Virus record (IMG/VR): IMGVR_UViG_3300027896_005002
Span: 62,001 to 126,000 of that record
DNA length: 64,000 nucleotides
Strand: one strand, 5' to 3'
Positions 1-64,000 of this stretch are shown here, one piece after another. Numbering within the stretch: the first letter of the stretch is position 1; the number at the start of each line of letters is the position of its first letter. The position numbers were made by a program, and so were the translations under genes. Below the pieces are notes generated by a model. The model was not told where the DNA came from and ran no database searches. It was given only the letters and a program-made list of their open reading frames with translations.

Positions 1-67
1 CCTAGCGGTCTAGGGCAACGGTTTTTGAAGCCGTCATTCGGTGGTTCAAATCCATCCACCCTTGCCA
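1..67 (+). tRNA. tRNA-Gln(TTG), 5' end cut by window edge
   Basis: Anticodon arm ACGGT-TTTTGAA-GCCGT, T-arm GGTGG-TTCAAAT-CCATC, encoded CCA. Confidence 0.85.
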
Positions 68-71
68 TTAT

Positions 72-150
72 CGGAGTGTAGGCTAGACTGGTTTAGGCCA
101 CATGCTTCGGGAGCATGTTCTCAGCAGTTCAAATCTGCTCACTCCGACCA
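72..150 (+). tRNA. tRNA-Pro(CGG)
   Basis: Acceptor CGGAGTG/CACTCCG, loop TTCGGGA, CCA. Confidence 0.93.
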
Positions 151-154
151 AATT

Positions 155-226
155 TGGGGTGTAATTCAGTCGTAGAATGCATGTCTCTGAAACATGATGT
201 CGTAGGTTCAACTCCTACCACCCCAG
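155..226 (+). tRNA. tRNA-Gln(CTG)
   Basis: TGGGGTG/CACCCCA, CATGT-CTCTGAA-ACATG; no encoded CCA. Confidence 0.92.
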
Positions 227-233
227 TAAATTC

Positions 234-310
234 GGGCCTGTAGCTCAGCTGTATAGAGTGCGTGTCTTCGAAACACGATGTCGTCAGTTAAAATCTGACC
301 AGGCCCACCA
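234..310 (+). tRNA. tRNA-Arg(TCG)
   Basis: GGGCCTG/CAGGCCC, CGTGT-CTTCGAA-ACACG, atypical T-loop TTAAAAT, CCA. Confidence 0.88.
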
Positions 311-323
311 ATTAGGAGATTCC

Positions 324-1175
324 ATGGAAAGTATAGACAATTGTCATAATTGTACAAAATGTATTTTACTAGATAGTAAATACTGTTATAAAGATTGTAA
401 GACTTGTAAATCAAAATTCTTATGCTTTACATTTAGTCGAAATAATGAAATTAGTATTTGCTTCGTTGACACAGCTGATAAAAATTATATTGGTACAAGG
501 AATTCAATACAATTGGGTTTATTAGATGAAGCAATTTTTTCAACATCTCAAACTATAGAAAAATATCTGAAATCTATCTTATTATATAATAATAATGACA
601 TCCGTAAAATGGGCGGAAGAAATGGCCATAATATTTTAGATTTGAAAAAAGAAGCACAAAAATGTTTAAATGGATTTGATTTAGATATAACTTATACTGT
701 AGGAAAAACAAAATATTCTTTTTATGAAATAATCGACAAAAATGTTGACCGTTATGGTATAATTTCAGCACCAAACTTTCCTTTTTTATCTTTATTAGAT
801 GATGCAGTTTTTAAAATTCGTCCTTATTGTAGAGACATAGATCTTGAAGCTTTAGTTTATAAAATAGATAAATTAGAAGTTTTGGAAATGATTCCAATTA
901 ATAAATCAATTGGAGGTTATTTAGAAGAAATCATTAAATTTAAACCGACATCGTTTAATAATAAACTTTCATTGCAAAAAAAATGTCTTTATTGGGAAAA
1001 TAAACATACTTTAGCAAGTGGAACGCAAACAATTCCAAACATAAAAAAATTTGGTGAACATTTATATTGGCCAAAATGTTCAAAATGTTTAAATAATTGG
1101 CGAGAAAATCATTATAAAGTAACGCAAATTCAAAAAGAATATTTAAAAACTTTAGACTATAAAATGTGCCTATAG
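324..1175 (+). CDS. HEPN-domain protein with Cys-rich N-terminus
   Basis: Start moved to ATG 324 (SD AGGAGA; the ORF-track start lies inside tRNA-Arg). Pattern ADKNYIGTR..AIFSTSQTIEKYLKS..GHNILDL..RY resembles the HEPN family. Confidence 0.6.
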   Translation: MESIDNCHNCTKCILLDSKYCYKDCKTCKSKFLCFTFSRNNEISICFVDTADKNYIGTRNSIQLGLLDEAIFSTSQTIEKYLKSILLYNNNDIRKMGGRNGHNILDLKKEAQKCLNGFDLDITYTVGKTKYSFYEIIDKNVDRYGIISAPNFPFLSLLDDAVFKIRPYCRDIDLEALVYKIDKLEVLEMIPINKSIGGYLEEIIKFKPTSFNNKLSLQKKCLYWENKHTLASGTQTIPNIKKFGEHLYWPKCSKCLNNWRENHYKVTQIQKEYLKTLDYKMCL

Positions 1176-1242
1176 CTGAGTTGGATACAGCACCAGATTG
1201 CGAATCTGGAGGTCAGTGGTTCGAATCCACTTAGGCACACCA
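1166..1242 (+). tRNA. tRNA-Arg(GCG)
   Basis: GTGCCTA/TAGGCAC, CCAGA-TTGCGAA-TCTGG, canonical T-arm, CCA. Confidence 0.92.
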
Positions 1243-1302
1243 TTAATATAATAAAGCAAAATGAATGCGAATCAACAAATAATTCTCTTAAGGAGGTCTA
1301 CG

Positions 1303-1803
1303 ATGGAATGTGCTACTCTTTTACAAATATGTTCTACTCTTATACAAATATGTGCCACTATTTTTATAGGACTTCTTGCTTTAAAAATTCAGAGAAAAAT
1401 ATTAAAAGCGCATAAAGAAAAATTACACAGTGATTCTTTTGATAGAAAATATAAAATTTTTGATGAAACTATTGAATATATGCGTTCTGTCGTGAATTAT
1501 AATTGGAAAGAAAAAAAATCTAATGAATTTTTTTATGAGAATATTTTATTTAGACAGAGAACAATAACTAAAGCAAAATTTCTTTTTTCAGATGAAGTAA
1601 CAAGTTTTATGGAAAAGATTGCAAACATTGCTAGTGATTTAAACATTCTTCATGATCAAAAAGAACAACTTGGTTCAAATGTACTTGCATTTAACTCTAA
1701 AGAAACTGTAGGCATGGAAATTATAACAAAGACCAAAGAATTTCATAATCAATTTAAAATTTATCAAGAAATTTTTTCTGCTTCTTTAAAAGGCGACAGA
1801 TAA
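1303..1803 (+). CDS. hypothetical protein with N-terminal TM helix
   Basis: SD AGGAGG before ATG 1303; hydrophobic N-terminus. Confidence 0.6.
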   Translation: MECATLLQICSTLIQICATIFIGLLALKIQRKILKAHKEKLHSDSFDRKYKIFDETIEYMRSVVNYNWKEKKSNEFFYENILFRQRTITKAKFLFSDEVTSFMEKIANIASDLNILHDQKEQLGSNVLAFNSKETVGMEIITKTKEFHNQFKIYQEIFSASLKGDR

Positions 1804-1820
1804 TTAGTTCTTTGTTTAAA

Positions 1821-1849
1821 CGTAGGTTCAAATCCTACCTGGGACACCA
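1821..1849 (+). pseudogene. orphan tRNA 3' half (T-arm, acceptor 3' strand, CCA)
   Basis: GTAGG-TTCAAAT-CCTAC-CTGGGAC-A-CCA with no complementary 5' half upstream. Confidence 0.65.
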
Positions 1850-1851
1850 TT

Positions 1852-2757
1852 ATGAAAAACACTGGCTTTTCTGAAATAACTACTGAACGACTTTACTATA
1901 ATAGTCAAGATCCTTGGTACATGGAAGTCGCTATTACTGGTCGTTGCAATTTTTCATGTAAATATTGCAATAGATTCAATAATGATATTGATCTTGCAAA
2001 ACTTACCTCTTTTATTCAAAATAATCAATTCAGACATATTCAAATAACAGGCGGTGAACCTACAGTTCACAATCAATTCTTTGAAATAATGAATTTATGT
2101 AGAAGTAAAACCAAAAAACTTGGTCTTTCTACAAATGGTACTTTTGGTATTGATAATTATTTGAAAAGTCAAGCAGATATGTTTTCAGTGTCATTAGATG
2201 ATTATGACATGGACATTTTGAAGAATAGAGGATATAATAGTCCAGAAAAAATAGTTGATACTATAAAACAACTCGTTAAATATAAATATGTTAATATTGG
2301 TCTTGTAATTGATTCATTAAATATTGATAGAATAGAATCAATAGTAGATTTTATTTTGTCACTCGGTGTTAATGATATAAAATTATCAACATCAACAAAA
2401 GACCAATTAATACCTAAGTTCAAAAAAGATTATATTAAATATCCTATTTTAAATTATCGTGTACAAAACTTTAAAGATGGTAAACAAATGCGAGGAAATG
2501 CTTGCAAAAAATGTTATATTGCAAGCAGTGATGTTACTATAGTTGGTGACAGTCATTATCCTTGTTTGACTTATTTTAGAGAAAAAGGTACAGCAATTGG
2601 TAAAGTAAATAATGATTTGATGAAAGATCGTATTGTTTGGATGAATGAACATGATTGTAGTAAAGATGATATATGTCAAAAATATTGTATGGATTTTAAA
2701 TGTGAATTCAATAGAGCAAGAACGGAGATTGTATGTCAGTCAAACAAGTCATTGTAA
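1852..2757 (+). CDS. radical SAM protein
   Basis: CNFSCKYC (CxxxCxxC), ITGGEPT, C-terminal Cys cluster. Confidence 0.88.
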   Translation: MKNTGFSEITTERLYYNSQDPWYMEVAITGRCNFSCKYCNRFNNDIDLAKLTSFIQNNQFRHIQITGGEPTVHNQFFEIMNLCRSKTKKLGLSTNGTFGIDNYLKSQADMFSVSLDDYDMDILKNRGYNSPEKIVDTIKQLVKYKYVNIGLVIDSLNIDRIESIVDFILSLGVNDIKLSTSTKDQLIPKFKKDYIKYPILNYRVQNFKDGKQMRGNACKKCYIASSDVTIVGDSHYPCLTYFREKGTAIGKVNNDLMKDRIVWMNEHDCSKDDICQKYCMDFKCEFNRARTEIVCQSNKSL

Positions 2758-3122
2758 TTCGTAAAGATTTGAATATGAGAAAAGGTAAATGCATCGTGCA
2801 AGGTGCGCACGCTTCAATGAAAATATTTTTTGATCGGTGGCATAAAGTCGATAATCAAAATACTTTTATAACAGATTTCTTACCTGATACTATGGTTCAA
2901 TGGATTGAGGGATTATTTACCAAAATTTGTGTGAGTGTAAATTCTGAAGCCGAATTACTTGAAATTTATGAAAAAGCAAAAGAAGCTAATATACCAGTAG
3001 CTTTGATTGAAGATGCAGGTTTGACCGAATTTAAGGGAATATTAACTAAGACTTGTATTGCTCTTGGACCCGACGAATCTGAAAAGATTGATAAATTGAC
3101 TGGTCACTTATCTTTGCTATGA
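2733..3122 (+). CDS. pth2: peptidyl-tRNA hydrolase type 2
   Basis: KQVIVIRKDLNMRKGK..QGAHAS, KICVSV, IEDAGLTE, TCIALGP. Confidence 0.92.
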   Translation: MSVKQVIVIRKDLNMRKGKCIVQGAHASMKIFFDRWHKVDNQNTFITDFLPDTMVQWIEGLFTKICVSVNSEAELLEIYEKAKEANIPVALIEDAGLTEFKGILTKTCIALGPDESEKIDKLTGHLSLL

Positions 3123-3258
3123 TAGTTAAATACTTTTAATGAAAGTCACAACAACCCATGCGCAAGCCACAATCAATACACAAAGCACAATTGCAGTTGG
3201 TGTATTAATATGACCATGACAAATATTGGCAACTAAAGAATCAAGATTCATATTTTCC

Positions 3259-3675
3259 TTATTTGGAATATACCAATAAAGCTTTCATTCCGGCAGACAC
3301 TTCATTTTGACGAGTGTATGTAATCCCAAGGACTTTCTGAAACATTTGACGATCTTCAACGGCATTCCACCGTTTCTTTATATCCGGTTCCGCAGCTTTC
3401 ATAGCTATATAATCACTGGCTCGGCGCCCGAGTAATCTGCGCATAAAACCAATGTCATCAATTTTGGTGGCATGTTCTGATAATGTATATCCATTTTTTG
3501 TTGTTATAACTCCGATATTATGTTCGCGCATTTTTCGAATGAGATTGGACACTGAACTAACAGACATTCCAATACTGTCTGCAATTTCCGCAGCATGCAG
3601 ATAACGACTGTCCTCCAATAATGTCTTTACCTTCGGAATCATTTCTTTGATTCTTGCCTTACTCTTCTTTTTCAT
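3259..3675 (-). CDS. winged HTH DNA-binding protein
   Basis: LHAAEIADSIGMSVSSVSNLIRKMR..ITTKNGYTL. Confidence 0.65.
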   Translation of the reverse strand: MKKKSKARIKEMIPKVKTLLEDSRYLHAAEIADSIGMSVSSVSNLIRKMREHNIGVITTKNGYTLSEHATKIDDIGFMRRLLGRRASDYIAMKAAEPDIKKRWNAVEDRQMFQKVLGITYTRQNEVSAGMKALLVYSK

Positions 3676-3784
3676 CGTTTCTCCTTTATTTTAAAATGAT
3701 TAAAAAAATAATTCTATAGATATTTAATCACATAAAATATCGAAGAAACTTAAAAATAATGCTCTATGATGCATCATACACAAA

Positions 3785-4504
3785 CTAAATTTCTATGATA
3801 TCTTCATATAAAATAGTAAAATTATCTATAACAACATTAGCATGGAAATGTCCACAAAAATATTTTTTAAATTGAATTCTATTACAAACTTCATCTAAAA
3901 ATTTTGCAGTAGGATCTAAATATTTACTATAATCATGATCATCCATCTCAATAATGTCAACACCTGAAGCTATCATAAATTTTGCAATCATTCCTTGCGG
4001 TAATGTATGAGCTATTATATAATCTACTTTATTTCCATGTATTTCTAAATTAGTTATTGCATAATCCATTTCTTTATAAGAAGGTATCTCATTCCTCCAA
4101 ATACTTACACCTTCAATTCGACTAGCATCATCAACACTTTTTGCACCGCCCATACAAAAAAATGTTTTACTCTCAATCGTATATATCTCACCACGCTTTA
4201 AATAAAAAATACTATCAGATACTACACCAACTTTACCACCAAATTTTTCAATAATTGGCAACTCTGCTAATCTATCATGATTTTCATGATTACCATCAAT
4301 AAAAAGTATGGTAAATGGTTTTTCATTTAACCATTTTTTCCAATAAATTTCTTCTTTATCTGGTTCGTAAAACCATAACAAACCAAAATCACCGGTAATT
4401 ATCACATAATCATTTTTAGTAAGAGATTTACCTTGAGGAAAATTTGTAGTATTTAATTTCCGAATATCTATCGGAATATGTGTGTCACCAGTTATATAAA
4501 TCAT
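3785..4504 (-). CDS. calcineurin-like metallophosphoesterase
   Basis: GDTH, GDFG, GNHE, AHT, GHFH motifs. Confidence 0.9.
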   Translation of the reverse strand: MIYITGDTHIPIDIRKLNTTNFPQGKSLTKNDYVIITGDFGLLWFYEPDKEEIYWKKWLNEKPFTILFIDGNHENHDRLAELPIIEKFGGKVGVVSDSIFYLKRGEIYTIESKTFFCMGGAKSVDDASRIEGVSIWRNEIPSYKEMDYAITNLEIHGNKVDYIIAHTLPQGMIAKFMIASGVDIIEMDDHDYSKYLDPTAKFLDEVCNRIQFKKYFCGHFHANVVIDNFTILYEDIIEI

Positions 4505-5334
4505 ATCTCTATTTCATATAAATTACTAGGAAAACATGGACAAATATCATAGGGACAAATTATTGCTTTATTACTTAATTGACTCTCGACAGTTAAATTT
4601 TGTACAAATATATTTCCTAAATAACGATGACTACCCCAACATTCTCTAACAGTACCATCATTAAGTACTATCATATACTTATAGCCAGCCACACATACTT
4701 GACCTTTTCTACAAGTTGTTCTATTATATTCTAAAGAAAATTTATTATATCCATGCTCTTTACACAATTCCAAATAATGTTGTATTTTTAATAACTGTTC
4801 ATCAGTATAATTAAACTTATGCCATAAAGAATTTTTTATCAAGAGAGGTATTAAATATATATTCTTACTTAAAAACCATTCAAACAATTCATCATATTGT
4901 AATAATGCATAATCATCACAGACTTGCACTAACATAACATAAAAGCCTGCATCTTTTAATTTATTAATCTGCGTAACAATTTGTTCTCTTTTAAAATGCA
5001 GTCTATCTCTTTCTTTAATATGTAATGCTGCCATAATAAATTTAACTCGATCGACTGATACATTTTTAATAAAATCATCAACAGAAATTGTTAAATTAGT
5101 ATATAACGTAATACAATGCTGTTCAGTCAAAAATTTACAAATTTTAACAAAATCAGTATTTAAAAATAATTCTCCTCCAGACAATGCCCATAAACATTGA
5201 TTTTTAAATCTACTTATAGCTTTTTTTACTTCATCAAATTTAGGCCCTAATGCACTTTTATCTTTCGGATCGTTAATACAATATTCACAATTAAAATTAC
5301 AAATCCTATTAAAATTCCAGTCTATAGTTAACAT
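4501..5334 (-). CDS. radical SAM protein with SPASM/twitch-like tail
   Basis: CNFNCEYC, SGGE, C-terminal C..G...VRECW..LGNI..C...C.C. Confidence 0.87.
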   Translation of the reverse strand: MLTIDWNFNRICNFNCEYCINDPKDKSALGPKFDEVKKAISRFKNQCLWALSGGELFLNTDFVKICKFLTEQHCITLYTNLTISVDDFIKNVSVDRVKFIMAALHIKERDRLHFKREQIVTQINKLKDAGFYVMLVQVCDDYALLQYDELFEWFLSKNIYLIPLLIKNSLWHKFNYTDEQLLKIQHYLELCKEHGYNKFSLEYNRTTCRKGQVCVAGYKYMIVLNDGTVRECWGSHRYLGNIFVQNLTVESQLSNKAIICPYDICPCFPSNLYEIEI

Positions 5335-5477
5335 TTATTTTCCTTCACTTCAACACATTCTGCTTTTAACCTTGCAGCTTTTGGACACTTTCCGCATTCA
5401 CTGCATCTTTCATGCGGTTTTGCTCCACCACATTCGTGTCGCATACTACAATGATCTTTTTTATTACAAATTACCAT
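5328..5477 (-). CDS. small Cys/His-rich protein (49 aa)
   Basis: Hand translation MVICNKKDHCSMRHECGGAKPHERCSECGKCPKAARLKAECVEVKENKC; stop overlaps next ATG. Confidence 0.55.
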   Translation of the reverse strand: MVICNKKDHCSMRHECGGAKPHERCSECGKCPKAARLKAECVEVKENKC

Positions 5478-5637
5478 ATTTTCCCTTATGAATGATTATA
5501 ATGTTTTTTACATTCTTCAGACCCTTCACCACGATTACAATAACCTTTCATATAACAATTTTCACATAAAGGTACTTTCTCTTTTTTCACAGATTGAGAA
5601 ATTTGTCGTTCCAACATTAAAGTATATCTCTTAAATA

Positions 5638-5717
5638 TGCCCGTGATTGGAATCGAACCAACATTTTCAGCTTCCTTTACGATTATCTGTTTAGGAAACA
5701 GACTCGGCTACACGGGC
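5638..5717 (-). tRNA. non-canonical tRNA-Arg(CCT), rearranged D region
   Basis: GCCCGTG/CACGGGC, 8-nt linker, TCTGT-TTCCTAA-ACAGA, 23-nt segment starting TAATCGTAA, T-arm GTTGG-TTCGATT-CCAAT. Confidence 0.75.
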
Positions 5718-5720
5718 GCT

Positions 5721-6629
5721 CTAATGTTCTATGTGTGTAATTTGAATATCTTCTTTATTTATTTCAGCTGAATATTCTATTCCACAATTAATACTATTCA
5801 TAGGAATCGGTCTGTCTGCTAATGGATTATGAATAAAAATAAAATCATTTCCTAATATTTTATCAGTTGAGCTAATATTTGCATATGAGTAAATTACTCC
5901 ACTTATATGAGAATATTGTAAATCAAGAAAATAATCTGTCTTAACAGGTTCATTTGATGATTTTTTAAAAATTTTATTACGATTTTCACATGTTTGTCTA
6001 ACAATTTTAGAACTAACTTTATCAATATGAATGACTACATTACCAACTGCTAAAAGAGCGGCTACACATTGCGGCACACCGCCTTCAATATACAATGGTA
6101 TACCATTTAAACCCTCAAGCCATCCACCACTAATGCAAATTATAGTACTTTGCACATTTTTGATTATACCATTTTCAATATCATGCCGAATTTTTTTTGC
6201 TTTTTCAGTAAAACTATTCGTATATCTTAGAATAATTTGGTTTTGCGGGTAATCCATGATACCATTGTAATTCGTTTTTGGAATAGAATCTGGATTGTCT
6301 TTTTTTCCATCTGACATAGTAACTACTTCTATCCAACAATTTAAATTTTCAACAAATAAATCCGGACCTTTATCTGATGGATGAGAAACATTGAATAACA
6401 ATCGCTTTCTAAAAACTGTAGCAAAATAAAGTTCACTATAGCGAGCAGCAAAATCATGTTTCAACTGTGTTTTAAAAGTTTTGTCAACTAAATCATGTGA
6501 TATCTCATACAATTTCTCTACTCGATCACTAAATAACACACATAAATCAGGCGGAAAACCTCCTTGACCTCCTTGAATTTTATTATATAAAGGATCAGTT
6601 GCAGATGGATCTGGATTTAATAATGTCAT
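5721..6629 (-). CDS. hypothetical protein, possible restriction-endonuclease-like fold
   Basis: 302-aa ORF; KGPDLF..NCWIEVVT resembles a PD-(D/E)xK core (weak). Confidence 0.45.
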   Translation of the reverse strand: MTLLNPDPSATDPLYNKIQGGQGGFPPDLCVLFSDRVEKLYEISHDLVDKTFKTQLKHDFAARYSELYFATVFRKRLLFNVSHPSDKGPDLFVENLNCWIEVVTMSDGKKDNPDSIPKTNYNGIMDYPQNQIILRYTNSFTEKAKKIRHDIENGIIKNVQSTIICISGGWLEGLNGIPLYIEGGVPQCVAALLAVGNVVIHIDKVSSKIVRQTCENRNKIFKKSSNEPVKTDYFLDLQYSHISGVIYSYANISSTDKILGNDFIFIHNPLADRPIPMNSINCGIEYSAEINKEDIQITHIEH

Positions 6630-6656
6630 TTTAATCTTTGTATTCTAAAATAAATA

Positions 6657-6739
6657 TGGCGCCCGTGATTCGATTCGAACGAACATTTTCAGCTCCAATT
6701 ACGATTAACTGCTTAGAAGGCAGTCTCGGCTACACGGGC
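6657..6739 (-). tRNA. non-canonical tRNA-Arg(TCT), rearranged D region
   Basis: GCCCGTG/CACGGGC-G-CCA, 8-nt linker, ACTGC-CTTCTAA-GCAGT, TAATCGTAA segment, T-arm GTTCG-TTCGAAT-CGAAT. Confidence 0.78.
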
Positions 6740-6824
6740 TTAATTTCTTAAAATCAAAAAAACTATTGTTATCCTTTTAATCAACTAATAAAACAAAGTT
6801 TTAAATAACATATAATAAAAAAAT

Positions 6825-7616
6825 ATGGGTACTTCACAAGGTAACTTCAAAAGAAAACTTACTGGATTTTATGATAATGAAGATCGAAAAAAACAATGGA
6901 GTCAAGCTAGAATTAATACAAACAAAAATTCGGTCATTCTTAATCATAAAAAAACAATTCAGCAATTAACAAAATTAAAAATTAATGTTCAATGGTTTGA
7001 ACTACAATTGCAACAACATCGTATTACCACAATTACTAAAAATTTAAAATTACTTGACATTAAACATCCAAAACTAGCACTTAAATATTTAAAATCTTTA
7101 TTAGAGCCAAAACGATTAAAAGAAATTGCAAAAGAAAAACGAACATCTAAAACATCTGTCACACTTAAAAATCGATTGAGAACTGATATCATACTGAAAA
7201 AGAAATATATTAAAAATCTAACAAAGAGAAATCATCATAAATATCGATCAAAAGGTGAATTACGTCTCAAACATTGGTTACAAAAAACTTATCCTTACTA
7301 TAATTGGAAAAGTATACATTTAACTTATAACAATTCAATTTATGAATTCGATATCTATTCAGAACAATATGACGATTTTTTCATTGAATATAACGGCGCT
7401 TGTCATTATAAACAAATTCATAGTTTAGAAAACTTTCAGCGTATTCAATGTCGAGATGAACAAAAAATACAAATAATGAAAGAACTTAATAAAGAATTTC
7501 TAATCATCAAGGACAGCATGTCCTTTGAAGAACAAACAAAAACTGTGACAAAATTCTTTAATTTAAGTAGTAATCTTCAAATTAAAAAATTGGAGGTGCG
7601 GGGACACTTTATCTGA
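6825..7616 (+). CDS. free-standing DUF559/Vsr-like (EDxHD-type) putative homing endonuclease
   Basis: Basic N-terminal half, then SKGE..YEFDIY..FIEYNGACHY..RDEQK. Confidence 0.72.
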   Translation: MGTSQGNFKRKLTGFYDNEDRKKQWSQARINTNKNSVILNHKKTIQQLTKLKINVQWFELQLQQHRITTITKNLKLLDIKHPKLALKYLKSLLEPKRLKEIAKEKRTSKTSVTLKNRLRTDIILKKKYIKNLTKRNHHKYRSKGELRLKHWLQKTYPYYNWKSIHLTYNNSIYEFDIYSEQYDDFFIEYNGACHYKQIHSLENFQRIQCRDEQKIQIMKELNKEFLIIKDSMSFEEQTKTVTKFFNLSSNLQIKKLEVRGHFI

Positions 7617-8231
7617 TGTTTTCACACCAGTGTGGACTATCTCTTCATCCAATTGGATGATGGGCGCTAATAAAGGATTATTGATTGAGTTTCTCACCTT
7701 TTAGTCTCTGCACTTTCCAACCTACAAAACACTCTTTCAGTTGGCTTAGCTCAGGATTGCCATATCATTTTACTGATTTAGGGTTCCCTGAATTCACCCA
7801 TTTTCTTCATCAATTGTTACCAATTGAGTCAACCATTTTGATTGAACCCCGGTCCAGAAAGTTTTCCATGACAATTACTACATGTTTATTCTATTCTATC
7901 TTGAATACTCACTCCGTAAATAGACAAGCGTTCAATGAGTACTTCGTAAGTGTCACTTCGGTCCCCTTCTCTTTTACGCGTTCGGTTGTCCTATCCGTAT
8001 ATAAACAGTTCAAGTTGCTACGGCTCCGCTTAAACTTCGACCGCCTTTATTTAGGCAGCCATTGCTGGTGCCTTTGCGCACATTGCAGCGAACTGCAATG
8101 CGAACTGAGCACCGAAAACTGAACCAATTTTGTTGGCAGTTGTTGTTTCATTGGATGATTTAAGAGGCCAACCAATGAGTCCTCTACATGCAATTATCAC
8201 TTCACCCAATCTGTCGAAACCTGACACCCCC
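7591..8231 (-). ncRNA. ssrA: tmRNA split by a T-loop intron (exon1 7841-8231, exon2 7591-7604)
   Basis: 5' GGGGGTGTCAGGTTTCGACAG; acceptor GGGGGTG/CACCTCC with G3-U70; resume context ACAACT-GCC; tag ANKIGSVFGAQFALQFAAMCAKAPAMAA (8051-8137); T-arm CGGGG-TTCAAT|T-CCCCG. Confidence 0.92.
7605..7840 (-). mobile_element. ORF-less group I intron (IC3-like, 236 nt)
   Basis: P1 TCAAT/GTTGA with U-G splice-site pair; core motifs GGCAATCCTGAGC, TGCAGAGACT, AGATAGTCC; terminal G at 7605. Confidence 0.9.
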
Positions 8232-8249
8232 ATAATTTCAAAGAACATT

Positions 8250-8430
8250 AAATCTGGCTGCCGTGCCGCAGCCACCGTTTCATCGAATAGGTACTTACCA
8301 TGGCTATTCGCTATCCTCTACAATGATGCCGAAGCACTAACCACGACACGTCAAGCCAAAGGTATCATATGGTCTCAGCTTGACCGTCCCTGTGACAAGA
8401 GCAAAGGTCGTTAATCATGTCGCCATATGA
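8250..8430 (-). ncRNA. unassigned structured RNA upstream of tmRNA
   Basis: GC-enriched intergenic segment with helices TCATATGG/CCATATGA, CGACAT/GTGTCG, GTCAAGC/GCTTGAC, CGAATAG/CTATTCG, GGCTGC/GCAGCC. Confidence 0.5.
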
Positions 8431-8440
8431 CTTATCAAAT

Positions 8441-8995
8441 TCACATTTTCTCTTTAACAAATATTTTTGCAATGTTATAAGCGTCATCAACACCTCTGTG
8501 ATGACGACCTTCAAGAGGAATATCTAACATTGTTAAAGCTTTATCCATTCCTATAGGTTTTATTTTATGCCTCTCAGCAAATTCATGTTTAAGACTTCTA
8601 CTAATTTTAAATGGTACTTCAATATCATATCTTTTACAATCTTTAGCTAACTGTCGATGATCATAGAAGCCCCAAGAACAAAATATAAAATTACTTAAAC
8701 TTTTCTCTGTTATTAAATAAACATTTTCTCGCCAAATATCCATTACAGTTCTAAAATCTTTTGCAATATCTATGGTAAATTGTTCAATACCGGTCAGTCG
8801 TCTACAAAAATCTGATAACATCGGATTCAATTGTGGTTTAACAAATAAACCTTGTGATAAAATTATGCGATAATCATCAGTAACAATTGAATAACCAATT
8901 TCAATTATTTCATTTTCATTTCGATTTGCTTTTACTCGACCTTCATTAGTATTTCTATCCCAACAAGTTGCTTCAAAATCTACTATTAAATACAT
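8441..8995 (-). CDS. DEDDh 3'-5' exonuclease (ERI-1/KapD-like)
   Basis: VDFEATC, EIIEIG, WGFYD, HHRGVDDA. Confidence 0.9.
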   Translation of the reverse strand: MYLIVDFEATCWDRNTNEGRVKANRNENEIIEIGYSIVTDDYRIILSQGLFVKPQLNPMLSDFCRRLTGIEQFTIDIAKDFRTVMDIWRENVYLITEKSLSNFIFCSWGFYDHRQLAKDCKRYDIEVPFKISRSLKHEFAERHKIKPIGMDKALTMLDIPLEGRHHRGVDDAYNIAKIFVKEKM

Positions 8996-9040
8996 GTTTC
9001 AATATTCAATTCATTTTTCATAGATTACAAATTAATTTAT

Positions 9041-9171
9041 TGGTGCGCGACTCCGGGTCTCGAACCCTAAATTTATTTTAAGCGTAAGGCCTTACCCTAT
9101 TGGGAACCACGTCTTTGCTCCTTACAACGGGCTACCTAAAATAAATTGCAGCCATCCTGCTAGAGTCACGC
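9041..9171 (-). ncRNA. 131-nt tRNA-like RNA with encoded CCA and no anticodon loop
   Basis: 9-bp acceptor GCGTGACTC/GAGTCGCGC, D-arm GCAG/CTGC, 12-bp helix ATTTATTTTAGG/CTTAAAATAAAT, T-arm GGG-TTCGAGA-CCC, ACCA end. Confidence 0.7.
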
Positions 9172-9438
9172 ATATCTTCCAGTTATCAGTTGATTTGTTA
9201 TTTTTCGAACAACAAATCCAGTCGATTCACCAAAAACCTTTCGACCAGTAGTTGTTGCAATTTCAAAATCATCAACAATTTTTATCTGACCTTTATGAAA
9301 AATAATATATTTACCATGATTTGCAGAATCCTTGATGATTTCAGACCATTTTTCATCCAGTAATTTTGCATTATCTATAACTTGTTGTTGAATCTTACCT
9401 ATTTTCTTTTTAGGGCCACTAACAAAAACATTTTTCAT
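9166..9438 (-). CDS. hypothetical protein
   Basis: 90-aa ORF coupled to upstream gene; stop overlaps the tRNA-like RNA. Confidence 0.55.
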   Translation of the reverse strand: MKNVFVSGPKKKIGKIQQQVIDNAKLLDEKWSEIIKDSANHGKYIIFHKGQIKIVDDFEIATTTGRKVFGESTGFVVRKITNQLITGRYA

Positions 9439-9839
9439 TTTACATCCATAATTGCTAAAGTTGTTAATATAAACATAATTATCAAATGAATTGATTGATC
9501 AATAGCTATTGTTGTATAAAACCAATAATCAGATTGAAATTCTTTTTTCGGATCATGAAACTTTCCATACAATTTCCAAACTACAGTGTCCTGAACAAAA
9601 TGAGTAAAAGTATAAAAAAACGATAAAATCAATGCTGCCCATAAGCAGATCTTAATACTAAACAATATGCCTATACAGCATGCAATAAAAAGAAATGTTC
9701 CTGTGATTGCAGAATGTAATAAGCAAATTAAAGGATTAGACGACTTTGACGTAGCCATTTTTCTTGATTGTAACAGCCAGTCTGATAAAAAATGCGATAA
9801 AATAAGTGTTATAATAAGACTTAACGGCATATTATTCAT
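9435..9839 (-). CDS. DUF3307-like membrane protein
   Basis: LSHFLSDWLLQ..K, H..H..D, DQSIH pattern with TM segments. Confidence 0.7.
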   Translation of the reverse strand: MNNMPLSLIITLILSHFLSDWLLQSRKMATSKSSNPLICLLHSAITGTFLFIACCIGILFSIKICLWAALILSFFYTFTHFVQDTVVWKLYGKFHDPKKEFQSDYWFYTTIAIDQSIHLIIMFILTTLAIMDVK

Positions 9840-9885
9840 AATTTCTCCTAAATTGATATTTTAGTAATTTATAAAGGATGTTAAT

Positions 9886-10176
9886 ATGAAAACAATTCTT
9901 TTTTTAGCATTTCTTTTAACATCTGACTATGAATATCAACTTGATGCTCTTACCAATAGTTGTAATTTGTTATATGGTCATAACTGGCAAATCTGTAAAA
10001 TTTTGACCCTACCTTATGACATCACTGATTCATTAAACTTGCCAAATATTTTTAGTGGCCGAATAATTGACCCAGGATATGTCTGGGAAAACACCACTAG
10101 AGATTCATGTTATCTAGTCGTAAAATATTGGCGTTATGGCATCATAAAATATAAAACTTTTTGGTTCATTAAGTAA
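9886..10176 (+). CDS. hypothetical protein, possible signal peptide
   Basis: SD AAGGA; MKTILFLAFLL start. Confidence 0.5.
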   Translation: MKTILFLAFLLTSDYEYQLDALTNSCNLLYGHNWQICKILTLPYDITDSLNLPNIFSGRIIDPGYVWENTTRDSCYLVVKYWRYGIIKYKTFWFIK

Positions 10177-10351
10177 TTATATAGTACTCGAAAAGTTTAA
10201 TTGGTTGATTGACTTTTTTACATGCTTCTATAGCAATTTTACTTGATATTTTTAGTAAATCTTCAGAGATAGTATGAAGTCCTGCATCCTCAAAATTATT
10301 AGACATTTTTATACATTTGTCTGCTATTTTTAATAAATGTCGTCTTTTCAT
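10169..10351 (-). CDS. hypothetical protein
   Basis: 60-aa ORF with SD-like AAGGA. Confidence 0.45.
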   Translation of the reverse strand: MKRRHLLKIADKCIKMSNNFEDAGLHTISEDLLKISSKIAIEACKKVNQPIKLFEYYIIT

Positions 10352-10371
10352 ACAAATCCTTAAGATTAAAA

Positions 10372-10445
10372 TGGGACTGGTAGGAGTCGAACCTACGACC
10401 TCAACTTTGTAAGAGTTGCATTCTGTACCACTGAAATACAGTCCC
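10372..10445 (-). tRNA. tRNA-Val(TAC)
   Basis: GGGACTG/CAGTCCC, CAACT-CTTACAA-AGTTG. Confidence 0.92.
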
Positions 10446-11436
10446 GATTATTCAAATTTTTAAATTCTCTTACTAAATGTGACATTCTAGTTGTACTAGT
10501 TTGCCACTTATTTGCTAATCTAGAAATTAAACCATATTCATTTATATCTATAACCATAGCTAATTCAACAAAAATTTGTTTTTTCTTATTTAAACGTTGT
10601 GATTCACACGGTGACAATTTTTTAATATTATTAATTTTAAAAAATCGACTTAATTGTCTTTCAGATATAGCAAGCTTACTAGCAATTGTTTTATTATCTA
10701 ATCCTTCATCAACTAATTGAATTATTTCTTTTGCTTTATTAGAAACATCATTAATTACAATTTCTTTTTGTAATTTAATTTCATTTGTAACATTTAAGCT
10801 TTTTGTTTCTAAAAATTGTTTTAATTGATTAATAACTGTGTCAAAATTTTTACAAATAGCTCTAGCATGAATATTTATTACCTTCCAACCTCTTTCAATA
10901 ATATATTTTTCACGATCAACATAATAAGATTTTAGTTCATTATTAAAATAATGAGCATTGCCATTGACTTCTATATCAATTTTTAAATTTATTATTGCAA
11001 AATCCATTCTATAATTTCTGTCAAAATCATCTGGTGTATATTCTTGAATAATTTTTTCATCAACATTACATTCTAACCATTGTCTTAATATTTTCTCAGG
11101 ATATGTTTCTTTTTTCTTTCGCCAAGGATGATTTATTCTAGTTTTTAACCACTTTGATGTACTTTTTGACAATCGTTTTTTAGATTCTTCTGTATGTTGA
11201 ACTGGATATTTCTTTCTAGCTAATATCATTGCTTCACTTAAATTACGTCTATTTTTAATTGCAAGTTTTGTAATAAATCTTGGAAAACGACCTAAATGTC
11301 TTATTTCTCGCAATGATAAACCATTTTTATAATACAATTCTTTTACTTTATCGATGTCATCTTTAGTTACACATTTATGATTTGTAAATGCACCATTATT
11401 TGTAAAAGATCTATTACATTTTTGACATTTTATCAT
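10393..11436 (-). CDS. Zn-finger + DUF559-type putative homing endonuclease + HTH
   Basis: CQKC..H.C N-terminus; TYPE..YRMDF..DIEVNGNAHY..DRE; last codons run into tRNA-Val. Confidence 0.75.
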   Translation of the reverse strand: MIKCQKCNRSFTNNGAFTNHKCVTKDDIDKVKELYYKNGLSLREIRHLGRFPRFITKLAIKNRRNLSEAMILARKKYPVQHTEESKKRLSKSTSKWLKTRINHPWRKKKETYPEKILRQWLECNVDEKIIQEYTPDDFDRNYRMDFAIINLKIDIEVNGNAHYFNNELKSYYVDREKYIIERGWKVINIHARAICKNFDTVINQLKQFLETKSLNVTNEIKLQKEIVINDVSNKAKEIIQLVDEGLDNKTIASKLAISERQLSRFFKINNIKKLSPCESQRLNKKKQIFVELAMVIDINEYGLISRLANKWQTSTTRMSHLVREFKNLNNRDCISVVQNATLTKLRS

Positions 11437-11443
11437 ATTAAAA

Positions 11444-11518
11444 TGGGTGTAGCTAGATTTGAACTAGCGCATACCACCTTATCAGAGTGGTGCCGTAACC
11501 AAGCTTGGCTATACACCC
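11444..11518 (-). tRNA. tRNA-Ile(GAT)
   Basis: GGGTGTA/TACACCC, CCACT-CTGATAA-GGTGG. Confidence 0.92.
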
Positions 11519-11823
11519 GTTAAATTCTTATGTTTAATTATTCCTGATTCATTTTCTTCCCAAAAAGAAATTTCATAATTTGGTAATTCTTCTTTTAATT
11601 TTTTTGCTAATTTCATTCCAATTTCATTCATCTCTTTTGATTTACCTGGCTTAAAAGTTGTAAAATCTTCTTCAAAACAATCATCATAAAATGTAATCCA
11701 GTTTTCAAACTCATTTGCTAATTGTTTTGATATTGGAAGATCTTCATAATCAATCATAACACCAGTTTTATCATTCCATATACCAGAACTTGTAAAATCA
11801 GGCATTACTTTTATTTTTTTCAT
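11509..11823 (-). CDS. hypothetical protein
   Basis: 104-aa ORF; stop lies inside tRNA-Ile 5' end. Confidence 0.55.
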   Translation of the reverse strand: MKKIKVMPDFTSSGIWNDKTGVMIDYEDLPISKQLANEFENWITFYDDCFEEDFTTFKPGKSKEMNEIGMKLAKKLKEELPNYEISFWEENESGIIKHKNLTGV

Positions 11824-12197
11824 TTTAACTCAAATAAATGATATTTTGTTTTACCAGTAAAATATTTTCCATATACTTTAGAATCATCAATATGTAAATC
11901 AATTTTCATTCTTTCGCAATATTCTGCTTTTGTCTTATTCCATAAATCTTCATCAATCCAAGGTCCATTGTCTTCATATCTTATTAGTGTGCCTATAGAT
12001 TTATGATAGTCTATGATAGAAAATAAATGAGTGTATATAATATTGAAATTCTGTATTTTTAATTTAAATTCATTTGTGATTGTCTCGCCAGTTATTATAT
12101 GTACTTCATGATCATTTTTAACAAGAAGATCACTCATTACAGAAAATAATTCTGGTCCTTTATCGATAACGCCATGAAAATCTAATCCTAACTTCAT
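11820..12197 (-). CDS. HAD-superfamily-like protein
   Basis: Start moved to MKLGLDFHGVID (SD AGGAGA); HIITG, K, HIDDS motifs; ORF-track N-terminus is tRNA-Ala. Confidence 0.6.
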   Translation of the reverse strand: MKLGLDFHGVIDKGPELFSVMSDLLVKNDHEVHIITGETITNEFKLKIQNFNIIYTHLFSIIDYHKSIGTLIRYEDNGPWIDEDLWNKTKAEYCERMKIDLHIDDSKVYGKYFTGKTKYHLFELK

Positions 12198-12213
12198 TTT
12201 TCTCCTTTTAATA

Positions 12214-12289
12214 TGGTGGAGCTGACCGGGATCGAACCGGTGACCTCCTGCTTGCAAAACAGGCGCTCTCCCAATTGAGCTACAGCCCC
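12214..12289 (-). tRNA. tRNA-Ala(TGC)
   Basis: GGGGCTG/CAGCTCC with G3-U70, loop TTTGCAA, CCA. Confidence 0.96.
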
Positions 12290-12290
12290 A

Positions 12291-12497
12291 TTAATTAATT
12301 GAACACTGCTTTTTTAATTTTCGTGCAGCACGAGCAGCACTACTAAAATATCCAGGATGTTCTAGCTTATATTTTGCCGAAAGTCCCGGATGTTCTTTCC
12401 TATATGTTCGAGCTGCTTTAATAAATTTTTTATGATATTTATAATGTTCACAATTTTTACAATTCATTTTATACCGTCCTATCTTCTTAATCAACAA
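12291..12497 (-). CDS. small basic hypothetical protein
   Basis: CKNC motif, two (K/L)EHPG repeats. Confidence 0.45.
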   Translation of the reverse strand: MLIKKIGRYKMNCKNCEHYKYHKKFIKAARTYRKEHPGLSAKYKLEHPGYFSSAARAARKLKKQCSIN

Positions 12498-13353
12498 AAG
12501 CTACAAATTTTGCACCGGCTGCCTGACTTTCAGTATTGAGAACAACTCGATGCCAAATATTTCCTAAATCAAGTGTTCGATGTTCTTTATGTGTTATTTT
12601 ACCTTTTACCCAAACAGTTGCATTTCTTTGACGAACTTGCCAACTAATCCTTGGATTTTTTTGATCTTTTGGATCAAGGGCTTTAAATTCTTCTTCAGTC
12701 AATCCAATTGACCGAGATTGTTCATTGAATCGAGAAATATAAACTTTAGTACCACCTGATCGATAAAGATTTTCTGCAAAATGAGAATTTCCACGACCTC
12801 TGCTCATTGGTTCATGTCGATGAATTACTGTCAAAGATCCAGAAGGCACTTGAAAAGTCGGTTCAGCAATGAACATAAATTCACCCTGACGATGAATCTT
12901 TCGTCCTGAATTTAATTTTCGATGCCGTTTATGCATACGATTTGCTTTAAGTCCTTCTTGTTGTTCAACTTCCAAAACTTCTTTTGGTTTCAAATTTTGT
13001 TTTGCTTGAAAAACAGTTGCTGCTTTTTCAGGAACTGCACAAGTAAACCAGTTTCGTTCATCATGTCCGCAAAGAAATCTTGAAATTGATACTCTTCGTG
13101 GATCACTTAATTGAGAAAAAGTCGGATGACCATTCGGGTCTTTAACAAGAAGTAAAAGATGACGATCCTTTTTTTGAATATCAGTGATCATCATTTCAAT
13201 TTCTTTTTTAACTCGAATGTCAAAAAATTCACCTTCCGAATCTTTCCGAATATCAATCGAAAAAGACTGATTGTTATTCCAACGATTGTCAGGTTCTGAA
13301 AATTTCACTCGAGCTCCCATTAAAGAGAACTTTTTTTCAATAATTGTATTCAT
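12487..13353 (-). CDS. hypothetical protein
   Basis: Long ORF; start MNTIIEKK chosen because a 52-aa ORF (13358-13516) occupies the upstream part. Confidence 0.65.
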   Translation of the reverse strand: MNTIIEKKFSLMGARVKFSEPDNRWNNNQSFSIDIRKDSEGEFFDIRVKKEIEMMITDIQKKDRHLLLLVKDPNGHPTFSQLSDPRRVSISRFLCGHDERNWFTCAVPEKAATVFQAKQNLKPKEVLEVEQQEGLKANRMHKRHRKLNSGRKIHRQGEFMFIAEPTFQVPSGSLTVIHRHEPMSRGRGNSHFAENLYRSGGTKVYISRFNEQSRSIGLTEEEFKALDPKDQKNPRISWQVRQRNATVWVKGKITHKEHRTLDLGNIWHRVVLNTESQAAGAKFVAFVD

Positions 13354-13569
13354 TAATTCACCTTGACCTTGATTTGTTTTTGTGTGATCCATCAACTATA
13401 TATCTATAGCGAGGACCATCTTTTGTGTAAATTATTTCATGATCCCGTGCATATTTTTTATCTGCTCTCAATCGTAAAAGTTCGATTTTATAATGACATG
13501 TTAAACAATTTTTCATAATAATGTTGTTCCCATAACCAGGCTTCTGTTTTATCTCTACATTTGTCTAAG

Positions 13570-13724
13570 CCCTCGACCCGTCCGTCATAGCGTTGCTCAC
13601 CCGCTAGGACTGTTTGAGGTTGCACCCTCGGAAGTGTAAACGACCAATTAAGTCTCCTTCCTTAAGCAATAGTGGCCTGAGTTTCCTCACCGATAATCTA
13701 ATATCATCGGCGCGTAGAGTCGGA
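13570..13724 (-). ncRNA. unassigned multi-hairpin structured RNA downstream of tRNA-Thr
   Basis: Closing helix CGACTC/GGGTCG around hairpins CCGATGAT/ATTATCGG, TGAG-GAAA-CTCA, TTAAG/CTTAA, GAGG/CCTC, TAGCG/CGCTA. Confidence 0.6.
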
Positions 13725-13742
13725 ACAACATTTTGAATCAAA

Positions 13743-13826
13743 AGCTGGAGGAGAGATTTGAACTCCCGACGGTGTTTCCACTCCGGATTACAAATCCGGT
13801 GCACTCGACCACTATGCGACTCCAGC
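13743..13826 (-). tRNA. tRNA-Thr(TGT) with long variable arm
   Basis: GCTGGAG/CTCCAGC, CCGGA-TTTGTAA-TCCGG, extra arm GTG-GAAA-CAC. Confidence 0.85.
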
Positions 13827-13834
13827 ATTTAAAG

Positions 13835-13972
13835 TTAGTCATATAAAACAATCGACCGTGATTTTCGAATTGCGCATTGACACTCGTGATCGCCGCGATT
13901 TTCTCAAGACAAGTTTTTCACCTGTTCACCTCACTGACAGTCTGCGCTCAACATACGGTTTTATATGACTAA
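13835..13972 (-). ncRNA. unassigned RNA closed by a perfect 15-bp inverted repeat
   Basis: TTAGTCATATAAAAC (13835-13849) / GTTTTATATGACTAA (13958-13972) around a GC-enriched, internally paired core. Confidence 0.55.
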
Positions 13973-14553
13973 TTTTCCACAACACCTCCTAAGATTTTCT
14001 CGACATAGATTCTATGTGCGAGGTTATTTGGGTTATAAGTAAAATTCATTGTGACATATTGACCTTTATTTGATCTTGGTACATAAGGCTTTGAAATCAA
14101 TTTCAAACCAGCTTCTTCCGGTGTACGACCTCTTTTGATTACAACATTATGCCATCTACAAGCACAAACAGCATTTTCAAAAGAATGAACTGCTCCACCT
14201 CTACTTTTTGGTATTATGTGATCTAAAGTTCGTTCATCCGGTTGACACTTATATTTAAAAGCTTTTCCATCATTCTCAAAATGCCAGTATTGACAAATAT
14301 TTTTATCTCTACGAAATACAGCTTCTTTATTGAAGCCGATTTCTTCTTTCTTGATTTTATATCCGGCAAACTCCAGTAATTGTACAACAAATGGTCTTTT
14401 TAAACGAATTGTGGTGCTGCCAACCTCTTCACGTTCATCAGCAACAAGAACTTTTATTTTTTGTTTTGCCCACCATTTTAATACTTTGTCAAGATTTACT
14501 TCCGCCCAAAACTGATAGTTTCTATTTAATACAACTACTGAAGTCATAGTCAA
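13969..14553 (-). CDS. HNH endonuclease (McrA-like)
   Basis: VVVLNRNYQ, VFRRDKNICQY, TLDHIIPKSRGG..ENAVCACRWHN. Confidence 0.88.
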   Translation of the reverse strand: MTMTSVVVLNRNYQFWAEVNLDKVLKWWAKQKIKVLVADEREEVGSTTIRLKRPFVVQLLEFAGYKIKKEEIGFNKEAVFRRDKNICQYWHFENDGKAFKYKCQPDERTLDHIIPKSRGGAVHSFENAVCACRWHNVVIKRGRTPEEAGLKLISKPYVPRSNKGQYVTMNFTYNPNNLAHRIYVEKILGGVVEN

Positions 14554-14649
14554 TTATTTTCCTTTCTTTTCAAAGATTTTACTTTGTACATCTTGTGTCA
14601 TACATTAAATAGCATTTACAATTCTTCATATTATCCTCCTATAAAAATT

Positions 14650-14726
14650 TGGTGTTGATGAGTGGAGTTGAACCACCGACCTTCTGATTATGATTCAGAT
14701 GCTGCTACCGACTGAGCTACATCAAC
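14650..14726 (-). tRNA. tRNA-Met/Ile2(CAT), elongator type
   Basis: GTTGATG/CATCAAC, TCTGA-ATCATAA-TCAGA, CCA. Confidence 0.88.
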
Positions 14727-14744
14727 ATATTTACAATCTAATCT

Positions 14745-14779
14745 AAAAAAAAGCCCCGTTGTTTGTGGCAACAGGGCTT
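14745..14779 (-). terminator. intrinsic terminator (3:4 hairpin of attenuator 1)
   Basis: AAGCCCTGTTG-CCACAAA-CAACGGGGCTT followed by U-tract. Confidence 0.88.
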
Positions 14780-14809
14780 TTTAAATTCTTATATATAAGC
14801 CCTGTTACA

Positions 14810-14890
14810 CTATGTGGCTCCTCTTGCTGTACTAATCGTAATACGCATAGATTTGACTACCACGAGTAACTTTATAAAATTATAATGCAT
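14810..14890 (-). CDS. leader peptide MHYNFIKLLVVVKSMRITISTARGAT
   Basis: Hand translation; stop TAG 3 nt before region 2. Confidence 0.7.
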   Translation of the reverse strand: MHYNFIKLLVVVKSMRITISTARGAT

Positions 14891-14941
14891 ATTTATCCTT
14901 TTGAGTAATAATCAAGTAAAAAGTCATAGATGGCCATTTTA

Positions 14942-15544
14942 TCAATAAAATATTAATTTTTTATTTTTCATTAAAATATCATTTATATTTTTAATGTCTT
15001 TTAAAATATCAAAAATTATTTTTTTATGTCCTTCTTTTTGTAGATTGATCACAGGTATTGACCAATTATTTTTATCAGATTTAGTAATTAATTCAGCTAA
15101 TTTAATAGCTTGACCTGTTCCTCCCGAAGCTTCACCATCTTTCGTCCAACATATAACTAAATCAGTTGGTTTATCTAAATTAGCTCCTAAAATTTGAAAA
15201 CAATTTCTAGACATCAATGCTTTTGTAAATTCTTTCAATCTATTCCATTCACAAATATCTCTAATACTCCAAACACTTTCTGCGTAATCAATCGCAGTAT
15301 CACTGTCAACATTCGGACCGCCAAAATATAATTCTGATGGATGTCTTTGAAATAACTTTTTTGGTAAATAAATTTCTTTTTTTCCTTTAACTTCATCACA
15401 TCCATATTCAAAAGCAGAATCTGCTCCTTCTGCTGCACCACTTCGCAATGTCCATCCATTCAAAGCAAAAGCTTTAGCAATGTCAATAATTAAAGTTATG
15501 ACATTACTTGGCGTTTCTCTCGATCCAATGCCAGTGTAAATCAA
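14942..15544 (-). CDS. SLOG-fold (DprA/YspA-like) protein
   Basis: YTGIGSRETP, LRSGAAEGADSAFE, CWT..G..SGGTGQAI. Confidence 0.75.
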   Translation of the reverse strand: MIYTGIGSRETPSNVITLIIDIAKAFALNGWTLRSGAAEGADSAFEYGCDEVKGKKEIYLPKKLFQRHPSELYFGGPNVDSDTAIDYAESVWSIRDICEWNRLKEFTKALMSRNCFQILGANLDKPTDLVICWTKDGEASGGTGQAIKLAELITKSDKNNWSIPVINLQKEGHKKIIFDILKDIKNINDILMKNKKLIFY

Positions 15545-15601
15545 TGAACATCACTCATCAAATCTAAAACAATAGTATCATTGTCATCAAATATGTCATT
15601 T

Positions 15602-16080
15602 TCATACAAAACATGAAAAACAATCGCCAAATTCATTTTCAATCGACCAATTTAACTTTGCAAGTGCTTTTGCATCATCCTCCGTTAATTTATCAATAAT
15701 ATCATTTACATCAACTGAAAAAATGACATCATGTTCTGCACCTTCAATAAGCCTTTCAGTATATTTTGACAAAATCTTAAGTCCTTGAAAAGCATTATCA
15801 CCTTCCCAACTGGATTCAGTACTCTTAAAAATTTGTTTTAATTGTTCTCTAGTCATAATCCTCCATTAATGCATTATAAAATTACTAAATCTTTATATTT
15901 ACGAAAATTTCGCAAAACTTTTTTATCACATTGACCAAAAACAAATGTTTTTCCAGGACGTAAGTTAATTGTCCCATCATCTATTTTGATTATATAAGAT
16001 TGTTTTCCTGTATTAATGACTTTAATTTCTTTGTCACAAATCTTAATTACTTTGTCCTGAACCTCAAATACAACTTCCAT
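15602..16080 (-). CDS. two small hypothetical proteins (15602-15856, 15874-16080)
   Basis: Co-oriented ORFs in a tightly packed operon. Confidence 0.5.
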
Positions 16081-16088
16081 TGTTTTTC

Positions 16089-16544
16089 CTATTGTTGCTC
16101 AATTATTTCATCTACCCCTTCATCAAGACTTGGCTCTTCAAACTTTGCAGTCATCTTATCAATTACAGTTTGCCATTGTTCTCTTGATATATTTCTAGAA
16201 TCTAACATTCTATAACCTAAGGGATTTGGCTTTTTACAATATACAAATATTCTTTTATCAAAAGCTTTACAATGCGATAACCAAGCTGCACGATGCTGTT
16301 TATCAATATTAGTTTCATCAATTATCACATTAAATCCATTAACAATAGCCTTTTCAAGACATGTAATCGTCATTTCATGAACAAGAGGTTCTAAATTTTC
16401 AGTGTACAAATAATATCCATTTATCATTTGTCGAAATGAATCTCTATTAACAATTACTATATTTGGCTCTTCTTTAACTTTCATACGAGACCACGTACTC
16501 TTACCTGAGCCTGGAAGCCCAATCATTATATAAACTATTTTCAT
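16089..16544 (-). CDS. P-loop kinase (AAA_33 / T4 PNK kinase-like)
   Basis: GLPGSGKS, VNRDSFR, IIDETN, R..R. Confidence 0.85.
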   Translation of the reverse strand: MKIVYIMIGLPGSGKSTWSRMKVKEEPNIVIVNRDSFRQMINGYYLYTENLEPLVHEMTITCLEKAIVNGFNVIIDETNIDKQHRAAWLSHCKAFDKRIFVYCKKPNPLGYRMLDSRNISREQWQTVIDKMTAKFEEPSLDEGVDEIIEQQ

Positions 16545-17123
16545 TAATTTTTCCTAAAATATTTCATTGTATGCCATATTATATATAAAAAAGTAAAAAC
16601 TATTACTGGCACAATCATTAATTTAAAAGTAAACAGCATCATCCTCAAGCTTGCAACAAACACACTAGACAATATCATTAAAACAAAAGCTGCAAGAAAT
16701 AATGAACATACAAAAAATAACATTTTTAAAAATATATTAGGTTTTTTCATACTATCCATCCTTTTTTTGTAATGAAAAAATATTCATTCTTAAAATATAT
16801 TTTTCATCAGGTAATGAAGGTTTAAAATTCGTATATAAAGCATTAATATCAATCTCGTGGATTGTATAAATAATAGGCCATATTTTCAATATTAATTTTG
16901 GACACCATCGTTTTTTAAAAGCTTGCCACCAATCTCGAGGATATTTTATTACTTTTTTTGTTACATTTTCTCCCCATAAAAAACCTTGTATACGTAATTC
17001 TAATTCTTTAGCAAAAACCTCTGTAATATCAAATTTTTCAAAACAAAAATATCTAGAAAATACTTTTGTAAATGCTATTTGAATTTTTTGAAGTCGAATT
17101 TCTTCAGAACAAAAATTATTCAT
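16544..17123 (-). CDS. small membrane protein (16544-16759) and hypothetical protein (16752-17123)
   Basis: Overlapping start/stop codons; first ORF has two TM segments. Confidence 0.5.
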
Positions 17124-18031
17124 GAAGTAATATTAGACCTTAATGTAATATATGGTGTAGTCAAAGTTAAAGGATCTGGCATTGTCCAAAGTAGTCTACC
17201 AAGCTCATCGACAGATTGATATGCTGCAGTATTAATAAAATGCCACGTTCGCACATCATCTGCTGGATCATTAGCATTTTGTTCTGACATTGATTGATCT
17301 CTATAAGCCAATCCTATACCTGCACCAGTAGCAACGCTTGGTGTTCCTCTAGCTGTTTCTGCACCTCTATATCCATTTATACCTCTCACAGTCGGTGATG
17401 CAGGAGTTGACATAGCCTCATTCATTTTTTTCCAACCACGTTCTTCCAATTTTGCTATTCGATTATGAATTCTGTCTCTTTGATACATTACATTATCATG
17501 TAACACATAAAATATTTTTTGTTTACAATGATCGATAGCATTAATTTGTGATTCTAACAATTTATCAGAAAATAGAGGATTATTTATATAGGCAAGACCA
17601 CAACAAGAGAGATCAACATTAGACATTATACTTATTAACGCAGATACGGCTTCAGAATCATTTTTAAATTTTTTTCTCGGTCTTATTATTTGAACAATTG
17701 CATTGTTTCGTTTAAAAGTCCACGGTTGATTTATAATTTGTAATCCCAAATACATTGCAGCAATATCAAAATCAGGCCCAGGAAGCTGAACGAATCCACA
17801 AGCAATCAATCTATCATATATTCTTCTTGCTGACCGTGGCAATGCCATTATGTCTACGTCGTGTATCTTAAGATCAGCCAAACTATCCCTGACAGCGCCA
17901 CCAAAAATAGCTGCATCAGTGTCAGACAATAAACCATCAATATCACCATCAAGATAATCTGACATAGCTTTCCGTATCTTAATGACATCTAAATCATAAT
18001 CATTTCGAACTTTAACTACGTCATCATTCAT
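17120..18031 (-). CDS. tRNA nucleotidyltransferase/poly(A) polymerase head-domain protein
   Basis: IFGGAVRD..DVDI signature, VDLSCC, RIAKLEERGW; start MNDDVV overlaps upstream stop. Confidence 0.75.
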   Translation of the reverse strand: MNDDVVKVRNDYDLDVIKIRKAMSDYLDGDIDGLLSDTDAAIFGGAVRDSLADLKIHDVDIMALPRSARRIYDRLIACGFVQLPGPDFDIAAMYLGLQIINQPWTFKRNNAIVQIIRPRKKFKNDSEAVSALISIMSNVDLSCCGLAYINNPLFSDKLLESQINAIDHCKQKIFYVLHDNVMYQRDRIHNRIAKLEERGWKKMNEAMSTPASPTVRGINGYRGAETARGTPSVATGAGIGLAYRDQSMSEQNANDPADDVRTWHFINTAAYQSVDELGRLLWTMPDPLTLTTPYITLRSNITS

Positions 18032-18674
18032 ATTTCTTCCAGACATAAATGACATTCTTCGTCGACTCTAAAGACCTACTAAATAACCACGGAAATCTAT
18101 ACTCTTTATGCGACAAATTCAAAATCTTCTTCTTTGCGTGCACTGTCTCATGACCAACCATTATATATCTATCAACATTCTTTATAACCCATTCTTCATC
18201 TATGCCAAACATGTTACCACCATTATCATGTTCAGCTTCATTATATTTATGAGTAATCCAACATCCAATGACGGTCTTAGGTCTATATTTTTTTATAGCT
18301 GCAATACCATCAAGCTTAATAACATCGTCAGGATATTTAGTTGTCGGCTGACGCATCATCGTGTAATAAGCTTTTATCTCTGGAGTCTCCATGTACCTTG
18401 AATCTGTAGCTGGAACTCCAAGACACCTCGCTAATGCACCATGACCTGCACCAATCTCTATCGTAGTCGTAAGATCTATTTCCTGTTTAAACCAATCCAC
18501 TAATTCAATGGTCGGAAAACAATAAAATCCGTTTTTATGTCCAAATAATGCAAGATGTGTTTGAGGAATTTTGGATAATACAGAAACAGGAACTACTTTC
18601 AACAGATCATTGTCTAACAAAACATGATCTAAATAAGAAACATCTTCATTTACAAGAAAAGCTGCCATAATCAA
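18024..18674 (-). CDS. SAM-dependent methyltransferase-like protein
   Basis: TIEIGAGHGALARCL glycine-rich motif I. Confidence 0.5.
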   Translation of the reverse strand: MIMAAFLVNEDVSYLDHVLLDNDLLKVVPVSVLSKIPQTHLALFGHKNGFYCFPTIELVDWFKQEIDLTTTIEIGAGHGALARCLGVPATDSRYMETPEIKAYYTMMRQPTTKYPDDVIKLDGIAAIKKYRPKTVIGCWITHKYNEAEHDNGGNMFGIDEEWVIKNVDRYIMVGHETVHAKKKILNLSHKEYRFPWLFSRSLESTKNVIYVWKKYE

Positions 18675-18685
18675 CCTTAATTTAA

Positions 18686-18769
18686 TGCTCGAGACCGGAA
18701 TCGAACCGGTATGGAATTGCTTCCGAAGGATTTTAAGTCCTTTGCGTCTACCTGCTTCGCCACTCGAGC
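18686..18769 (-). tRNA. tRNA-Leu(TAA)
   Basis: GCTCGAG/CTCGAGC, AAGGA-CTTAAAA-TCCTT, long variable arm. Confidence 0.93.
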
Positions 18770-19237
18770 TTAACCTTCATTTGTAGATCTACCTGTACCT
18801 TCACAAAAAGTACATTTCTTCCCAGGTCGAAATGGTTCAGGTAAAAGCCAACCACGTCCTTCACATTTTTTACAATTAAAATATAGCTTACGTATATTAA
18901 ACCATTTCATAATAAAAAACTGTATAAAAAGATATCTCCATTGACCAAATTGCCATTTAATTCCCCACGGAAACATTTTGTCATAAAATGATTTAGGTTC
19001 AACGGGTCTTCTAAATTGAGGTAATCCAAATGGAGGTAACATTTATGTGTCCTTTGGAAAAATTATCGGAAATAATAAACAACAAATACAAACCAAAATA
19101 AAAACAAAAAAGACAACAGGCCACAATAAAATGATTTCAACACTATCTTTCGTAGTCTGAGCTTGTAAAATCAATTTATTATGATACAAGAAAAATAGAA
19201 TTAAAACGACTATTAACCAAATGTATAAAATAATCAT
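18770..19237 (-). CDS. small Zn-ribbon protein (18770-19042) and membrane protein (19043-19237)
   Basis: CKKCEGRG..CTFCEGTG (DnaJ-like CxxCxGxG pair); hydrophobic second ORF. Confidence 0.5.
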
Positions 19238-19263
19238 TTAAGGCCTATCATCACATTAAAAAA

Positions 19264-19344
19264 TAGGAGAGGAGGGATTTGAACCCTCATCTGCCACATA
19301 CCGTTACGATTATCCGCCTTATAAGAGCGGCTCGGTACTCTCCT
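19264..19344 (-). tRNA. non-canonical tRNA-Ile(TAT), rearranged D region
   Basis: AGGAGAG/CTCTCCT, 7-nt linker TACCGAG, CCGCT-CTTATAA-GGCGG, ATAATCGTAACGGTA.., T-arm GAGGG-TTCAAAT-CCCTC. Confidence 0.75.
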
Positions 19345-19345
19345 G

Positions 19346-19928
19346 TTATTTTATTGATCCTGGTTTATAAATATCGCCATTTCTATTCAGCACATTAAAC
19401 TGTACAATAGTACTTCTATATGTTTTATATGGACCTTCCATCATCATTGTTTCTTCTCGTTCTTTAATTATTCTTTTCTCTATTGTCGTTAACAAATGAA
19501 TTTTAACAACAATACATGGTAACGGACATATATACAATGAATTATCTTTAACACTCCAAAAAAGTCCGACCCAAAAATCATACCATGCAAAAAATAACTT
19601 ACACTTAATTATCGGTCTATCAATAAAAAGATGATATTTAACAATCAACAAAAAAGTCTTCCATTTCAACTTAATTATCGTCAATCTCTTTAACAAATTT
19701 AAGATATCCTTTTAAAAACTTTTTAACTGATCTACCCTTTTCATCAAAAACTTCAACACCATAATTATCTTGCTGCTGATTAAAACGAATCTTTGTCATT
19801 CGACAAAAATATTTATTTCCTTGTTTATCCTCAACTATAGAAGTCTTTTTTGCTGCTGCAGATGCTGCCCCTCTGGTGCATTGTATTGAGGTCACACCAT
19901 CTTTTTCACTAATTATTGCTTCTCCCAT
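19346..19928 (-). CDS. two hypothetical proteins (19346-19696, 19671-19928)
   Basis: Co-oriented overlapping ORFs. Confidence 0.5.
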
Positions 19929-20128
19929 TAAATTTCTACTCCTATTGGTTCTTTGTTTTTCTGCAATCGTTGCATTTTTACAACACTATCTTCAGATAAA
20001 TTTAATTTACTGATTACGTCTTTAGCTTTACGACGAGCATCAACATCATCAGTTTCTGAAAATGGTATTATAATCTTTAATTGATAGTCCATAAGTTTTT
20101 CCAAGAAAAGAGGACAACCTTGTCATTT

Positions 20129-20641
20129 TTAATTTAATGTTTTTCGATCTTCGTAACAATGTTGAATAATACATGCTGACTTATCTAACAATGACTGAAT
20201 CTGCTTAGAAACATCCTTCAATTGCTTATAATAATCCATCACTTCTTTAAATTCAGGATTACTATCTAATTGTAAAACAACTGCAGAATTTAAATCTTTC
20301 TCAGTCAATGCAATTATAGTCTTACTCGGAACATTTTTACAAACAAAAATATTTGCTCCCCATATCATTCCCATCAATCCTTTAAGCAAATTCTCTCTCT
20401 TAGTCTCCGGTTCAATAACATCCCTACCAAACTTTCTAAAATCCGAATAAACTACTGCATTAGTGATCAAACAATCAACTCTTGTATCTTCTTCTCTTTC
20501 AAGCGCAGCAAACAAATCAGCTAGAACATCAGGAACAACATGATCAAAAGCAGTCTTAACATAACCTTTTACATTCACAAATTGTAAAAACTTATCCCAA
20601 GACTCGGTTACTTTTGAATAATAAAAAAATACATCATCCAT
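20129..20641 (-). CDS. stand-alone fragment resembling a large-phage major capsid protein
   Basis: ITNAVVYSDFRKFGRDVIEPETKRENLLKGLMGMIWGANIFVCKNVP recalls the A-domain segment of HK97-fold capsid proteins (from memory). Confidence 0.5.
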   Translation of the reverse strand: MDDVFFYYSKVTESWDKFLQFVNVKGYVKTAFDHVVPDVLADLFAALEREEDTRVDCLITNAVVYSDFRKFGRDVIEPETKRENLLKGLMGMIWGANIFVCKNVPSKTIIALTEKDLNSAVVLQLDSNPEFKEVMDYYKQLKDVSKQIQSLLDKSACIIQHCYEDRKTLN

Positions 20642-20722
20642 AATTATTCTTTCCAGACAAAATTATCCTCCTTTCCTAAAGATAATATATGTCATTAAAA
20701 GAATAAATTTATGGTATGGAAT

Positions 20723-21076
20723 TCAAACTTCTATAATTATGTTATTCCATGCACCCGGACAAATCGTAGCTGTCGGCAGCAAACTTGCCATATTCTGAGC
20801 ACCAACAGAATTAAAACTATGTATTATTATATTCTTAGGCTGTCGTCCTGGGTGCGCCTCAAGCCATTGCGCTACCTCATAACCAGTATCTTTCCCAGAT
20901 TTAACATATGTCTGACCGCCCAAGTCGTGATCAAGAAATAGATATTGCCAAGTGCTCTCAATCAAATGTTGTATTGTACTTTTAACTGTTGAAGTTTGTA
21001 CAACTTCATGCCCAATTAATTTTTGTCGAAAAATCTTTTGTCTATCATCATCATCATCTAAAATTAATATTCTCAT
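20723..21076 (-). CDS. receiver-like protein (cyclic-phosphate-processing REC type)
   Basis: ILILDDD, LFLDHDLG, TGYEVAQWL, IIIHSFNSVGAQNM. Confidence 0.75.
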   Translation of the reverse strand: MRILILDDDDDRQKIFRQKLIGHEVVQTSTVKSTIQHLIESTWQYLFLDHDLGGQTYVKSGKDTGYEVAQWLEAHPGRQPKNIIIHSFNSVGAQNMASLLPTATICPGAWNNIIIEV

Positions 21077-21078
21077 TT

Positions 21079-21930
21079 TTATTTCTCAAATTTATAATAA
21101 AAAAACCAACCATTAGCGGATTTTCGTGTACCTTTTAATACTGTTATAATATTTGATGGATAAGTATTTAATTGCTTAGCTGCTTGTTTTTTGTTCGAAA
21201 ATTCTAATTTTTGACCATTTTTTACAGCAAAAAATATTTTTCTCTTAAGTTGTTCAACAAAATCATCATACATTTTTTTAGTTATATACTTAAAAGAAAA
21301 TATCCAATTATTTTTAGATTTAACTTTTCCATGCAAAATACAACTAATAAACCTTTGACTAACCTTAGTATAAATAGATGCTTCGTATTGTGTTTTAAAT
21401 TTCTTTAATTCATTAACATTTCTTGCATAAAAAGCTTTTCCACCATGACACTTACTATGCTTAATTCTTTCTTCAATTTTATTAAACCTTTTATTCTGAG
21501 ATTTACCCTGTTTTTTTCTGGCTTTATCTGACTTAAAATAATTTATTAAACCCAAACTTAAATTTTTTCGTGCTTCTAAATTAAACTTTCCATTACTTCC
21601 GCCTTCTTTTAAATTATATCCAAAAGTTTTATTAGTACTATTAAACTTTTTAATATATTCTTTTTCTTTTTTATCAAGTTCTAATTGTGTATTGCATTTA
21701 CATAATATGTCCCAAGTAAATTTATCAAAACCATATTTCATTAAAGCATTATGAAAATATGATTGATTTTTTGGCTTTTTTATTAAACTTTTCAAACAAA
21801 CTCGATGATGAGCTTTAATTCTACCTTGTAATGATCGCCATGTTTGACCAATATACACTTTATTTGTTAAAATATTTGTAGCTTTATAAATGATACTTTG
21901 TTCATACAAGTATTCATCTAAAATATTCAT
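21079..21930 (-). CDS. GIY-YIG homing endonuclease with NUMOD-type repeats
   Basis: IIYKATN..NKVYIGQT..R; FHNALMKYG; GYNLKEGG; EASI..V / QAAKQL repeats. Confidence 0.88.
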   Translation of the reverse strand: MNILDEYLYEQSIIYKATNILTNKVYIGQTWRSLQGRIKAHHRVCLKSLIKKPKNQSYFHNALMKYGFDKFTWDILCKCNTQLELDKKEKEYIKKFNSTNKTFGYNLKEGGSNGKFNLEARKNLSLGLINYFKSDKARKKQGKSQNKRFNKIEERIKHSKCHGGKAFYARNVNELKKFKTQYEASIYTKVSQRFISCILHGKVKSKNNWIFSFKYITKKMYDDFVEQLKRKIFFAVKNGQKLEFSNKKQAAKQLNTYPSNIITVLKGTRKSANGWFFYYKFEK

Positions 21931-22982
21931 TTACCTGTCTTATCTAAGTATACTGGATCTCGTTGCTTTAAAAATAACCGGCCAAAACCAACAATATATT
22001 TCTCTATCATCGGCTTTATCACTATGCCCTCTCTCAACCTATCGATTAATACACTCTTTCCATTTGAAGCAACTTGGACTGATCGGCCATCTAACCAATC
22101 TTTAAAGATCACATTACTCGCTATAATTGGTACAAATCTCTCTCTCAAACCAATCTTATCCAAGAGAACATCAATCTCTCCAAAATCAATAGCTTTACTA
22201 TTGACTTCAATATCAAAAATCTTTATCGTATGCTTTTTCAAATTATAATAATTACCCTGTACTTTAGGCCCGATTATCTCACCCCGAATCGTAATCGCAC
22301 AATTCGGAAAATAATTGACCTTCAAATTACTCACTGCGTCTATCAAACCATCATTACGAGCGACCTGCCAAAAAGTATGCTCCTCATGATCAGGCAAATT
22401 TATGATAGCATGACCGTGCGTGCACACGCTCATCTTATCATCTACATCAATGAAGACAGCAGCATTAGTGCCTTCTATTTTCTCAGATATGAACACCCTC
22501 TCATTCATCAATTGCTCAACGATATCAGGATGTCTATCGCAGCCTTCAATATCATAATTATAAACCATCTCCGGTCGCTGTACCAAATTACCAGTGCTCG
22601 TCATAACTTCTGGTGCTTCATACTTTGTCACACTCAAAGCAGCTGTTAGATCTACCGGTAAAACGTCCACCTTAAGATAAGCCTTAACACTAGACGCAGA
22701 TGTGACATATCCTTGAGAAATTTCATTTCTTAATTTACAAGTTTTAATTCTATTTTTATCTTTACCTGATAAAAAATTCTGAATATTTTGTTGTAATATA
22801 AATTCCTGAGGCAGTATAGAATCTATTGGAAAATAAACTACACTATCTCCAACTTTATATAAATCTTTTTGGACAACAAATTGATATGTCATCCCTTCAA
22901 CTTGACCAAGTTCCAATTTATCAGCATTTGGATGCGGATAAATTTTAGATATTTTTTTTACTTCCACAGCAAAAGTACTCAT
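21927..22982 (-). CDS. RNA ligase, DRB0094/Rnl2-type with N-terminal OB-like domain
   Basis: HPNADKLEL, YFPIDSILP, EKIEGTN (KxxG), GEIIG..QGN, FDI, REGIV. Confidence 0.9.
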   Translation of the reverse strand: MSTFAVEVKKISKIYPHPNADKLELGQVEGMTYQFVVQKDLYKVGDSVVYFPIDSILPQEFILQQNIQNFLSGKDKNRIKTCKLRNEISQGYVTSASSVKAYLKVDVLPVDLTAALSVTKYEAPEVMTSTGNLVQRPEMVYNYDIEGCDRHPDIVEQLMNERVFISEKIEGTNAAVFIDVDDKMSVCTHGHAIINLPDHEEHTFWQVARNDGLIDAVSNLKVNYFPNCAITIRGEIIGPKVQGNYYNLKKHTIKIFDIEVNSKAIDFGEIDVLLDKIGLRERFVPIIASNVIFKDWLDGRSVQVASNGKSVLIDRLREGIVIKPMIEKYIVGFGRLFLKQRDPVYLDKTGK

Positions 22983-23012
22983 TTTAATCCCTTCCCTAAT
23001 GTCATTAACTAA

Positions 23013-24518
23013 TCATAGTTGTGTAACAAGTTGTTTAGAAATAATTTTTTTAATCATACGTCTAGTAATTTTATATTTTTTAATTAATACTCCAATCTTA
23101 AAACCATTTTGATAATCATTAATTATATCATTGATTCTGAATGAAACATTTCTATCACACCATCTCTTTTTAATAAAATATCCACTATTTTTTATACTAA
23201 TATTATTATCTAAAAACAATTGTTTAACCTTTTTATTCAACACATTATATTTTCTACAAATTTTACTTAATGAATTATTATTTTTATAATCATCAATTAT
23301 TTGTTTTGCAAGATCACTTGTTATTATAGTTTTTATTTTGTAAAATCGTTTTATAGTATACTTTGTATTGTACTTAATAAATCTTTTTACTTGTGTTTGT
23401 GATACATTCCATAATTTTGCAAGTATAGCAAATGTTCCACGTTTATTAATATCAACTTTTTCAAGATCATTTAATCTATTTTGACGTAATTCATTTCTTA
23501 TTTTTATAATTTTACTTATTTTTTCATTTTTTCTTTTAGTAATCTCTGCTAGATTATTAAGCGCTACCAACTGTTTATCAGTATATTGTGAAATTAAAAC
23601 ATCTCTTTTTTCAGATGATTTAAGAATAGATTTTATTTCTTGAAACTTATCTTTTGAATTATAACAAATTGCTCGCCAACAAATTCTAAATACCGTAATA
23701 TTATTTAATTTAAGCAATGCATCTTTCTTTTTATCAATTTCCTGACGTCGCTTATATCTATAATGTTGTTGACCGTCAATTTCAATAGCTAATGATAATT
23801 TAGGAAAGAAAAAATCTACTCTATAAACAGAAAAAGGAAATTCAGTATAAAAATCATCATTAAGTTTATATCCTTCATTAATTAAAAATTTAAAAAAAGT
23901 TTTCTCAGCATATGACTGATTGTCTTGTTTATACCAAGAATTAGCTCTATTTTCAGCATGCATTATTTTACATTTTTCAGACCACTTTTTTCTTGATTCA
24001 TCTGACCACTTAAAAGTATATTTTTTATGAGCTAATTTCGATGCATCTGCGACAGATCGTCTATAACATTTTAATGCAAAATGTATGAGACCTGTATCAA
24101 AACCTTGATTATGTAATTCACGCGATGATAATCCAGAATCATATAGATTACGAATTTTTATAACATCATTATCTTCATAACATTTATGTCGTTTATAATT
24201 ACCACTATTAAATGATCTATTACATTTTTTACAAATAATTTTTTTATCACTAAAACTATTTATTGCTTTTTTCCTATATATTTTAGTATGTGCAATTTTT
24301 AATGTATCACTAGCAGTTCTTTTCAAATCTTTTATACATCTATTTATTTGATTTCGTGTATAACCTATTTGAATTATATCTTTTATTAATAATCCAGAAT
24401 TATACAAATCTCTAATTTTCTGTCTATCGTTCTCAGATATCTTACAATATTTCTTATGTGAAAAAAAACTTCCAGGATTCGTAAAAAAATTACCGCAATT
24501 CTCGCAACATAATTTCAT
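23013..24518 (-). CDS. double Zn-finger + DUF559-type putative homing endonuclease + HTHs
   Basis: Two CxxC..H..C/LY.SG repeats; SYAE..YRVDF..AIEIDGQQHY..D; paralog of 10393-11436. Confidence 0.78.
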   Translation of the reverse strand: MKLCCENCGNFFTNPGSFFSHKKYCKISENDRQKIRDLYNSGLLIKDIIQIGYTRNQINRCIKDLKRTASDTLKIAHTKIYRKKAINSFSDKKIICKKCNRSFNSGNYKRHKCYEDNDVIKIRNLYDSGLSSRELHNQGFDTGLIHFALKCYRRSVADASKLAHKKYTFKWSDESRKKWSEKCKIMHAENRANSWYKQDNQSYAEKTFFKFLINEGYKLNDDFYTEFPFSVYRVDFFFPKLSLAIEIDGQQHYRYKRRQEIDKKKDALLKLNNITVFRICWRAICYNSKDKFQEIKSILKSSEKRDVLISQYTDKQLVALNNLAEITKRKNEKISKIIKIRNELRQNRLNDLEKVDINKRGTFAILAKLWNVSQTQVKRFIKYNTKYTIKRFYKIKTIITSDLAKQIIDDYKNNNSLSKICRKYNVLNKKVKQLFLDNNISIKNSGYFIKKRWCDRNVSFRINDIINDYQNGFKIGVLIKKYKITRRMIKKIISKQLVTQL

Positions 24519-24701
24519 TATATTCTCCTTTTAGAATATAATAAATTATAAACAAAGAATTAATTCCAATTACATTACAACCGCTATTCAAATGTAATAA
24601 GCAGACGGACAATATTAACAATTAAATAGTGATGTAAAAAAGTAATTAACCATAGGTCAAAAATTACTAATATATTTAGTTAAATCTTCAAAACTATAAA
24701 A

Positions 24702-24789
24702 TGGGCCGGGAAGGATTTGAACCTCCAGTGTTTAGCACATATGGCACTTGATCTACAGTCAAGCGGTTTCACCATTCACCCACCGACCC
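24702..24789 (-). tRNA. tRNA-Tyr(GTA)
   Basis: GGGTCGG/CCGGCCC, CTTGA-CTGTAGA-TCAAG, long variable region. Confidence 0.9.
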
Positions 24790-24794
24790 TTAAT

Positions 24795-25055
24795 TCATTT
24801 TCTTATTACTTTCCATACCGGTGTTGGCTCATAACTTACCAGCTCACCATTACGCCAATAATATCGTGGATGAGGATCATAGAGAAATTTAAAATCGCAA
24901 ATGTTATAAGGATCATTGAATTTTCGATAAGCATTCCCATTCGGGACATCTTCAATTCTCCGAATAACTTTCGAATAATTTTTCTTCCAAAATTTTCTTT
25001 TACCAGCATTCTTATAACCATCTGTGAACCACGGCGCGCGATACGATCTGGACAT
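24795..25055 (-). CDS. small basic hypothetical protein
   Basis: MSRSYR..YRKFNDPYNICDFKF; SD AGGAG. Confidence 0.55.
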   Translation of the reverse strand: MSRSYRAPWFTDGYKNAGKRKFWKKNYSKVIRRIEDVPNGNAYRKFNDPYNICDFKFLYDPHPRYYWRNGELVSYEPTPVWKVIRK

Positions 25056-25117
25056 ACATTGCTCCTTGTAAAGGTGTTACAACATATGTTCCTCCTTTGT
25101 TAATTATTTAATGTCTT

Positions 25118-25194
25118 TGGTGTGGGTGGTCGGACTTGAACCGGCAGCGTCTGACTTGGAAGGACAGCATTCTAGCCAATTGAATTACACCCAC
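25118..25194 (-). tRNA. tRNA-Gly(TCC)
   Basis: GTGGGTG/CACCCAC, loop CTTCCAA, CCA; A73 rather than the usual bacterial U73. Confidence 0.85.
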
Positions 25195-25215
25195 GAATTT
25201 ATCATCAATTTATAT

Positions 25216-25290
25216 TGGTAGCCCATAGCGGAATCGGACCGCTGAATCCTCATAGAAAGTGAGGTGTCTTAACCACTTGACGAATGGGCC
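25216..25290 (-). tRNA. tRNA-Glu(TTC)
   Basis: GGCCCAT/ATGGGCT, CCTCA-CTTTCTA-TGAGG, T-loop TCCGATT, CCA. Confidence 0.88.
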
Positions 25291-25298
25291 GTGATAAT

Positions 25299-25377
25299 CA
25301 GGAGCGAAGAGACTCGAACTCTCATTTTCAACCAAATTACAAGTATATGGTTTTGGAGACCACACTGTTACGCTCCT
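25299..25377 (-). tRNA. non-canonical tRNA-Trp(CCA), rearranged D region
   Basis: AGGAGCG/CGCTCCT-G, 7-nt linker, GTGGT-CTCCAAA-ACCAT, ATACTTGTAATTTGGTTGAAAAT, T-arm GAGAG-TTCGAGT-CTCTT. Confidence 0.72.
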
Positions 25378-25385
25378 ACAAAATT

Positions 25386-25459
25386 TAGCGGGCAAGAGAA
25401 TCGAACTCTCATTCGTGTGGTTATGAGCCACATCGAGGCACCACGCCTCGCCACCCGCG
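25386..25459 (-). tRNA. initiator-like tRNA-Met(CAT) with 6-bp D-stem
   Basis: CGCGGG start with unpaired 1-72, CGAGGC-GTGGT-GCCTCG, TGTGG-CTCATAA-CCACA. Confidence 0.8.
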
Positions 25460-25465
25460 ATAAAT

Positions 25466-25675
25466 TTATATAGTAGATCCATATGCTAAAACATCCATAA
25501 ATTTCTGTCTGACTGCAATTTCAAAATCAGTCATTAACTGCTTATTTTCGTAAAAACATATTCGCAAACATGTTTTGATATTTTCTGGACAATCTGAAAA
25601 ATATTCATGCACAAATTCATCAACTGTCAACGGTTCTGATATTTTATCAATTATTGTTTCAACAAATTTGTCCAT
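25466..25675 (-). CDS. hypothetical protein
   Basis: 69-aa ORF with SD AGGAG. Confidence 0.5.
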   Translation of the reverse strand: MDKFVETIIDKISEPLTVDEFVHEYFSDCPENIKTCLRICFYENKQLMTDFEIAVRQKFMDVLAYGSTI

Positions 25676-25762
25676 TTAAAACAACTCCTAACTTCCTGAA
25701 AATAAACTTGAATCATAATACTCTTAACTCTTCTACAATAATCTAATTGACTATTTAACTAT

Positions 25763-26188
25763 ATGAAACATTCTCCTCATCATTTACTACAAGAAAGACT
25801 TTACAAAAGACCTTGGCGTCTACTAATCGGCTGCATCATGCTAAACCTCACCACAAGATCTCAAGTTGATAAAGTAATCTACAAGTTCTTCAAATTATGT
25901 CCTAAACCACAAGATGCCATCAAAATTCCTAAAAGACGATTAATAAGACTATTAAAACCTCTCGGCCTCGTCAATAGACGAGTTAACACCATTAAAAACT
26001 TCTCAAAAGACTTTATCGAAAAAAGTTGGACATATCCAATAGAACTTTACGGTATTGGAAAATATGCCAATGATAGTTATTTGCTTTTCTGTGCAGATGT
26101 GTGGAAGAATGTCCGACCGACAGATAAAGCATTAAAACTTTATATTAAATGGCGGAGGAGACAGGAGTTGAACCTGCATGTCTGTTAA
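25763..26188 (+). CDS. HhH-GPD DNA glycosylase, MBD4-like
   Basis: PWRLLIGCIMLNLT, LKPLGL..RVNTIKNFS, YPIELYGIGKYANDSYLLFC..WKNVRPTDKAL. Confidence 0.88.
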   Translation: MKHSPHHLLQERLYKRPWRLLIGCIMLNLTTRSQVDKVIYKFFKLCPKPQDAIKIPKRRLIRLLKPLGLVNRRVNTIKNFSKDFIEKSWTYPIELYGIGKYANDSYLLFCADVWKNVRPTDKALKLYIKWRRRQELNLHVC

Positions 26189-26235
26189 GACGATGGTTTT
26201 CGAAACCATTGCTCTAGCCATTAAGCGACTCCTCC
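26150..26235 (-). tRNA. tRNA-Ser(CGA)
   Basis: GGAGGAG/CTCCTCC-G-CCA, loop TTCGAAA, long variable arm. Confidence 0.92.
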
Positions 26236-26242
26236 GAAAAAA

Positions 26243-26318
26243 TGGCGGAGCGTACGGGAATTGAACCCGTTTCCACGGTTTGACAAACCGTAATTCTAAG
26301 CCATTAAACTAACGCTCC
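26243..26318 (-). tRNA. tRNA-Asp(GTC)
   Basis: GGAGCGT/ACGCTCC-G-CCA, ACGGT-TTGTCAA-ACCGT. Confidence 0.92.
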
Positions 26319-26324
26319 ATATAA

Positions 26325-26411
26325 TGGCGGAGGGTGAGGGACTTGAACCCCCAGGTCCTTTCGGATCCGCTTTTCAAGAGCGACACGCTACCAATTACGC
26401 TCTAACCCTCC
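26325..26411 (-). tRNA. tRNA-Ser(TGA)
   Basis: GGAGGGT/ACCCTCC-G-CCA, loop CTTGAAA, variable arm TCC-GAAA-GGA. Confidence 0.9.
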
Positions 26412-26416
26412 ATAAT

Positions 26417-27436
26417 TTAATTATATTCTCTTATAAAACAATTCTCATTATAAAAATTCAACATATACTTTTTCATCCATTTACTTACTTTTTGATGTTT
26501 TATTCCTATCAATTCTGCTACTTTAGAAACCCAACCGAATTTAGAAAAACTAATTTTAGATTGTAAAATAGCATTAATTTTACTTTCAATATTTATTTGT
26601 TTTATTAATTTTTTATTTTCTCGTTTTAATTTTCTTTGATTGATTCGTTGATTTTGTTTTTTTACTTTCTGATTCATAATATTTTTAATGCCAACAGTAT
26701 ATTCATATTCAAACACTTTTCCATTTTTATTAAATTCCTTTATTTTAGTCAATAAAGATTTTATATCAAATCCTCGTCTATTTAAATATTTTTTAATTTC
26801 TTTTATTGTTGTTCTAGTAACTAATCTAATTATATAACCATTTGATCTAAATGCTTGTAATTGATTATTACACTCGTCTGTCAATTGTCCTTTTACTTCA
26901 TAAATTTTTCCATTTATTTCAAAATCATTTCTATATGTACGATCATTATATTGAACGGTTATATTCTCATAATTAAAATTAATATTCTTCTTTGCTAAAA
27001 ATAATGCAAAAATAAACTCGTATGAACTTCTTAAAAAAAACTTTTTATTATTATAATAAAAATAGCATCTTTTAAATTTATTTGATATTGGCGGCTGTCT
27101 TTTACCTTCTTTATATAATCTTTTTAATGTTTCAGAAAGCTTTAAATTCGCTGCTTTATTTTTCTTATCATCTTGTCGCCAATTTAATAATGGATTATCT
27201 GTATTAGAATTGTACGAGTTCCATCTATCCTTCATTCTTATTTTCATAGTTTCAGCCATCTTCATAATTGAAGGATGTGTTTCTTTTGTTAACCCTTTTA
27301 ACCACGGTTTACTATGATCAAATCTATCACCGGGTCTAACATCTATGCCCTGTTGTTTTAATCTACAATAATAAACATGACCACCAACTTGTGATCCTTT
27401 TTCAAATTGTCTTCCACAAATTTCACAACTGAACAT
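26417..27436 (-). CDS. Zn-finger + PD-(D/E)xK putative homing endonuclease
   Basis: Start moved to MFSCEICG (SD AGGAGG); LRSSYE..YE..YRNDF..YEVKG. Confidence 0.72.
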   Translation of the reverse strand: MFSCEICGRQFEKGSQVGGHVYYCRLKQQGIDVRPGDRFDHSKPWLKGLTKETHPSIMKMAETMKIRMKDRWNSYNSNTDNPLLNWRQDDKKNKAANLKLSETLKRLYKEGKRQPPISNKFKRCYFYYNNKKFFLRSSYEFIFALFLAKKNINFNYENITVQYNDRTYRNDFEINGKIYEVKGQLTDECNNQLQAFRSNGYIIRLVTRTTIKEIKKYLNRRGFDIKSLLTKIKEFNKNGKVFEYEYTVGIKNIMNQKVKKQNQRINQRKLKRENKKLIKQINIESKINAILQSKISFSKFGWVSKVAELIGIKHQKVSKWMKKYMLNFYNENCFIREYN

Positions 27437-27507
27437 AAAATCCTCCTTTTTAATAGGAAGATTTATAAACAGAATAGAAATTCGCATGTCTACCAAATAT
27501 AATAAAT

Positions 27508-27581
27508 TGCGCGCGATGAGATTCGAACTCATACCTGCTGATTTCTAAGACCAGTGCATCTACCAATTGTGCAACGCGCGC
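27508..27581 (-). tRNA. tRNA-Leu(TAG) with short variable loop
   Basis: GCGCGCG/CGCGCGC, CTGGT-CTTAGAA-ATCAG, 5-nt variable loop. Confidence 0.85.
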
Positions 27582-27592
27582 ATAAAATTAAA

Positions 27593-27667
27593 TGGGAATG
27601 ATAGGATTCGAACCTACAAACATCTAAATTTTGAATTTAGCGACTCTACCAATTGGTCTACATTCCC
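27593..27667 (-). tRNA. tRNA-Leu(CAA) with short variable loop
   Basis: GGGAATG/CATTCCC, CTAAA-TTCAAAA-TTTAG, 6-nt variable loop. Confidence 0.85.
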
Positions 27668-27702
27668 AAAAATTGTCTTTATTGAATGTTCTTAATAACT
27701 TC

Positions 27703-27769
27703 ATGTCGTAATTGGATTTTAACCAATGTCTTTAGACAAAATGTGCTGACTTATTGCACCATACGACAT
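27703..27769 (-). pseudogene. tRNA-like remnant with collapsed anticodon arm
   Basis: ATGTCGTA/TACGACAT, D-arm GTGC/GCAC, T-arm ATTGG-TTAAAAT-CCAAT, only ~15 nt between D and T arms. Confidence 0.55.
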
Positions 27770-27802
27770 TGCCGATAATTTCAAAGAACAACTTACTTAA
27801 TT

Positions 27803-27882
27803 TGGGGTGACGGAAGGGATTTGAACCCTCGATCTTCAGAGTCACGATCTGACGCCTTAGACCAGACTGGGCTACCGCCACC
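27803..27882 (-). tRNA. tRNA-His(GTG)
   Basis: G-1 pairing C73, GTGGCGG/CCGTCAC, loop TCGTGAC (C33), CCA. Confidence 0.9.
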
Positions 27883-27888
27883 ATAACT

Positions 27889-28254
27889 TTATGCTATTAC
27901 AAGTTTTCTTTCGGGCCATAATACTTTTTGTGTTTGTTTTTTCTGTTGGCCCCATTTAATTCTTAACTCAGATTCTATGTCAATAACATCGACTATTTTT
28001 CCGTCTTTTAGATATTTTCGAAGACCTCCAGTTCTTGGAGGAAGTTTTTGGATGTTTTCTATTAGTGTTAAGTCAACTTTTATTCTACTAATATCAGTTT
28101 TGATATCCAAACTGTCAATTATTTCACCATTTTTCAATTCAATAATTTCATCGTTTGGTTGCCAGAAATCCGTTTCCTCATTAGGATCATCTCTTCGTAA
28201 ATAAAACCCATTTGGCATCAATTTCAATTCATCGTATGAATATTGTTTGAACAT
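27889..28254 (-). CDS. hypothetical protein
   Basis: SD AAGGAGG; 121 aa between tRNAs. Confidence 0.6.
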   Translation of the reverse strand: MFKQYSYDELKLMPNGFYLRRDDPNEETDFWQPNDEIIELKNGEIIDSLDIKTDISRIKVDLTLIENIQKLPPRTGGLRKYLKDGKIVDVIDIESELRIKWGQQKKQTQKVLWPERKLVIA

Positions 28255-28273
28255 GATGTCCTCCTTATTTATA

Positions 28274-28346
28274 TGGGCTCGACTGGATTTGAACCAGTAA
28301 TCTTCCGCTTAAGAGGCGGTAGCTTTAACCATTAAGCTACGAACCC
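28274..28346 (-). tRNA. tRNA-Lys(CTT)
   Basis: GGGTTCG/CGAGCCC, CCGC-CTCTTAA-GCGG. Confidence 0.92.
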
Positions 28347-28362
28347 TTGTTTTTAAAATTTA

Positions 28363-28435
28363 TGGGTCCGACCGGATTCGGACCGATACAGATAGATTAA
28401 AAATCTACTATGCTACCAGTTAACATCACGGACCC
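28363..28435 (-). tRNA. tRNA-Lys(TTT)
   Basis: GGGTCCG/CGGACCC, GTAGA-TTTTTAA-TCTAT, T-loop TCCGAAT. Confidence 0.88.
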
Positions 28436-28512
28436 TAATTTGTCTCGTTTGCCAGATTTGTCACTGTCCATTAGGACCCGCCTTTGTTAAGTTTTCGTTA
28501 AGTATCTAAAAT

Positions 28513-28546
28513 AAAAAAAGCCCCGTAAGTTTCCTCCGGGGCTTTT
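28513..28546 (-). terminator. intrinsic terminator (3:4 hairpin of attenuator 2)
   Basis: AAAAGCCCCG-gaggaaactta-CGGGGCTTTTTTT. Confidence 0.88.
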
Positions 28547-28569
28547 AAAATTCGTATTTTTCTGTACGC

Positions 28570-28710
28570 TTATTTAAAAACCCCGTTGTGTCCTGTTTTA
28601 TCATAGCCTTCTTTTCCTTCGAGCAGCCATGATGATAAGGACAACCCTAGCACAGCATGCTTTATCGTATGCTTCAATGATATGCTTATGTAGAGTTGTG
28701 AGGTTTGCAT
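28570..28710 (-). CDS. leader peptide MQTSQLYISISLKHTIKHAVLGLSLSSWLLEGKEGYDKTGHNGVFK
   Basis: Hand translation; region 2 lies in the last codons, followed by TAA-GCGTACAG as in the E. coli thrL layout. Confidence 0.7.
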   Translation of the reverse strand: MQTSQLYISISLKHTIKHAVLGLSLSSWLLEGKEGYDKTGHNGVFK

Positions 28711-28792
28711 TACTTTCTCCGTTTTAATTAATATAATAAAAAATTATCTAAATGTACAATAATTCTTTATTATAAATAGATTAATCAGTCAA

Positions 28793-29116
28793 TTATCGTA
28801 GATTGGCCAATTTTGTTTTTTCTTCTTCCGAAAATGGACAGACACACTTTGACCATGATCTCAATGAACCTATTTTGTGTGAATCTCCAGAAAAAACCTT
28901 TTTATGTTCTCCACAAGTATGCCATGTATGACCGTTCTTGCAATGCTTCTCGCCAAGACGGCATCTACATGTCATATTAGTATGGATACCACAAATTGGG
29001 CAATTACTATGATCTTTTAGATAATTAGGATGAATAGATAATACTTCACCGTTACTAGCAATATCTTGATTTGCAAATTTTAAAAATTCAGATTGAATAG
29101 TAGCTAAATGTTTCAT
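28793..29116 (-). CDS. MKHL-tag family protein with Cys/His-rich domain
   Basis: MKHLATIQSEFLKFA; CPIC..CRC..C..GHTWHTC. Confidence 0.65.
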   Translation of the reverse strand: MKHLATIQSEFLKFANQDIASNGEVLSIHPNYLKDHSNCPICGIHTNMTCRCRLGEKHCKNGHTWHTCGEHKKVFSGDSHKIGSLRSWSKCVCPFSEEEKTKLANLR

Positions 29117-29355
29117 TAATTTTGTCCTTCAGTATATGTAAGACATAATTTGCCACGTTTTAAATCTTTAATGTCTGTTTGGAATAGATAGCATTTATCT
29201 TGATTTTGACTTAGATGTTTGCAATCAAGACCGCAGTCATTGTATCCTGGTAATTTCTCATCACCAACTATGACGTCTTCAACAGGAAAAAATCTACCTT
29301 GAGGTTTTAAAGCTATTTTTGAAAATTCAGTTTGAATAGTTGTTATGTGTTTCAT
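29116..29355 (-). CDS. MKHL-tag family protein, small Cys-rich
   Basis: MKHITTIQTEFSKIA. Confidence 0.6.
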   Translation of the reverse strand: MKHITTIQTEFSKIALKPQGRFFPVEDVIVGDEKLPGYNDCGLDCKHLSQNQDKCYLFQTDIKDLKRGKLCLTYTEGQN

Positions 29356-29363
29356 AATTGTAC

Positions 29364-30503
29364 TCATTTCTTATTTGGATCTTTATTTTTTAAATGAGAG
29401 TAGTTATTATATCCAATAGTATCGTTTAAAAATAAATCTGCAATTTCATCAAAATCTGATAATTTAAATCTATTATTAAGTACTTTTTCTACTATTTCAG
29501 ACCGTTTAAATGGATATTTATCTAAAAATGTTTGAAGTCTATCAACTTTTTCCTGTTCTTTATTTAATTCTTCAGGTGAACGCTGACCTTGTTCAATATA
29601 ATGTTTTAAATTATTTTTTCTCCAAGAACTCCAATCAGAAATTGTACTTTTAATATCTTGAAATAATGTCGCAATATTTTTAGCAAATTTAATTTTTTGT
29701 TTTTCCAAATGTTCTTTTAACCGTTGTTCTTTCCTTTGTTGTTTTTCTAATTTTTCTTGTTCATTTATTTTTTGCCTAACAACATTTCTGGGTACTTCAG
29801 GCGATGATAAATTAATAATATAACGGTAATGCCAAACTTGAATGTTATATCCACCGGCTGTAATTGCTTTAGTATTAAAATTCCATTGTCTGTCTTGGTC
29901 ATCAATTAAATTTGCTGATATTTCAAAACCATTTGAACCTTTGCTTATATTAATATTTTTAATATCAACAAATTCATCAGTAATATATTTTTGAAGAGCT
30001 CTTGATAATTTGCTTATATTATATTCATGTATCATTTCCTTTAAATTTGTATAAAAACGATTTTTAGATTCATTACTTAATTGTTTATCATTAAGTGATG
30101 GTCTAAACTTATAAGTATCTTTATTAACATATACTCTGCTTAAAAAATTAATAAGATCAGGATTATTTCTAGAATATTGTCTTACAAATTCATCAAATGA
30201 TATATTGTTTGTTTGTTTATTTTTAGCATCTTCAAATTGTTCGAGTTTATTATTGTAATAATTTACAGCTTGTTCTTGTAAATCATTAATTAATGGTTCA
30301 CATATAGAAAATACTTTCTTTTGAATATTTGTTAAATGATTTGTTTCGTTCTTTAATTCAGGAGTATTTTCAGATTTTGTTGTAATCTTTCTTTTCGATT
30401 TTGGGTGACGTAATAAATAACCTTTTTGATTTTCTAAAGACAAGTCTTCCCATTTGATTGCTTTTTTTAAAAATTCAGTTTGTATAATTGCTAAATGTTT
30501 CAT
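29364..30503 (-). CDS. MKHL-tag family protein
   Basis: MKHLAIIQTEFLKKA-IKWEDLSLENQKGYLLRHPKSK; internal AITAGGYNIQVWHYRY motif. Confidence 0.7.
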   Translation of the reverse strand: MKHLAIIQTEFLKKAIKWEDLSLENQKGYLLRHPKSKRKITTKSENTPELKNETNHLTNIQKKVFSICEPLINDLQEQAVNYYNNKLEQFEDAKNKQTNNISFDEFVRQYSRNNPDLINFLSRVYVNKDTYKFRPSLNDKQLSNESKNRFYTNLKEMIHEYNISKLSRALQKYITDEFVDIKNINISKGSNGFEISANLIDDQDRQWNFNTKAITAGGYNIQVWHYRYIINLSSPEVPRNVVRQKINEQEKLEKQQRKEQRLKEHLEKQKIKFAKNIATLFQDIKSTISDWSSWRKNNLKHYIEQGQRSPEELNKEQEKVDRLQTFLDKYPFKRSEIVEKVLNNRFKLSDFDEIADLFLNDTIGYNNYSHLKNKDPNKK

Positions 30504-31018
30504 TATTTAAAATTTTCCCATGATTCTTTTAATCCATGAAGTATTGGATGAAAATGATTTTTTAGCATTTCAGAGTAAGCTGAGTCTTTTGTCCATTTGT
30601 CATGAATTACTCGATATCGACCTATAATTAGACCTGTTCGGTCTTGGCCATGAGTACAATGGACAAGGATTCCTACACCAGATTCTATAATTTGTTCAGC
30701 TGTGTCTAACTTTTTTGTATCTGGACGGACAAAAGATTTTGCTATATTATCAAATAGATTTTTGTCGCCTTCAGGTTGAATGCTTAATGTATGTATTTTC
30801 ATGCCGATAGATGAAGCAATACTGTCACTACCTTCAGTTGTAAAGTTGAGTTTTACAATTTGTGTTATTCCAAGACTTTTTAGGTATTGCCATTGATCAA
30901 TTGCAGTTGGTTGACCTGATCTCCAAACATTAGTATCAACTTTGACAAGATTGGGAATTCCATGCGTATATACTGTTGGCGAACAAGAAAATAGTAATAG
31001 TAGTATTAGATATTTCAT
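30503..31018 (-). CDS. lipoprotein tyrosine/dual-specificity phosphatase
   Basis: Lipobox-like LLLFSC; NVWRSGQP; HCTHGQDRTG (CX5R). Confidence 0.85.
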   Translation of the reverse strand: MKYLILLLLFSCSPTVYTHGIPNLVKVDTNVWRSGQPTAIDQWQYLKSLGITQIVKLNFTTEGSDSIASSIGMKIHTLSIQPEGDKNLFDNIAKSFVRPDTKKLDTAEQIIESGVGILVHCTHGQDRTGLIIGRYRVIHDKWTKDSAYSEMLKNHFHPILHGLKESWENFK

Positions 31019-31821
31019 AATTGTCCTTGCCATTTTGCAGCTTTGTCTAAAAGATCGCCAATTGTTTTAGCTATGAGTCTTGGTGATTTATTATTTTTGT
31101 ATTCAGTCCAAGCTTCGGCTACAGTTTCAGTTTTGCTTTCTGTAGCATATTCACTTAAGTTTTTAAGAACATCATTATGTTGTAAAGTAGTTAGATATTG
31201 ATCAATTTGTTTTTTGAATGGATTTTTGCCGTAAAGATTTTCATATAGTCCATGAGCAATTTCATGATCTATTATAGCTTTTACTGACTCGCAGCCAACA
31301 GGACTATAACCTTCAGCAACATCTTGTTTTATATCATCTAGCATTTGGTTATAATTCTTTTTGCTGAACCAATCAGAGTTAAGTACTATTTTTCTTTTAT
31401 AGGGTGCATAGTCAGCAAATGTATCTTCATCAAATTTTTCCCCGATAAGATCTGTTTGAACACCTTTGACCATTGTTTGGCCGTATTTACCGTAGGGTAA
31501 TAGAGAGTCATTAATAGAATCATAAACTTGTTTGATTGCTTCATCTGGAACATTTGCTAAAGATCGAGCATCCTTTTGATTGGGACTGATTTGTTTTATT
31601 ATTTTATCTCTATTAAAAGTTTCTCGTTTAGTCTCTAATTGATCTTTTAATATTTCAGTTTTTTCAGGAGTTGTTTCTGTTTTAATCTCTGACTGAGCTG
31701 TTAATTTTCTTTTTGATTTTGGATGTCGTTGAAGATAACCTTTTTGTTCATCTAAAGATAGCTCTTCCCATTTACGAGCTTCTTTTAAGAATTCAATCTG
31801 TATAGTAGCTAAATGTTTCAT
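31015..31821 (-). CDS. MKHL-tag family protein with zincin-like HExxH domain
   Basis: MKHLATIQIEFLKEA-RKWEEL..HPKSK; IDHEIAHG..SEYA..ETVAEA. Confidence 0.75.
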   Translation of the reverse strand: MKHLATIQIEFLKEARKWEELSLDEQKGYLQRHPKSKRKLTAQSEIKTETTPEKTEILKDQLETKRETFNRDKIIKQISPNQKDARSLANVPDEAIKQVYDSINDSLLPYGKYGQTMVKGVQTDLIGEKFDEDTFADYAPYKRKIVLNSDWFSKKNYNQMLDDIKQDVAEGYSPVGCESVKAIIDHEIAHGLYENLYGKNPFKKQIDQYLTTLQHNDVLKNLSEYATESKTETVAEAWTEYKNNKSPRLIAKTIGDLLDKAAKWQGQL

Positions 31822-32930
31822 GATACTTTACTAACAATTGCTGTTGCTGGTATAAATCTATAGTGTGTTGTAACATTACCTGGTAAGAAACCATAACCAC
31901 CAAAAGTTGGACGTTGTCTTCTATGTCTTTGTTGATTTATGCGAACGCCACCTTTACGATGATCAACTTCTATAACAGTTGCATTCCAATTGTAGTGAGG
32001 TCCTTTAATTGATATTACACTTCCGGGTTGAATATTTAATTCATCAATTTTGCTTCGACCTTGAACTTTACGTTTCCAATCTTCATTTTGTATTGTATTA
32101 TCAAAATCTCGTCTATTTTTAACAAATTTCTCTTTATCTTTTTGTGATACTTTTCCTAAAAATTTCAAATTACTACTACTATATGATGAACTGCCTCTTT
32201 GTTTTGAATGCCAATGTTGACCTTCATCAGTATCACCATTTACTGTTACATATTTATGACCATGTTTAACATTAGTAACAGTCATTTCAATACCATTACT
32301 TAATCTTACTCTATCACCTACACCAATATATTCTGGTACTTTTACTTTTTTTACTTTTGTTTTAATTTCTTTCTTTAAATCTTCAAGTCTTTTTGGTTCT
32401 TTAATTTTGCGTTCAACTAAATAATGTCTCTTAATATATTTTAAAATACCTTCTCGTAATTCTTTTTTAATTTGTCTATTAGCTGATGCTTCTAAAACAT
32501 CATCTGTACTACTTGTTATTTTAAAAATTAATTTATTCAATTTTTTCGTTATTAAATTACTGTCTTCTCGTTTCCAATCATAATTACCAGGATTTAAATT
32601 ATAAGGATCATTACCTTTTGGCATCTCTCCTTCTATTATTGCTTTTTCTAATTTCCAATATACTTTGTGACGATTTAAATCAACATGTTTTTTCTCTGCT
32701 CTAGTCGACAAAGCATCTAATTTTCTAACTCGTCTTAAAATCCTTTTGACACCTCTCACTGCTTCTAATTTCTGTGATTTTTCAGGTTTAGTAGCACCTG
32801 GTTTTGCGGTCAATCGACGTTTACTACCTGGATGTTTTCTTAAATAACGTTTTTGTTCATCTTGAGTTAGATCTTTCCATTTTCGAGCTTTTTTAACAAA
32901 TTCTGAATGAATTACTGCTAAATGTTTCAT
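31818..32930 (-). CDS. MKHL-tag family protein with SH3-like C-terminal barrels
   Basis: MKHLAVIHSEFVKKA-RKWKDL..HPGSK; IGVGDRVRL and IQPGSVISI segments. Confidence 0.65.
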   Translation of the reverse strand: MKHLAVIHSEFVKKARKWKDLTQDEQKRYLRKHPGSKRRLTAKPGATKPEKSQKLEAVRGVKRILRRVRKLDALSTRAEKKHVDLNRHKVYWKLEKAIIEGEMPKGNDPYNLNPGNYDWKREDSNLITKKLNKLIFKITSSTDDVLEASANRQIKKELREGILKYIKRHYLVERKIKEPKRLEDLKKEIKTKVKKVKVPEYIGVGDRVRLSNGIEMTVTNVKHGHKYVTVNGDTDEGQHWHSKQRGSSSYSSSNLKFLGKVSQKDKEKFVKNRRDFDNTIQNEDWKRKVQGRSKIDELNIQPGSVISIKGPHYNWNATVIEVDHRKGGVRINQQRHRRQRPTFGGYGFLPGNVTTHYRFIPATAIVSKVS

Positions 32931-32940
32931 ATTTTGACCC

Positions 32941-33525
32941 TTATTTAATAGTTATTGAATTATCAGATTCAATAGACTTTTGCGCAATCATGCCTCTAAA
33001 AAATTTACTAAAGTTTGAATTAGATTTTTTAATTGTAATTGTATTTGAAGTTTTTTGCAATTCAACTTTTTTCGGTATATTATCTACAAATATAGTAATT
33101 GAATCTTGATATTTCATTTTTATTTTATTTGAGTCATTGACAACAAATACTGTGTCATTTGTTTTGATTTTAACATTATTAAATTGAGACAAAACTAAAA
33201 CATTAACTGTATCAATTGTCGGTGTTTGTGCATATGCATTCATCGGTGCAAACAATAAACTAACAGCTTGAGCTCCAGCAGATCCAATTTTTACGATTCC
33301 GCCTAGTAATTGTGGAGCAGATACTCCGCTAACAAAAGCAGTTCTGACATCTTTTGCTCCAGTCATAAAATATCCTACAATGCCAATGATTCCTGCAATT
33401 AATAAACCACCAAAGAAAAAAATGTCTGGACTTTCTTTTTGTTTAAACATGTTAGTTAATTCAATTAAAGAAAGAACAATACCACCAATAAAAGCGGATA
33501 ATATTAACTGATAATTTAATTTCAT
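32941..33525 (-). CDS. membrane protein
   Basis: Three to four hydrophobic segments, then a soluble beta-rich tail. Confidence 0.6.
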   Translation of the reverse strand: MKLNYQLILSAFIGGIVLSLIELTNMFKQKESPDIFFFGGLLIAGIIGIVGYFMTGAKDVRTAFVSGVSAPQLLGGIVKIGSAGAQAVSLLFAPMNAYAQTPTIDTVNVLVLSQFNNVKIKTNDTVFVVNDSNKIKMKYQDSITIFVDNIPKKVELQKTSNTITIKKSNSNFSKFFRGMIAQKSIESDNSITIK

Positions 33526-33536
33526 AATTGTTGCTC

Positions 33537-34148
33537 CTATAAATGATATTCACTTTTTGGATGTTGTCCTAAATAATCTTCTTGTCTTTGATGACTCATA
33601 GCTTCCCACCATTCATCAGTAATGCCTAATTGTCGAACTGCATGTCCTTTTGAAACTTGTGCCAACATTCCAGATAATCCACTATCATCAACTTTAAATC
33701 CTGCATGTTCAAATATTGGCTTAAAATCATATCCTTTAAATTTCCATCTACGTCTCTCTACTAATTGTTTTAATATCTCATACATCGAAAATTTCTTATC
33801 ACTATCTCCAATAACATCCAAAACATCATTAATAAACATCTTTTCAAATTTTGGATGTTTAAATTTAATTTCTTTAATTTCTTGTTTAGCAGTAGTATCA
33901 TCATAATCACTAACATATGTTAAAGAGCTTTTTATAAACTTTTTCTTACCGAATGTCAATGATTTTTTATGTTTTTTCTCAGGAAACCAAACTTCAACTG
34001 GACTTGTAGGCGGTAAATAATCAAAAGAAGTTTTAGGCATTTCAATATAGCCTTTTTCACCATTTTGAAGTGTTACAACACCTCGAAAATTTAACGATCT
34101 GCCTGCAATTTTTAAATATTCAGCTTGAATTCTAGCTAAATGTTTCAT
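33537..34148 (-). CDS. MKHL-tag family protein with the W..Q..YL..HPKS module at its C-terminus
   Basis: MKHLARIQAEYLKIA; ends EWWEAMSHQRQEDYLGQHPKSEYHL. Confidence 0.68.
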   Translation of the reverse strand: MKHLARIQAEYLKIAGRSLNFRGVVTLQNGEKGYIEMPKTSFDYLPPTSPVEVWFPEKKHKKSLTFGKKKFIKSSLTYVSDYDDTTAKQEIKEIKFKHPKFEKMFINDVLDVIGDSDKKFSMYEILKQLVERRRWKFKGYDFKPIFEHAGFKVDDSGLSGMLAQVSKGHAVRQLGITDEWWEAMSHQRQEDYLGQHPKSEYHL

Positions 34149-34225
34149 ATCAATCCTTTTGTAATTTATCCATAGGATATTCTTGATATATCACATTAAC
34201 CTTCTTTTCCATCTTTCAATTTTGA

Positions 34226-34900
34226 TTACCAAAATGTAACGTAACCACTATCAGTCCAAATATCAAAACTTGAATCATCTGGTTTTTGTAAGTCTTTTAT
34301 ATTAACTTTTTGTTTTTCACCATCTTTATTCAAAACTGTAGCTTCATCACCCGCGACATTAATAATTTTAACATGTTTATCTCCTAATTTAGCAATTTGG
34401 TTTGATTTTACACCATTTTTTGGATCATATATAGTTATTTTATCACTTAAAAGCTCTGCTTTATAACCTGAATGTTTCTTTTTTTGAACAGATTTTGGTT
34501 GTTCACCTTTTGAAAACAAATCTATCTCATCTTCATTCGGTTTTACAAAATCTTCATGTATAGCATCAACATCTTGTTTACCATTAGTTACAACATATGT
34601 ATCTTTTAACACGCTTTTAATTGTGCCGATAAAATTCAAATCTCCAACCTTTACTAATTGACCTTCCTTAGGCAAATCATTACTAACTTCTGGATCATAA
34701 ACATCATATTTCTTATTTAATTGATGTCGTTTATCTTCTAATTTATTCTTTAATTCATCCTTTGGCTTTGCTGTTATCTTTCTTTTACTTTTTGGATGTC
34801 GCCTTAAATAATCTCTCTGTTGCTCAATACTCAAATTATTCCATTCATTCTCTACTGCTATCTTCAAAAACTCTGATTGTACTACTGCTAAATGTTTCAT
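34226..34900 (-). CDS. MKHL-tag family protein
   Basis: MKHLAVVQSEFLKIA-VENEWNNL..HPKSK; SH3-like segments. Confidence 0.68.
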   Translation of the reverse strand: MKHLAVVQSEFLKIAVENEWNNLSIEQQRDYLRRHPKSKRKITAKPKDELKNKLEDKRHQLNKKYDVYDPEVSNDLPKEGQLVKVGDLNFIGTIKSVLKDTYVVTNGKQDVDAIHEDFVKPNEDEIDLFSKGEQPKSVQKKKHSGYKAELLSDKITIYDPKNGVKSNQIAKLGDKHVKIINVAGDEATVLNKDGEKQKVNIKDLQKPDDSSFDIWTDSGYVTFW

Positions 34901-34901
34901 A

Positions 34902-36104
34902 TTAAGCATTTACCTCTTGCTTATGTAATACATCATCTCTTATTTTTTGTATAATTTCAACTATATTTAATTTTTGTGGACTTTGTAATTCATTTATTAG
35001 TTTCCTTATTTCATCATTTTTAAAACCAATATCATCAAAATCATCAAGTATGTCTTGCTTTATTTTTTCAGCCTGCATTCCACTTTCTTCATTTTTAAGA
35101 CTATATAAATCATGTGATATATCATCAATCTTTTCTCTGTTAATTTCATTATACACCTCAGAAAATCTGTCCTTTATTTTTTTCATACTATTAAGAAATT
35201 CTTTAGATTCTCCTCTACGATCTTTCATACTTCTCAAAGGATCACTTCTGTAAGATTGATATTTTATCTCATAAGGCAGATCATATCGAATTGACTGTAT
35301 TTTACTAACATTGTCTTTAATACTTTGCATTGCCTTACTCATGTTTTCAGTAGCAAATCTATCTGCCATTACATCTTCCATTGATGGGACTGAAGCATTT
35401 CTTAACGTTTCAAGCGCATCTTCAATTTTTGCTTTATAAAAATCATACACTGGCTTTATAGTTTCGTTTAGCATTTTCTTTTTTGCAAGATCCTCAGCAA
35501 CACCAGACTGACTCTCTGATCTTTGTTGTTTCAACTTTGATCGCTCTTCATCATGCTTGACCATTAAAACATCACCAACTGATAAAAAGTTAATTTTGTC
35601 CAATAATGGTCTTAATCTAAAATCATATTTTCTTGAATCATATGAATGTCCACGTCTCCATTTTCTTTCTGTCTCAAAAATATCACCACTACTATCATCA
35701 CGTTTATCAACTGATGACTTTAAAATAGAAGGATCTATAATACTTAAACGATATTTTCCTGGCGTAAAACCGTCTTGTCTTATCATAAAAGCGACTTTAC
35801 CACCTGATTTGCCAATAACAGCTATAGCATTGTCATCAAAAGCTTGTCTAATCGTTTTTTCAGCAACCCCTATACTTTCAACCGGAGAATTAGCTCCTAA
35901 TCCATTATACATTATTGTCTCTTTCCATCTCTTCGGCAACTGACCTAACAATCTTTGAGCTGAAGTTGCAGGTCCTGGACGTAGCTTAGTTTTGCGATGC
36001 TGCTGTAAATATAATTTCTGTTGATCGGGTTTTAATTTTTTCCACCAATCAGACTCAATAGCTATTTTACTAAATTCACTAAAAATGGTCGATAAATGTT
36101 TCAT
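34902..36104 (-). CDS. MKHL-tag family protein, coiled-coil C-terminus
   Basis: MKHLSTIFSEFSKIA-IESDWWKKLKPDQQKLYLQQHRKTK. Confidence 0.68.
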   Translation of the reverse strand: MKHLSTIFSEFSKIAIESDWWKKLKPDQQKLYLQQHRKTKLRPGPATSAQRLLGQLPKRWKETIMYNGLGANSPVESIGVAEKTIRQAFDDNAIAVIGKSGGKVAFMIRQDGFTPGKYRLSIIDPSILKSSVDKRDDSSGDIFETERKWRRGHSYDSRKYDFRLRPLLDKINFLSVGDVLMVKHDEERSKLKQQRSESQSGVAEDLAKKKMLNETIKPVYDFYKAKIEDALETLRNASVPSMEDVMADRFATENMSKAMQSIKDNVSKIQSIRYDLPYEIKYQSYRSDPLRSMKDRRGESKEFLNSMKKIKDRFSEVYNEINREKIDDISHDLYSLKNEESGMQAEKIKQDILDDFDDIGFKNDEIRKLINELQSPQKLNIVEIIQKIRDDVLHKQEVNA

Positions 36105-36307
36105 AAAGTCTCCTTTTGGCTAAATAATACTTTTTTTATAAATGGAAAATCATTGTAAGAATCGCAAGTAAATAAACCCTTATTAATAACATAAAAAAAA
36201 TCATGCTCAAAAAACTGTTGCGATTTTTATTCTACAGTTTTTTTGCAATATCTATTATTGGAATAATTTTAGAATTAACAATTTAACTCTACTAAAACTA
36301 ACTAATA

Positions 36308-37963
36308 ATGCGATCACGAGATGAAATTTCTCCCGCAAGAGGTGGAGAATCATCAGCTTTAGCAATCGATAGAAGTAGTAAACTTTGGCATCTATTTTCA
36401 TTCATAAATCATTCCTACAATAATAATTTAACAGAATTATTAACTAGTGTCAATAGTTTTTTAGTGTTTGACTTTCTGCTAAAATATACAAAAAATAAAA
36501 ATCTAAAATTTGCAATCAATACTATTAAATGGGGAATACCAGCTTTTTTACATGGTTCAAAATTCTATTTATCGTTTAGAAGTTATTTAAGAGAAGTTCA
36601 AGACGAAAAATCTCCAACATTTCAAAAACATATCGCAAAAATTTGTAAAGTATTAGAAGTTAAAGAATCTAGTCCATATTACTTAAATCTAAATCATATT
36701 GATTGTATCCTCGCACCAGAAATAATTCTGTGGTTATTAAACAAGCCTAACACCAAAAATATTAAAATATTATCTTTACACAATTTTGAAAACACATCTG
36801 AAATTGATAGTATTAATCTATCTGGTAATGGTCAATTTGATATCGGCATTCTCTTCAAATATAATGATATTAAATATGTTTTAGATCTAACATTACTTGT
36901 AAGAGATTCTTTTTCTTTTGTTAAAGGTGCAATATTTCAAACAGCATCCATAACAAATGATAATTTTTCATTAAAGTTAAGAGAAGCGTTTCTATATGAA
37001 TTTGTTAGTACATTAAACATTGAAAAAAATATTTTATATTTTGATCATCTTGAATCAATTAAAAGTGAACAAAGAATAAAAGTTGATGAAGTCATAAATC
37101 AATTTGATGTACCAGAATTCGCAAAAGAACTTAAACAAATTCTAAATTGTGGTCGAAAAAGAGCCTATGCATTTGTTAGTAGACCTGGCACTGGTAAATC
37201 TACTATTATACGAAAATTAGAAGAAATAATGACAGATTACGTATTTTTTAAATTAACACCAAATGATCTTAGTACAGCAGCAACAATTAAAGATAGATTT
37301 AATATCATTAAAAATATAAATAAAAGTATTGTTGTTATTGAAGACTTAGACTCTTGCGACTTACATGAAAAAAATTCAAAAGCTGGTGTTTTCTTAGATG
37401 AAATAGATGATGTCAACAATGATCTTAACATCATCATCATTGTCACTATAAATGACACAAGTCGAGTACATTTCTCTATTATTAATCGTCCAGGTAGATT
37501 TGATCGAGTAATAGAAATAAAACCACCATTTACAATTGAAGAAATATTACAAGTAATGATATCTAAAGCTAATAAATTAAAACAAAAATATTGTCCCAAA
37601 TCAACATTTTCAATACCCAAATTAACTGATATTAAAGAACTATTAGAAGAATGTTTAAAATACGAATTCACACAAGCTGAAATAACAAATGCTGTAGTTG
37701 AACAAATCTTTATTTATATCTCAATGGGTGTATTAGACAAAAAACTTAATTGGAATAAAATTACTAAAAAACAATTTAATGATTTTTTCAAACAAGCAAT
37801 TGAATCTCATAAGAAAACATTACAAGCTATTAAAAATTGTAATTTCAATAATGCACAACCAAAACCATCATATGATGATAATGATAAACAATGTCAAAGT
37901 TCACCAGCTAGTTTAGTTTATCCTTGGCATGATGTAAATGTTCCCACTGGCAGTACAAGATGA
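36308..37963 (+). CDS. AAA+ ATPase
   Basis: Walker A PGTGKST, Walker B VIEDLD, SRH NRPGRFDRVIEI. Confidence 0.9.
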   Translation: MRSRDEISPARGGESSALAIDRSSKLWHLFSFINHSYNNNLTELLTSVNSFLVFDFLLKYTKNKNLKFAINTIKWGIPAFLHGSKFYLSFRSYLREVQDEKSPTFQKHIAKICKVLEVKESSPYYLNLNHIDCILAPEIILWLLNKPNTKNIKILSLHNFENTSEIDSINLSGNGQFDIGILFKYNDIKYVLDLTLLVRDSFSFVKGAIFQTASITNDNFSLKLREAFLYEFVSTLNIEKNILYFDHLESIKSEQRIKVDEVINQFDVPEFAKELKQILNCGRKRAYAFVSRPGTGKSTIIRKLEEIMTDYVFFKLTPNDLSTAATIKDRFNIIKNINKSIVVIEDLDSCDLHEKNSKAGVFLDEIDDVNNDLNIIIIVTINDTSRVHFSIINRPGRFDRVIEIKPPFTIEEILQVMISKANKLKQKYCPKSTFSIPKLTDIKELLEECLKYEFTQAEITNAVVEQIFIYISMGVLDKKLNWNKITKKQFNDFFKQAIESHKKTLQAIKNCNFNNAQPKPSYDDNDKQCQSSPASLVYPWHDVNVPTGSTR

Positions 37964-38277
37964 CAGTTTACATTGATAAATTATTTTATTTTCCACCTAA
38001 AGACAAACACACAGAACAAGTCGGCAAAAGATGGAATAATCAATGGTGTCATCTTTGGGCTGATGACATTGATGAATTAATAAATTTTGCAACATCAATT
38101 GGCCTTAAAAAAGAATGGTTACAAAAAGCAAAAACATTAACACATTTTGATTTAACTCCGTCACGTAGAATTAAAGCAATAGCCAAAGGCGCTGTCGAGA
38201 TGAATCTTAGAGATTGGTTCAAAAAAGAAAAATGTAAACTTTTTAACAACAATAGTAAAAAATCTATTAATTATTAA
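37960..38277 (+). CDS. DUF4031-like protein
   Basis: MTVYID..WCHLWAD..EL..FA..IGL...W.Q..HFDLT..R..A...GA. Confidence 0.8.
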   Translation: MTVYIDKLFYFPPKDKHTEQVGKRWNNQWCHLWADDIDELINFATSIGLKKEWLQKAKTLTHFDLTPSRRIKAIAKGAVEMNLRDWFKKEKCKLFNNNSKKSINY

Positions 38278-38563
38278 TGATAACCAAATTAATAATTGTT
38301 TTATTGTTCTTTTAAACAAGGTAGGAATTACCTGAAGAGCTCCTGGAGATGTTCTGCTAGAGAGAAATCGATGAAAGGAGAAGTTACATCCTGTAACATT
38401 TCATGTCTATACTTGATTTACTTTTTTCACCAGAAAGGAGAAAATATTTAGAAAGATTAAGATTGACAATCGACTGAATTAAAGGTCTAAAAAAATCGTT
38501 ATACCAAGTAAGAACGGTATAACACAACCGAACCGAAATAAAAGGTTCACAAAGGAGAATCAA

Positions 38564-39472
38564 ATGTCTACATTAGAAACCCGCATTAAAGAAGCTGCAG
38601 TCGTCTTAAACTCATATTTCAAAGATTCTAAAAAATCAGCTGAAGAAACTATCGCATTAGTATTAAATTACATGGGAATTACTAATGATGATTTTGGTTT
38701 AAAAATTTTAGAAGCGTCATCAACTGTTTTTGACGACTTTCAAAAATCAGATTGGACTGGCGTTGTAGCTATTCCTATACCTCGACTCAAAATTGCCTGG
38801 TCTATTTTAAAGGGTCAAGATCCTTTCAAAATGCCCGAGCAAAACACTGAAACATTTTCTAGTAATTCAGATATAACAGCAGTTGTTAAACAATTAAAGC
38901 CTATTGGTCAATGGTCAGACGCTGAACTTGTTGAACAATATGGTAAAAATTGTCCGATGCAAGTTGAAGATGAATTATCAAAAAGATCAAAAGATCGTCC
39001 ATGTATGATTTTCAACGAAGATAATGCCTCTATAAATAAAGAAATCTCCCTAATATTACTCAGAGAAGCGAGACATTGTCCTACGCCAAGTACTTACTTG
39101 GTAGATAAAAAACTATACCAAGTATACAAAATTGGTGAATTCCCAATGAATGTCATGTATGAATGTCCCATCCATTCAAATGTTCTTCTTGTAAATGGAT
39201 ATTGTGAGGATTGTGGACAAAAGTGGTCAACAGATGATAGTGAATTACACAAAAATGTGTTTTTACGGATGATATCTGAAACCACAAGGATTGAGCCTAT
39301 TACTCTCAAAATGTACATGCAACAATCATTTGAGGATTTAATTGGAATGTTTCCGAAGATCTTATTGAAATTCAATGCACTTAAGGAAGAAGGCAAATTG
39401 CCTACATTAAAACGCAGAATTTCAAAAGCTCGCGAAGGTGATCCTTTCAGAGTAGTTCACAAAGAATATTAA
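38564..39472 (+). CDS. hypothetical protein with Zn-ribbon
   Basis: SD AAGGAG; CPIH..CEDCG. Confidence 0.65.
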   Translation: MSTLETRIKEAAVVLNSYFKDSKKSAEETIALVLNYMGITNDDFGLKILEASSTVFDDFQKSDWTGVVAIPIPRLKIAWSILKGQDPFKMPEQNTETFSSNSDITAVVKQLKPIGQWSDAELVEQYGKNCPMQVEDELSKRSKDRPCMIFNEDNASINKEISLILLREARHCPTPSTYLVDKKLYQVYKIGEFPMNVMYECPIHSNVLLVNGYCEDCGQKWSTDDSELHKNVFLRMISETTRIEPITLKMYMQQSFEDLIGMFPKILLKFNALKEEGKLPTLKRRISKAREGDPFRVVHKEY

Positions 39473-39481
39473 TTTTTAAAT

Positions 39482-39506
39482 AGGGGAGATGAAAGTCTCC
39501 CCTTTC
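39482..39506 (+). terminator. terminator-like hairpin
   Basis: AGGGGAGA-TGAAAG-TCTCCCCT-TT. Confidence 0.6.
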
Positions 39507-39521
39507 ATTTAGGGAGGAAAT

Positions 39522-40829
39522 ATGATTAGTTCGCGCGACATTTTAGGATTTTCTGTTGCTCAGAATATGGGAAGAGTGATGGAAATAAATGGATATTATG
39601 CATCCATAATGAGAGCAGAAAAAAAAGAAAAAGATCATGATGGTTTGCCATTGGGTATGCCTATTCCTGTTATGGCTGTAGATTATTTAAAAAATAAACC
39701 AAATTTCTGGGTCGGTGGTCCAGGATCTTATGTTTGCCCAGTAGAATCTGATTGGGCACTATGGTTCAACTGGACTATGAATAACAGAAATATATCTATT
39801 TTGACATCAGTAAAAGGCATGAATCCAATCACGGGCGCAAGAATCAATGATCAAAAACTTGAACAATATAAAAACAAATGTCCCATTCATGATATTGAAT
39901 TCAAACATGGTAAATTTTGCACAGAATGTAATTTCAAATGGCCTGATCAAAACTACATAACTGATCCTGATCCTTTTTATCTTGATGGATTCAGAACTGC
40001 TGATGGCTCGGTCAGACAATTTTATTTTACAGAAGATATGGCCAAGTCAATACCAGAATTAGTTATAGGAAAAGAAGATACTGTTCCGGCATTTGGATTT
40101 TGTTTCTATACTCTTAAGAATACACCAAAGATTGAATATGAGAATGGAAATAGAATCAAAAATGTTTTTCCAAAAAATATGATTAGCAGTCGAGGATCAT
40201 TAAGAATGGATAGTTTTAGTCTTCCTCCTGCAAGAAGTGATGTTTTATATCGAAAAAGTTATGACACCGGAGTTCGTGGTTTTTCAGGACCATCAGGAAC
40301 AAAAGGATTAAGTGGTTCATTTGGATCTCTTAAATCATATAGATCAAAAGGCATCGGTGGTGCTAGAGGAATGAGTATAGGTGACTTTTCAGAATGTTCA
40401 GAATCAGATGTTTCCAAATCTGCTACTAAATCTGCCTCTATTAATTTTTTTAACGCAGATCTAAGTTCAGATACTACAGACACATTACTTTGTGACACGG
40501 GATCCAGTGTTCCATTTGATTCTGAAGCTCCAGTGGCTTGCGCTGCTTGTGCAGCAGAACCAATTACTATTGGAGCAAAAGTTGAGGAAAAAGTTCGTAG
40601 AATTCGAACTTCAAATGATGTTGGCATCGGTGCTGGCAATAAAATTCGTCAGACATTTACACAAGATAAACGACATATTGATGAATGGAGTGACAAACCA
40701 TCAGGAATTGTTCGTATTTATTTTGTATTTAGAGAAGAATTTGAAAGATATGTACAAGATGGATTAAATAATTTAACAGGCAGTCGTGAAGGATATATGA
40801 GTGAATTACCAGTAGGAGGCAAAAAATGA
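39522..40829 (+). CDS. hypothetical protein
   Basis: 435-aa ORF, CPIH..CTEC Zn motif, Gly/Ser-rich linker. Confidence 0.7.
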   Translation: MISSRDILGFSVAQNMGRVMEINGYYASIMRAEKKEKDHDGLPLGMPIPVMAVDYLKNKPNFWVGGPGSYVCPVESDWALWFNWTMNNRNISILTSVKGMNPITGARINDQKLEQYKNKCPIHDIEFKHGKFCTECNFKWPDQNYITDPDPFYLDGFRTADGSVRQFYFTEDMAKSIPELVIGKEDTVPAFGFCFYTLKNTPKIEYENGNRIKNVFPKNMISSRGSLRMDSFSLPPARSDVLYRKSYDTGVRGFSGPSGTKGLSGSFGSLKSYRSKGIGGARGMSIGDFSECSESDVSKSATKSASINFFNADLSSDTTDTLLCDTGSSVPFDSEAPVACAACAAEPITIGAKVEEKVRRIRTSNDVGIGAGNKIRQTFTQDKRHIDEWSDKPSGIVRIYFVFREEFERYVQDGLNNLTGSREGYMSELPVGGKK

Positions 40830-41542
40830 ATAAAGTAGATCTTTTATTTGTATTAGATATTACAGGATCCATGGGCAGTCTTATTTATCAAGCTCAGAAA
40901 AAAATGAAGTCTATTCTTGAATCATTGACTAAAGATTTTCAAATGGATTTAAAAGTCGGACTTAGCTTATATCGAGATCATCCATCACAAGGCGATGAAT
41001 TTGTGACAGTAACATTTAATTTGATGGATGTTAAAGATATTCAAGAGAAAATTGATCAAATAAATGTCGGTGGCGGCGGTGATGATGCAGAAGCTGTTTT
41101 AGATGGAATAATTGATGGAGTCAATGATATGTCATGGAGAGATGGCAGTCGCAGAATAGCTTTTTTAATAGGTGACGCACCTGCTCATGGCCTAATTGAT
41201 GGCGAAGTATGTTGCACATGCGGTCAAACTTGGGGAAAGGCAGTAACTATAACTCAAGAAAAGAAAGTAGCAATATATGCTATTGTTTTAGGCCGTTCAG
41301 AAGAAGCTAAGAAATCATTTAAAGTTTTAGCAAATTTCACTGGTGGTTTATTAATAGAATCCGATAATGCTATGGAAGCTATTATGGAGACTTTAAAGAC
41401 AGAGTTTGACAATATGAATTTAGATTCTAAAATTCTAGAGTTATTGTCGAAAAATATTGATCATAAAGAAATTTGCAAAATGTTAAATATTGATCGTGAT
41501 GAATTATCATCTTCAAAATCTAGAATAGCACAATATGCTTAA
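40826..41542 (+). CDS. von Willebrand factor A domain protein with C-terminal HTH
   Basis: MIDAS DITGS, YRDH, GGGDDAE, IGDAPAHG. Confidence 0.88.
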   Translation: MNKVDLLFVLDITGSMGSLIYQAQKKMKSILESLTKDFQMDLKVGLSLYRDHPSQGDEFVTVTFNLMDVKDIQEKIDQINVGGGGDDAEAVLDGIIDGVNDMSWRDGSRRIAFLIGDAPAHGLIDGEVCCTCGQTWGKAVTITQEKKVAIYAIVLGRSEEAKKSFKVLANFTGGLLIESDNAMEAIMETLKTEFDNMNLDSKILELLSKNIDHKEICKMLNIDRDELSSSKSRIAQYA

Positions 41543-41996
41543 TTGGGGCAAAATGGGTAGGATATCAACTGTCCTACCCCCTATTAATTCATTTAGAAAT
41601 GAATATAGATTTCTCTCAAATTTCTATTTGCATACAATTGTGTATGAAGACATCACTTATCCTTCTTCGGAACATGCATATCAAGCTGCAAAAACACTTG
41701 ATATAAAAATACGACAGCAAATAGCAACAATGAAAGTTGGTGAATCCAAAAAATTTGGTCAATCAATTAAATTACGATCAAATTGGGATAAGATTAAAAT
41801 CAATATTATGCATGATTTATTAGAACTCAAATTTGCTGACAAAACATTACGTGAACAGCTTTTAGCTACAAAAGATGCTTATTTAGAAGAGGGTAATACT
41901 TGGAACGACCACTTTTGGGGCGTTTGCAATGGTATTGGTAGAAATGAATTAGGCAAAGCATTAATGAGAATTAGATATAAAATAATTTCTTTATGA
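41535..41996 (+). CDS. NADAR (YbiA-like) protein
   Basis: FLSNFY, YPSSEHAYQAAK, KF..L..T..LEEGN.W.D.FWG, N.LGK.LM..R. Confidence 0.9.
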   Translation: MLNWGKMGRISTVLPPINSFRNEYRFLSNFYLHTIVYEDITYPSSEHAYQAAKTLDIKIRQQIATMKVGESKKFGQSIKLRSNWDKIKINIMHDLLELKFADKTLREQLLATKDAYLEEGNTWNDHFWGVCNGIGRNELGKALMRIRYKIISL

Positions 41997-42162
41997 AAAA
42001 AATAATAAGTATTATTGTCCTATTAATAAATTGCACACCATATAAAACAGTTGTCATATCGCCAGATGAATCTATAACACTTATTGTGCCAAAAACAAAA
42101 TTTGAAATTAAAATATTAGTTGTAAATGATACAACTATTGAGGTTAAATTGAAGAAATGAAA

Positions 42163-42912
42163 TTATTTTCCTATATCTCTTTGAATCATAACAATTTTTT
42201 GCCAAATTTTCTGCGAAAATCCTACAGTTAAAGCTTCTAAATCATTAACTGCCTGATTGGCAATTGGATCATCAAAATCCTGTACATAAAGGAAAGCAAT
42301 TTTATTAGTCACAGATAACATTTCCGAACAATAATCCAAATATCTTCCTAACTCATAAGCCGACAATTCTCTTTCAGGTGAACTTTGAGTTGTTTTTTCA
42401 GCCATGCTTTGAGGATCTTTTGTCAGTTGATGCGCATCAATTATATGTGCAATACATTTTAATTTGTTAACAGCAGTTATTACTCTTTTTCTTTTTCGTC
42501 GTATTTCAAATGTGGCAAGAAATATTCCGGCAGCACCTAGAAGAACAATAATATTAAATCCTGCATCAATCATTTGACAATAATCAGCAGCATTCATTCC
42601 TGTTAAAGTTATTTTTAAAGCAATCCAAGATTTTATTAAAAGGCCTATCAAAATGATAATAATAATCCATGCCGAAATTCTTATAAAATAATTTGGTCTT
42701 TTAATCCAAGAAATTGTATGGTCAGATTCTTTAGCAATTAAAATAAGTTTGTCACAAGTTATTGCAAGAGCAGCTTGAGGAAATCGTTCATGAATGCGAT
42801 TATATAAACGACTACAAGTTTTAAACAATTCAGATGACAATAAATACGGCATTATTTTGTCTTCGCTTTTTTTACAGGTTCTATAATATATTTCTGATAC
42901 GCCTCTATCCAA
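42163..42912 (-). CDS. two-TM membrane protein
   Basis: Two hydrophobic helices; HIIDAHQLTKDP..RYLDYCSEML conserved-looking tail. Confidence 0.6.
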   Translation of the reverse strand: MDRGVSEIYYRTCKKSEDKIMPYLLSSELFKTCSRLYNRIHERFPQAALAITCDKLILIAKESDHTISWIKRPNYFIRISAWIIIIILIGLLIKSWIALKITLTGMNAADYCQMIDAGFNIIVLLGAAGIFLATFEIRRKRKRVITAVNKLKCIAHIIDAHQLTKDPQSMAEKTTQSSPERELSAYELGRYLDYCSEMLSVTNKIAFLYVQDFDDPIANQAVNDLEALTVGFSQKIWQKIVMIQRDIGK

Positions 42913-43319
42913 TTATGAGAAATTTCATATTGAGCTTGTTGAAGCGTTAATTTTCCAATGCAAACTAATCGTCGCAATCGATTTTCTAATCGATCTTTTT
43001 TATGAGCATTCCAAGGTTGTGTTTTATATGATTGAGGCCACAAATTTTTTATATTGTTACTGCCACCTAATTCTAAAGAAATTAAATGATCAACTTCATA
43101 ATCACTCGGACTATAATCCAAAATTCCATAACGTTCAAATATTCGCTTTTTTAATGATCTTGACACTTTTCTCATACTTACAGTATAATGTGATTTGCAA
43201 ATATTTTGTAATGCACCTTGAATTGTATCACCAGGAGTTAATATACTATCAGGCAAAATCGGTAAAGTTTGCGCAAATAAAAAACTAATAAAAAATAAAA
43301 TGTTCAAATAAATTTTCAT
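42852..43319 (-). CDS. secreted HNH-like nuclease
   Basis: Signal peptide; YEVDHLISLELGGSN...NLWPQ. Confidence 0.7.
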   Translation of the reverse strand: MKIYLNILFFISFLFAQTLPILPDSILTPGDTIQGALQNICKSHYTVSMRKVSRSLKKRIFERYGILDYSPSDYEVDHLISLELGGSNNIKNLWPQSYKTQPWNAHKKDRLENRLRRLVCIGKLTLQQAQYEISHNWIEAYQKYIIEPVKKAKTK

Positions 43320-44309
43320 TATTTCCATCCACAATTTTCATATCGTGGTTTTATATTCAATCCTTTACAAATAATCTCATCAATGTCGGGATAAACGGTA
43401 CAAATTTTATCACCGTCGTTGTCATATACGAGTCTTGCTTTGTTTATCTCTCTACGCCGTAAATAAAAAATTAATGTGCGAACACATGATATTCCTCGAC
43501 CTTCGTTCTTTGTAGCTTGTAATTTCTCTAACAAATCAGCAAGATACAAATATTTTACAATCCAACTAGATATCATCAAAGAATTTTGAGTCATTTTAGA
43601 TTCTTCTTTTCGAAAATCAGGCGCCAATTTCAAATGAATAAATTCACCATCAATTCTGCAAGTTAAATCTTGTGTAAAAGGACTTCGACTACTTACAATA
43701 ATATCATGCGCTCGAATTTCATGGCCCATTGAATCTTTCATTGTACTTTCTCTTTAAAAGGTGACAGAACTATTCTTTCTGATGTCCACAAAATAGTTCG
43801 ATCATCATGATCATATTTACCAATGATTTTTGAAACAAGTTCACAATCATCATCAGTCATTCTGATTTTCTTATACCAAAAACTGTCTTTAATCACAGAC
43901 ATACGATATTCGTATGCTCGAATTATTGTTGCTATTTCTGAACGCCAACAAGAATCATGGTAGCAGGCCACAAGCCAACCGGTATCACCTTCATTATAAT
44001 CTTTTCCGGGTTTTAAACCTTCACCATTCTCATTAATGTCACTTTCATGAATAATAGTCCAGTCCTCTTTTACAAGAACCGCAACATAATTACCAGGCGC
44101 ATAAAGTCGAATATGCAAATTTCTATAACCATCCTCGCCATGATCATAATAGGACTAATTGCAATGACTATCTCCATTGCATATTTTTCTTTTATTACAC
44201 CTGATTTTTGGACTTGACCTTTTCCCACATTTTGTTCAAATTCACTACTTATGATATTTTCAAGAACTGATGAAATCATTTTTCTCCTCCCATAGTTATA
44301 ATCAGTCAA
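43319..44309 (-). CDS. three hypothetical proteins (43319-43741, 43738-44118, 44070-44309)
   Basis: Overlapping start/stop chain. Confidence 0.5.
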
Positions 44310-44320
44310 AATGTGGTAGA

Positions 44321-45508
44321 TTATTTCACTATCAATATTTTTTTATTAGACATTAAAAACATTTTATTGGTTGACATTTTATTTATTTTGCGACCAGATA
44401 GATCAAAAACCATGTTAGTTAACTTTGTAACTTTGATCATTTTAAAGGAATGATTTAGGATCGAAGTTTTTGGTTTTGAAACTGTCAACACATTGCTTTG
44501 ATTTGTAAGTCCAATAGAATTTTTTGTTTTTACCTGAAGATACGTCAATTCAGATTTTAAAATTGTATCACAGAAATTAATGGATGCTTCAGATAAATTG
44601 ATTGAAATTGGCAACATTGACAAAGAATCACATCCAATATACAATTGTGCAACAACTCCATCACTTGTGTCATTTTGAATCAATTTCCATGAAACTGTTA
44701 TATTGGAATTATTGAATTGAACTTTAAATGAATCAATAGAATCAAATGGAATTGCTGAAATATTTACATTTAATAAAATATTTCCATTTGCTCTATTGTT
44801 TGCTAAAATTGTACCATCATCTTTTATTACAATTGAATCAATTGATGAAATATCTTTCAATGAAAAATTCAATTTTCCTATTTGACTTTTTGTTTTTTGT
44901 TGTGCATCTAAATTGTATAATTGTAAACCTTGAAGTACGCTAACATCTATAACAGCACCAATTAATATGTTATGATTGTATTTATTTACCAAAAGATCAC
45001 CGCCGCTGCCACCAATTCCTGTACTTGGAATGCAACAATTTTTAATATGTGTCGTAAACACATATGTGCCTGTCCAAGTTGTATTTTGATTAGGAACAAC
45101 AAATTTTGAAGATTGAATTTGAATGATGTCTTTTTTAACAACCAGCATTTGATAATTAAGAGTGTCGTTTATTCGATATGATTTTGTGTCAATCGATCCA
45201 GCAGTTGTCCATGTTGATTCTGACCAAAATGTTCCTGATTCATCCAAATATAAAGGACAACATAAATGTCCGCCCATTGTCAAATTTTCATAAAATGTAA
45301 TTTCGCCATACCCTGTTAATGAGTCTTTTGCATATTTATTCATTTTTGAAAAATATGCAAAAGTTGGTGACAAATTTTTCTCTGATGACAACACTCCTTC
45401 ACAAAGCTTATACTCGCCTGTGAAAAATGTATCAACAATTGTGGTAGAAGAAAATGACACCGAAACCGACACCATCAAAACATACATTGAAAATATGAAA
45501 TTTTTCAT
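44321..45508 (-). CDS. secreted beta-rich protein with T9SS-type C-terminal domain-like tail
   Basis: SD AAGGAGG; signal peptide MKNFIFSMYVLMVSVSVSFS; C-terminus ..VFDLSGRKI..KKILIVK. Confidence 0.6.
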   Translation of the reverse strand: MKNFIFSMYVLMVSVSVSFSSTTIVDTFFTGEYKLCEGVLSSEKNLSPTFAYFSKMNKYAKDSLTGYGEITFYENLTMGGHLCCPLYLDESGTFWSESTWTTAGSIDTKSYRINDTLNYQMLVVKKDIIQIQSSKFVVPNQNTTWTGTYVFTTHIKNCCIPSTGIGGSGGDLLVNKYNHNILIGAVIDVSVLQGLQLYNLDAQQKTKSQIGKLNFSLKDISSIDSIVIKDDGTILANNRANGNILLNVNISAIPFDSIDSFKVQFNNSNITVSWKLIQNDTSDGVVAQLYIGCDSLSMLPISINLSEASINFCDTILKSELTYLQVKTKNSIGLTNQSNVLTVSKPKTSILNHSFKMIKVTKLTNMVFDLSGRKINKMSTNKMFLMSNKKILIVK

Positions 45509-45741
45509 ATTTTCCTCCTTTTGGTTAAGTTTGAAACACATAAGCATAAACCCATTCTATGCTTATTGTATATAATCAATCAAACAAACCAAAATTGCGT
45601 CCAAATATGGCCGTCTACTTAGATTTAAATATTCGCGTTTTATGATAAGTTGGATAACCAGCAACTGATTTTCGAGATAGCGGACAGCGTAAAGTATTTA
45701 CAAGATGGTCACCTTTTGGCCTTTTACAATACTTGCAAATT

Positions 45742-48425
45742 TCATTGTTTTTTCTTCGTTTCATAAGATTTTTTTAATTGAGGTCTCTTATATTCTTTAA
45801 GGATTAATTGTTTTTGCTTAAACATTTCCTCATCCTTGCCATTTACAAAAGCTCTCAAATAATTACTATAACAATCAACATCATCATTTGTTAAATTTTT
45901 TGCAAATTCTTCCAATATAGGATATAACTGTTTTTCACCATCTATAAAACGATGAACAATTGATTTTACATCCTGATTGCGCTTCATTTATTAACCTTTA
46001 CATTTTTAATAGTTTTATCAAGATACACTGTTCCGCAATTTGAGCAAGTTCCGCGAAATTTAATACGAAAGACTTCATCCTTTTTTCGAAAACTAGCTTG
46101 ATCTAAAGCTCGAATTGTATTATACTTTCTATCAGATTCACTAAATATAATTGGCAAAAAACAAATTGGACACAAATTAGGTTTTATTTCTTGAGTTTGA
46201 GCTACCATAACTACACTACCTCTTGGGTCCCGATGGAGGTTTCACCGGTGATCGAAAAGATTTTTTATTTTTCACATTTCCTCTCATTAGTCCTTCAGTC
46301 AATTTACTACCTCGTACTTTCTTAAGTTGGTTATCATCGTCATTGTTCCTAAATGCTATTCCATGAAGTTTTGCACAATTCAAACAATAAGTAATATGCA
46401 GTCCTAATACAATGCAAGATCCTTCGCCCGTTTTTGGGTTAAATATATCTTCCTCTTTAAATGGTCCTGCAGAGCACGCACAATATGTATATTTTTTTGT
46501 TGTTCCATCTGCTGCTACATAAAAATTTTGTCTTGGTCCACTCATATTAAACCTTTCTAAAAATTTATTCTTTATTTTTCTTCACTAATTGGTACATATC
46601 GAGGATCATATTCACATTTACCACTTATCGGTACTACTTTGCAAGATTCATTAATACATACCTTACACTTTGACGGCTCAACTTCACATTTTAATAATTT
46701 TAGCAATACTTTAATTAAAAATCTTCGTAACATTTATTCTCCTTTTTAATATCTTCCAATAATCCATGTAAATCTTCAGGTAATGACAAATCCTCAAAAA
46801 TTCCAACCCAAGTATCTCCATAAGCACCACATTGAATACAGTGATAAAAAGCGTCAGGTTCTCCCACTTTTCCATGAAGATCAGCAGAACCATTACATAT
46901 TGAACATTCAATAGCATTCTTTTTTGTTACAGACACTGCTGCAAATCGAGCTTGTTGAAAGAGATAAAAATAAACAAGACCTCTTCTAATATCTTCCATA
47001 ATTATTATTCCTGAACAAGTATGCAACCACAATTCGATATCAATCCATTAATAAGAATTGTAATATCAACATTATCTATTTGAATATATTCAGGCCATTC
47101 TCTTACATGACAAACTTTCGGTCGTTGATCAAATATATCTTTCAAAATAATAGCAATTTCTGATTTTGAATCTGACATCAAGCAAGAATAAACCATTTCA
47201 AAATCTTGTCGTAAAAAGAAGTCTTTTGCATCATCAGTAAATTGCATATATATATAATCATACTTTCTTGCACAGTATGACAATTTTTTTTAAAAATACT
47301 CTACGACTTTTAACATGATTTATTACTCTATGACAATTGATTGGTCTTATAATAAAAATTTAGATACTTATCTATTTGGTGAACAATCGCGAGGCGGTGG
47401 TGTCTTCAAAGACAATAATTCTTGGTATGGAAATTCTGTAGTATTTGATGACATCATTATGTTTGGACCATATCCTACAATAGAAGAAGCTAAAAAAGCT
47501 GTAGAAAATGATTTTACTACAAGAATTGCACGATTAACTTAAAAACATTTCAAATTTCTTTAAATCCTCATCCTTAATAAATATTGCTATATTCCCGTCT
47601 GGAATATAATTTGCAAATCTAACTCTTGGCATCTTTTTCTTACTCTCACAATTAATAATTGGTTGTAATTCACTCAATTGATATTTATCTACTAACATAA
47701 TATCATGATCATAATTACAACCAAATTCCAAAAAGGCATCTCGTATAAAAGCATCATACTGATCGTTTAAATGAGTCAATTTTATAAATAAATCATTCAT
47801 AAATTATTCCCATCATTTCTCCTTTACACAAGCAGCGTCTTTTTCTACTTTTAAATTGTTGCATTCACCTATTACTAAGTTTCGTAAATCAATATCATTC
47901 ATGGGACATAACTTAACTCTTAATCTTTTCCATATTGCATTTACATCTCGCCAAACTTCTCCAGGTACTTCAAAAGCCAAACATTTCACGCATTCATCCA
48001 TGTCAACAATTTCTTTTAACATTAGTTACTCCTTCTAATTATATAGTTAACCTTTCTAATATTCTTTTTATTATCTTTTTTCGGTCATCAATAAGTTTAT
48101 CATATTCAGACCCCGTAACTAAAACTTTTATTCTTTCATTCAATTTAAATAATATATTATTATATTTTGTATTTATCTCATCAACAACTTTCATTAAAGC
48201 CATTTTTCTTCTACATATTTCATCCGTATATATGCCTGATAAATAAATATCTCCAGCTAACTTGTCCAAAACCCATCCCATCCCACAAGTATCCCAAAAC
48301 ATCATATATCGTTTAACATCAAAAGCATGTTTTATGCATATTCTTTCTATCTCTTTACAAATTTCTTTCTCAACCATCATAAATATTTCTTCGTCACAAC
48401 TAATACTTAACATTAAATCTTGCAT
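45742..48425 (-). CDS. run of small hypothetical proteins, several with Zn-binding Cys pairs (one, 47315-47542, on +)
   Basis: ORFs 45742-45987, 45984-46208, 46216-46545, 46715-47032, 47005-47283, 47534-47800, 47813-48022, 48039-48425. Confidence 0.5.
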
Positions 48426-48778
48426 TAATTACCTCAACTACTGTCGCATGATCAATATGCTTTTGCGGCTTTTCATGCCAATCAAATAATATTCTCAATA
48501 TTAAACCTAAAAGTAATTTCGTTTTTTATACAACTTGATTAATCCAAAAATCCACATGAAGTTTCCAAGAATCATACCAATAATTGATATTATTGATGTC
48601 TTGACAAAGAAAACTGTCACATACATTATAATTATACCCAAAATTGTAATTAATAAATTCATAATGATTTAATCATTTTTAATATCAATGACGCCTAGTA
48701 ATTTAATCATTTCTAATATCAATGATACCTACCTCAAATTCATTATCAACGTGTTTATTATTGTGTGCGCTTTCTTAC

Positions 48779-48810
48779 AAAAAAGGGGAGCTACATTAAG
48801 TAGCTCCCCT
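48779..48810 (-). terminator. intrinsic terminator
   Basis: AGGGGAGCTAC-TTAAT-GTAGCTCCCCT followed by U-tract, downstream of 48871-49563. Confidence 0.85.
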
Positions 48811-48870
48811 ACCGTCAAAGGAGTATTCTAAGATTTCATGGCGTAAATCATTAGATTAGAGATTGACGGT

Positions 48871-49563
48871 TTAATGTGGAAATAAATGATGTAATCCTTG
48901 ATAAATTATATAAGCATATATTGGAACATTAGGAACTTGATGTTTAATAGCATCAACTACACTATCAGTAATTGCTTTTTTGGCAGTTTTACCTGATGCT
49001 CTACCAATTTGTTTTAATAATTTTATTGCTTCACCTTCTTTAACATACTTAAGTCTACGACCTATACTAGGATTAATTCGTTTTCCAAATTGTTCTAAAA
49101 TGCGCGTTGCTTCATCTACAGTAAAAGTATCTTCAAATCCTCCAATTGCTTTTTGAAACTCATCTTTTATTTCCAATTTTCGTTCATTATTTGTACCATG
49201 TTGATTATATTCAAACATTAAATTACGTAAATTATATTTATTTACTATATCTAACCATCTTTTGGCAAATGGTTCATATTGATTTTCGTAAATCAAAAAA
49301 CCATAAGTATTATTTGGTAACAAATTTTCTTTAGTAAAATCTTTAGGTATATTATAAACTTCGGCTAAAGCATTAGTTGACCTTGGAATTTCTATATCCA
49401 TTAATGATTTACCATCATCATCCCGATGACGAGTTATATGTCGTTTTGATTTAGGATGATCATGTAAATACTGTCGTTGAGCGCTATATGACATATCATC
49501 CCATAAATAATCTCTTTTAGTATTTTGTAAAAATTCTGTTTGTATTAATGCTAAATGTTTCAT
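48871..49563 (-). CDS. MKHL-tag family protein
   Basis: MKHLALIQTEFLQNT..WDDMSYSAQRQYLHDHPKSK. Confidence 0.68.
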   Translation of the reverse strand: MKHLALIQTEFLQNTKRDYLWDDMSYSAQRQYLHDHPKSKRHITRHRDDDGKSLMDIEIPRSTNALAEVYNIPKDFTKENLLPNNTYGFLIYENQYEPFAKRWLDIVNKYNLRNLMFEYNQHGTNNERKLEIKDEFQKAIGGFEDTFTVDEATRILEQFGKRINPSIGRRLKYVKEGEAIKLLKQIGRASGKTAKKAITDSVVDAIKHQVPNVPIYAYIIYQGLHHLFPH

Positions 49564-49627
49564 ATAATATACTAAATTATCAAAATAATTGAAATAAATC
49601 TACAACTTCTACTGTGATTATATCTAC

Positions 49628-50182
49628 ATGAATCAAACAAAGCAAGACCTATTCTCTATAGCTATTAATATATGTACATCATTTCTACATCTTAATAATA
49701 TTTCTATTCCTAGATATATGAATCGTAATATATCTTCTCATGGCTTTTTCAATCCACCAAATATTATCATAGTAAATCTCAAAAATGCCAGAACGCCAAC
49801 AAAAACTCCCGGCTTTTGTTGGTCTTATCCAGGCTATAAAGCTGATCTCACTCCAATTGGAATTACTGCACATGAAATTGGTCACTACTTACAATATATT
49901 TTCAACATTACTAACAGACAAATCACATCATTAACTATTGACGAACCATCCGTCTCTTCATATGAACCCAATGCTGGTGAAATACTATCAGAATCTACTA
50001 AACTTTTCATCAATAATCCTAATTTACTTAAGCTCGGCAGACCAAAACGATATTCATTATTATGCGATGCACTACATCTAAGACCATTACATGATAAACC
50101 TTGGCAAACAATATTATCTAATGCACATCCAAAATTTATTATTGCTGCAACAAAATGGATTAAACATGGCCAATCCTCATAA
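49628..50182 (+). CDS. HExxH zincin-like protein
   Basis: TAHEIGHY..SSYE...GEILSE. Confidence 0.6.
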   Translation: MNQTKQDLFSIAINICTSFLHLNNISIPRYMNRNISSHGFFNPPNIIIVNLKNARTPTKTPGFCWSYPGYKADLTPIGITAHEIGHYLQYIFNITNRQITSLTIDEPSVSSYEPNAGEILSESTKLFINNPNLLKLGRPKRYSLLCDALHLRPLHDKPWQTILSNAHPKFIIAATKWIKHGQSS

Positions 50183-50690
50183 TAAAAATCGTTATGGTGA
50201 AACATGGGATTGCCATCTCATCGGTCTTTACCAAGAGGAACTAGAACCCTTCAAAAAACTTGTCATTTTTTCTGGTGGTTGGGCTTGGCATTTTATGTCA
50301 CCACCTCATATTGAATATAAACATGCTCATGATCACAAGGATGTTGATATATTTGTTTTACCTGAAAATGTCGTTACTGTCATCAATTTACTTACAAAAT
50401 TCAATTTCAAAAAAATTCATACAAGATTTGACGGTCTTGAAAATGACTTTAGACGCTACGAAAAATATTTTCTCAATTGCAAAAAATTAATCATTGATTT
50501 CTTTGTCAAAAAAGACCTTCAAATTGAAGTCATTGATGGTTGGCAAGTTGTTCACCCAAAACAATTATTAACTTTCTACAAAAATTTTCACTCAAGTGAT
50601 AATTGTTTTGCAGTTGTGGCTGCTGCTAAATTAATTGAAAAAAATATTAATCCCATTGGCCGTCTAGAATTATTATCACCTTATGAATAA
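50166..50690 (+). CDS. nucleotidyltransferase-fold protein
   Basis: FSGGWAW..HKDVDIFV..IIDFF; start moved to MANPHN. Confidence 0.65.
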   Translation: MANPHNKNRYGETWDCHLIGLYQEELEPFKKLVIFSGGWAWHFMSPPHIEYKHAHDHKDVDIFVLPENVVTVINLLTKFNFKKIHTRFDGLENDFRRYEKYFLNCKKLIIDFFVKKDLQIEVIDGWQVVHPKQLLTFYKNFHSSDNCFAVVAAAKLIEKNINPIGRLELLSPYE

Positions 50691-50696
50691 AAAACA

Positions 50697-50978
50697 ATGA
50701 TTTGTTTACGATGCAGTTATTGTTGTTTAAAATATCTGGTAGTTGTCATTAAAGATCCAGAAAAAGGACTTATTGAAGGAAATGCTTTAGTTTTAAATGG
50801 AACAATAAAATGTCCTCATTTAGATGGAATACCAGGAAAAAGTTCTTGTAAAATTCATCATTATGAATGGTTTAAAGAAACACCATGCGGTCAACATACT
50901 CAATTTGAAACTGAAAATTCTAATTGTCGAATAGGTGAATATATCATCAAAAACCATTTAGAAAGGACTCTAATATGA
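50697..50978 (+). CDS. CxxCxxCC (YkgJ-like) metal-binding protein
   Basis: CLRCSYCC..CPHL..CKIH..PC. Confidence 0.65.
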   Translation: MICLRCSYCCLKYLVVVIKDPEKGLIEGNALVLNGTIKCPHLDGIPGKSSCKIHHYEWFKETPCGQHTQFETENSNCRIGEYIIKNHLERTLI

Positions 50979-51934
50979 TAAATAATTTCTCTATCATCAC
51001 GGGCCAAGAAAAATATCCTCTCTTTGACAGACTAACAAAACATACAATACAACCCATAGGCACTACGCCCGTTGTCATTCCGGCTGAAATAGTAAAATTC
51101 AAAAATGATAATATCAAAGTTAAAATAAACAATTGTGTCAGAGGTTCTGAAGTCTTTGTTATACAGCCTTGTTATCCACACTTACATGATAGACTGTTTG
51201 AAGTACTTATCCTTATTGATGCTCTTAAAAATGCTAGTGCTAGCAAAGTTACTGCTATTTTGCCTTATTTCCCTTATGTTAGATCCGACAAAAAAGAACA
51301 TGATAGAATTTCTATCACAGCAAAAATGATTGCCAAACTTCTTCAATCAGTCGGAACTGATCATGTTATTACCGTCTGCCTTCATTCACCCCAAACACAA
51401 GGCTTTTTTGATATTCCAATGGATCATTTACTACCAAGTAAAACAATCTGTGAATACTTTATAACAAATAAAGTCATTAAAGAAAACACAATGATAATAG
51501 CTCCCGATGCAGGTAGTGTAAAAATGGCCAGTCATTATGCACGAAAACTTAACCTTCCACTTTCAATTGTCGACAAAAAACGAATTGATGACACAGAATC
51601 TGCGATCTCTGGCTCTATTATTGGTGATGTTTCAAACAAATCCTGCCTCATCATTGATGATGAAATTGCTACAGGCAATTCAATTTTCAAGGCAACACTC
51701 AATCTTTTAAAAAATGGAGCTGTTGATGTATCGGCTTTTGCTGTTCATGGTGTTCTTGTCGGAGATGCTCTTAAAATGCTCAATGAATCACCTTTAAAAC
51801 AACTATACATTACTGACACTATTTGGCGCCCAGAAGTAGATAATAACCCAAAAATCACTACAATATCTATTTCAAAAATGATCTTTGACGCTATCATCTG
51901 TATCAATTCAAATCTATCTATGGCTAATATATAA
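50975..51934 (+). CDS. prs: ribose-phosphate pyrophosphokinase
   Basis: LPYFPYVRSDKK, LHSPQTQGFFDIP, APDAGS, IIDDEIATGNS, HGVL. Confidence 0.92.
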   Translation: MINNFSIITGQEKYPLFDRLTKHTIQPIGTTPVVIPAEIVKFKNDNIKVKINNCVRGSEVFVIQPCYPHLHDRLFEVLILIDALKNASASKVTAILPYFPYVRSDKKEHDRISITAKMIAKLLQSVGTDHVITVCLHSPQTQGFFDIPMDHLLPSKTICEYFITNKVIKENTMIIAPDAGSVKMASHYARKLNLPLSIVDKKRIDDTESAISGSIIGDVSNKSCLIIDDEIATGNSIFKATLNLLKNGAVDVSAFAVHGVLVGDALKMLNESPLKQLYITDTIWRPEVDNNPKITTISISKMIFDAIICINSNLSMANI

Positions 51935-52183
51935 ATGTTTTCAATTTATTCTGAAATAGATTCATTGCGTGCAATTCTATCCATTCCAAATGGATATAAT
52001 AAAGGCAACAAAATCATTGACGAATGTCTTCATCATTTAGATAAAGTTCAAACAAGCCTCAATTCTTTATCTAGTTGTTTAAGAATTGGCAGTTATGGTG
52101 AAGGCACAAAAAGTATTAGAATGTGTTTTAAAGAATTAAATTTGCGTAAACAACATCCTAAAAGACTTAATGTGATTAATTAA
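51935..52183 (+). CDS. hypothetical protein
   Basis: 82-aa ORF directly after prs. Confidence 0.5.
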   Translation: MFSIYSEIDSLRAILSIPNGYNKGNKIIDECLHHLDKVQTSLNSLSSCLRIGSYGEGTKSIRMCFKELNLRKQHPKRLNVIN

Positions 52184-52391
52184 ATCAATCCATAGTCGTG
52201 TAACACACATTGTTATATGTAAAGGCAAACATCCATTTTATGGTGATGGAGTTTTTACAATGTGTGGTAAACATCTACGATGCGAGACTTTTACACCACA
52301 AAAAATCGGACAAAAATGTAAAGTCTGCTTTTACAAACCAGACTACCCAAAATGATTACTTCGCATTCAATATCTCATCAAAGGACCTTAA

Positions 52392-53312
52392 ATGACTATT
52401 GTTTATGTCATCTCTGGCATTCTCTTACTTTATATCGGTGCTGAATTACTTGTTAGAGGTGGCAGCAACTTTGCCCTTAGACTTGGCATACCTCAAATCA
52501 TCATTGGTCTCACAATTGTAGCATTTGGAACAAGTGTTCCAGAACTTGTTGTAAGCATTGTAAGTGGATTAAAAGGTTTAGGAGATGTAGCTGTCGGAAA
52601 TGTTGTTGGTTCTAATATTTTTAATGTTGGCATGATTTTAGGCTTTACAGCATTAATCTATCCAATAAAAGTAAGTAAAAGTGTTCTTAAATTTGATATT
52701 CCTTTCCTTACTTTAATATCACTTCTACTTTGGTTCTTTATGAAAGACAATTACATTTCAAGATTTGAAGGCATAATAATGACCATTCTATTCCTATTTT
52801 ATATTTTTTACACACTTCGATCTATCAAACATCACAAAAAAGAAAAAATACCACCTAAAATCAAAGGCAATATGACCTTTGATATTATCTTCATCATAAT
52901 CGGTCTCGCATTACTTGTCTTTGGATCAGAAATACTAGTCAAAGGCGTTGTTAATCTTGCCAGACTACTTCATATTAGTGAAGCAATCATTGCTTTAACT
53001 ATAGTAGCTGCCGGCACAAGCTTTCCTGAACTTGCTACATCTATAATAGCAGCAATCAAAAAACAAGATGATATTGTAACAGGAAATATTATCGGCTCCG
53101 GCATTTTCAACATTATAGCTATTCTCGGAATTAGCAGTTTAATAACACCACTCAAAATCGTCAATATAAGACTAATTGATATCTTATTTATGGTAGGAAC
53201 AACTTTAATGATCATACCAGTTATGATCACAGGTATGAAAATAACAAGAATAGAAGGTCTCTTACTCTTCATCTCTTATATAGCTTACATTGCTATATTA
53301 TGGCCTCATTAA
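52392..53312 (+). CDS. Ca2+/Na+ antiporter (CaCA, YrbG-like)
   Basis: Two alpha repeats: VAFGTSVPE..GNVVGSNIFN and VAAGTSFPE..GNIIGSGIFN; about 10 TM. Confidence 0.93.
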   Translation: MTIVYVISGILLLYIGAELLVRGGSNFALRLGIPQIIIGLTIVAFGTSVPELVVSIVSGLKGLGDVAVGNVVGSNIFNVGMILGFTALIYPIKVSKSVLKFDIPFLTLISLLLWFFMKDNYISRFEGIIMTILFLFYIFYTLRSIKHHKKEKIPPKIKGNMTFDIIFIIIGLALLVFGSEILVKGVVNLARLLHISEAIIALTIVAAGTSFPELATSIIAAIKKQDDIVTGNIIGSGIFNIIAILGISSLITPLKIVNIRLIDILFMVGTTLMIIPVMITGMKITRIEGLLLFISYIAYIAILWPH

Positions 53313-53358
53313 CGACGGTCTATGGCGGATACATCATAATCACATGATTGTAAACAAT

Positions 53359-54132
53359 TTATTTTCTTTTATCATACAACCTCCTTAATCCTTTTCTACA
53401 AAAAGACAACAATTTTTGCATACAAAAACCTAAATTTCTAAATATTAATTTATGTTGATACAAAAGTTTAAGAGGTTTATTAATACCAACCTGCATTCTA
53501 CTGCCCGAACTTTTATTATATATATAAAAATTAGTGCAAGTATAATCCACAATATTATAAGCTATTGTAACATTTACTCCCAAATCAATAAATTTAGAAT
53601 GAAATGCATCTGTTTTCCTAATATCCTCAAGAGGTGAAATAGGACTCAAAGGCTTACAAGTTATTGTACTACAAAAAGACTTATTAAGATGTATTATAAA
53701 TTTATCTCTTAACTCTTGATCAGGAATCATTGCCAAAAGAGACAAAAGATATTTATCATCACGAAGAAACTTAACAGATGAAGGACAAACATTGCCCTTC
53801 TTACAATTACATTGCGCGCACATAGTCTGCAAATTTTCAAGAACATTAGCACCATTCTTTGATATCGGCACAATATGATCTTTTGTAAACAATACATCCT
53901 TACCATTACGATGACCATACAAATTAAGATGATAGCAAATATCTTTATTTGTTTTTTCTTTTGCAAAAAAAGTACCTTGTAAACCACAATGAACACAAGT
54001 AATACCGTGATATTTGAAATTACGAAGTCTCAATGATGACAAATTAACTTTATCACCATCAAGAATAATAGTTGGCTGGGTATCAATAAGTGATAAAATA
54101 TCTTCTAATGAATAAATTGATTTGCGAATCAT
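53359..54132 (-). CDS. HNH endonuclease-domain protein
   Basis: CVHCG..TKDHIVPISKNGAN..ENLQTMCAQCNCKKG. Confidence 0.85.
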   Translation of the reverse strand: MIRKSIYSLEDILSLIDTQPTIILDGDKVNLSSLRLRNFKYHGITCVHCGLQGTFFAKEKTNKDICYHLNLYGHRNGKDVLFTKDHIVPISKNGANVLENLQTMCAQCNCKKGNVCPSSVKFLRDDKYLLSLLAMIPDQELRDKFIIHLNKSFCSTITCKPLSPISPLEDIRKTDAFHSKFIDLGVNVTIAYNIVDYTCTNFYIYNKSSGSRMQVGINKPLKLLYQHKLIFRNLGFCMQKLLSFCRKGLRRLYDKRK

Positions 54133-54399
54133 CTATTTTGTTGCCCAATTTGGTTTCTGACTAAATTCACCAAGTATTTCATCTATTGTCCAATTTGGCT
54201 TCCGTTTACATATAGTTTTTTCCATTGATTCTCCATGAAAAAAGAGTCTCTATAATTCTCTGTTAAAGGTAAGATTACTACCATATCCTACGATACCAGT
54301 CCCTGCATGCAGATGCACAATCCTCAGATAGCGGGTACTCTGTATTTTGTATCGACAAATGTCGAAGCATTGCTTTTTTGGGACTCATTACATACACAA

Positions 54400-54666
54400 C
54401 TATAGAGACTCATTTTTGCGAGAAAATTTGAAATAAAGTAATAAATCAACACCTACCATAAGTAAATTAACTATGTAAAGTACTATCACCCAATTATAAG
54501 ATAAAAACAGTTTATTCACAATGCCGCTTAAATATCCTAACATCACAATCATCATAAAAACTGGACTTTTTCCTGCCACTACATGCGTACGTAAAGCTTT
54601 TGTTATAGAAATAGGCCAACTAACTCCAAAACAAAAAAGCATCAATACTTCAAAATTCATTGACAT
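54400..54666 (-). CDS. small PQ-loop/SemiSWEET-like membrane protein
   Basis: MLFCFGVSWP.SI.K..R....GKS..F pattern, three TM. Confidence 0.65.
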   Translation of the reverse strand: MSMNFEVLMLFCFGVSWPISITKALRTHVVAGKSPVFMMIVMLGYLSGIVNKLFLSYNWVIVLYIVNLLMVGVDLLLYFKFSRKNESL

Positions 54667-54719
54667 ATCCTTATTCTATAGTATTATAATCAAACTAAAA
54701 ATCGTAGATTTAAGAAATA

Positions 54720-55148
54720 TTAGTGTTCAAGTGAGGTAGAATTTGATCTTGCTTTAGTTCTTTGTTTACATCGTTTGTCAAGTTTTAAACGAAGTAATTT
54801 ATTGCGTTTAATGGCTTTTGCTAAAAGTTCAGACCCTATAAGTTTTCCAAAAGCTTTATTATCGTCGTCCTTCTTATTATCGATAATAGAAGCACCAAAA
54901 ATATTAAACCTATTTGGCCTAATCGGTACATAACCAAGTTCTGTCAATTTTGTACAAACAAACTCAATCCAACCATGAGCACTTATCCAAGATTTTTCTT
55001 GCTTAATATATTGATTACCATACTTCCTTAAAAAACACTTAATATCTCTTTCAAACTGTCTCAACGTCTTTTTCTCATGATAAAAAAGATAAGGACAATA
55101 CTCTTCATACCATGACCAAGAAAACTCAAATATTTGATTTACCATCAT
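54720..55148 (-). CDS. hypothetical protein
   Basis: 142-aa ORF in the operon. Confidence 0.55.
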   Translation of the reverse strand: MMVNQIFEFSWSWYEEYCPYLFYHEKKTLRQFERDIKCFLRKYGNQYIKQEKSWISAHGWIEFVCTKLTELGYVPIRPNRFNIFGASIIDNKKDDDNKAFGKLIGSELLAKAIKRNKLLRLKLDKRCKQRTKARSNSTSLEH

Positions 55149-55870
55149 TCTTTCCCCTTCATTCTCTTGTGTTTATATTTGTTCTGAAAAATTAATCCAA
55201 CACCTCTCTCTATCACATGAGCCTCAGTCATTTCAAATCCATTATTCAAAAAACTCATAAGTTTCTTCCAAAAACTTTTAGGATAAAATAAGGCTCGTTC
55301 TCTTTCAATTATATACTGTGATCCTGGACAAAACGTTATCCATTCAAGATGTTCATAATTTTCAAAAATAGACTGCATAAAATCATCAAATGATTTGAAT
55401 ATACATGGGCTTCTACTCCTTTTCAAACTCTGATGCCACTCAATATAGAAATTATTATTTTTTTCAGTATACAATCCATCTGAATTCTTATAATGAATTC
55501 TATTATTATGTTCTATATAGAATCCTTCAGAATTAACTCGACCGGATACTACATTATTTTTGTAACTTTCCAATGAAGTAAATTTTTCACTTTTTATTAA
55601 TAAATTAAAATCTTTTCTTGAGCAATGTGCAAAAGGATTACCTTGTAAAAAAGCTATCAAATCTGGCAAATTCTCATAATTCCTATAAATAAACTCAAAA
55701 ATATCCTTCTGATTATGTCCATCATTTGAAAGAAGAACTTCATTGTAACCTTCTCCTAAAGATTCTCCCTTATTATAAATAACATAATTGTCAGTATAAT
55801 TTTTAATCCAAGAAACATCTTCTTTAAATCTCGTAACAACAAAAACAGCTTTAAGTCCAGTCATTGCCAT
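55145..55870 (-). CDS. DUF3431-like putative glycosyltransferase
   Basis: VVTRFKEDVSW, YNKG, YENLPD..AFLQGNPFAH, PGSQY, AHVIER. Confidence 0.75.
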   Translation of the reverse strand: MAMTGLKAVFVVTRFKEDVSWIKNYTDNYVIYNKGESLGEGYNEVLLSNDGHNQKDIFEFIYRNYENLPDLIAFLQGNPFAHCSRKDFNLLIKSEKFTSLESYKNNVVSGRVNSEGFYIEHNNRIHYKNSDGLYTEKNNNFYIEWHQSLKRSRSPCIFKSFDDFMQSIFENYEHLEWITFCPGSQYIIERERALFYPKSFWKKLMSFLNNGFEMTEAHVIERGVGLIFQNKYKHKRMKGKE

Positions 55871-56751
55871 AAATTTTTATTTTTATCTTCATATTCTGTT
55901 TTAAGATGTAAACATTCATCATAATTTCTAACTTTATTATACCTATCCAAGTAAAGCCATTCTCTTGTTAAAATATCTTCACTCGACCAAAAACCATCTG
56001 AAAAATTATATGCAGTCCAATACATAGGAGCTATTATAATTTTTGCAATCTTATTCGTCCAAGCTGCCCACCAACTAAAGGACGAATTTGGTATGATTAG
56101 GTATTTAGCAGAATTTATTATAGCATAATCAATTCCTATATCACCAACTTTACTATTATTACGGACAAAACATATACCATTGCTTGCTCGTCCTATTATC
56201 TTGTAATCTTTAAAATATTGCCTGGCTTTTATTGGATCATCAGTGACTATACAAAAATTAAGACGAGAATACAAAGACTTCATATAATTAATTGCATTCG
56301 TATAATAATCCTTATTTAAAAAACGAGGTAGTTTCATAAAATCTCCACCTCTAAAATTAACTATACATGTATTATCTACATCAAAATTTGAAGGATATGC
56401 TTTTATTTTAAGCCAATTACATATTTTATCCTTTTGCTGATAAATATAATCTTCACTCTGCATAATCCCTGAAATTTTCGTATGATCGCAAATATTCAAT
56501 AAAAGTTTATCAATTTTGGAAATATTACAATGTGTATAAGAAGGATGTGAAACAAATTTTTCTTTATAGTGTTGCAAAATATTGATTGGTTTCTTACCAA
56601 AGTCTAAATTCATGAAATGTTGTCCACAAAATAAATCAACATTTCCTATTCCAAATTCAAATCCTAAATTAAACGCTAAGGTCCTTAAAACAGTATAATA
56701 CCATAATTGATTTCCCAAGCCTTGATATTTTACAAATTCTGTAACTATCAT
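55861..56751 (-). CDS. GT11 alpha-1,2-fucosyltransferase-like protein
   Basis: GLGNQL, RGGDF, YY..A, TDD, IPNSSFSWWAAW. Confidence 0.87.
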   Translation of the reverse strand: MIVTEFVKYQGLGNQLWYYTVLRTLAFNLGFEFGIGNVDLFCGQHFMNLDFGKKPINILQHYKEKFVSHPSYTHCNISKIDKLLLNICDHTKISGIMQSEDYIYQQKDKICNWLKIKAYPSNFDVDNTCIVNFRGGDFMKLPRFLNKDYYTNAINYMKSLYSRLNFCIVTDDPIKARQYFKDYKIIGRASNGICFVRNNSKVGDIGIDYAIINSAKYLIIPNSSFSWWAAWTNKIAKIIIAPMYWTAYNFSDGFWSSEDILTREWLYLDRYNKVRNYDECLHLKTEYEDKNKNLWQ

Positions 56752-57344
56752 ACTTTAAATTTTACATCATGCGACCATGACATATTCCAATGATGTACTG
56801 CATAAGCCTGTGGAAATAATTTTGCATCTTTATAAGCCTCTCTCCACAAATAAGGATAAAAATACTCAGTCGGTAAAATCGTCACATCATTAAAATTTTC
56901 CATTGACTGTGTAGCTAAAAGTGCTCCCCATGGCGGTCTTCTATAAACATAATTCTTCTCTATCAAATTATAAGCAAATAATACCCAATCGTTTCCCTTT
57001 TCTGCACCAAAAATTGCAGTATTATACTTTTCAGGTGTTTGTTTGCAAATAATAGCTTTATTAATTAAAAACTCATCTATATTTTTATTCCAATCAAAAT
57101 CAACATCTGAATATACACCACCATGTTGTAATATAATATAAAATCGAAGCACATTAGATTTACATGATAATGTCATAACTTTACTCATCAAACTCAAGGT
57201 TTTATCATCTTTAACATCTTCTTCTGTCCACAATCGATATTCCCAATCAACATGAAGCTTCCGCCAATTCTCTCTCCAAACTAAAAATTGATCTGGAATT
57301 TTATTTTTCCCTAACCATATTTGATGCATTATTTTAGGTATCAA
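56748..57344 (-). CDS. GT32 (Och1-like) DxD glycosyltransferase
   Basis: MIPKIMHQIW, W..LH..WEYRLW, SNVLR..GGVYSDVD, AVHHW..SW. Confidence 0.88.
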   Translation of the reverse strand: MIPKIMHQIWLGKNKIPDQFLVWRENWRKLHVDWEYRLWTEEDVKDDKTLSLMSKVMTLSCKSNVLRFYIILQHGGVYSDVDFDWNKNIDEFLINKAIICKQTPEKYNTAIFGAEKGNDWVLFAYNLIEKNYVYRRPPWGALLATQSMENFNDVTILPTEYFYPYLWREAYKDAKLFPQAYAVHHWNMSWSHDVKFKV

Positions 57345-57391
57345 AATTCACTTCACCTCATACCATAAATATGACAACAAGATGATGTGAT

Positions 57392-57658
57392 TTACGACGG
57401 CTTATCTGCAGATTCTATTGAAGGTCCCATAGACTTTTGCATTGTCATTGCGTAAGCATTTTCAGTAAAATTCTGTACTGTTTTACCAGCAAATACTAAA
57501 CCCAATGCTGCAATCTCTTGAACACCAAAAGACACTAAACCAGCATGATGATACATTGACACTATATTCTGTGCAACATAAACAGCCAACACAACAGTCA
57601 CAATCAAAAACATGCAAACTCTCATCATTGATACTGCGCCAGTACTATCTTTAAACAT
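57392..57658 (-). CDS. small two-TM protein (holin-like)
   Basis: S.MR start, two TM helices, charged tail. Confidence 0.45.
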   Translation of the reverse strand: MFKDSTGAVSMMRVCMFLIVTVVLAVYVAQNIVSMYHHAGLVSFGVQEIAALGLVFAGKTVQNFTENAYAMTMQKSMGPSIESADKPS

Positions 57659-57843
57659 ATTACCTCCTTGCTAAAATTGAATCTACATCAATTTTTTGCA
57701 ACTCATCAAGACACTCTCTTGCTATCTTCTCATTCCTAAAATCAATATCCATCTCATCTCCCGTCTCGTAACACTCAAACTTAACATCAGCGTCGTCTCT
57801 TAACTCTGTTCCCATCACTACTTCTTCATCCATAATATCCTCC

Positions 57844-58578
57844 TTATAAACTTGCTAAACTCTTTACTCTTTTCCAACTCAACATATCCATCATCTCTGC
57901 CCATTTACTACTATACTTCTTGTCCCATCCATCATAAAACTTAAATCCTATCGGTATCCCGCTTATCACATCTATCTCATAATCATCTTTCGGCACATGC
58001 AAATTAAAACCTATCGGCCAACCCTGCACTTTATAGTGCACTCTATCCGCCATATCAACTCTACCTATATTACCTATCACTATATCGTGCATTCTATCCA
58101 TTTCAACTACATTATCTAACGGTACATCTCTTATGTCTCCACATGGAGCTCCATACATAATACCATCTCTATAATATCCAACTACAGTCAATCCCTTCCT
58201 TACTTCACCAACTACTCTCTTTACATCTTCATCACCAAACTTATCTATCCATAATTGTAATATACACATTGTATACCAAAAATAATAATAACCCTCTGCC
58301 CATACTCTCATACCACTAGCATTGTCACCGTACGATAATATCTCTAATATCCTTAATATACCATCTTTATGACTACTATCGTTACTAAATATATCTATCA
58401 AAGCCCATTGTCGAATCACTATATTACACGGTGCCAATTTAGCTGCTAAACTAACCCACAAACAATTTTTCAATTGACTCATCTCACTTGATGTTATACT
58501 CTGTCCATTCCTATACTTCTGTTCACAGCTCTCTTGAAACTGAACTAATGCTATTGTATCAAAACCAAAACTAAACAT
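57844..58578 (-). CDS. hypothetical protein
   Basis: 244-aa ORF; WAEGYYYFWYT recalls heparinase II/III-like helices (weak). Confidence 0.55.
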   Translation of the reverse strand: MFSFGFDTIALVQFQESCEQKYRNGQSITSSEMSQLKNCLWVSLAAKLAPCNIVIRQWALIDIFSNDSSHKDGILRILEILSYGDNASGMRVWAEGYYYFWYTMCILQLWIDKFGDEDVKRVVGEVRKGLTVVGYYRDGIMYGAPCGDIRDVPLDNVVEMDRMHDIVIGNIGRVDMADRVHYKVQGWPIGFNLHVPKDDYEIDVISGIPIGFKFYDGWDKKYSSKWAEMMDMLSWKRVKSLASL

Positions 58579-58579
58579 T

Positions 58580-59056
58580 TCATCCCTCCTTGTTTATTAC
58601 GTGATATACACTCTCATCATCTACCTCTGGATCATACTTGTCCATAAATTCAACATAATCACTCAAAGATCCCTTAGCAAAATCATATATATCTCCATTC
58701 ATCTCTATCCAATGATGTGTCACCTTATTCTGCTCTTCGCCATCATCATCTATATAAGGCTCATCTACATCAATTTCGCCAAATACTCTCTTCAATCCAA
58801 ACCTTCTAGCTATATCATGAGCTATACCTTGACAGTCACCCATCTCCTGACTATCAACAAATTCTTTCCAATTATTATAATCGCTAGATAAATATTTCTT
58901 TACATCATCTACTTTTACTTTCTTTCGCTTCATAACTATCCTTCTCTTACTTTTTGGATGCTTCTTCAAATATTCTCTTTGCTCTTTCTCATTCAACTCC
59001 TCCCACTTACGAGCCTCTTTTACAAACTCATACTGTATTACGTTCAAATATTTCAT
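58580..59056 (-). CDS. MKHL-tag family protein with papain/transglutaminase-like C-H-D core
   Basis: MKYLNVIQYEFVKEA-RKWEEL..HPKSK; GDCQGIA..HHWIE..IYDF. Confidence 0.7.
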   Translation of the reverse strand: MKYLNVIQYEFVKEARKWEELNEKEQREYLKKHPKSKRRIVMKRKKVKVDDVKKYLSSDYNNWKEFVDSQEMGDCQGIAHDIARRFGLKRVFGEIDVDEPYIDDDGEEQNKVTHHWIEMNGDIYDFAKGSLSDYVEFMDKYDPEVDDESVYHVINKEG

Positions 59057-59209
59057 ATTTCCCTTTCTACATATACACTATTAATCAATTCATTATAAGT
59101 CCTCAAAAATAGTACCTACATTACGTCTTAAACTCACCTATATAAATACCCTGCGCGTTCTTGACGTTTCTTCGAATCTTAATTTGATTATAACACTACG
59201 GAGGATTTT

Positions 59210-59524
59210 ATGACTAATCATAGAGATCGAGTATTAAATTTTTTACAAAGACACGCTGCATTAGCACCACTTTCCGAATGTCTAAATTTAGCAGATGAAG
59301 TACAACGACTAAATGATAATGAATATTATCTTAAATGTATCCTCACCATATTATCATCTATCTTACTCACAAAAGACGGTGCAGCAAAAACACAAGCTAC
59401 ATTTGATAATCGACGTTCTTTACAAATAGCATTAAAAGAACTACAACAATGCCACGCGTGGGTTGTTTGTGGTCCTGTAACTGATGGCTTGGAAAAATTA
59501 TTATGTGAATTTGATAAAAAATGA
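59210..59524 (+). CDS. hypothetical protein
   Basis: SD GGAGG. Confidence 0.55.
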   Translation: MTNHRDRVLNFLQRHAALAPLSECLNLADEVQRLNDNEYYLKCILTILSSILLTKDGAAKTQATFDNRRSLQIALKELQQCHAWVVCGPVTDGLEKLLCEFDKK

Positions 59525-59607
59525 ATTAATTCTCGACGACGAAGTCTACACGCGCAGGCGGAGTCACAACACAAAGAATCATCTCATCAATAAGAATCAC
59601 CTTCAAT

Positions 59608-59640
59608 AAAAAGGAGTCCCTGTTGACGCAGGAACTCCTT
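59608..59640. terminator. terminator-like hairpin
   Basis: AAAAAGGAGT-CCCTG-TTGACG-CAGG-AACTCCTT. Confidence 0.55.
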
Positions 59641-59651
59641 GCCCTTCTCCA

Positions 59652-60334
59652 TTGCTGCCCTTGGAGGTCTCTATATACACACTCACCCTCACCTATACTA
59701 TATTTATCAACACATTATCAATCTTCGATTTCTCTATTGACTATATATCTATGATTCTAAAATGCATTCTTTATACCCTCTCCTCTTTCCTCATCATCAT
59801 TCCAACACTTCTATTTGCACAACATTTTGATCACATTCCAAACTCTATAGAAATATTCATAATTATGCCAATCATCTTCGCTATGCTCTCTATATTCGTA
59901 TTCCAACTACTCAATACTAAACTCAATAACACCAAACAATCTATTACTATCATTACAATCTCAGTATTCTTCGTCGACTCCTTCTTATCTCTTATTGACT
60001 CTAACAATATTATCTACGCCATCACTTTCGGCTGGGTAGAAGCTGCTACATTTTTTCTCATCATCAATATATCAGAAAGTTCATTCTTACTTATAAAAAA
60101 TTATATATTTAATAAACCCTCTTCAGGGGACACTCCATGATCAAAATTATTATAGGTCCTACTATAGGAGACACAGAAGTGAAATTAGACCTATTAAATA
60201 CTGATGCAGAAAATTTACGAAATTTAACAACAGGCGATCGCATTTATCTAGATTCTTTAAGACATTTATTAGTACTATACAAAGCATATTCCTTACAAAA
60301 TCATACACTATATATTTTTACTAAAGAATACTAA
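59652..60334 (+). CDS. multi-TM membrane protein (59652-60140) and small hypothetical protein (60137-60334)
   Basis: Hydrophobic profile; coupled start/stop. Confidence 0.5.
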
Positions 60335-60340
60335 TTCTTC

Positions 60341-60940
60341 ATGCTAATCTGCACTAAATGTAATCAACCCAAATCACCATCAGAATTCTATATTTGCTCT
60401 GGCATACGCCGACCAGACTGTAAAGCTTGCTTCAAAAAGACTGTTAGAAAATACCAGCTTTCTCACATTGACAAAAAACGAAAATCATTATCTATATGGC
60501 GTTCAAAACACAAAACCATTACTAAACTTTATCCTACACTGCGCTACTATAAATCTGCTATAATATTACTCGGAGGATTACCAAATTTACCCAAAATCAA
60601 TTATGGTCATTATACTATTAATGTTCTCAAAAAAAATATTAAATTACTTAAATGTCAAAAACATCAATTATCTATCGTTACTAAAATAAATAAACAACTA
60701 ACTATATCAAATACTATAAATACAATCATCAAAACTATAGAAAATCACTTTAACATCAAACTAAATTTCAATACTATAAACAGAAAAACTACCTTTTACA
60801 AATACCTCACTATCTACATAATTAAACAAATCACAAACTACTCATACGTCACTATAGCAAAACACCTCAATATCAGCAGACTAACCATAGCTACAGCAAT
60901 CAAGAAAATCAACGCTCTCAATTTAAAACCTCCCAAATGA
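60341..60940 (+). CDS. Zn-finger protein with DnaA domain IV-like HTH
   Basis: CTKC..F..CKAC; C-terminal IYIIKQITNYSYVTIAKHLN.SRLTI..AIKKI. Confidence 0.6.
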   Translation: MLICTKCNQPKSPSEFYICSGIRRPDCKACFKKTVRKYQLSHIDKKRKSLSIWRSKHKTITKLYPTLRYYKSAIILLGGLPNLPKINYGHYTINVLKKNIKLLKCQKHQLSIVTKINKQLTISNTINTIIKTIENHFNIKLNFNTINRKTTFYKYLTIYIIKQITNYSYVTIAKHLNISRLTIATAIKKINALNLKPPK

Positions 60941-61243
60941 CTTAACTATGCAAACGGTCGACGAAACAGATCCAATCTTTGCACATACTATCAAAACTGT
61001 CATTGAAAACAACATTAAATATCACCAACACAAAAGTGAATTTTACATATCTATAAATGACACTAACATCTCCCTAATCTTTCGATCGGGCTCTCGCAAA
61101 GAAATCAAAGGTCCTGAAAGAAATGACCTTTGCTTCTGCGGCAGCGGCAAAAAATTCAAAAAATGCTGTATAAACGTCTCTCTAATATAACAAAACCACA
61201 ATCATAGCAATCAAAAAAATCAACGCTCTCAATCTAAAACCTC
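60895..61243 (+). repeat. 38-bp direct repeat pair (60895-60932, 61206-61243)
   Basis: AGCAATCAA(G/A)AAAATCAACGCTCTCAAT(T/C)TAAAACCTC, 2 mismatches. Confidence 0.85.
60948..61190 (+). CDS. SEC-C motif protein
   Basis: RNDLCFCGSGKKFKKCC. Confidence 0.85.
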   Translation: MQTVDETDPIFAHTIKTVIENNIKYHQHKSEFYISINDTNISLIFRSGSRKEIKGPERNDLCFCGSGKKFKKCCINVSLI

Positions 61244-61287
61244 ATTGATTATTCATTGTCTACGACTCCTGACCTGACTATATCTAT

Positions 61288-61482
61288 ATGAGAAAATACT
61301 CACTTAAACGGCATGGCGTCTTTAATAGACAACAATGTCCTAATTGTGGATCTTTAATATCTATGCAAAAAGGTAATCGACACCGTCAACATCAGTGGAC
61401 TTGTGGATCATGTAATTGGACGGGTAAATATACTGAAGTGATGTATAACCCTCCACCAATACGGAGATACTACTATGGATAA
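61288..61482 (+). CDS. small Zn-ribbon protein
   Basis: CPNCG..WTCGSC. Confidence 0.55.
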   Translation: MRKYSLKRHGVFNRQQCPNCGSLISMQKGNRHRQHQWTCGSCNWTGKYTEVMYNPPPIRRYYYG

Positions 61483-62164
61483 ACGACTCAAAGAACAAAG
61501 ATACAAAATAGAACGCAAAATTCTCCTCAAAATGTTTCCATCCCATAACACCCTACAGAGCATCGCCACACAACTCAAAATGAGCAGACAAGCCATGAGC
61601 TTCAAAATAAAATACTTAGGCCTAACAAACAAATGGAACGATCGTAAACAAGAAATTATAGATGCTAGACCTCCTAAATCACAATTACTCTCAGTATTGT
61701 TTTGTATATACTTTGTTCAAAACACAAATAAGAAATACTATGTCACTGCACATAATTTTTTACGTTGGAGAGAATATCATAGCCGCTTATTAAAAAAAAT
61801 ATTTCCAAACAAAAACTTACAAAAAGACTTCAACAAATATGGACCTGAATCTCTTAGAGTAAAAATCATAAAAGAATCTGCAGATCTTAAACAACTAAAA
61901 CTACTAAAGAAAACATTAATTAGAAACAATCTAAATTGCTATAACATAAGCATTCCTTTCCGGACTACAAAAGAACGATACATAGACACGATGTTATTAT
62001 CACCACTAAGAAAAAGCAAACATGCATACATCACGTGGAATAGAATAATCAAAAAATGGAAAGCACAACCAGTCAAAAATGGCAAACAATTCTATTTAGG
62101 CCATTTTAGCAAAGAGTTAGAAGCTAAAAAAATTGTCGATAAATTCTTTAAAGGATCCAAATGA
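61475..62164 (+). CDS. HTH + degenerate GIY-YIG-like + AP2-domain protein
   Basis: IYFVQN..KYYV..N.NLQKDFNKYG; C-terminal ITWNR..KKWKAQ..GKQFYLGHF..E.EA. Confidence 0.65.
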   Translation: MDKRLKEQRYKIERKILLKMFPSHNTLQSIATQLKMSRQAMSFKIKYLGLTNKWNDRKQEIIDARPPKSQLLSVLFCIYFVQNTNKKYYVTAHNFLRWREYHSRLLKKIFPNKNLQKDFNKYGPESLRVKIIKESADLKQLKLLKKTLIRNNLNCYNISIPFRTTKERYIDTMLLSPLRKSKHAYITWNRIIKKWKAQPVKNGKQFYLGHFSKELEAKKIVDKFFKGSK

Positions 62165-63056
62165 GTAAACTTTATTTTAATGTCGGCGATACAGTCCATG
62201 TCAATGTCAGCACAATAATTAATAAACCAGAATTTGATGTTGTTATAACTAAAATAATTGTCCGTTATGGTAAATTTAATGGAGAAAGAGATAACCTAAT
62301 CAAAGGCAAATTAATAATTCCATATAAATGTGAATGGACTCATAAATCTAAATATCCATGTTTTAACTGCAATAACACTGGAATGGTAACTGAAAAATCA
62401 TTCTCCGAACACTACATAACTAACATCATCAAAAGATGTAATAAATCAATCAACACTATCAATAATATCTACACTGAACACGAACATCGCAATACGGTTT
62501 ACTTAATGCATAAAATAGACACCGAACAAAAATCTGTATGGTGTGGTACATTATTTGATCTTATATCGAATGTATTGTCCAAATTACATAAGAATATCGA
62601 TAGAGATATTGATTTATCTAAAGCACAAAATCTCTATATGAAAAATCATATTGGATTGATAAAATCTAATGATCATATTTTTTATGTTAATAAGAAAAGA
62701 TTTTCAATGTGGGTAATTAAAAATATCGATAAATTACTTTATACAGTCAAACAAATGGATGATATGGCACTAGAAGAAGACAAACAAATAGAAGAAATAT
62801 ACAATAACGACTTTGAATATGCAGAAAACTAATATTCTAGAAAGGCAAATAAATGAGCACACTCAAAATAGGCATCAAAGTCAAAAAACTAAAATTCTGG
62901 GTCTGGTTCGACAAAACCAACACTAAAGAAGATGATACAAAATTCGAAGGTACTAACGGCTGGGGTGGTGAAACTAGCAACATCACTATTGCTAAATTAA
63001 ACGTACATCCTCGAGACATCGAAGGAAGAATCGAAGCTGACGGATACCTCTGCTAA
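62161..63056 (+). CDS. two hypothetical proteins (62161-62832, 62853-63056)
   Basis: Co-oriented ORFs. Confidence 0.55.
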
Positions 63057-63574
63057 TGAATTTTCACGACATTATCCAAACTATCGATGATTGGGTCGGC
63101 GGCGGACTCCAAGGCCAACATGATGACGGTGATCCCACTCCAGATGACAAACTCCTCTTCTACAACACAATCAACAACATACCAATTAAATACAAACATG
63201 GCGGAATTCTATATAGAGGAATTTCTCTACCAAAATCTACTAACCTCAATAACCTCAAAATCTCTGAACTAATCTCATCTTGGTCCAAATCGCTACAAAT
63301 CGCACAAGAACACGCACTAAAAAATCCATACACCACTCTCCACATCATCTTCAAAAAATCTATCCACTCAAATCATATTCTCATCAACATCGAAGACTTC
63401 TACAAAGACTTACCATCTCTCACTAACATCATCCCTCCCAACATCAAACTAAGAATCAACCACTCTACTCGAGAACAAGAAATCATCTGCAAAAACATAT
63501 CCCTCTCTATCAATAACATCTACCTCATACATCACCACAACCAATGGCTATCACTACCCCAATTAAATGGATAA
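63056..63574 (+). CDS. ADP-ribosyltransferase-like protein (R-S-E type)
   Basis: LYRG, ISSWSKSLQIAQEHA, REQEII. Confidence 0.65.
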   Translation: MNFHDIIQTIDDWVGGGLQGQHDDGDPTPDDKLLFYNTINNIPIKYKHGGILYRGISLPKSTNLNNLKISELISSWSKSLQIAQEHALKNPYTTLHIIFKKSIHSNHILINIEDFYKDLPSLTNIIPPNIKLRINHSTREQEIICKNISLSINNIYLIHHHNQWLSLPQLNG

Positions 63575-63804
63575 AATTGCAGAAAATATTAAAAGGTTCG
63601 AGGTTCAACTGGCCTCACTCAAAAATCATTTGCTAAAAAAATTGGCATAAGCGCTACTCATTTAACCTCATTGAAAAGAAAAAGAAAAGACCATCTTTAA
63701 AACTTATTTGCAAAATATCTAACAAATTCAATATTGATCCAGCTTTTATTGTTACACATACAGATAACTTGCAACTTCTTAGGAATTTATTAAAAAATCG
63801 TTAA
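63567..63804 (+). pseudogene. XRE-family HTH gene with two frameshifts
   Basis: Adding one C (TTC[C]GA) and one A (TTA[A]AC) gives MDKIAENIKRFRGSTGLTQKSFAKKIGISATHLNLIEKKKKRPSLKLICKISNKFNIDPAF.. Confidence 0.7.
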
Positions 63805-64000
63805 TACCTACATCAAGTCCTAATTCTTCATAAATAAATCTACTGCGGGCTCTTGCTGACATCAACTCTTTTCTATTTCTTTCTATAAATACAACCTACC
63901 TGTTTCTTATTTTTAAAGCTCAGTATACCACATGCGCGGGCCCGTGAACGAATCTTCACAACGACGTTAACTAGGCCCTCGCTGGCACCTAACAGTACCC

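Follow-up and report, generated by a model that had tools for sequence, protein, structure and literature searches.

Leader-peptide transcription attenuators of the enterobacterial amino-acid operons (trpL, hisL, thrL, leuL, ilvL/ivbL and pheL) place a short translated ORF with control codons just upstream of a pair of mutually exclusive hairpins, the 3' one of which is an intrinsic terminator, and multi-amino-acid sensing appears to have precedents among them, with thrL responding to Thr and Ile and ilvL to Leu, Val and Ile. Related logic is found in the T-box riboswitches of Firmicutes, which bind uncharged tRNA directly through a specifier codon and the T-box sequence and choose between terminator and antiterminator without translation, and in the translation-sensing attenuators of resistance genes such as B. 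subtilis vmlR and yxjB (PMC9226507, PMC6851288), where antibiotic-induced ribosome stalling on a short leader ORF switches an antiterminator/terminator pair and RNA polymerase pausing hairpins synchronise the two machines. Why phages carry tRNA genes, and when they use them, is in turn a long-running question, with codon-usage compensation, host tRNA turnover and escape from tRNA-cleaving defences among the proposed reasons. Here we analyse a 64,000-nucleotide stretch of DNA (the window, positions 62001-126000 of the 416-kb, about 30% G+C IMG/VR contig IMGVR_UViG_3300027896_005002), in which a short leader ORF and a predicted terminator/antiterminator switch precede an array of phage tRNA genes and the codons of the leader match the tRNAs behind it.

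Anatomy of attenuator 2

All features of the element lie on the minus strand, between 28759 and 28513. A promoter-like pair of hexamers, TTGTAC (28759-28754) and TATATT (28735-28730), is separated by an 18-nt spacer and gives only a 9/12 match to the sigma-70 consensus; the promoter is not established. It is followed by a GGAG Shine-Dalgarno (SD) sequence at 28720-28717, 6 nt before the ATG of a 46-codon ORF (28710..28570; MQTSQLYISISLKHTIKHAVLGLSLSSWLLEGKEGYDKTGHNGVFK), for which no PHROG family matches. The ORF ends in a G-run/U-run segment, region 2 (28585-28573), directly abutted by the TAA stop codon at 28572-28570. After a 23-nt loop, region 3 (28549-28537) can pair either with region 2, in a 13-bp antiterminator that alone folds at -21.3 kcal/mol, or with region 4, in the G+C stem of an intrinsic terminator (28546..28513; stem 28542..28520 followed by a seven-T tract to 28513) that alone folds at -18.5 kcal/mol. 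The terminator is one of only about four strong ones in the 64 kb. The upstream complement of its 5' arm beats 997 of 1000 dinucleotide shuffles, whereas two ordinary gene-end terminators in the window (48809 and 39483) have no such partner, and the 231-nt region as a whole folds with z = -6.25.

Two further hairpins lie within the ORF, P1 at 28699..28641 (codons ~4-23; -15.7 kcal/mol) and P2 at 28643..28589 (core UCAUGGCU/GGCUAUGA; -18.2 kcal/mol), the latter overlying the sensor codons described below; both are real but neither competes with the 2:3 pairing. The original prediction had also proposed a 1:2 helix, and this is not supported: the best upstream partner of region 2 is 7 bp at -8.4 kcal/mol, which is chance level. 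The prediction further noted that the spacer after the stop mirrors that of E. coli thrL; the 8-mer GCGTACAG is indeed shared, but we regard the identity as coincidence.

Downstream, tRNA-Lys(ttt) starts 85 nt after the terminator and heads an array (28435..24702) of Lys ttt, Lys ctt, His, Leu caa, Leu tag, Ser tga, Asp, Ser cga, Met, Trp-like, Glu, Gly and Tyr, interspersed with homing-endonuclease-like ORFs, with Leu taa further on. Rfam adds three tRNA-like genes that ARAGORN misses, with anticodon loops reading CCA (Trp, 25299-25377), UAU (Ile, 19264-19344) and CCU (Arg, 5638-5717), although the Trp and Ile genes are found only as Rfam tRNA hits lacking a D arm. No strong terminator lies between the array and 14777, and the unit may therefore run on through the RNA ligase gene (21927-22982), the Ile tat-like gene, Leu taa and the PNK-like kinase gene (16089-16544). 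A 121-aa protein encoded inside the array has no homologue among 5.8 billion proteins.

The compositional claims of the original prediction are reproduced, with 33 of 46 codons matching the array, or 36 of 46 when three ATA codons are counted. Codons 21-38 (28650..28597) are 18 in a row for Leu, Gly, Ser, Trp, Glu, Lys, Tyr and Asp, amino acids drawn only from the array provided that Trp is counted, and none of 14,203 45-residue windows of the phage's own proteins contains such a run. Over the whole leader, however, the match is statistically modest: 31/45 residues against a 50.5% background (p = 0.0096) and, at codon level, 30/45 codons readable by the array's anticodons against 45.9% (24.6 expected; p = 0.004). 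Taken alone this is suggestive rather than compelling, because the array covers about half of all residues. It is thus possible, though in our view unlikely, that the attenuator is translation-dependent but not codon-set specific, reporting overall translation capacity or transcription-translation coupling (for example the stage of infection, or host shut-off), and that the resemblance of the leader to its array largely follows from the array covering the commonest amino acids; the uninterrupted 18-codon run and the synonymous bias towards array-readable codons argue against this, as do the narrower sibling arrays described next.

Sibling units, an unrelated phage and orthologous leaders

The element is not a one-off, as all three tRNA transcription units of this phage begin with the same device. 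Attenuator 1 (14890..14745, minus strand) has a 26-codon leader (14890..14810; MHYNFIKLLVVVKSMRITISTARGAT), a region 2 that follows 6 nt after the stop codon, a perfect 10-bp 2:3 pairing of AACAGGGCTT with AAGCCCTGTT and a terminator at 14777..14753, with tRNA-Met only about 27 nt away, followed by Thr, Ala, Ile and Val. A third attenuator lies just outside the window, upstream of a plus-strand array in the locus we call L003 (window coordinate = L003 − 8740): its leader is MLTLRQTQPQQPRQPRSNMLM, its stop codon is embedded in a 10-bp region 2 that pairs with the terminator's 5' arm, and it is followed by a DUF488-like gene and then tRNAs Pro, Gln, Pro, Gln, Arg and Arg. The matrix of three leaders against three arrays is enriched on the diagonal only (4.9x, p = 2e-6; 1.85x, p = 0.014; 1.36x, p = 0.0096), with all off-diagonal values below 1. 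The flanks of the island contain no further tRNAs, and a scan for a terminator, an antiterminator and a small ORF ending at region 2 finds just these three next to tRNAs in 91 kb of this phage, plus one artefact on a tRNA T-arm, compared with about 1.4 per 100 kb elsewhere.

An unrelated 735-kb phage, LR756501.1, whose RNA ligase is 28% identical to the one here and whose leaders have no SD, carries four more such units in the 141 kb read. Leader MNNILHINLLNSLCLLGIKLIG is followed by five tRNA-Leu; MKNMVRKYNDYCINDKLKMLIG by Ile, Cys, Ile, Asp, Asn×3, Ile, Tyr and Asp×2; MNFRIINMIQEQMQQIQNLIGGTISY by Met, Gln×3, Met×3, Ile(tat) and Glu×3; and MLQTSKHSKHFSSSSKWFTTFGVETDLLCVS by Trp, His×2, Phe, Lys, Ser, Lys, Trp and Lys×2. 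The recurring "LIG" in the first three leaders is the translation of region 2 (CTGATTGG), which pairs with the terminator arm CCAATCAG; the antiterminators beat the shuffles, and a shared promoter-like motif precedes all four units, whereas no shared promoter motif could be defined among the three leaders of the first phage. The 4x4 matrix again has its optimum on the diagonal (p = 7e-4, 0.045, 8e-5 and 4e-4), the true assignment is the best of all permutations in both genomes, and the Fisher-combined p over the seven leaders is 7e-15. It is important to note that the design is not universal: among neighbourhoods of RNA-ligase homologues in other phages, LR756508.1 and LR745208.1 have tRNA arrays but no leader/terminator device was seen upstream, LR745206.1 and LR756511.1 showed no tRNAs, and a count found no such device next to a tRNA in CcrPW or SCTP-2, which were not scanned separately. 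Its occurrence in two unrelated huge-phage lineages, one using SD sequences and one not, suggests either convergence or a wide, overlooked distribution.

Several searches led nowhere. A blastn search with the element and a tblastn search with a neighbouring protein against 50,697 phage records found nothing close, copies of the contig in ENA ERZ27247850 and JGI 3300003852 are 100% identical and give no variation, and metagenomic relatives found through the RNA ligase have no tRNA arrays in reach. Exact-pattern scans of IMG/VR with the phage's own tRNA-Lys and with the LR756501.1 terminator motif also returned nothing, although the former pattern is present in the window's own contig, which the scan apparently does not return. 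Homologues of the 379-aa protein encoded upstream (43-51% identity), on the other hand, led to three metagenomic contigs, here L027, L031 and L032, in each of which a homologous leader, of 40 (MQTQTYRTSNLKHVGHAVIGLSLVSWLKLEGYDKIRTGGV), 46 and 42 codons, respectively, precedes a Lys-first tRNA array.

In the resulting alignments the SD (GGAG in L031 and L032, AGGA in L027), the ATG and the first codons are conserved, and the TTGTAY-18-TATATT arrangement recurs in L031 and L032 but is not seen in L027. All five indel sites inside the ORF are 3 or 9 nt long, whereas indels outside it are 1, 2, 3 or 6 nt. The stop codon always lies at the 3' edge of region 2, the terminator is conserved, and the 2:3 pairing is kept with different sequences, namely UUUUUAAA/UUUUAAAA in the window, UUUGAG/CUCAAG in L031 and L032, and a G+C extension at the other end in L027, each of which beats the shuffles. 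RNAalifold further finds several pairs of P1 kept through changes on both sides, while the core of P2 is nearly invariant and its loop indels are multiples of 3; as the peptide core SWL..LEG..YDK, conserved in all orthologues, coincides with P2, codon, peptide and RNA constraints cannot be separated there. The L027 contig also features an attenuator-1-like unit, in which a 38-codon leader followed by Met, Ile, Ala, Ala, Arg and Thr matches at 18/37 against a 25% background (p = 0.002). Its attenuator-2-like leader, in contrast, matches a 12-amino-acid array at only 29/39 against 66% (p = 0.16), in line with the loss of power of composition tests for broad arrays.

Together, the frame-preserving indels and the conserved SD, ATG and stop position argue that the leader is translated, although translation itself was not observed, and that the element is not a translation-independent RNA switch in which P1, P2 and the 2:3/3:4 pairings bind a protein, a metabolite or a tRNA and the ORF is incidental. 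Such a switch would accord with the strong structure of the region, the covariation in P1, the invariance of P2 and a conserved, unexplained element in the spacer, but seven leaders of unrelated sequence share only the ORF-plus-switch logic and the codon match, and no T-box or other Rfam family reaches threshold; we consider this alternative improbable. We likewise find little to favour an ordinary small protein gene followed by its own terminator, with the array transcribed from a separate start and a fortuitous competing hairpin. The peptide core is indeed conserved, and the 85-nt spacer holds a conserved block (28487..28443) that reads as SD + ATG + Asp/Ser/Lys/Gly codons (ORF 28471..28397 runs into the tRNA) and could hold a second start of transcription. 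However, no PHROG family matches, the block, which has no conserved structure, occurs nowhere else in the window, so it is not a general promoter motif, and the antiterminator is better than 997-999 of 1000 shuffles at this site and its orthologues. Moreover, the same arrangement precedes units in which the first tRNA starts about 27-30 nt after the terminator (attenuator 1 and one LR756501.1 site), which leaves no room for a separate promoter.

A proposed demand-driven switch and its relation to known attenuators

To examine how a ribosome might act on the switch, we masked a 29-nt footprint at successive codons and refolded the transcript up to region 4. In attenuators 1, 2 and 3 and in the three orthologues, a ribosome on the last ~9 codons or the stop gives the terminator, whereas one held further upstream gives the antiterminator; in attenuator 2 the change occurs at codon ~38, with the sensor run ending 3 codons before region 2. 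This is a thermodynamic model only, and in it a stall at almost any codon from 2 to 37 gives the antiterminator, as would also be expected of a general translation sensor. Without a ribosome, attenuator 3 terminates by virtue of a 1:2-type helix, but the minimum-energy fold is the antiterminator in attenuator 2 and in L032 and the terminator in L027 and L031, leaving the default state unclear.

In light of these results, we propose that attenuator 2 is a ribosome-mediated transcription attenuator, where transcription starts just upstream and a ribosome loads on the 46-codon leader. A ribosome that runs quickly to the end of the leader covers region 2, so that region 3 pairs with region 4 and RNA polymerase terminates at the T-tract before tRNA-Lys; a ribosome that lags on the codons upstream of region 2, which are read by the very tRNAs encoded downstream, allows region 2 to pair with region 3 as soon as the latter is made, and the array is transcribed, probably together with the RNA-repair genes behind it. 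The new tRNAs would then speed decoding and close the array again, in a feedback loop that supplies tRNAs on demand. That stalling occurs and decides termination, and that P2 acts as a pause hairpin synchronising polymerase and ribosome, are inferences made without experimental or transcript data. The sensor moreover has mostly one to five codons per amino acid rather than the long homopolymeric runs of classical attenuators, and sensitivity to any single tRNA should therefore be low. We hold with good confidence that attenuator 2 is a translated leader with a terminator/antiterminator switch controlling the array, and with more moderate confidence that its codon content is tuned to that array rather than reporting translation in general, the latter being better supported for the family than for this unit; for the proposal overall our confidence is fairly high.

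The trigger suggested in the original prediction, namely host tRNAs that are uncharged or destroyed, remains inference but fits the surrounding genes for RNA ligase, PNK-like kinase, phosphatase (30503-31033), peptidyl-tRNA hydrolase 2 (2733-3122) and tmRNA. It is about as likely as not that some huge phages partition their tRNA genes into regulons by amino-acid set, each under a leader read by that regulon's own tRNAs, and continuously measure decoding capacity for each codon set, switching the matching tRNAs on when host tRNAs run short or are cut by anticodon nucleases and off again once supply is restored; in this phage the same switch would also control RNA ligase, kinase, phosphatase, tmRNA and peptidyl-tRNA hydrolase, and would be the first attenuator whose output is the sensed molecule itself, as well as a built-in sensor of tRNA-targeting host defence. 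A leader-peptide attenuator in front of each array would mean that the phage expresses its tRNAs not constitutively but on measured demand, separately for each set of codons, with read-through of a roughly 250-nt element reporting which decoding shortages are experienced during infection, and would offer compact, composable sensors of chosen tRNAs for synthetic biology.

The mechanism itself is known from the trp, his, thr and ilv attenuators, and the 3' module is laid out like that of thrL, with the stop codon at region 2 (inside it in thrL) followed by the loop and regions 3 and 4. In contrast to those operons, the regulated genes are tRNA genes, plus RNA repair genes, rather than biosynthetic enzymes, the product acts directly on the sensor, the element is phage-encoded, up to about 10 amino acids are sampled, mostly by single or few codons, no clear 1:2 anti-antiterminator exists in attenuator 2, and two extra conserved hairpins lie inside the ORF. 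There is no sequence homology to Rfam leader families: His_leader (RF00514) scores 26.1 bits against a threshold of 49 and PyrG_leader (RF02371) 33.7 against 65, with nothing else close and the hits seemingly driven by the terminator. The T-box riboswitches likewise measure the state of a specific tRNA and regulate translation-supply genes, but there is no T-box (RF00230) hit even at E ≤ 10 on the 800-nt region, or at gathering threshold on the window, and the evidence here points to a translated ORF. The vmlR- and yxjB-type attenuators share the stall-dependent switch, but their stall is caused by an antibiotic acting on the ribosome and not by availability of the tRNAs for a chosen codon set. 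In the literature searched, including the huge-phage paper PMC7162821, we found no description of leader-peptide attenuation of tRNA genes in phages or bacteria; what is new is the target, the closed loop, the multi-amino-acid leaders and the phage setting. Finally, the co-location of tRNA arrays with an RNA ligase, a PNK-like kinase and a phosphatase, and the position of tRNA-Lys genes first in the array, resemble the setting of phage tRNA genes that probably act as counter-defence against tRNA-cleaving systems, and of the apparent T4 Pnkp/Rnl1 repair of PrrC-cleaved tRNA-Lys; no demand-sensing transcriptional control of such tRNA genes was found in that literature.

Additional leader-peptide attenuators and the spacer ahead of tRNA-Lys

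A third attenuator is found on the plus strand of locus L003, the stretch of the same contig that extends to the left of the window, at L003:7109-7234 (contig ~60.4 kb, 1.5 kb left of the window start). It features a 21-codon leader rich in Gln, Pro and Arg whose stop codon lies inside region 2, as well as a 1:2-type helix and a terminator, and is followed by a DUF488-like gene and then by tRNAs Pro, Gln, Pro, Gln, Arg, Arg. It is the cleanest example in this phage. Attenuator 1 (window 14745-14890, minus strand) in turn has a 26-codon Val/Met/Ile/Thr/Ala-rich leader, and its terminator sits only ~27 nt before tRNA-Met, so that this tRNA can only be made by read-through. At attenuator 2, the spacer between the terminator and tRNA-Lys holds a block (window 28443-28487, minus strand) that is more conserved than the leader itself and reads as a strong SD and ATG followed by Asp/Ser/Lys/Gly codons, with the corresponding ORF (28471..28397) running into the tRNA gene. 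This block could be a second mini-leader, a processing signal or a start site.

Just upstream of attenuator 2, three tandem genes on the minus strand (window 28793-29116, 29116-29367 and 29364-30503), together with a fourth gene on the plus strand of L003 (L003:5621-6628), begin with the same N-terminal motif (M-K/N-H-L/I-x-x-I-Q-S/T-E-F). No Pfam or PHROG family matches them, but homologues of the 379-aa member mark the orthologous loci.

Unusual tRNA-like genes and a possible intron-interrupted tmRNA

Three tRNA-like genes, all on the minus strand, have no D arm, with only 4-6 nt in its place, but retain a normal anticodon arm with anticodons CCA (Trp, window 25299-25377), UAU (Ile, 19264-19344) and CCU (Arg, 5638-5717). 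They also have a 20-25-nt variable stretch sharing UAAUCGUAA-like sequence. The Trp one has an orthologue in the related contig L027 (L027:5425-5502), with compensatory changes in three stems, so it is a real gene. Downstream in the attenuator 1 unit (window 7613-8224, minus strand), Rfam finds a full-length tmRNA (7839-8224), not called by ARAGORN, that abuts or overlaps a complete group I intron (7613-7854), and the two together may represent an intron-interrupted tmRNA gene. In addition, a related phage fragment (L021:676, plus strand, contig Ga0315274_10007396) encodes a suppressor-type tRNA with anticodon UUA, which would read UAA.

Protein-coding content of the tRNA island

The tRNA island also encodes an RNA ligase with an OB-fold (window 21927-22982), a PNK-like P-loop kinase (16089-16544) and a tyrosine/dual-specificity phosphatase (30503-31033), as well as peptidyl-tRNA hydrolase 2 (2733-3122) and a radical SAM enzyme (1852-2757), which together form a tRNA-repair and ribosome-rescue kit. 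A second RNA ligase paralogue, 68% identical, lies at contig 130-151 kb (locus L023). Homing-endonuclease-like ORFs of the DUF559/Vsr-like and GIY-YIG types (window 26417-27532, 23013-24518, 21079-21930 and 10393-11436, minus strand) are interspersed between the tRNA genes, and an intein-containing 636-aa protein (L013:6590-8500) lies left of the island.

The attenuators of phage LR756501.1

In LR756501.1 (record 161543-252499, loci L005 and L006), the same region that carries the attenuators has several tRNAs with odd anticodon loops, which ARAGORN labels '???'. All four attenuators of that phage are preceded by a shared motif, GAAAAAANNGACNTTTTT…AATATATA, which is probably a dedicated promoter.
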